Sequence record: CP031559.1
Source of the DNA: a plasmid
Length of the DNA stretch: 8,975 nucleotides
Direction: 5' to 3' (one strand)
Shown here: piece after piece, positions 1-8,975 of the stretch
Layout of the letters: each line of letters starts with the position of its first letter
Numbering within the stretch: position 1 is the stretch's first letter
Made by a program: the position numbers and the translations under genes
Notes under the pieces: model-generated
What the model was told of the DNA's origin: nothing
The model's input: only the letters and a program-made list of their open reading frames with translations
The model's database searches: none

Positions 1-796
1 TTGTGTAAGAATTTGAGCGTTCTCTTTGGTTCTCTCGCTGTCTAGCTTCGCTAAGTTGGTTTCTAATGTCTTTAATAGTTTTAAATGTTTCATGATAGTA
101 AAATCCTTTCAATCGTTTGGCTTTAGGTTCGTTGGGTAGCTTGACACTAATATAATCCTTGCCTTGTCTAGTAACTTCACACTGATTATCTTTTAAAAAA
201 TTGATGATGTCAGCTCGGCTGTTAAATAGCGTTCCTAAGTTGTCTTGTATGAGCTTGTCTAGTTTTTCATAGGTTGCTAAAAGTTCTTTATTTTGGGGGT
301 TTTTAGTTTGGTGTTGTTGTATGTTGTGCTGTTTTTCTAGGTCTTTGGGGTTTGTAAAATTGTGTTTTAAGTTGATACAATCTTTCCATAGGTCAATGCG
401 TGTAATGTCCGCACTATGATAGTAAGGAGTAAAGGCTTTTTGAATTATCAAGTCAATTCTAGGTATAACAAAGTTTAACTCCAAACGCCCCTTTTCTGTG
501 TGTTCTACCCATAAAATGTTATAACGCCCTTGCATTTCTTGTGTGAGTAAAGCATTTTCAAAGCTTTCCATAAGCTCGTATTTTAGGCTCTCATTAATAT
601 TTGACTCTTCAAAGGATAAGAACCCTACACATGCCTTGTGTTTTTGAGTGAGAGAGAGTAAAAGGCTTTTAGTTAGATTAGCATCGCCCCTTAAAACTTT
701 AGCTGTGCCTTGTTCTACTCTTTCATTAAGCAAGTAATTAACACTCCCATCACCATCGCCTCCCCCTTGCTTAATCCCCCAAAATTTAACTAACAT
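1..796 (-). CDS. mobA: Relaxase MobA/MbeA (ColE1 MOB family), 5' part; ORF runs off the window start and appears to continue at the window end if the molecule is circular
   Basis: Manual translation of the minus strand from ATG at 796 gives MLVKFWGIKQGGGDGDGSVNYLLNERVEQGTAKVLRGD...HTEKGRLELNFVIPRID.... The N-terminus closely parallels ColE1 MbeA (MIVKFH..GGGSG..VDYLL...). It overlaps the end of the upstream mobC-like ORF by ~10 nt, as in mbeC-mbeA. No stop codon is reached before position 1. Confidence 0.8.
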   Translation of the reverse strand, partial: MLVKFWGIKQGGGDGDGSVNYLLNERVEQGTAKVLRGDANLTKSLLLSLTQKHKACVGFLSFEESNINESLKYELMESFENALLTQEMQGRYNILWVEHTEKGRLELNFVIPRIDLIIQKAFTPYYHSADITRIDLWKDCINLKHNFTNPKDLEKQHNIQQHQTKNPQNKELLATYEKLDKLIQDNLGTLFNSRADIINFLKDNQCEVTRQGKDYISVKLPNEPKAKRLKGFYYHETFKTIKDIRNQLSEARQRENQRERSNSYT

Positions 797-1127
797 ACTT
801 AACTCTTAGTTGTTCTAATTGATTGCTAATCTCTATTAGTTGCTCTAAACCTAATCTATCCCATGCCCCTTTATTAGTGCTGAGATTTTTAGCGATTTGA
901 TTCAAATTGTTTCCCCACTTAGCTAATTCAATGATTAGCTCTTTATTAGCGATAGCTTTTTGCTTTTTAGATTTCACATGAGCTTGTGAGTTTTGAATTA
1001 AAAGAGAGTTCAAAACTAATTGCGAGAAGTTTAGATTTTTTTCTTGCATTTGAGTTTGAATAGTTTGCCATTGCTCTTTAGATAATCTAAGACTTTTAAT
1101 AACTTGTTTGTTTGTTTGAATACTCAC
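786..1127 (-). CDS. mobC: Relaxosome accessory protein MobC/MbeC-like (113 aa), GTG start with AAGGAA SD
   Basis: Small ORF immediately upstream of and overlapping the relaxase gene. Helical, charged ~110-aa product typical of MbeC-type accessory proteins. Start is GTG at 1127 preceded by AAGGAAATAA. Confidence 0.6.
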   Translation of the reverse strand: MSIQTNKQVIKSLRLSKEQWQTIQTQMQEKNLNFSQLVLNSLLIQNSQAHVKSKKQKAIANKELIIELAKWGNNLNQIAKNLSTNKGAWDRLGLEQLIEISNQLEQLRVKYVS

Positions 1128-1140
1128 TTATTTCCTTATT

Positions 1141-1222
1141 TTGATTTATGGGGGGGGTCAAGGGGGATTTGCCCCATTGCGAGCTATTTTGTAATACAAA
1201 ATATATGCTCGCCCCATTTAGT
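1141..1222. promoter_or_regulatory. Candidate oriT / mob promoter-operator region: G8 tract, ATGGGG...CCCCAT inverted repeat, direct repeats GCCCCATT, and nested palindrome GCGAGC-TATTTTGTA-a-TACAAAATA-tat-GCTCGC
   Basis: Seen directly. G8 at 1150-1157. GCGAGC (1179-1184) and GCTCGC (1207-1212) flank a 9+1+9 perfect palindrome. GCCCCATT at 1171-1178 and 1211-1218. The location between divergent mobC/mobA and the TA operon is where ColE1-type plasmids carry oriT. Confidence 0.4.
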
Positions 1223-1250
1223 TGTAGTTTAGCATAGACTGATTAGAGTT

Positions 1251-1294
1251 TAGATATAATGAGCTTATAATGTTGTTTGATATAAGGAGCTACA
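1251..1294 (+). promoter_or_regulatory. Promoter/RBS of the TA operon: two TATAAT hexamers (1255-1260, 1266-1271) and AAGGAG SD (1284-1289) before ATG 1295
   Basis: Consensus -10 hexamers and SD read directly in the sequence. Confidence 0.45.
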
Positions 1295-1576
1295 ATGTTA
1301 AAAGATGTAGAAATAGGAGTTAAATTTTATAAAGAATTTGGAAAATTAGAAAAACAATTAGTTAAATATCAAAGTAAGGTTTTAGAAATTAAAAAACAAA
1401 TGAAGGAGATTAAAAAGCAATATTCTCAAGCTAAGAAAGATGAGAATTTATCTAATAAATATACTCCTAATGATGAGCTAAAACAAGATTTATTAGATAT
1501 TGATAATCCTAATACGACTGAAAACTTTAAACCTAAAAATGCTAGTGAAATTTGGCAATATGCTCTTAATTCTTAG
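1295..1576 (+). CDS. Putative antitoxin (93 aa) of the YafQ/RelE-type toxin immediately downstream
   Basis: ORF with AAGGAG SD. Its stop lies 8 nt before the toxin start, which has its own AGGAG SD, giving a classic bicistronic TA arrangement. The product is Lys-rich and helical. Assignment is by position only. Confidence 0.55.
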   Translation: MLKDVEIGVKFYKEFGKLEKQLVKYQSKVLEIKKQMKEIKKQYSQAKKDENLSNKYTPNDELKQDLLDIDNPNTTENFKPKNASEIWQYALNS

Positions 1577-1584
1577 GAGCTTAA

Positions 1585-1854
1585 ATGTTAGAAATTGAGT
1601 TAAAAAAGAAATTCACTAAGGATTTAAAAAAGCATATTTTAAATCAAAAAATTGAGTTAGAAGTGTTTGACTTAGTGGTTGAAAATTTAAGAAATCAAAT
1701 TCCATTGGATAAAAGATTTAAAGACCACTCTTTAAGTGGAACATACAAAGACTGTAGAGAGTGCCACATTAAGCCTGATGTTTTGCTTGTGTATAGAGTG
1801 AAAGATAATGTTTTAACTTTGGTTAGGCTTGGAAGTCATAGTGAGTTGTTTTAG
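1585..1854 (+). CDS. YafQ/RelE-family mRNA interferase toxin (89 aa), H. pylori HP0894/HP0892-like
   Basis: The C-terminal half ...KDHSLSGTYKDCRECHIKPDVLLVYRVKDNVLTLVRLGSHSELF has the conserved YafQ-type His residues and terminal ...GSHSELF. It is strongly reminiscent of H. pylori HP0894-type toxins. Confidence 0.85.
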   Translation: MLEIELKKKFTKDLKKHILNQKIELEVFDLVVENLRNQIPLDKRFKDHSLSGTYKDCRECHIKPDVLLVYRVKDNVLTLVRLGSHSELF

Positions 1855-2215
1855 ACAAATTTCTTCCTAAAATCGCCTAGAATGAATTTTCAACTCTAAT
1901 TCAACCTAATCATCAGTTTTTGAATGAAACGATAAAATAAGGCTATTTTTAGCTCATTATTGGGGTATTTTGTTTTTAGTTGAAAGCTAACTTCAAAATT
2001 CAAAACAACTCCATTTCCCTTTTAGTTGCTCACCGATAGCCAATCTTACTAGTTTAGGATCTAAAAGCGCATCTAACTAGGGCTATCAATCTAACCCCCC
2101 TACAAAACCGTCTAGCGAAGCGTAAGCGAGCATTCAAGCGGTTTTGCACCGAGCATGTAAATCAAAAATCCCCTAAAACTAAAATTCCAAAATATGTAGC
2201 GCGTCATGCGCGTTG

Positions 2216-2276
2216 TTTTTTTACATGTTTTAAACAGCATGCTGTTTTTACATGTTTTACCATGCGCGCGCATGTG
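2216..2276. repeat. Direct repeat GTTTTTACATGTTTTA (x2) flanking AGCATGCT, followed by the perfect 14-bp GC-rich palindrome CATGCGCGCGCATG
   Basis: Seen directly at 2216-2260 (repeats) and 2263-2276 (palindrome). Lies in a non-coding stretch upstream of the iterons. Probable replication/partition control repeats. Confidence 0.4.
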
Positions 2277-2349
2277 AGGGATTTGGGGTTGCAACACCCT
2301 AAATAACGAAGCTGTATGGTTTCTCATTTTTGGGGTTAAAATGAATAAA

Positions 2350-2447
2350 ACAGAACTTCTTACGAGTGATAACAGAACTTCTTACGAGTGATAACAGAAC
2401 TTCTTACGAGTGATAACAGAACTTCTTACGAGTGATAACAGAACTTA
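2350..2447 (+). repeat. Iterons: 4 complete + 1 partial tandem copies of the 22-bp unit ACAGAACTTCTTACGAGTGATA, followed by an AT-rich (DUE-like) stretch; replication origin
   Basis: Perfect 22-bp periodicity starting at 2351, 2373, 2395, 2417 and 2439 (partial). No spacers, so not CRISPR. Located ~330 bp upstream of repA, as for iteron-regulated theta replicons. Confidence 0.9.
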
Positions 2448-2610
2448 TTTATTTTAAAGTTATGATTATTAACAATTTTTAGCTATAATAACAACCTAAG
2501 GCGGTATAACATGGTTGCTAATCCTAGTGTTAACAAATTTGGAGAAATTAGCTTTAAAAGCTAGTGGGTTGGGAGTTTGTAGTGGGTGGCACTCTGTTAG
2601 GAGGCACACC

Positions 2611-2670
2611 ATGAAAGCATTTTTGATAGTAGTGATTTTAGTGGTAATCTTAACACAGCCACTATATTAA
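2611..2670 (+). CDS. 19-codon micro-ORF encoding MKAFLIVVILVVILTQPLY with AGGAGG SD 6 nt upstream; Ibs-like hydrophobic peptide or rep leader peptide
   Basis: ATG at 2611, TAA at 2668-2670, AGGAGG at 2599-2604. The product is an almost purely hydrophobic putative single TM helix ending in Tyr. Not in the ORF track because it is too short. Confidence 0.4.
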   Translation: MKAFLIVVILVVILTQPLY

Positions 2671-2687
2671 AACCTTAGCGTTTTAAT

Positions 2688-2722
2688 AACCCTTATAAGT
2701 CCGGCAAGACTTCTTAAGGGTT
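2688..2722 (+). other. Stem-loop AACCCTTA...(19 nt)...TAAGGGTT downstream of the micro-ORF; possible terminator/structure in the repA leader
   Basis: 8-bp inverted repeat seen directly, followed by TTT. Weak U-tract, so a terminator function is uncertain. Confidence 0.25.
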
Positions 2723-2781
2723 TCACTCCTGTTATTATATCGTCTTTTGAAAAATAAGCATTAAAAGGCGGTTAAATTCCC

Positions 2782-4401
2782 ATGAATACGAATTTTGATC
2801 AACTTAGAAAACAAGAATTGGAATTACGAAAATTATTAGAAGAATTAGATACATTCCCACAAACCCCACAAATTAAACTGCAAAAACAAAAAATACAAAC
2901 TTACATAGACAAGATAACACCAAGTATTTTGAGCGGTTTTAATCAAAAATTCAAAGAAATTACAGAAAATTCACATGAGTTTAAAAAAGAAAAACCCACA
3001 CCCAACAAAGCACCACAAACCACCCCCACACCATGCAAGGATTTAGTGGTTAGCACCCACAAAAATAACGCCTATACCACCTACCACAATAACGCTAATA
3101 AGGTTAATCTAGGGAAATTGAGCGAAAGGGAAGCCAATCTTTTATTCGCTATTTTTCAAAAACTCAAAGATCAAGGGAATACCCTCATTCGTTTTGAACC
3201 GCAAGATTTGAAACAAATGATCATGGTCAAATCCAACCTGACCAACAGACAATTATTGCAAATCCTCAAAAACTTGCTTGACAACATAGGCGGTGCTAAT
3301 TTTTGGATCATTAGAGAGCATGTTGAAAATGGCGAAATCTATGAAGATCACACTAGCTACATGCTTTTCAAACAATTTGAAATCCGTATCCATAAGCCAA
3401 CCCAAACTATAGAATACTTAGATGTCCAACTCAATGATAGCTATCAATACTTGCTCAACAATCTAGGAATGGGCGGTCAATACACTTCTTTCAAACTTTT
3501 AGAATTCCAAAGAGTGAGAGGCAAATACGCTAAAACGCTCTATCGCTTGCTCAAGCAATACAAAAGCACAGGGATTTTGAGCGTGGAATGGGGTCAATTC
3601 AGGGAGCTTTTAGACATTCCAAAAGATTACAAAATGGAAAACATCGATCAAAAAGTCTTAACTCCAAGCCTCAAAGAACTCAGAAAAATCTATCCTTTTG
3701 AACACTTGAGCTACAAAAAAGAACGCCGAAGCCACGACAAGCGTAAGGTAACCCACATTGATTTTTATTTTGAGCAATTGCCACAGGGTGAAACCAAGCA
3801 ACAAAAACAAGCCAATAAGCAACGCGCTAAAAGGGATATTAAGCTTGTGGCATGGGATATTCACAACCAAATCGCTAAAAGAAACGCCAAAGCCACTATG
3901 GAAGCTAGGTTGCTTGAACTCAAAACCTTGATTGGCTATCAGTTCAGGCACAACAATGGGACTATTTTACAGGTTGATGACGCTACTTTTGAAAAGAATC
4001 AAATGTTTTTGCATGTTTCAACCAACAAAAAAAATTCTCAAAAATTGCTTGTATCAAGCAAGGCATTCGCTTTAGAACTTCTGTTTGTTAGTGGATACAG
4101 CCTGAAAAAAGACAGCTTGATAGAAGAAATTGATCCCCCTAAAATCCACCCTATCACCAACGAACCAATTAAGGAATTTGCAGAATACATCGGCAAAACG
4201 ATCCACATCACTAATTTCAATGTGGACAAATGCCCTGAGGGGATCAACAACTACCTGAAAATCACTAGGATTGTGAAACTGAACGACAATCGGATCTGTA
4301 TCTCAATCCAAGATGTGGACAAGCCTGACAAACTATTGAAGCCTTTCATCGCTAAAGATGAAAAACATTTGAAGAATTGGTTCAAGAAACACTACCACTG
4401 A
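2782..4401 (+). CDS. repA: Plasmid replication initiator RepA (539 aa), iteron-binding theta-replication type as on H. pylori cryptic plasmids
   Basis: Largest plus-strand ORF. It directly follows the iteron array and AT-rich region. Antisense ORFs inside it (3658..3951, 4038..4250) are compositional artefacts. Confidence 0.75.
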   Translation: MNTNFDQLRKQELELRKLLEELDTFPQTPQIKLQKQKIQTYIDKITPSILSGFNQKFKEITENSHEFKKEKPTPNKAPQTTPTPCKDLVVSTHKNNAYTTYHNNANKVNLGKLSEREANLLFAIFQKLKDQGNTLIRFEPQDLKQMIMVKSNLTNRQLLQILKNLLDNIGGANFWIIREHVENGEIYEDHTSYMLFKQFEIRIHKPTQTIEYLDVQLNDSYQYLLNNLGMGGQYTSFKLLEFQRVRGKYAKTLYRLLKQYKSTGILSVEWGQFRELLDIPKDYKMENIDQKVLTPSLKELRKIYPFEHLSYKKERRSHDKRKVTHIDFYFEQLPQGETKQQKQANKQRAKRDIKLVAWDIHNQIAKRNAKATMEARLLELKTLIGYQFRHNNGTILQVDDATFEKNQMFLHVSTNKKNSQKLLVSSKAFALELLFVSGYSLKKDSLIEEIDPPKIHPITNEPIKEFAEYIGKTIHITNFNVDKCPEGINNYLKITRIVKLNDNRICISIQDVDKPDKLLKPFIAKDEKHLKNWFKKHYH

Positions 4402-4434
4402 AAACACAAAACAGGCTAACCTGAAAGGACATGC

Positions 4435-5154
4435 ATGCCAACTAATGATTTATCTAAACTCATAGAAAAACTAAATCATGAAAAAAAGAATGCTATTAAA
4501 AATGGCATTTACCACTTAATCCAAATTAAATTTTCTTATAATTCTAATCGCATTGAGGGAAGCAGTTTGACCTACGAACAAACCGCTCATATTTTTGATA
4601 AATCCGCTCTTATAACTGAAAAAAACGAAAATATTAGACTTGATGATATTTTTGAAACCATCAATCATTTTGAATGCGTGAATTACTTGCTTGAAAGCTA
4701 TAAAGAACCTTTGAGTTTAGAATACTTTAAGACTTTACACAAAATCTTAAAAAATAATTGCTCTGATGAAGTTATTGGTGATTTTAAAAAACACCCTAAT
4801 TTTGTAGGTGATAGCGCCACAACAAGACCCCAATTAGTTGGAAGCGAATTAACAAATCTTTTGCAACGCTACCACAGCCTAACTGCAACAAGTTTGGAAA
4901 ACATCATAGATTTTCATGTGGCTTTTGAAAAGATACACCCTTTTAGCGATGGCAATGGTAGAGTGGGGCGATTAGTCATGTTTAAAGAGTGTTTGAAAAA
5001 CAATATCATACCCTTTATCATAGAAAACGAACACAAAGCTTTTTACTATAGGGGTATTAGAGAATATCACAAGACAAAAGGTTATTTGAAAGATACCATT
5101 TTGCAAAGTCAAGATAATTTCAATGAAATGGTTAGCTATTTCTTTTCTAAGTGA
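4435..5154 (+). CDS. fic: Fic/Doc-family protein (239 aa), class II (intramolecular inhibitory helix), putative AMPylating toxin/effector
   Basis: Canonical Fic motif HPFSDGNGRVGR (HPFx[D/E]GNGRxxR) in the C-terminal half. N-terminal SNRIEG matches the inhibitory [S/T]xxxE[G/N] motif. AAGGA SD before the ATG, 33 nt after the repA stop. Confidence 0.9.
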   Translation: MPTNDLSKLIEKLNHEKKNAIKNGIYHLIQIKFSYNSNRIEGSSLTYEQTAHIFDKSALITEKNENIRLDDIFETINHFECVNYLLESYKEPLSLEYFKTLHKILKNNCSDEVIGDFKKHPNFVGDSATTRPQLVGSELTNLLQRYHSLTATSLENIIDFHVAFEKIHPFSDGNGRVGRLVMFKECLKNNIIPFIIENEHKAFYYRGIREYHKTKGYLKDTILQSQDNFNEMVSYFFSK

Positions 5155-5281
5155 AACCGCTTGTTTTTGCTTGTGTGCTTTTGTTTTTTGCGTTTTTAGT
5201 TGTAGGTGGTATCAATAGTCGTTTTTTTGCTTTGCGTTGGTTGAAAGTAATTTTAGATAGCAAATCGTGGGATTGAATATA

Positions 5282-6445
5282 TTAAATTTTTACTTTGCAT
5301 AGGAATACACATGTCAAAATAAGCGTGACTATAAAATGTACAGCGATAACTATAGTCGGAGAAAAAATAAGTAGCTCCAAACTTGTTATGCCTAAAATAA
5401 TAACAGAAATTACTCGTGAGACACTAGATTTTAGAGAAGTAAGGGATGAGATTTTCTCTTTGCTGACATAAAGAGAAAATTGATAACTTACAATAAAATC
5501 TATGTATGTAAACAAGGCAACACTGATCATATAGGCACTAACAAATAGCAATATGTCCATACTTAGCAATAGTGCACTAGCAAGTCCAGTTAAAAAGATC
5601 ATGGTAATAGTCATATATCGGTTATACGAGTTGGCGTTACAAAAATGAACGAGAATTCCTATAATTTGAAATGATATATAAAATATAAACAAGTAGTTTT
5701 CTGTAATCTGTTTGTCTAGAAAGTAGGCTTGCCATAATTGAAAATGACTTTGAAAAAAGATTTGCAAAATTAAACTGAGTAGAATTAGATTTTTAAGAAG
5801 TGTTTTATCTTTTAGCTCTCTAAAACTTTCCCTTACATGTTGTTTTAATATCTGCAACTGTCGCTTTTTTTCTAGTTTATGAGAAGAATCGTCTTTAAAA
5901 AATAAAATAATGACCGAGATACACAGTAATGTAAACAAGACTGATATGTAGTACATGGAGACACCATATTTTAAATACAAGAATGAGCCTGAGCAACTTC
6001 CAATTATCAACCCTATAAAACTGATTTGGCGACTTTTAGCAATGAATGGTGATAAATCTTCTTTTTGGTCTTTGATGTTAGTAATGAGAGTGGCATCAAT
6101 GGTACCTGAGTCTAGAGCGTTTGATAACCCATAAATGCTCCATGCTAGAACCATACTAACAAAGCTGTCTAACCATAGAACACAAAAAAAACTGCATACT
6201 AAAACTAATTTTGAAACAATAAAAAGCATCTTTCTATTTATTAAATCTGCTAACACACCACTCGGATATTCTGAGAGTAAAACACACAAACTGTAGGTGG
6301 CTTGTATGATCATAATTTGACTTAATGATAATCCTTTATTGAGCAATAATGGTGTTAAAATGGCGTGTGGCAAAGACTGAGCAATGACAAGTAGCATCGT
6401 TGCACAGTAATAAGAGAGTATATTTACTTTTAGTGCTTTGTTCAT
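5282..6445 (-). CDS. mccC: MFS-family efflux transporter, MccC-like (387 aa); export/self-immunity pump for microcin C-like compound
   Basis: Highly hydrophobic with ~12 predicted TM segments. Immediately downstream of (11 nt after) the MccB-like gene on the same strand. Confidence 0.75.
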   Translation of the reverse strand: MNKALKVNILSYYCATMLLVIAQSLPHAILTPLLLNKGLSLSQIMIIQATYSLCVLLSEYPSGVLADLINRKMLFIVSKLVLVCSFFCVLWLDSFVSMVLAWSIYGLSNALDSGTIDATLITNIKDQKEDLSPFIAKSRQISFIGLIIGSCSGSFLYLKYGVSMYYISVLFTLLCISVIILFFKDDSSHKLEKKRQLQILKQHVRESFRELKDKTLLKNLILLSLILQIFFQSHFQLWQAYFLDKQITENYLFIFYISFQIIGILVHFCNANSYNRYMTITMIFLTGLASALLLSMDILLFVSAYMISVALFTYIDFIVSYQFSLYVSKEKISSLTSLKSSVSRVISVIILGITSLELLIFSPTIVIAVHFIVTLILTCVFLCKVKI

Positions 6446-6456
6446 ATTAAGAAACT

Positions 6457-7509
6457 CTATAAATTATGATTAGAGCAAAATACACATTTATAATCTACAC
6501 TAGATGGCAAAGTGTATGTTTTGAAAGTTTTGTTGTCAACTCCGAATCGGCAGTTCAGGGATTTTATGGAGTTAAAATCATCAGACATAAATTGTATAAT
6601 ATCTGAAATTGCTAGGCTAGAAGCGATAGAGTTATTTAAAAAACTTGATGGTGCCTGCATGCGGTCATTTATAAGACATATGTCCAGATTTTTATCACTG
6701 TCTTTTTTATCATCTAGAGCAAAACTATTATGGCAAAAAGGACAACAAGACAATGAAGGGATATAAAAAGGACCGATAAGAGATATGTCATTTAAATAGC
6801 CAATATTTAAAAATGGAATGAGACACTTACAAAAAAATCTCGTTGCCAATTGTACTGTGTTTGGATTATCTCCAGAAACAATTCCAAACAAATTTTCTTT
6901 TTTATGTTTAGAAAAAATTTCTTCAAGATTGTATTCACTGGCAAAATCATCTACTATCTCAATATTGATGTCAAATCTACTAGAAAGAGCCTGCTTTATG
7001 GTAGATGTTTTATATTGTGAAATGTAATTCTTGTCAAACAAGAACTGGCGGTTAAGATTGCTGGGATCAACGGTATCCTTATCTAACAATATTAGTTTTT
7101 TTGGATAAAAACTTGCTAGAGCATAGCTTACAAAATTTCCAATACCCCCACAACCAATAATGATGAAAATAGTTCTTTTAAAATTATTTATTGTTAATTC
7201 TGGTTTATTTGACATTAAATCGATAAACAGGTGGTTCTTAAAGTTTTGTTTGTCATTTGGATTTAGTATGAATGAGGTAATAAGTTTATTAGCAACTAGC
7301 TTATCAAAAATATCATGTTCTATTTTGTTAGCTTCCATAAAACTTTTTATCTCATTCATTCTTTTCTTCATTCTCAGAAAAACCAATAATCTCAGTGATT
7401 TTTCAAATTCATTATGATCAACGCAATACTGATATGTTCCAAGACCAATAATATTTTCTGTATCTGTTTGACCAACACATGCACTAAAACTAGTTTGATA
7501 ACACTGCAT
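6457..7509 (-). CDS. mccB: MccB-like ThiF/E1-type peptide C-terminal adenylyltransferase (350 aa)
   Basis: Rossmann motif IIIGCGGIGNF, followed by LLDKDTVDPSNLNRQ (the ThiF/MoeB/E1 signature). Two CxxC pairs (CCPFC..., ...CVFC) as in the MccB Zn site. Length is identical to E. coli MccB (350 aa). Preceded by a 7-codon Asn-terminal peptide gene. Confidence 0.85.
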   Translation of the reverse strand: MQCYQTSFSACVGQTDTENIIGLGTYQYCVDHNEFEKSLRLLVFLRMKKRMNEIKSFMEANKIEHDIFDKLVANKLITSFILNPNDKQNFKNHLFIDLMSNKPELTINNFKRTIFIIIGCGGIGNFVSYALASFYPKKLILLDKDTVDPSNLNRQFLFDKNYISQYKTSTIKQALSSRFDINIEIVDDFASEYNLEEIFSKHKKENLFGIVSGDNPNTVQLATRFFCKCLIPFLNIGYLNDISLIGPFYIPSLSCCPFCHNSFALDDKKDSDKNLDICLINDRMQAPSSFLNNSIASSLAISDIIQFMSDDFNSIKSLNCRFGVDNKTFKTYTLPSSVDYKCVFCSNHNL

Positions 7510-7562
7510 AAATAACCTTTCCTGAATAACTAACTCTACTCCGATAAAACTTTGAGCAATTA

Positions 7563-7579
7563 CACTCTAAAATAGAGTG
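7563..7579 (-). terminator. Hairpin CACTCTA-TTT-TAGAGTG in the mccA-mccB intergenic region; candidate partial terminator/attenuator
   Basis: 7-bp perfect stem with 3-nt loop seen directly. The downstream U-tract is weak (TAATTGC...). Resembles the read-through terminator between mccA and mccB in E. coli. Confidence 0.3.
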
Positions 7580-7593
7580 CAAAATTTTTCAAT

Positions 7594-7617
7594 TTAATTA
7601 CGGTATGACAATTTCAT
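7594..7617 (-). CDS. mccA: Microcin C-like precursor heptapeptide MccA (MKLSYRN-stop)
   Basis: Minus strand reads ATAAAGGAGTAAGCC ATG AAA TTG TCA TAC CGT AAT TAA. This gives an AAGGAG SD with 6-nt spacing, a 7-codon ORF ending in Asn, and placement 85 nt upstream of mccB. That is the defining architecture of mcc operons (E. coli MccA = MRTGNAN). Confidence 0.75.
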   Translation of the reverse strand: MKLSYRN

Positions 7618-7788
7618 GGCTTACTCCTTTATAACTCTAAAAATTACGGAAATAATAACAATAATTATGATTTTTTTATTTACTGATTACATATTCGTAA
7701 TAATATTTTTTGTAGTTTGAGTATATTTTGCACGATAAGGTGGCACTAAAGTAATTTTTACAGATATAAAAAAAGAATTTTTTAACCC
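7618..7788 (-). promoter_or_regulatory. Promoter region of the mcc operon (between mobA stop and mccA); several AT-rich -10-like hexamers, e.g. TATACT after TGCAAAA
   Basis: Non-coding, 170 nt, extremely AT-rich. Exact -10/-35 not resolvable by eye. Confidence 0.3.
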
Positions 7789-8975
7789 TTACCGCCCGTA
7801 CCCACGAATATAATTTCTCTCATTTTCTATTTTTTGATTGTGTTCTCTAATCTTTTTATCCAGCTGTGTTGTTCTTGTATAAAACTCTCTTGTTTCTTGT
7901 TCCATTCGCTTTGAAAGTCGCTCATCTGCTCTTTGAAAGAAGTTTCTAATTCGTTCTTTTGCGTTTCTGTAGATGTCTTTAATTGCGTTAATTGCGTCTC
8001 GTGTTCTTGCATAAAGGTTGTGTAGGATTGTTCTAGCTCTTGTTTTAGAGTTGTTTCTAAAATCTCTAATTGTGTTTTCAATTCTTTGTATTGAGCTTGT
8101 GAAATCTCTTGCTCTTTGATTTGAGCGTTCTGTAATTCTTGTTGTAAAATCCGCTCGCACATTGTCTGTAAATTGTTGTTGAGCGAGATTTCTTTCTGTT
8201 CTAATGTTTGCATTAATTGATTCAATTCGGCTCTCTCTGCTCTCTCTAAAGCTTGAAGTTTGGCTAATAATGTGTTGTGCGTTTGGGATAGCGTTTCGTA
8301 GCTCTCTTTCAAGTTCAAGGTTTCTGTCTCTAATCTCTCGTAATTCTTGCTTAGCCTTTAAAATTCTTCTGTAACTTTCTCTAGCTTGATCAATAGCTCG
8401 TTTTTGTCGTTCTCTAAACTCTCTATTTCGCTGTTCTTTTCTTTGAGCAAGATCTCTTTCTCGTTCTGTAAGTTCTCTACTTCGCTGATTAAAGCGCTCT
8501 GTAGCTTGTTTAAGTATTATTCCTGCATTTTTTCCCCTTATTTCTTGGTCGGTATTTGATCGTAAATTCTCTGTAGATTGGCGTTGTTTAGTTGGTCTAT
8601 TTCTCGTTTTAACTGAAAGACTTCTTTCTGTGAAAGCTCTAATTCCTTGTTTTTGCTGGGTAGAATGATTAGAAAGTATGCCCCCACTAATATTACCCCC
8701 ATAATAACTAGCCCCATAATGAAAGTTAGGGGCATTAGTAAGGATTTCTTGGCTAGGTTCTTGTGGATTTATTTCTCTAGCTCTTGTAAATCCTCTTGTA
8801 TAGTTTCCTTGTATTTCTTGTTGGTTCTCTCCAGCTCTAGGTAGCTGTTCTTTAGGTTCTCGTGGTTCTTTTGAATTAAATTCGTGTAGCTGTTTATAGT
8901 ATTGCTGTTTGTATTCAATGTGTCTGTGTAGCTTGTTTTCAAGCTCTCGCAAAAGTTCTGCATGGTTGTTGTTAG
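7789..8975 (-). CDS. mobA: 3' part of relaxase MobA (low-complexity R/E/N/Q-rich C-terminal domain); open to the window end and in frame with the partial mobA at 1..796 if circular
   Basis: Frame open from 8975 to TAA at 7789-7791 with no stop. The annotated 'M' at 8952 is a TTG. Codon phase from 8973 downward matches the phase that continues from position 1 (codon = comp(1),comp(8975),comp(8974) = ACT). Composition matches the end of the N-terminal fragment (...ARQRENQRERSNSYT). Confidence 0.6.
   Translation of the reverse strand, partial: NNNHAELLRELENKLHRHIEYKQQYYKQLHEFNSKEPREPKEQLPRAGENQQEIQGNYTRGFTRAREINPQEPSQEILTNAPNFHYGASYYGGNISGGILSNHSTQQKQGIRAFTERSLSVKTRNRPTKQRQSTENLRSNTDQEIRGKNAGIILKQATERFNQRSRELTERERDLAQRKEQRNREFRERQKRAIDQARESYRRILKAKQELREIRDRNLELERELRNAIPNAQHIISQTSSFRESRESRIESINANIRTERNLAQQQFTDNVRADFTTRITERSNQRARDFTSSIQRIENTIRDFRNNSKTRARTILHNLYARTRDAINAIKDIYRNAKERIRNFFQRADERLSKRMEQETREFYTRTTQLDKKIREHNQKIENERNYIRGYGR
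7827..8318 (-). CDS. mobB: MobB/MbeB-like coiled-coil protein nested in an alternative frame of mobA (start uncertain; the annotated start is TTG)
   Basis: Second open minus-strand frame inside mobA (the third frame is closed). Product is E/Q/K/L-rich coiled coil. ColE1-type mob regions encode mbeB/mbeD inside mbeA in another frame. Confidence 0.4.
   Translation of the reverse strand: MNLKESYETLSQTHNTLLAKLQALERAERAELNQLMQTLEQKEISLNNNLQTMCERILQQELQNAQIKEQEISQAQYKELKTQLEILETTLKQELEQSYTTFMQEHETQLTQLKTSTETQKNELETSFKEQMSDFQSEWNKKQESFIQEQHSWIKRLENTIKK
8538..8735 (-). CDS. mobD: MobD/MbeD-like small membrane protein (65 aa: N-terminal TM helix + coiled coil) nested in alternative frame of mobA
   Basis: Genuine ATG start. 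N-terminus MPLTFIMGLVIMGVILVGAYFLIIL is a clear TM helix followed by charged coiled coil. Same alternative frame as the mobB-like ORF. Confidence 0.45.
   Translation of the reverse strand: MPLTFIMGLVIMGVILVGAYFLIILPSKNKELELSQKEVFQLKREIDQLNNANLQRIYDQIPTKK
8769..8963 (-). CDS. Additional 64-aa ORF in the same alternative frame of mobA (coiled-coil-like); possibly an N-terminal segment of a mobB/D-type protein or non-functional
   Basis: ATG at 8963. The stop is immediately followed, in frame, by the mobD-like ORF. Supported only by frame openness and protein-like composition. Confidence 0.2.
   Translation of the reverse strand: MQNFCESLKTSYTDTLNTNSNTINSYTNLIQKNHENLKNSYLELERTNKKYKETIQEDLQELEK

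Follow-up and report, generated by a model that had tools for sequence, protein, structure and literature searches.

The window analyzed here, i.e., the whole stretch of 8975 nt taken from sequence record CP031559.1 (one strand, 5' to 3'), is an iteron (theta) plasmid of Helicobacter pylori. Its replicon contains 22-bp direct repeats (iterons; 2349-2445), present in four full copies and one partial copy and constituting the RepA-binding origin repeats, and the repA gene (2782-4401, + strand), encoding a Rep_3/RepB-type initiator of 539 aa. The module described below is placed directly downstream of the iterons. It carries a small ORF of 19 codons plus a stop codon (2611-2670, + strand; ATG at 2611, TAA at 2668-2670), encoding the peptide MKAFLIVVILVVILTQPLY (74% hydrophobic residues), which is preceded by the SD sequence AGGAGG (2599-2604, + strand) with a 6-nt spacer. 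The ORF stop (2670) is separated from the repA ATG (2782) by 112 nt, and by 91-102 nt in other alleles. A 19-aa ultra-hydrophobic ORF with a near-consensus ribosome-binding site upstream of repA had been proposed for positions 2599-2670 in an earlier note on this DNA, and these coordinates were confirmed.

The SD had also been named as the strongest one of the window; AGGAGG occurs there only once, both strands counted (chance expectation 1.8). Among dinucleotide shuffles of the window, 8% yielded an ORF of 15-30 aa, at least 70% hydrophobic and equipped with an SD core; the window itself holds five further hydrophobic mini-ORFs, all of them SD-less. Taken alone, the single sequence provides weak evidence for the small ORF beyond chance, and its acceptance as a real gene is based on the comparison among related loci, which was decisive.

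The comparison set consisted of 36 iteron-type replicons of H. pylori, H. acinonychis and H. cetorum, in which five allele groups (A-E) were distinguished. The ORF has an intact start and frame in all 36 loci. These comprise 23 different DNA sequences and yield 18 different peptides with a length of 19 or 22 aa; to them is added the extended form encoded by pHac1, where a 1-nt insertion leads to a 26-aa C-terminal extension. Among the 35 remaining loci, the sole length change within the ORF is an in-frame insertion of 9 nt in one allele. Two alleles use a GTG start codon. At the SD, 35 of the 36 loci share GTTAGGAGG without change, and G27 has AGGAGA. Conservation of the frame in related plasmids had been named beforehand among the tests that could refute the proposal, and this test was passed. 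Coding selection was demonstrated by the distribution of variable sites over codon positions 1, 2 and 3 (17, 6 and 18, respectively; binomial P = 0.006). T occupies 302 of the 417 second codon positions, and the amino acid substitutions among the variants mostly replace one hydrophobic residue with another. This comparison shows the small ORF to be a real, conserved coding mini-gene preceded by a strong SD, and its product appears to be under selection for hydrophobic character, beyond mere translation. We propose that the product is a tiny, single-helix membrane-type peptide. An in-frame, TTG-initiated extension to 51 aa (2515-2670) was also considered and was rejected, because the leader length varies by 1, 2, 8 and 11 nt among the alleles and the upstream frame is not maintained between them.

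According to MFE predictions, RNAalifold consensus folding and covariation analysis, the small ORF is contained within a structured RNA of approximately 250 nt (about 2496-2750, + strand). The predicted helices include: (i) H1, a long-distance closing helix of 10 pairs (2499-2508/2736-2745); (ii) H2 (2510-2514/2609-2613), which joins the leader CAUGG with CCAUG at the start codon; (iii) H4 (2522-2525/2599-2602), which joins the leader UCCU with AGGA of the SD; (iv) H7 (2624-2632/2726-2734), with four compensatory double changes; and (v) H8 (2639-2645/2658-2664), which, like two leader hairpins, is a part of the consensus fold. The leader segment predicted to pair with the start codon and the SD (2510-2525) is thus defined by consensus helices and compensatory changes, and the 3' strands of H7 and H1 (2726-2734 and 2736-2745, respectively) are followed by TTTTG. 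This fold of the whole RNA, which is absent from the earlier note, is the most informative feature of the locus. A scan of the window against Rfam returned just one chance snoRNA match.

The MFE of the + strand is -79.5 kcal/mol (z = -4.3), and that of the minus strand is -59.6 kcal/mol (z = -3.2). For the alignment, 5' ends were anchored at the conserved CGGTAT, because those of allele B were repeatedly misplaced by MAFFT. The RNAalifold consensus of the A/B/E alleles shows pairing in 98.6% of cells and 7 double-compensatory pairs vs. 0-2 in slid controls; the C/D alleles have the same architecture, with 99.3% of cells paired and also 7 double-compensatory pairs. H1 is paired in 92-99% of cells vs. 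29-56% when slid, and it contains one A-U to G-C double change, while all one-sided changes retain pairing via G-U. The 5'-3' pairing of the C/D alleles joins GUG(U/C) with (A/G)CAC. When the 5'-3' pairing was assessed by duplex energy against shuffles, the result was weakly significant (P = 0.03-0.7), covariation counting being more informative. Owing to the abundant G-U pairs, the predicted fold is specific to the + strand.

In the MFE structures of 10 out of 11 representatives, the SD and AUG are paired with the leader (+8 to +32), and the compensatory changes include the start codon itself: in the C/D equivalent of the leader-start helix, the change of ATG to GTG is matched by that of CAUA to CACA. 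Opening of the SD-AUG region would cost 9-17.5 kcal/mol. Compared with shuffled leaders, the occlusion of the SD reaches z values of 3.3-7 in the C/D alleles and 0.6 (not significant) in the allele of the window. Overall, covariation supports a predicted fold of the whole ~250-nt RNA that sequesters the SD and AUG and closes the 5' end onto the 3' end. The most conserved motif of the leader, AAATTTGGAGAAATTAGCT (2535-2553, + strand), is near-invariant in all alleles, and its first part is predicted to be single-stranded, as it does not pair in the consensus fold of either allele group. Candidate roles for the motif are those of a ribosome standby, cleavage or binding site. The search of the window for a partner of the invariant AAUUUGGAG motif gave matches at chance level only.

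A putative promoter of this RNA, P1, has the -10 box TATAAT (2484-2489, + strand), which is kept in all five allele groups, and its predicted transcription start is located near 2496-2498. The segment 2484-2493 is a perfect inverted copy (10 nt) of 2730-2739. On the minus strand, a TATAAT at 2739-2734 (ATTATA in the + strand) had been pointed out in the earlier note as oriented for antisense transcription. Of the -10-like hexamers on this strand, no other is shared by all five allele groups; it reads TATAAT in A, C, D and E and TATGAT in B. In the window, this box together with four further bases (TATAATAACA) is identical to the P1 core, and in every allele the box is located 51-70 nt past the ORF stop. 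It is a candidate antisense promoter, with a predicted start near 2727. Neither a conserved minus-strand -10 in the leader or the ORF across the five allele groups nor a conserved minus-strand terminator upstream of the ORF was found. A terminator and promoter scan of the region 2200-3000 gave no terminator downstream of the ORF and did not pick up either of the -10 boxes, as no -35 is present.

The same site has another reading. Overlapping the minus-strand box, the + strand contains TG-n-TATTAT (2730-2738), a candidate repA-proximal promoter (P2), whose hexamer is TATTAT in A, C and D, AATTAT in E and GATCAT in B. On sequence grounds, the function of a repA promoter is equally plausible for it. 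Moreover, in the A/B/E alleles much of the 2734-2739 box is also accounted for as the 3' strand of H1. The peptide could then be a small non-toxic membrane protein that modulates a membrane protein or anchors the nascent transcript or the plasmid at the membrane, with no dedicated antisense RNA, the fold keeping its synthesis low and the 2733-2739 box serving as the repA promoter. Selection at the peptide level without evidence of toxicity, the plausible TG-n-TATTAT and the + strand specificity of the fold are consistent with this explanation. We nevertheless consider it improbable, given that in every allele the minus-strand hexamer is closer to the consensus than the overlapping + strand hexamer, and that a perfect SD combined with its occlusion by several helices and with 5'-3' closure typically characterizes toxin mRNAs such as hok and AapA1 (PMC5416894), not those of ordinary small membrane proteins.

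Comparison of the window with a related locus (L007) revealed ~100% nucleotide sequence identity outside positions 2495-2790 and 20-80% inside, the divergent cassette beginning at the transcription start and taking in the repA ribosome-binding site. The module thus behaves as an exchangeable allelic cassette on one common backbone. It is ~73% identical across replicons whose Rep proteins share just 22-34% identity, it is retained even in minimal plasmids of 2.5-3.5 kb, and in three Rep clusters it occupies a constant position, exactly between the iterons and repA, in a constant orientation. Different cassette types were found on two-replicon plasmids and on co-resident plasmids.

The post-ORF hairpin (ACCCTTATAAGTC...GACTTCTTAAGGGT; 2689-2721, + strand) is conserved in structure and not in sequence, with compensatory changes in both the A/B/E and the C/D folds. 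Its U-G pairs in H. cetorum and in the C/D alleles favor the + strand; an antisense RNA would carry mismatches at these places, so that these alleles show no evident well-folded antitoxin RNA. The leader palindrome TAGCTTTAAAAGCTA had been suggested as a minus-strand terminator near 2545. It is present, a few bases away (about 2549-2564), and its hairpin favors the + strand, as it relies on G-U pairs in one allele and would be mismatched on the minus strand; the role of a minus-strand terminator is not supported.

The 3' arm of the post-ORF hairpin matches the iteron core at 11 of 13 positions. It could be asked whether RNA or DNA structure alone is functional at this locus and the ORF incidental, the structure forming a stabilizing 5' domain of the repA mRNA or acting as a RepA operator (2689-2721). 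The strong conservation of the fold agrees with this explanation as well. The operator was rejected, because the window and L007 have identical iterons and RepA proteins of 91% identity, combined with a different leader cassette and completely unrelated hairpins, i.e., the inverted repeat does not co-vary with the iterons or with RepA specificity. An incidental ORF is also at odds with the 17/6/18 pattern, the in-frame indel, the invariant and optimally spaced SD, and the start and stop codons kept in 36 of 36 loci, and we regard a purely structural function as very improbable.

Among the known small hydrophobic toxins, the Ibs peptides had been compared with the peptide in the earlier note. 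The likeness holds for length and style: the peptide has 19 aa (variants 19-22), the initiator Met is followed by a basic residue, the core consists of Ile/Leu/Val, and the C-terminal residue is Tyr or His. Homology is not demonstrable. Scans of Pfam and NCBIfam with four peptide variants (E up to 10) gave no relevant match and no toxin family, and the ungapped identity to IbsD and IbsE of Escherichia coli K-12 (19 aa each; MMKLVIILIVLLLVSFAAY and MMKLVIILVVLLLLSFPTY, respectively) is 4-7 out of 19, which was equalled by 4-62% of composition-preserving shuffles, the comparison having low power at 19 residues. The location of the candidate antisense promoter downstream of the ORF resembles that of sibD, which starts 40 nt past the ibsD stop. 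Unlike Ibs/Sib, the module resides on a plasmid, enclosed by the iterons and repA, its RNA has a structured 5' leader of 115 nt and a predicted 5'-3' closure, and only the minus-strand -10 at 2739-2734 was seen as an antisense candidate, a Sib-like span over the whole ORF being unsupported. On the H. pylori chromosome, "apparent Ibs homologs" (AapC and AapD) have been reported (PMC2887945, PMC13584709).

The module shares with hok/Sok of plasmid R1 and with AapA1/IsoA1 a small hydrophobic peptide encoded in a long, highly folded mRNA, whose SD and start codon are predicted to be sequestered and whose 5' end is predicted to pair with the 3' region. Of these systems, hok is a plasmid addiction module. 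The plasmid peptide (19-22 aa) is shorter than AapA1 (30 aa) and Hok (50-52 aa), and there is no overlapping mok-like frame. In addition, activation by 3' trimming, as in hok/AapA1, is unsupported; removal of the 3' strand alone leaves the SD sequestered in the predicted fold. The known gram-negative antitoxins Sok and IsoA lie over the 5' portion of their mRNAs, whereas the sole conserved antisense-promoter candidate of the module is placed on the 3' side, away from the leader. In the case of AapA1, 5'-3' pairing and a sequestered SD render the primary transcript inert (PMC5416894). No aapA/IsoA system was found on Helicobacter plasmids by Arnion et al. (PMC5416894).

In the Fst (par) locus of plasmid pAD1 and in other gram-positive type I systems with 3'-overlapping antitoxins, the toxin mRNA and the antitoxin RNA are convergent and overlap at their 3' ends (PMC8594479). 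The candidate antisense RNA of the module would likewise overlap the 3' part of the mRNA. The differences from Fst (par) comprise the host lineage (Enterococcus for par), direct repeats for a 5' interaction, which were not found, and a shared bidirectional terminator with a clear U-tract, which is not present in all alleles. The par locus of pAD1 is a part of the basic replicon region of the plasmid.

We tentatively favor, at somewhat less than an even chance, the reading of the module as a type I-toxin-like addiction or competition element nested in the replicon and present as exchangeable allelic cassettes. Transcription from the iteron-adjacent TATAAT would generate an RNA of ~250 nt carrying the 19-codon ORF. 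The leader (2510-2525) would pair with the SD and AUG and hold off translation, codons 5-8 would pair with the 3' region (2726-2734), and the 5' end (2499-2508) would pair with 2736-2745 to close the molecule, so that production of the peptide would have to await opening or processing of the RNA. The toxin would be countered by an antisense RNA that is transcribed from the minus-strand TATAAT (2739-2734) and overlaps the 3' part of the mRNA. Those elements of the scheme that we infer are the sites where transcription starts and ends, the antisense RNA, the toxicity and the link with plasmid maintenance. Since the scan gave no terminator in the interval from the ORF to repA, this RNA may double as the repA leader and influence repA expression.

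The constant position and orientation of the module and the extension of the cassette through the repA ribosome-binding site fit the control of replication as well, and speak against the addiction reading. So does the overlapping + strand TG-n-TATTAT, which could simply be the repA promoter. If the module is a replication-control leader, P1 would be the repA promoter and the 290-nt stretch its 5' untranslated leader; translation of the ORF would remodel the leader, and a countertranscript (from 2739-2734) acting at the post-ORF hairpin would lower repA expression by cleavage or attenuation, setting copy number and incompatibility. The short leader ORF upstream of rep, the candidate countertranscript and the predicted structure-dependent control of translation resemble CopA/tap/repA of R1 and RNAI/repY/repZ of IncB/IncI-alpha plasmids, as does a mosaic or allelic control region; the mosaic copy-control regions of IncF plasmids resemble the layout of the allelic cassettes. 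The fixed placement between iterons and repA in three Rep clusters, the lack of a detected terminator before repA, the differing cassette types of two-replicon and co-resident plasmids, and the hairpin shape kept while loop and stem sequences differ between alleles all argue in the same direction. Also in the related Campylobacter jejuni plasmid pTIW94, iterons, a promoter and a 190-nt structured leader precede rep, but that leader has no hydrophobic ORF. Furthermore, the ORF stop is 91-112 nt away from the repA start (112 nt in the window), which makes direct translational coupling of the R1 tap or IncB repY type impossible, and the repA ribosome-binding site lies beyond the conserved fold. 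The antisense candidate is located downstream of the leader ORF and not over its ribosome-binding site, unlike in R1 tap-CopA and IncB repY-RNAI, and selection on the hydrophobicity of the peptide, a further difference from R1/IncB, would be unexpected if translation alone mattered. Finally, the Helicobacter replicon is an iteron (Rep_3) plasmid, and in such plasmids control is normally exerted through autoregulation of Rep and through handcuffing instead of antisense RNA. A replication-control leader is in our view possible, though on the unlikely side, and the leader-peptide reading of the earlier note, taken as coupling to repA, was discarded in view of the gap and of the selection for peptide hydrophobicity.

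Both functions might be combined in an addictive replicon, in which the toxin gene is built into the leader and a single short countertranscript (from 2739-2734) would have two effects, silencing of the toxin mRNA and adjustment of repA expression, cassettes A-E being combined addiction/incompatibility alleles. We give this combination little probability. If it is true, coexistence or mutual displacement of H. pylori plasmids, or of the two replicons carried by one plasmid, would depend on the cassette alleles.

Sequence similarity to the module was detected in 77 plus 55 Helicobacter plasmid records (two overlapping sets). The mini-gene is carried by the plasmids of strains G27, P12, B8/B128 and PMSS1/SS1, as well as by the classical plasmids pHPM180, pHel4, pHPO100, pHP51 and pHP666. 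None of the records of the 36 replicons contains an annotation of it. The peptide strings had no match in the searchable literature, and variants of at least 20 aa are absent from a collection of 15 billion proteins. No description of the ORF was found in the literature searched; Hofreuter and Haas (2002) and the older plasmid papers were outside its scope, and an earlier mention is possible. A pattern scan of metagenome and viral contigs with the invariant leader motif returned 126 loci, all attributable to chance and none with the ORF module. The scan of GTDB genomes with a RepA profile retrieved only H. pylori-type replicons, plus a Rep relative of H. labacensis (42% identity) without the module upstream.

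As a copy-control leader, the module would represent an unusual RNA-based layer on an iteron plasmid. If it acts as a toxin or in addiction, Helicobacter plasmids would have their first type I system, and with it an example of a toxin nested within the replicon core; the persistence of these small cryptic plasmids could then be explained in part. The finding may also be relevant to Helicobacter shuttle vectors derived from native plasmid replicons.

The region was matched only by Helicobacter plasmids (more than 100) in the sequence comparison. The window is an approximately 9-kb theta plasmid of H. pylori, of the pHPAG1/pHel4/pHPP12 kind. Its replicon is composed of four and a half copies of a 22-bp iteron (2349-2445), a TATAAT box (2484-2489), a stretch of 121 nt, the small ORF (2611-2670), a post-ORF hairpin (2689-2721) and repA (2782-4401), encoding an initiator of the Rep_3/RepB type whose distant relatives occur in Campylobacter and many Firmicutes. 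The remaining part of the window (4435-5154 and, on the minus strand, 5282-8952) matches annotated genes of related plasmids: mobilisation genes, a ThiF-family adenylyltransferase and an MFS transporter (a microcin-like pair), and a Fic protein.

The hydrophobic mini-ORF described in the earlier note was confirmed in its coordinates, Shine-Dalgarno (SD) sequence, spacer and peptide: AGGAGG (2599-2604), a hexamer with no second copy in the window, is followed by a 6-nt spacer and a frame running from ATG (2611) to TAA (2668-2670), whose product is MKAFLIVVILVVILTQPLY. On its own the ORF is weak evidence, since shuffling the window with its dinucleotides preserved yields a comparable SD-preceded hydrophobic mini-ORF in 8% of cases; five hydrophobic mini-ORFs lacking an SD occur elsewhere in the window. 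A 51-aa in-frame extension from a TTG codon, proposed by the ORF finder, was rejected, as it is not conserved among alleles, whose leader lengths vary by non-multiples of three. The proposed likeness to Ibs holds for length and style, but a family-model search with the peptide gave no match, and shuffled peptides equal its identity to IbsD and IbsE of E. coli. Fozo et al. report apparent Ibs homologs on the H. pylori chromosome, namely AapC/AapD of Sharma et al. (PMC2887945, PMC13584709). Arnion et al. report finding no aapA/IsoA system on plasmids of Helicobacter (PMC5416894). The peptide strings are absent from the searchable papers (older plasmid papers may mention the ORF in passing), the protein collection searched contains none of the variants of 20 aa or more, and none of the annotated records examined lists the ORF.

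From PLSDB and from GTDB genomes, 36 related replicons were compared, including pHPM180, pHel4, pHPO100, pHP51, pHP666, both pHPAG1 replicons, pHPP12, pHPG27, the PMSS1 plasmid, H. acinonychis pHac1 and H. cetorum pHCW. The ORF is present downstream of GTTAGGAGG in all 36 (AGGAGA in the G27 variant), in 23 DNA and 18 peptide versions that form five allele groups: A, represented by the window; B, pHPO100-like (MKFIIVVIVSLVVVVLLTQPLH, 22 aa through an in-frame 9-nt insertion); C, like locus L007 (MKVFFVLVLVLVILAQLLY, several with a GTG start); D, pHPM180-like (MKLLFMLVLVLVILAPLLH); and E, of H. cetorum (MRLIVIAIVLVVILTLPLY). In the GTG-start C alleles (L021, L022, L164 and L165) the start lies within AATGTGA or AACGTGA, and in the former an ATG two bases 5' of the GTG runs straight into a TGA stop. 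The frame, whose conservation the earlier note had put forward as a check, is changed once, in pHac1 (L009, 1136-1216), where an insertion of 1 nt, two codons ahead of the stop, causes replacement of the terminal Tyr and lengthens the peptide to 26 aa (…TQPLILKKTLAF). Variable sites number 17, 6 and 18 at codon positions 1, 2 and 3 (P=0.006), T occupies 302 of 417 second positions, and replacements are mostly hydrophobic-for-hydrophobic. These patterns indicate that selection is acting on the character of the peptide, beyond a mere open frame. A product of this kind might be a non-toxic small membrane protein, which we consider unlikely; that the region is a purely structural element, despite this constraint on the peptide, is very improbable.

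The plus strand folds strongly over 2496-2752 (-79.5 kcal/mol, z -4.3; 0 of 200 shuffles equally good), the minus strand more weakly (-59.6 kcal/mol, z -3.2). The RNAalifold consensus of 22 A/B/E sequences (the first being the window) contains ten helices, with 98.6% of cells paired, seven pairs with compensatory double changes (0-2 when partners were slid by 1-3 columns) and a covariation score of 0.228 (at most 0.067 in the slid controls). Helix H1 (2499-2508/2736-2745) joins the 5' end to the 3' region; H2 (2510-2514/2609-2613) pairs CAUGG with CCAUG of the start codon and H4 (2522-2525/2599-2602) UCCU with AGGA of the SD; there are two leader hairpins; H7 (2624-2632/2726-2734), with four double changes, pairs codons 5-8 with the 3' region; H8 (2639-2645/2658-2664) is a hairpin inside the ORF, and H9/H10 form the post-ORF hairpin (within 2689-2721). 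When 12 C/D sequences were aligned independently, the same architecture emerged from different sequences (99.3% paired, seven double changes), in which the ATG-to-GTG start change is offset by a CAUA-to-CACA change in the leader. G-U pairs are numerous, and the fold is therefore that of the plus-strand RNA. Opening the SD-AUG region is predicted to cost 9-17.5 kcal/mol, far more than in shuffled leaders for C/D alleles (z 3.3-7), but not significantly more for the window's own allele (z 0.6). In both consensus folds the best conserved motif of the leader, AAUUUGGAGNAAUUAGC, is left partly single-stranded; the segment 2535-2553 (AAATTTGGAGAAATTAGCT) tops leader conservation across all five alleles, exceeding that of the ORF, and its GGAG is predicted to be single-stranded. 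Candidate roles for this segment are a ribosome standby site, a cleavage site or a binding site.

The minus-strand TATAAT noted earlier (2739-2734) is present and is the sole minus-strand -10-like hexamer kept in all five alleles (TATAAT in A/C/D/E, TATGAT in B). The box can also be read on the plus strand, as TG-n-TATTAT (2730-2738); the minus-strand reading is closer to consensus in every allele than the plus-strand hexamers TATTAT, AATTAT and GATCAT. Positions 2739-2730 are an exact copy of the core of P1, the promoter predicted to make the small-ORF RNA, so that TATAATAACA and TGTTATTATA (2484-2493 and 2730-2739) form a perfect 10-nt inverted repeat, the duplicate facing inward 236 nt downstream. 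The other strand of each copy reads TGnTATTAT, and the repeat is possibly a convergent or divergent promoter pair. In C/D alleles the box is invariant (12 of 12) and lies outside the RNA helices, thus being a DNA-level signal; in A/B/E alleles box and 3' strand of H1 overlap. The box may drive leftward transcription (an antisense RNA starting near 2727), rightward transcription (repA mRNA starting near 2745) or both. Terminator prediction was negative for the interval from the ORF to repA, and P1 transcripts may therefore run on into repA. This missing terminator, the fixed position before repA and a cassette that takes in the repA ribosome-binding site favor the main rival reading, a leader controlling replication, which is possible but rather less probable than the toxin-like module discussed below; the geometry that defines coupling in R1 tap and IncB repY is absent, which argues against it and against the leader peptide suggested in the earlier note.

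The cassette behaves as a module. The Reps of pHPO100 and H. cetorum share only 22 and 34% identity with the window RepA, and their iterons differ too, yet the module from promoter to stop codon is about 73% identical. Conversely, L007 has iterons identical to those of the window and a RepA of 91% identity, yet carries a cassette of type C; identity between the two is ~100% to 2490, 20-80% over 2495-2790 and again ~100% from ~2795; C-type cassettes also occur in plasmids 96% identical overall to the window. The 3' arm of the post-ORF hairpin (2709-2721, ACTTCTTAAGGGT) matches the iteron core ACTTCTTACGAGT at 11 of 13 positions, a match that is probably due to chance or specific to allele A, because a C-type cassette with the same iterons lacks it; the hairpin as a RepA operator failed the co-variation test. 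Complete replicons, each with iterons, a leader cassette and repA, occur in pairs on several H. pylori plasmids, the two cassettes being of different types: A and D in pHPAG1 (L160, 3541-3830), A and C in pHPB14 (L014), and B and C in PMSS1/SS1 (L012). Strain Hpfe010 harbors two plasmids, of types C and B. All these cases together are too small a sample to show that identical types are avoided. Minimal plasmids of 2.6-3.5 kb retain the module. A Rep_3 relative from C. jejuni, pTIW94 (L167, 225-580), has six 22-bp iterons before rep, a consensus promoter (TTGACA-17-TACAAT) and a structured 190-nt leader with two GC-rich hairpins, which contains no hydrophobic ORF but a 26-aa basic one (MKRHSKRFVRLYLKFRFFKLKVEVFF); the peptide may postdate the long leader. 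A 1874-bp contig of 'Streptomyces sulfonofaciens' (NZ_BNCD01000063.1) also encodes a RepA of the H. pylori type (67% identity) together with a D-type leader and small ORF, almost certainly a contamination of that assembly.

Ranked first, though tentative, is the reading that the small ORF is part of a toxin-like module, for addiction or competition, that is nested in the replicon. Features pointing to a type I toxin mRNA designed like hok or AapA1 are the tiny hydrophobic peptide under selection, the perfect SD nonetheless buried in the predicted fold, the multi-helix structure closed by 5'-3' pairing, and the plasmid location together with allelic diversification; the antidote would come from the candidate minus-strand promoter. 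The finding is real and of more interest than a reading of the single sequence could reveal: the core of Helicobacter theta replicons contains a near-universal, unannotated module built of a small ORF in a structured RNA, with a mechanism that is inferred.

Follow-up and report, generated by a model that had tools for sequence, protein, structure and literature searches.

Do the three neighbouring minus-strand genes of this Helicobacter pylori plasmid form an intact operon for a microcin C-like peptidyl-nucleotide, the relic of such an operon, or a chance grouping of a housekeeping enzyme, a drug pump and a coincidental short open reading frame? The window, that is, the whole stretch of DNA that was analysed, is a circular H. 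pylori plasmid of 8,975 bp with a GC content of 33.4%. An earlier note had placed a compact mccA-mccB-mccC cluster on the minus strand at 5282-7617. It described a seven-codon gene for an Asn-terminal peptide with a strong Shine-Dalgarno sequence, a 350-aa MccB-type E1/ThiF enzyme and an MFS exporter gene, and found no mccD, mccE or mccF homologues. The positions proved correct to the base, and all of these gene assignments held, with the export role of the third product being presumed from its sequence family. Very probably, the region is the minimal mccABC operon known from H. pylori plasmids of the pHel4/pHPP12 type, in an intact copy, and would act by the mechanism set out below.

Organization of the operon

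The ORF listing and the translations place mccA, mccB and mccC in the same orientation (Table 1). The plasmid backbone consists of a Rep_3 initiator, Fic, a MobA/C relaxosome and a YafQ toxin module, and is shared with the other mcc plasmids of H. pylori. The region is found at 95-99% identity in 30 H. pylori plasmids. Fic was considered as an immunity factor and set aside, since its conserved adjacency to the operon was the sole pointer to such a role.

Table 1. Features of the mcc region, in the order of transcription
Feature	Position	Strand	Description
mcc upstream region	7618..7788	-	between mccA and the relaxase stop codon (relaxase ORF end 7789)
mccA	7594..7617	-	7-codon precursor gene, MKLSYRN + stop
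mccA-mccB spacer	7510..7593	-	84 nt
hairpin, putative ribosome-dependent terminator	7560..7582	-	10-bp stem, 3-nt loop
mccB	6457..7509	-	350-aa MccB-type peptide adenylyltransferase; predicted N-terminal peptide clamp + E1/ThiF domain
mccC	5282..6445	-	387-aa MFS transporter; presumed exporter and self-immunity pump

An Asn-ending precursor ORF preceded by a Shine-Dalgarno sequence, an MccB with a predicted clamp, an adjoining MFS gene and a spacer with a hairpin are all present, as in a minimal mccABC operon. A Pfam search of the eight large ORFs of the complete plasmid detected no GNAT domain, S66 peptidase or methyltransferase that could stand for MccD, MccE or MccF. The operon is therefore of the minimal type, and not of the full mccABCDEF type of E. 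coli.

The E. coli microcin C7 system (mccABCDE and mccF, for example on the ATCC 25922 plasmid, locus L002) served as the reference. Both systems have a seven-codon, Asn-ending mccA with a strong Shine-Dalgarno sequence, a hairpin-containing mccA-mccB spacer of considerable length (74 nt in E. coli, 84 nt here), an MccB that combines a peptide clamp with an E1 domain, and an MFS-type MccC encoded directly downstream of MccB. In contrast, MccD and the N-terminal domain of MccE, which are responsible for aminopropylation, are found only in E. coli, as are the immunity determinants, the C-terminal GNAT domain of MccE and the S66 peptidase MccF. The E. coli peptide MRTGNAN is unrelated to MKLSYRN, and mccB overlaps mccC in E. 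coli, whereas here they are separated by a gap of 11 nt.

The closest known relatives are the mccABC operons of the H. pylori plasmids pHPP12 (CP001218), pHPG27, pHel4, pHPM8 and pHPF30, which have the same gene order and spacing, including the 84-nt mccA-mccB spacer. The present copy differs from them by point substitutions only.

The precursor gene

The mccA gene (7617-7594) reads ATGAAATTGTCATACCGTAATTAA and encodes MKLSYRN. An AGGAG Shine-Dalgarno sequence (7628-7624) lies six bases ahead of its ATG. When both strands of the circular sequence were searched, only two seven-codon ORFs starting with ATG and ending in Asn were found. One of the two, mccA, is preceded by a Shine-Dalgarno sequence, and it is this ORF that mccB directly follows on the same strand; the mccA ORF is thus more than a chance occurrence. 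The peptide is unchanged in 12 of the 12 related loci that were aligned. Compared to H. acinonychis, the gene has two synonymous changes and no replacements, over an aligned portion that, at 72% identity, comprises just the 3' part of the 320-nt reference, starting some 100 nt ahead of mccA and running into mccB.

The pHPP12 MccA is identical to MKLSYRN, and CP001218 annotates it together with MccB and MccC. The expectation that gene callers miss mccA agrees with the records examined: the RefSeq tables list no mccA, and the GenBank record CP001218, which does, was annotated by hand. Automated annotation has here again dropped the seven-codon precursor gene, and labels the enzyme only as "ThiF family".

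MccB as a peptide adenylyltransferase

The 350-aa protein matches the Pfam ThiF family (E 3e-20) and contains the expected motifs, namely GCGGIG (GxGxxG), SNLNRQ, and the CxxC pairs CPFC and CVFC. Sequence search of the PDB identified E. coli MccB as the best relative (E 7e-32), with other E1/ThiF enzymes at about 1e-6. The identity to E. coli MccB is 33% over residues 91-348, and the CxxC pairs of the two proteins align; the Cys tetrad is predicted to bind Zn. Homologues cover 98-99% of the query. The residues invariant in 70 of them include G119/G121/G124, D143, N151, Q155, K167, D214, C259, C342 and C345, and R154 and C256 are nearly invariant.

The earlier note had expected an N-terminal peptide clamp. 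Pairwise sequence comparison does not detect it, leaving residues 1-88 unaligned with E. coli MccB, but the AlphaFold model (pLDDT 94 overall, 93-98 across residues 1-80) predicts strands at residues 3-30, followed by three helices. Against E. coli MccB in complex with MccA, the model superposes over its full length (about 350 columns) with a TM score of 0.84, compared to about 268 columns and 0.60 for ThiF. According to the model, MccB thus has the clamp, in approximately residues 1-88. PaaA, the maturation enzyme of pantocin A, shares the Rossmann-type adenylation domain, GxGxxG motif and Cys tetrad with MccB, as do ThiF, MoeB and E1 enzymes, but its match to MccB is much weaker (Foldseek 8e-19, TM 0.65). 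The clamp domain sets MccB and PaaA apart from the housekeeping ThiF and MoeB enzymes.

A more mundane reading would make the protein a housekeeping ThiF or MoeB enzyme acting on sulfur-carrier proteins, the transporter a general drug pump of the HP1165/tetracycline type, and the seven-codon ORF a coincidence. The RefSeq names "ThiF family adenylyltransferase" and "MFS transporter" agree with such a reading, as do weak NCBIfam matches to ThiF/MoeB and a full-length, sub-threshold match of the transporter to the HP1165 family. Sulfur-carrier adenylyltransferases of the ThiF/MoeB type measure about 240-250 aa, lack an N-terminal clamp and work with a ThiS or MoaD partner. The NCBIfam ThiF/MoeB scores are all far below the cut-offs (at best 58 versus 159 bits), E. 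coli MccB leads the PDB relatives by 25 orders of magnitude in E-value, and the window contains no ThiS- or MoaD-like gene. The model shows, at high confidence, an additional N-terminal domain that ThiF and MoeB lack and that superposes on its MccB counterpart. Moreover, MKLSYRN is not only conserved, but a proven substrate: its adenylation in vitro has been published (PMC4010828), and on this ground the housekeeping role was rejected. We regard this reading of the three genes as extremely improbable.

Among its H. pylori counterparts, the enzyme is identical to pHPP12 MccB at 346 of 350 positions (98.9%), and none of the four differences (170, 185, 215 and 230) falls in a column that is invariant, or nearly so, in the 70-sequence alignment. 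Like the pHPP12 gene, and unlike the pHPG27 and pHPM8 genes, which start with GTG, mccB starts with ATG, and its product is complete at the N-terminus, as in the active pHPP12 allele and in contrast to the defective pHPM8 form. The reaction that the earlier note had suggested as an assay, of MKLSYRN with MccB and ATP, has been reported for the pHPP12 pair: in vitro, the enzyme converts the synthetic peptide to MKLSYRD-AMP, which inhibits E. coli in a YejB-dependent manner, killing it by way of YejABEF (PMC4010828). The AMP adduct amounts to +329 Da, as in the shift from 763.5 to 1092.5 published for E. coli MccA (PMC4010828); for unformylated MKLSYRN, we calculate that [M+H]+ would go from about 911.5 to about 1240.5, with 28 more in the formylated form. 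From the near-identity of the two enzymes, MccB of the present plasmid is predicted to adenylate the Asn of its peptide as well.

It could be argued that MKLSYRD-AMP is only an in vitro surrogate, and that the enzyme makes a different conjugate in vivo, such as a cytidylate or one that carries further modifications, like the mcc-like systems of Yersinia and Bacillus. Some MccB homologues are indeed cytidylyltransferases. The accessible text of the study of the H. pylori pair describes reactions with ATP only (PMC4010828). However, the ATP product is formed and is biologically active according to the same source, MccB is a plain 350-aa protein without a C-terminal fusion, and the window contains no methyltransferase domain or other modification gene. 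A different product is therefore very unlikely, and adenylation remains the preferred reading.

Expression signals

The upstream region must hold the mcc promoter and the 5' UTR, and is conserved at 91-99% among H. pylori plasmids. A scan for sigma-70-type consensus sequences did not locate the promoter, since it returned 18 matches compared to 15.6 in shuffled sequences. For NikR, the older operator consensus TATWATT-N11-AATWATA gave 14 matches upstream of mccA with at most three mismatches (11 expected), too close to chance to be informative, and the Vannini 2017 consensus TRTTA-N15-TAWTA gave no match in 7618-7788 with at most one mismatch. The operator reported for pHPG27 can thus not be placed by consensus alone. 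In strain G27, mccBC is transcribed and is repressed by Ni/NikR (PMC5385501); transcription and regulation of the operon have been described for both G27 and P12. Effects of CATG methylation have been published for sister plasmids.

The fold of the 141-nt leader as a whole is no more stable than that of shuffled sequences (z = -0.63). The hairpin in the spacer is the only helix retained in the RNAfold centroid, and the same palindrome was picked up by a terminator scan, although it lacks a clean U-tract on the mcc strand. In the mcc leader, the local hairpin alone is meaningful. All aligned plasmids keep its stem, as does H. acinonychis with a larger loop, and none of the five positions at which the spacer differs from that of pHPG27 falls inside it. 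In the 84-bp spacer of pHPG27, ribosome binding has been found to induce termination after the hairpin in vitro (PMC4231749), and by analogy, the hairpin is a putative ribosome-dependent terminator here.

Proposed mechanism

A single promoter upstream of mccA would drive the operon. A ribosome on the very short mccA ORF would promote termination at the spacer hairpin, resulting in a large excess of mccA over mccBC message. MccB would grip MKLSYRN by its N-terminal clamp and use two ATP molecules to convert the C-terminal Asn, via a succinimide intermediate, to an Asp that carries AMP in phosphoramidate linkage (MKLSYRD-AMP). The MFS pump MccC would export the product, and thereby also keep the producer alive. 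A sensitive cell would take up the compound via a YejABEF-type oligopeptide permease, aminopeptidases would remove the peptide, and the released, non-hydrolysable aspartyl-adenylate would block aspartyl-tRNA synthetase.

Our own analysis contributes the gene anatomy, the family assignment by sequence and fold, the near-identity to tested proteins, and the conservation. For near-identical copies, the literature provides the ribosome-induced termination (PMC4231749) and the adenylation by MccB in vitro (PMC4010828), as well as YejABEF uptake, removal of the peptide and aspartyl-tRNA synthetase block in E. coli. We infer export and producer protection by MccC, synthesis of the compound by H. pylori itself, and the target in nature.

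Intact and broken copies of the operon

The operon could also be a silent or decaying relic, with genes that look intact but make no antibiotic in H. pylori, and that persist only because the plasmid does. Damaged copies are indeed common. The MccB of pHPM8 is truncated by 46 N-terminal residues and inactive (PMC4010828), an IS607/TnpB insertion has removed mccA and the MccB N-terminus from A45-type plasmids, in the MccB of pUM196, 56 aa within the Rossmann fold are duplicated in tandem, mccB of H. acinonychis is internally deleted, and other plasmids keep only a part of mccC. The many sister plasmids with broken copies imply that selection for production is not universal. In addition, our literature search found neither a reported in vivo product nor a paper that demonstrates synthesis or secretion of the compound by H. 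pylori, and in 2014, Zukher and colleagues considered production by these operons still unshown (PMC4231749).

Neither the frameshift of pHPM8, nor the duplication of pUM196, nor the IS insertion of A45 is present in the copy studied here. None of its three ORFs is shortened, mccB begins with the ATG of the active allele, and the operon copy is intact. Over the divergence to H. acinonychis, mccA has changed only synonymously, strains G27 and P12 transcribe and regulate the operon, and the pHPP12 enzyme is active (PMC4010828). On balance, a relic is unlikely, and we favor an intact operon.

MccC and its chromosomal relatives

MccC belongs to the MFS_1 family (Pfam, E 8.5e-16). It shares 97.9% of its residues with pHPP12 MccC, and only 23% with its E. 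coli counterpart (E 5e-11). Export and self-immunity are its putative functions. Immunity resting on MccC alone is something we infer, as does the literature. A scan of genome contigs with MccC returned close relatives only and missed HP1165, which was reached by protein search. MccC is 52% identical to this chromosomal protein over 99% of the length, and also 52% identical to the operon-linked MFS protein of H. mustelae. Its full-length match to the NCBIfam family of HP1165 scores 434.6 bits, compared to the cut-off of 700 bits, so that MccC is a paralogue of HP1165, and not HP1165 itself. The gene for this H. pylori transporter, which is annotated as a tetracycline or multidrug efflux protein, stands alone on the chromosome, flanked by pgi and a thioredoxin-reductase-like gene, and neither mccA nor mccB is nearby. 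HP1165 is present in very many H. pylori genome assemblies.

Similar genes occur in other settings. H. vulpis has an orphan pump with 71% identity to the H. mustelae pump. H. acinonychis has a decayed chromosomal mcc copy, in which mccA and mccC are kept beside the deleted mccB. An mccABC-like trio is found on Borrelia plasmids. The literature search returned nothing that links HP1165 or Borrelia to microcin C.

Significance

The operon is not new, having been described for H. pylori plasmids by Hofler in 2004 (cited in PMC3120642), Bantysh in 2014 (PMC4010828) and Zukher in 2014 (PMC4231749). Even this very plasmid seems to be in print already, mccABC included: in length, GC content and nearest relative it matches the GD63 plasmid, which was announced as carrying mccABC (PMC6386569). 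The earlier note's verdict of "known but rarely annotated" was right about the first part, but understated the literature, in which the experiments it proposed have largely been done (PMC4010828). As the operon, the peptide, the enzyme chemistry, the attenuation mechanism, and part of the regulation are in print, the locus carries little weight as a discovery. Since the allele is intact and of the active type, the plasmid and its strain are suitable for work on the native product, the natural target, and self-immunity.

The relationship between MccC and HP1165 is the one lead of some interest. Stand-alone chromosomal MccC-like pumps of Helicobacter might be orphan immunity exporters, with HP1165 determining how sensitive plasmid-free H. 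pylori is to MKLSYRD-AMP. We consider this idea speculative and rather doubtful. If true, the main targets of the plasmid microcin would be other stomach bacteria or strains with low HP1165, and not H. pylori generally.

Organization of the mcc operon

The earlier note had placed three co-oriented minus-strand genes at positions 5282-7617, and its coordinates are exact. The observation is confirmed also in its details: the strong Shine-Dalgarno sequence that it had described for an Asn-terminal 7-codon gene precedes MKLSYRN, and the motifs that it had listed for the 350-aa protein (GxGxxG, SNLNRQ and two CxxC) are found as GCGGIG, SNLNRQ, CPFC and CVFC. The interpretation as a microcin C-like operon is supported. 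The whole molecule contains, on both strands together, two 7-codon ATG ORFs that end in Asn, and a Shine-Dalgarno sequence is present at mccA alone. The spacer between mccA and mccB is 84 nt long, and the gap between mccB and mccC 11 nt. The hairpin in the spacer is the sole helix left in the RNAfold centroid, and a terminator scan detects the same palindrome. A clean U-tract 3' of this hairpin is absent on the mcc strand.

Coordinates of the features in the window and in the loci used for comparison
Feature	Position	Strand	Remarks
Shine-Dalgarno of mccA	7628-7624	minus	AGGAG, six bases 5' of ATG
mccA	7617-7594	minus	reads ATGAAATTGTCATACCGTAATTAA, MKLSYRN and stop
Hairpin in mccA-mccB spacer	7582-7560		10-bp stem, 3-nt loop
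mccB	7509-6457	minus	350-aa ORF
mccC	6445-5282	minus	387-aa ORF; pump locus compared
Hydrophobic ORF	5151-5276	plus	41 codons, overlaps Fic stop codon
Fic protein	4435-5154	plus	intact catalytic motif HPFSDGNGRVGR, N-terminal inhibitory motif SNRIEG
Rep_3 initiator gene	2782-4401
Tandem repeat	2349-2458		about 4.4 perfect copies of 22-bp unit AACAGAACTTCTTACGAGTGAT, upstream of Rep_3 gene
YafQ/RelE-type toxin	1585-1854	plus	Pfam YafQ_toxin, 7e-30
Toxin with preceding ORF	1295-1854	plus
Relaxase	7789-8975 joined to 1-about 800	minus	663-codon frame
Example of ORFs corresponding to pHPP12 mobB/mobD	7827-8318
H. acinonychis Sheeba chromosome (L010, AM260522)	about 5300-7164		operon remnant
B. nietonii lp89 (L003)	2867-5189		mccABC-like trio; one Borrelia locus examined
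H. mustelae (L019), possible ORF	2803-2856		17 aa, Asn-terminal, MNKVKHLQCCDYKTFNN, about 145 nt before mccB
H. mustelae (L019)	4010-5206		pump locus compared
Locus L013	5001-6167		pump locus compared
Locus L008	5995-7146		pump locus compared

Sister plasmids and published work

The operon is already known, as the earlier note had thought probable. The region is present at 95-99% identity in 30 H. pylori plasmids, and MccA, MccB and MccC are annotated in the GenBank record of pHPP12 (CP001218). Relative to pHPP12, MccA is identical, MccB has four substitutions in 350 residues and MccC eight in 387; the four in MccB all lie outside the invariant and nearly invariant columns of a 70-sequence alignment. 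The original description is that of Hofler et al. 2004, as cited by Kawai et al. 2011 (PMC3120642), who list MKLSYRN for pHPF30 as well. Bantysh et al. 2014 (PMC4010828) reported that synthesised MKLSYRN is adenylated by pHPP12 MccB with ATP, which is the reaction that the earlier note had proposed. In the same study, the product was active against E. coli B and failed to inhibit a yejB mutant; its target after processing is AspRS. The MccB of pHPM8, which lacks 46 N-terminal residues, was inactive. Within the 84-bp mccA-mccB spacer of pHPG27, ribosomes induce termination (Zukher et al. 2014, PMC4231749). Nickel represses mccB-mccC via NikR, for which a promoter footprint was obtained (Vannini et al. 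2017, PMC5385501), and loss of the CATG methyltransferase leads to large transcript changes (Yano et al. 2020, PMC7379913). In view of this work on sister plasmids, the proposed experiments have been done, with the exception of a test in the native host. The prediction that gene callers miss mccA agrees with these records: none of the RefSeq tables for pHPM8, the A45 plasmid, pUM196 and pHPG27 lists the gene.

Conservation and decay

The leader regions of 12 loci were aligned to a 320-nt reference. MKLSYRN is unchanged in all of them. The start codon of mccB is ATG in the window, pHPP12, pUM196 and one draft genome, and GTG in pHPG27, pHPM8 and three draft genomes. With the H. acinonychis chromosome, the alignment is confined to the 3' part of the reference, beginning about 100 nt before mccA and reaching into mccB (72% identity). 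Two mccA codons differ there by synonymous changes (TTG to TTA and CGT to CGC), with no replacement, a pattern that argues for selection acting on the peptide. The stem of the spacer hairpin is retained there as well.

The main rival reading takes the operon for a silent relic, and the frequent occurrence of broken copies speaks for it. The pHPM8 copy has a frameshift, and in A45-type plasmids an IS607/TnpB insertion eliminates mccA and the MccB N-terminus. In pUM196, MccB (406 aa) contains a 56-aa tandem duplication within the Rossmann fold, which could be an assembly artefact. H. acinonychis has an intact mccA and an intact mccC (87% identity), and its mccB has lost roughly residues 24-194, leaving a 167-aa ORF. 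IS200/IS605-family genes adjoin this remnant. However, none of these defects (frameshift, IS607/TnpB insertion, duplication, internal deletion) is present in the window copy, and its ORFs are intact. Two further points speak against a silent relic: mccA has changed only synonymously, and transcription is regulated in G27 and P12.

MccB and MccC

MccB matches the Pfam family ThiF (E 3e-20). Among all solved structures, it matches the E. coli MccB entries best (E about 1e-31), whereas other E1/ThiF enzymes reach only about 1e-6, so the assignment as an MccB-type E1 enzyme stands. Homologues retrieved from a large protein database extend over 98-99% of MccB. In the 70-sequence alignment, the glycine motif, D143, N151, Q155, K167, D214 and three of the four zinc-binding cysteines are invariant, and R154 and C256 nearly so. 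Sequence comparison to the solved relatives aligned residues 89-348 only, and the expected N-terminal peptide clamp therefore had to be assessed from the fold. The AlphaFold model (mean pLDDT 94, pTM 0.92) has pLDDT 93-98 in its first 80 residues. With Foldseek, about 350 columns of it align to E. coli MccB-MccA complexes (TM 0.84); PaaA (TM 0.65) and ThiF (TM 0.60, about 268 columns) score lower. The clamp is thus present. RefSeq names imply a housekeeping ThiF and a drug pump. The clamp domain, ThiF/MoeB scores that stay below threshold and the published biochemistry exclude this alternative.

MccC is an MFS protein by family match, in agreement with the earlier note, and would act as an exporter. 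It is much farther from E. coli MccC (23% identity, E 5e-11) than from chromosomal HP1165 (52% over 99% of its length) or the operon-linked H. mustelae pump (52%, equal to the HP1165 distance). Over its full length, it scores 434.6 bits against the NCBIfam model "HP1165 family MFS efflux transporter", for which the cut-off is 700. HP1165, which carries the annotation tetracycline or multidrug efflux protein, occurs in very many H. pylori assemblies, with single 90%-identity clusters of thousands of member sequences. In one complete chromosome and one 7.4-kb contig, it is a solitary gene flanked by pgi and a thioredoxin-reductase-like gene, and mccB is absent from its vicinity. An orphan pump of H. 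vulpis is 71% identical to the H. mustelae pump. Such orphan pumps might serve as immunity exporters, which we regard as a lead, not a finding; our searches found no literature linking HP1165 to microcin C.

As the earlier note had claimed, equivalents of mccD, mccE and mccF are absent from the whole plasmid, whereas the E. coli mcc locus (L002) has all three.

Related loci in other bacteria

MccB homologues with 35-37% identity occur in relapsing-fever Borrelia, on plasmids of B. miyamotoi and B. coriaceae and as proteins of B. hermsii and B. duttonii. On B. nietonii lp89, a 7-codon ORF (MRGKTLN) with a GGAGG Shine-Dalgarno sequence lies upstream of a ThiF-family gene, whose product is 36% identical to MccB in an alignment that begins at residue 14, and of a gene for an MFS protein (33% identity to MccC). 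We found no paper joining Borrelia, MccB and microcin C. The H. mustelae chromosome encodes an MccB homologue (49% identity) beside an MFS gene, and no heptapeptide ORF was found upstream of it. The "Lysobacter prati" contig VLNV01000030.1 (777 nt, coverage 1.8), which matches the mccB 3' and mccC 5' ends of H. pylori at 99% identity, is almost certainly assembly contamination.

Plasmid context

The relaxase ORF leaves the window at its end and resumes at its start in a single frame, and the window is thus a complete circular plasmid. It has 8,975 bp and 33.4% GC, and its closest relative in the plasmid collection searched is pUM196. In length, GC content and nearest relative, it agrees with the plasmid published for H. 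pylori GD63 (CP031559), and its identification as that plasmid is based on these three agreements. The other genes encode a Rep_3 initiator with 22-bp iterons, which are the expected iterons of a replication origin, a Fic protein, MobC and a YafQ-type toxin. The Fic gene is convergent with mccC in the window, pHPM8, pHPG27, pUM196 and the A45 plasmid, and is not known to be functionally tied to mcc. A 93-aa ORF without family match, 8 nt upstream of the toxin, presumably encodes its antitoxin. In pHPP12, mobB and mobD are annotated within the relaxase gene in a different frame, and corresponding ORFs exist in the window.

Proposed mode of action

Attenuation and MKLSYRN adenylation have been demonstrated in vitro with near-identical sequences. 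Import by a YejABEF-type permease, release of the adenylate by peptidases and the block of AspRS have been demonstrated in E. coli. The remaining parts, namely MccC as the export and immunity factor, synthesis of the compound in H. pylori itself and its natural target, are inferred; our literature search found no demonstration of any of the three. The best explanation of the operon is the published Trojan-horse scheme. Attenuated transcription would yield a surplus of mccA message, and MccB would convert MKLSYRN to MKLSYRD-AMP for export by MccC. After uptake into a target cell via a YejABEF-type permease, peptidases would free a non-hydrolysable aspartyl-adenylate, which would block AspRS.

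What the first reader, a model, noticed from the sequence alone, without database searches (positions are those of the whole stretch)
7594..7617. Seven-codon ORF MKLSYRN with AAGGAG SD directly upstream of mccB
Read directly on the minus strand: AAGGAG-TAAGCC-ATG AAA TTG TCA TAC CGT AAT TAA. The terminal Asn is the residue required for MccB-catalysed adenylation. E. coli MccA is also 7 aa ending in Asn. A Tyr-Arg-Asn C-terminus differs from E. coli (Asn-Ala-Asn), which may mean different uptake/processing specificity in target cells.
Basis: seen in the sequence. Interest (0 to 1): 0.8.

Follow-up and report, generated by a model that had tools for sequence, protein, structure and literature searches.

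The report
Known Helicobacter pylori microcin C precursor gene
The seven-codon gene is real, but it is the already published and biochemically tested mccA gene of Helicobacter pylori plasmids, which encodes the peptide part of a "Trojan-horse" antibiotic like E. coli microcin C, so the finding is correct and not new.

Summary
On the minus strand, AAGGAG (7629..7624), a 6-nt spacer and ATG AAA TTG TCA TAC CGT AAT TAA (7617..7594, MKLSYRN) lie 84 nt upstream of a 350-aa MccB-type ThiF adenylyltransferase (7509..6457). An MFS exporter, MccC, follows (6445..5282).

The signature is not chance: one such ORF in the window against 0.004 expected.

The 24-nt frame is identical in 26 other H. pylori copies. 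It lies inside the longest substitution-free run (51 nt) of the operon alignment. Seven of eight distant mccB-mccC loci carry an unrelated seven-codon ORF ending in Asn at the same place, with none in 108 kb of background.

- The ORF is annotated as MccA in plasmid HPP12.
- MKLSYRN was adenylated in vitro by HPP12 MccB, which is 346/350 identical to the enzyme here.
- The product inhibited E. coli through YejABEF (Bantysh 2014).
- Ribosome-induced termination at the mccA-mccB hairpin was shown for pHPG27 (Zukher 2014).
- NikR represses the operon in response to nickel (Vannini 2017).

Production of the compound by H. pylori itself has not been shown in the papers I found.

The parts
7594..7617 (-). 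mccA: seven-codon ORF ATG AAA TTG TCA TAC CGT AAT TAA, encoding MKLSYRN, the precursor peptide of a microcin C-like peptidyl-adenylate
   Evidence: Read directly. Identical in 26 other H. pylori copies. Annotated as MccA (HPP12_p03) in CP001218.1. The same peptide was adenylated in vitro.
7618..7629 (-). Shine-Dalgarno AAGGAG (7629..7624) plus the 6-nt spacer TAAGCC. A CATG methylation site overlaps the start codon (7618..7615).
   Evidence: No substitutions in 23 aligned sequences; two plasmids carry a 1-nt insertion in the spacer. The CATG at the mccA start is noted in PMC7379913.
7652..7660 (-). Candidate extended -10 promoter element TGTTATTAT. The inferred transcription start is near 7645.
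   Evidence: pattern only, so inferred. A start at 7645 places +137 at 7509, which fits the +1..+137 template of Zukher et al. that reaches mccB. Not experimentally mapped here.
7619..7745 (.). Region equivalent to the NikR ChIP-seq Peak_1 of pHPG27 (6009-6135). It marks a nickel-responsive promoter/operator region directly upstream of mccA.
   Evidence: Supplementary Table 3 of PMC5385501, mapped onto the window with an offset of 1610. The published motif TRTTA-N15-TAWTA was not found here at one mismatch or fewer.
7560..7582 (-). [quoted passage not shown]
   Evidence: hairpin alone -11.0 kcal/mol. Two variable columns in 23 sequences. Termination just after the homologous pHPG27 hairpin occurred only when ribosomes were present.
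7510..7593 (-). The 84-nt mccA-mccB intergenic region
   Evidence: Same length as reported for pHPG27. It is 82-85 nt in the other copies.
6457..7509 (-). mccB: 350-aa ThiF/E1-like adenylyltransferase with an N-terminal peptide-clamp domain. ATG start here, GTG in about half of the plasmids.
   Evidence: Pfam ThiF E=3e-20. E. coli MccB is the best PDB sequence hit, E=7e-32. AlphaFold model pLDDT 94.6; full-length match to E. coli MccB with TM 0.85. 346/350 identical to the active HPP12 MccB.
5282..6445 (-). mccC: 387-aa MFS exporter, 11 nt downstream of mccB
   Evidence: Pfam MFS_1 E=8.5e-16. 379/387 identical to HPP12 MccC. pN/pS 0.19 among plasmids.

Best explanation
This is mccA, the first gene of a minimal mccABC operon on a pHel4/HPP12-type Helicobacter pylori plasmid. 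A promoter just upstream is bound and repressed by nickel-loaded NikR in strain G27, and it drives transcription through mccA. Ribosomes loading on the strong SD and the seven-codon ORF translate MKLSYRN. Ribosome binding also triggers termination at the hairpin 12-34 nt past the stop codon, so a short mccA message is made in large excess over the mccABC read-through message. That supplies substrate peptide in excess over enzyme. MccB holds the peptide with its N-terminal clamp domain and uses two ATP to convert the C-terminal Asn, via a succinimide, into an N-P-linked aspartamide-adenylate (MKLSYRD-AMP). The MFS pump MccC exports it, which also protects the producer. In a sensitive cell the peptide acts as a Trojan horse. 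It is imported by an oligopeptide ABC transporter (YejABEF in E. coli) and trimmed by aminopeptidases, and the released non-hydrolysable aspartyl-adenylate blocks aspartyl-tRNA synthetase. Shown here: the ORF, its signals, its conservation, and the MccB and MccC identities. Shown in the literature for identical or near-identical sequences: in vitro adenylation, activity on E. coli through YejABEF, ribosome-induced termination, and NikR/nickel repression. Inferred: production, export and a competitive role in H. pylori itself, and the exact transcription start.
For: Sequence read directly. Chance expectation 0.004 per window. MccB identity: Pfam ThiF, best PDB hit E. coli MccB at E=7e-32 with the GCGGIGN and two CxxC motifs aligned, and a full-length fold match at TM 0.85 that includes the N-terminal domain. 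MccC is an MFS protein. The 24-nt ORF is identical in 26 other H. pylori copies, and the 51-nt stretch 7630..7580 is the longest substitution-free run in the 2.6-kb operon alignment. mccB and mccC are under purifying selection, pN/pS 0.27 and 0.19. Seven of eight distant mccB-mccC loci (31-46% MccB identity) have a seven-codon ATG ORF ending in Asn with an SD 42-292 nt upstream, against 0 hits in 108 kb of background; most have an intergenic hairpin. Two of those loci also carry MccF-like (Peptidase_S66) or MccE-like (GNAT) genes. Literature: annotated as MccA in HPP12; MKLSYRN adenylated by HPP12 MccB, with the product active on E. coli via YejABEF; MccB here is 346/350 identical to that enzyme; ribosome-induced termination in pHPG27; NikR ChIP peak directly upstream of mccA and nickel repression of mccB and mccC.
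Against: No production of the compound by H. pylori has been reported in the papers found; Zukher 2014 states that none had been shown for any mcc-like operon. The plasmid has no mccD/E/F-type maturation or immunity genes, so self-protection rests on MccC alone or on chromosomal genes. On the mcc strand the hairpin is not followed by a U-tract (tail UUGCUCAAAGUUUUAUC), so it is not a textbook intrinsic terminator, and the in vitro termination assay used E. coli RNA polymerase. Within H. pylori there are no substitutions at all in the ORF, so a synonymous versus non-synonymous test has no power: 7 invariant third positions are expected about 27% of the time at the mccB/mccC third-position rate (my calculation from the counts). 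Some plasmids carry broken mccB or mccC, so the system is dispensable.
Confidence: 0.93

Rival explanations
1. The mini-ORF is only a regulatory leader. In this view ribosome loading controls termination before mccB, the peptide is not the MccB substrate in vivo, and MccB modifies something else.
For: Ribosome binding, even without amino acids or tRNA, is enough to induce termination after the hairpin in pHPG27, so the ORF has a regulatory role that does not depend on its product.
Against: The synthetic peptide MKLSYRN is adenylated by the cognate enzyme. The only feature shared by the seven-codon ORFs of distant loci is length plus the terminal Asn, the chemically required residue, which a purely regulatory leader would not need. 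The MccB N-terminal peptide-clamp domain is conserved.
Confidence: 0.03
2. The in vivo product differs from the simple peptidyl-adenylate made in vitro. It might carry another nucleotide or extra modifications added by chromosomal enzymes, as in the peptidyl-cytidylate mcc systems of Yersinia and Bacillus (recalled from my own knowledge of that literature).
For: Only in vitro synthesis with ATP has been reported. For Yersinia the same authors caution that the natural compound may differ from the in vitro product.
Against: The plasmid encodes no extra modification enzymes. MccB here has no fused methyltransferase-type domain: the 350-aa protein matches E. coli MccB over its full length. The in vitro product is already bioactive.
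Confidence: 0.04
3. The ORF is a chance short reading frame in AT-rich intergenic DNA.
For: The window is 33% G+C and contains 8 seven-codon ATG ORFs.
Against: Only this one combines an SD with a terminal Asn, with an expected count of 0.004. It is invariant in 27 sequences while the upstream 160 nt vary at 31% of columns. Equivalent ORFs are present in 7 of 8 distant loci.
Confidence: 0.003

Closest known systems
mccABC operon of H. pylori plasmids HPP12 (CP001218.1, HPP12_p01-p03), pHPG27, pHel4, pHPF30 and pHPM8
   Same: Identical mccA (MKLSYRN, identical 24 nt), identical SD, the same 84-nt intergenic region and hairpin, and the same gene order mccA-mccB-mccC next to the relaxase gene.
   Different: Only allelic differences. 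MccB has 4 substitutions in 350 residues and MccC 8 in 387 relative to HPP12. The mccB start is ATG as in HPP12, not GTG as in pHPG27. The leader upstream of the SD is the HPP12/G27 allele. Unlike pHPM8, mccB here is intact.
E. coli microcin C (McC) operon mccABCDEF of pMccC7, with MccA = MRTGNAN
   Same: A seven-residue precursor ending in Asn with a basic residue at position 2. An MccB with the same two-domain fold (TM 0.85) and the same ATP and Zn motifs. An MFS exporter MccC. A long mccA-mccB spacer with a ribosome-dependent terminator. The product enters E. coli through YejABEF and targets AspRS.
   Different: No sequence similarity in the peptide beyond M1, the basic residue at position 2 and N7. 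MccB is only about 24-25% identical. There is no mccD or mccE-NTD (aminopropylation) and no mccE-CTD or mccF immunity gene. The operon is regulated by NikR and nickel, a control these papers do not describe for the E. coli operon.
Heptapeptide mccABC clusters of Firmicutes and others validated by Bantysh et al. 2014 (S. thermophilus MKGTILN, L. johnsonii MHRIMKN, B. washoensis MDHIGFN)
   Same: The minimal three-gene layout and a 7-aa Asn-terminal precursor. MccB relatives from Firmicutes are 41-47% identical to this one, closer than E. coli MccB. MKGTILN was re-found here upstream of a Streptococcus gallolyticus-type mccB.
   Different: Different peptide sequences, chromosomal location in most cases, and different hosts.

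Membership tests
Microcin C-like peptide-nucleotide (minimal mccABC) cluster / MccA precursor | A short ribosomally translated ORF whose product ends in Asn, preceded by a ribosome-binding site | tested here: met
   MKLSYRN* with AAGGAG 6 nt upstream. Chance expectation 0.004.
Microcin C-like peptide-nucleotide (minimal mccABC) cluster / MccA precursor | The ORF lies upstream of, and on the same strand as, an MccB-type ThiF/E1-like adenylyltransferase with a Gly-rich ATP motif and two CxxC zinc motifs | tested here: met
   mccB lies 84 nt downstream. Pfam ThiF. The alignment to E. coli MccB shows GCGGIGN, CCPFC/CYEC and CVFC/CSVC aligned. G118, G120, G123, C258, C341 and C344 are invariant and C255 is nearly invariant in 46 homologues.
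Microcin C-like peptide-nucleotide (minimal mccABC) cluster / MccA precursor | MccB carries the N-terminal peptide-clamp domain that ThiF and MoeB lack | tested here: met
   Model pLDDT is 96-98 over residues 1-80. Full-length superposition on E. coli MccB gives TMq 0.85 over about 350 columns, against about 270 columns and TMq about 0.6 for ThiF and MoeB. The N-terminus is identical to that of the active HPP12 enzyme.
Microcin C-like peptide-nucleotide (minimal mccABC) cluster / MccA precursor | An MFS-type exporter (MccC) encoded directly downstream of mccB | tested here: met
   A 387-aa MFS_1 protein 11 nt after mccB. The same ThiF-MFS pairing occurs in all 8 distant loci.
Microcin C-like peptide-nucleotide (minimal mccABC) cluster / MccA precursor | A long mccA-mccB intergenic region containing a terminator-like hairpin | tested here: met
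   An 84-nt spacer with a 10-bp hairpin of -11 kcal/mol. Caveat: there is no U-tract on the mcc strand. Function was shown for pHPG27 only in the literature.
Microcin C-like peptide-nucleotide (minimal mccABC) cluster / MccA precursor | The peptide is C-terminally adenylated by the cognate MccB | not testable with these tools
   Published for the identical peptide with HPP12 MccB. The enzyme here differs at 4 of 350 residues.
Microcin C-like peptide-nucleotide (minimal mccABC) cluster / MccA precursor | The compound is produced and exported by the native host and inhibits competitors | not testable with these tools
   Not reported in the papers found. Zukher 2014 says no production by mcc-like operons had been shown. 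Transcription in vivo is documented.
E. coli pMccC7-type full mccABCDEF operon | Presence of mccD/mccE (aminopropylation, acetyltransferase immunity) and mccF (S66 peptidase immunity) | tested here: not met
   No GNAT, methyltransferase-like or Peptidase_S66 domain in any major ORF of the window. The literature describes the H. pylori operon as the minimal mccABC form.

The most novel reading that the evidence does not exclude
The ribosome-sensing switch of the H. pylori mccA terminator could be a direct competition for the terminator's 5' arm. Before the 3' arm is transcribed, the predicted fold pairs the SD (GGAGU, 7627..7623) with the 5' arm (ACUCU), and the 3' arm (AGAGU) mimics the SD. 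A 30S subunit sitting on the SD would free the 5' arm and let the terminator form. [quoted passage not shown] Both elements are invariant in all H. pylori copies.
Probability: 0.1. Interest if true: 0.35.

Novelty: already known. Interest (0 to 1): 0.08.

Why it matters
As a discovery it does not matter: the gene, its peptide, its enzyme, its terminator and its regulator are all published. It matters as an annotation point. RefSeq/PGAP records of 20 or more H. pylori plasmids annotate mccB and mccC (as 'ThiF family adenylyltransferase' and 'MFS transporter') but omit the seven-codon mccA, so automated pipelines keep missing it. The open biological question is whether H. pylori actually makes and uses MKLSYRD-AMP in the stomach, for example against plasmid-free strains when nickel is low. 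That question is interesting but cannot be addressed from sequence.

Tried and rejected
(1) Synonymous versus non-synonymous test within H. pylori. There are no substitutions in the 24 nt across 27 sequences, so the test has no power. I replaced it with a run-length comparison and a deep comparison across distant loci.

(2) Single-protein scan of genome contigs for non-pylori relatives. It returned only H. pylori copies and contaminant fragments. The homology search was needed to go further.

(3) NikR operator motif TRTTA-N15-TAWTA. It gave no hit in the promoter region at one mismatch or fewer, and the 5 hits in the window are below the chance expectation of 8.5. The operator could not be placed by motif, only by mapping the ChIP peak.

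(4) First antiterminator idea: the leader copy of UUUUAGAGU (about 7643..7635) pairing with the terminator 5' arm. I rejected it as a general mechanism because about half of the plasmids have a different leader allele (UUAAGUUAUA) that lacks it, and the duplex is only -6.4 kcal/mol.

(5) SD/5'-arm pairing. It is predicted at -7.0 kcal/mol against -11.0 for the terminator, and inspection of the hairpin sequences in distant loci shows no consistent equivalent. I keep it only as a low-probability idea.

(6) Sigma-70 consensus promoter scan. It gave nothing above the shuffle expectation. H. pylori promoters lack a -35 element (my own knowledge), so I used an extended -10 pattern instead.

(7) Rfam: no family matches in the window.

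(8) Supplement of Zukher 2014, sought for template coordinates: not held.

Full report
**The observation.** Reading the minus strand gives AAGGAG (7629..7624), TAAGCC (7623..7618) and ATG AAA TTG TCA TAC CGT AAT TAA (7617..7594), which encodes MKLSYRN. The window (33% G+C) contains eight seven-codon ATG ORFs on both strands. Two end in Asn, and only this one also has a Shine-Dalgarno (SD) sequence. First-order Markov simulations of the window give 0.004 such ORFs on average.

**Surroundings.** Megablast shows that the window is a Helicobacter pylori plasmid of the pHel4/HPP12 type. Thirty H. pylori plasmids match 5200-7800 at 95-99% identity, and the whole window matches pUM196, pUM146 and pUM171 at about 96%.
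- Downstream of the mini-ORF on the same strand is a 350-aa ThiF-family protein (7509..6457; Pfam E=3e-20).
- Eleven nucleotides further on is a 387-aa MFS transporter (6445..5282).
- An 84-nt intergenic region separates the mini-ORF from the ThiF gene. It contains a 10-bp inverted repeat, UUGCACUCUA-UUU-UAGAGUGUAA (7582..7560; -11.0 kcal/mol).
- The rest of the window carries ordinary plasmid functions: a Rep3 initiator with 22-bp iterons, a Fic protein, a YafQ toxin, a NikA/MobC-like protein and the relaxase gene that runs across the window ends.

**Is the ThiF protein an MccB?**
- By sequence, its best solved relatives are the E. coli MccB entries (3h5a, 3h5n, 6om4; E about 1e-31). The next hits, E1 enzymes, are at 1e-6.
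- The alignment conserves the GCGGIGN nucleotide loop and both CxxC pairs. These residues are invariant or nearly so in 46 homologues.
- phmmer aligned only residues 89-348, so I tested the N-terminal domain by structure. An AlphaFold2 model built on the 46-sequence alignment has mean pLDDT 94.6, with 96-98 over the first 80 residues.
- The model superposes on E. coli MccB over its full length (TMq 0.85, about 350 columns). ThiF and MoeB match only about 270 columns at TMq about 0.6. The MccB-specific peptide-clamp domain is therefore present.

**Conservation.** I fetched the homologous stretch of 22 plasmids and 4 more H. pylori contigs.
- The 24-nt ORF is identical in all 26.
- In the 23-sequence alignment, the 13 nt of SD plus spacer and the 24 nt of the ORF contain no substitution. 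By comparison, 31% of columns vary in the 160 nt upstream, 10.7% in the intergenic region, 10.5% in mccB and 12.2% in mccC.
- The longest substitution-free run in the whole 2.6-kb operon is 7630..7580 (51 nt): the SD, mccA and the sequence up to the hairpin.
- With zero substitutions, a synonymous versus non-synonymous test is uninformative. Seven invariant third positions would occur by chance about a quarter of the time.
- mccB and mccC are under purifying selection (pN/pS 0.27 and 0.19). A few plasmids carry broken copies, which fits an accessory trait that is selected but dispensable: mccB is truncated in L025 and carries an insertion in pUM196, mccC is truncated in L008, and pHPM8 mccB is defective.

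**Deep comparison.** A homology search with MccB found 113 relatives. The nearest outside H. pylori is a chromosomal H. mustelae protein (49% identity). Next come Firmicutes (41-47%), then Borrelia and Entomospira plasmids and Histophilus (33-37%).
- I fetched eight loci. In all eight an MFS gene follows the ThiF gene.
- One locus also has a Peptidase_S66 (MccF-like) gene and another a GNAT (MccE-like) gene.
- In seven of the eight, a seven-codon ATG ORF ending in Asn with an SD lies 42-292 nt upstream of mccB: MDLLMRN, MAGPLRN, MKGTILN, MFTLPRN, MRGKTLN, MRGRRLN and MELMNKN.
- The same pattern occurs nowhere else in 108 kb of those loci on either strand, and stable hairpins follow most of the ORFs.
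- The peptides share only their length, the initiator Met and the terminal Asn, which is what a substrate defined by its C-terminal chemistry would show.
- The exception is the H. mustelae-like locus, which instead has a longer ORF ending in ...CCDYKTFNN.

**What is already known.**
- The ORF is annotated as MccA (HPP12_p03) in the P12 plasmid record.
- Höfler et al. 2004 linked these plasmids to microcin production (cited in PMC3120642).
- Severinov et al. 2007 predicted the heptapeptide ORFs (ref. 16 of PMC4010828).
- Kawai et al. 2011 list 'microcin (7-aa peptide; MKLSYRN)' for pHPF30.
- Bantysh et al. 2014 showed that synthetic MKLSYRN is adenylated by recombinant HPP12 MccB, and that the pHPM8 enzyme lacking the N-terminal 46 residues is inactive. 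They also showed that MKLSYRD-AMP inhibits E. coli B but not a yejB mutant. The enzyme in this window is 346/350 identical to HPP12 MccB, with an identical N-terminus.
- Zukher et al. 2014 showed for pHPG27 that the 84-nt spacer's hairpin terminates transcription only when ribosomes are present, as in E. coli.
- Vannini et al. 2017 found mccB and mccC repressed by nickel through NikR. Their ChIP Peak_1 (pHPG27 6009-6135) had a nickel-dependent enrichment of log2FC 5.05 and a footprint at 9.7 nM NikR. My mapping places this peak at window 7619-7745, directly upstream of mccA's ATG, so the 'PmccB' of that paper is the promoter upstream of mccA.
- Yano et al. 2020 reported large changes in mcc transcripts when CATG methylation is lost, and noted the CATG at the mccA start (the site is at 7615-7618).

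**Mechanism.** The best-supported account is the published one, and it applies here without modification.
1. A nickel/NikR-controlled promoter drives a transcript starting about 28 nt upstream of mccA. The candidate is the extended -10 element TGTTATTAT at 7660..7652, with an inferred start near 7645.
2. Ribosome loading on mccA yields the peptide and induces termination at the hairpin. This gives a large excess of short mccA message over the mccABC read-through.
3. MccB adenylates the C-terminal Asn, and MccC exports the product.
4. In target cells the peptide is imported and degraded, releasing an aspartyl-adenylate mimic that inhibits AspRS.

Steps shown for this exact peptide, or for near-identical DNA: adenylation, bioactivity on E. 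coli, ribosome-dependent termination, NikR binding and in vivo transcription. Steps inferred: the transcription start, and production, export, self-immunity and ecological role in H. pylori.

**Points that do not fit perfectly.** On the mcc strand the hairpin is followed by UUGCUCAAAGUUUUAUC rather than a U-tract. The pattern scanner called it a terminator only on the opposite strand. A predicted fold of the nascent RNA pairs the SD with the terminator's 5' arm. That would make ribosome binding an anti-antiterminator, but the pairing is weak and has no consistent counterpart in distant loci, so I rate it a low-probability idea.

**Verdict.** The feature is already known in detail. Its only practical value is as a reminder that RefSeq/PGAP annotations of these plasmids omit mccA.

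Noticed in passing
L030:2749-2856 (H. mustelae-like chromosomal contig; mccB homologue P0004 at L030:3001-4044): The nearest non-pylori MccB relative (49% identity, followed by an MFS gene) has no heptapeptide ORF upstream. It has a longer ORF ending in Asn-Asn: MNKVKHLQCCDYKTFNN from the ATG at 2803 with an AGAGGGA SD-like element, or 30-35 aa from upstream ATGs. The stop lies 144 nt before mccB. This may be a longer, Cys-containing MccA-type precursor.
   Followed up: partly
L031-L037, 42-292 nt upstream of each mccB homologue: Candidate heptapeptide MccA ORFs with an SD in distant mccB-mccC loci: MDLLMRN, MAGPLRN (Pilibacter termitis), MKGTILN (S. gallolyticus-type; same peptide as published for S. 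thermophilus), MFTLPRN (Gemella), MRGKTLN (Borrelia duttonii plasmid), MRGRRLN (Histophilus somni) and MELMNKN. There were no background hits in 108 kb. I did not check whether the ones other than MKGTILN are already published.
   Followed up: partly
window 7507-7509 (mccB start codon): The mccB start is ATG here and in HPP12 but GTG in about half of the plasmids, including pHPG27. Bantysh et al. treated the A-to-G change in pHPM8 as destroying the start codon, yet RefSeq annotates full-length 350-aa proteins from the GTG in the others.
   Followed up: partly
L025, L008, L002 (pUM196), L017 (pHPM8): Some plasmids keep a perfect mccA but have a damaged operon: mccB is truncated to 39 aa in L025, mccC to 91 aa in L008, pUM196 has an in-frame insertion that makes MccB 406 aa, and pHPM8 has the published defective mccB.
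   Followed up: partly
L027, L028, L029 (contigs of 'Lysobacter prati' SYSU H10001 and 'Flagellimonas olearia' CL-SS4 assemblies): Tiny contigs (320-777 bp, coverage 1.4-2.1) encode fragments 96-100% identical to H. pylori MccB. They are almost certainly H. pylori plasmid contamination in unrelated genome assemblies.
   Followed up: no
window 7563-7579, + strand: The mccA-mccB hairpin is followed by a T-run (CAAAATTTTT) only when read on the + strand. The pattern scan therefore calls it a terminator for the strand opposite to mcc. On the mcc strand there is no U-tract.
   Followed up: partly
window 7631-7637 and 7690-7790: The mccA leader and promoter region occurs as two alleles among plasmids (UUAGAGUUAUAAAGGAG versus UUAAGUUAUAAAAGGAG or UUAAGUCAUAAAAGGAG). 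It is far more variable (31% of columns) than the operon itself, even though it holds the NikR-bound promoter.
   Followed up: partly
window 2349-2446 and 2782-4401: Four and a half perfect 22-bp direct repeats (AACAGAACTTCTTACGAGTGAT) lie upstream of a 539-aa Rep3-family initiator gene. This is a typical iteron-type theta replicon origin.
   Followed up: no
window 1295-1854 (+): A YafQ/ParE-family toxin gene (1585..1854, E=7e-30) is preceded by a 93-aa ORF (1295..1576) with no significant Pfam hit, probably its antitoxin. A 26-bp tandem duplication (1248-1299) overlaps the start of that ORF.
   Followed up: no
window 4435-5154 (+): A Fic/DOC-family protein gene is convergent with mccC. Some related plasmids carry two Fic genes. 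I saw no evidence of a functional link to the mcc operon.
   Followed up: no
window 7789-8975 (-) continuing at the window start: An open frame with no stops runs from the window end down to 7789. It is the C-terminal part of the MOBP relaxase gene, so the window is a circular plasmid opened inside that gene. In HPP12, mobB and mobD are annotated inside the relaxase gene in other frames.
   Followed up: no
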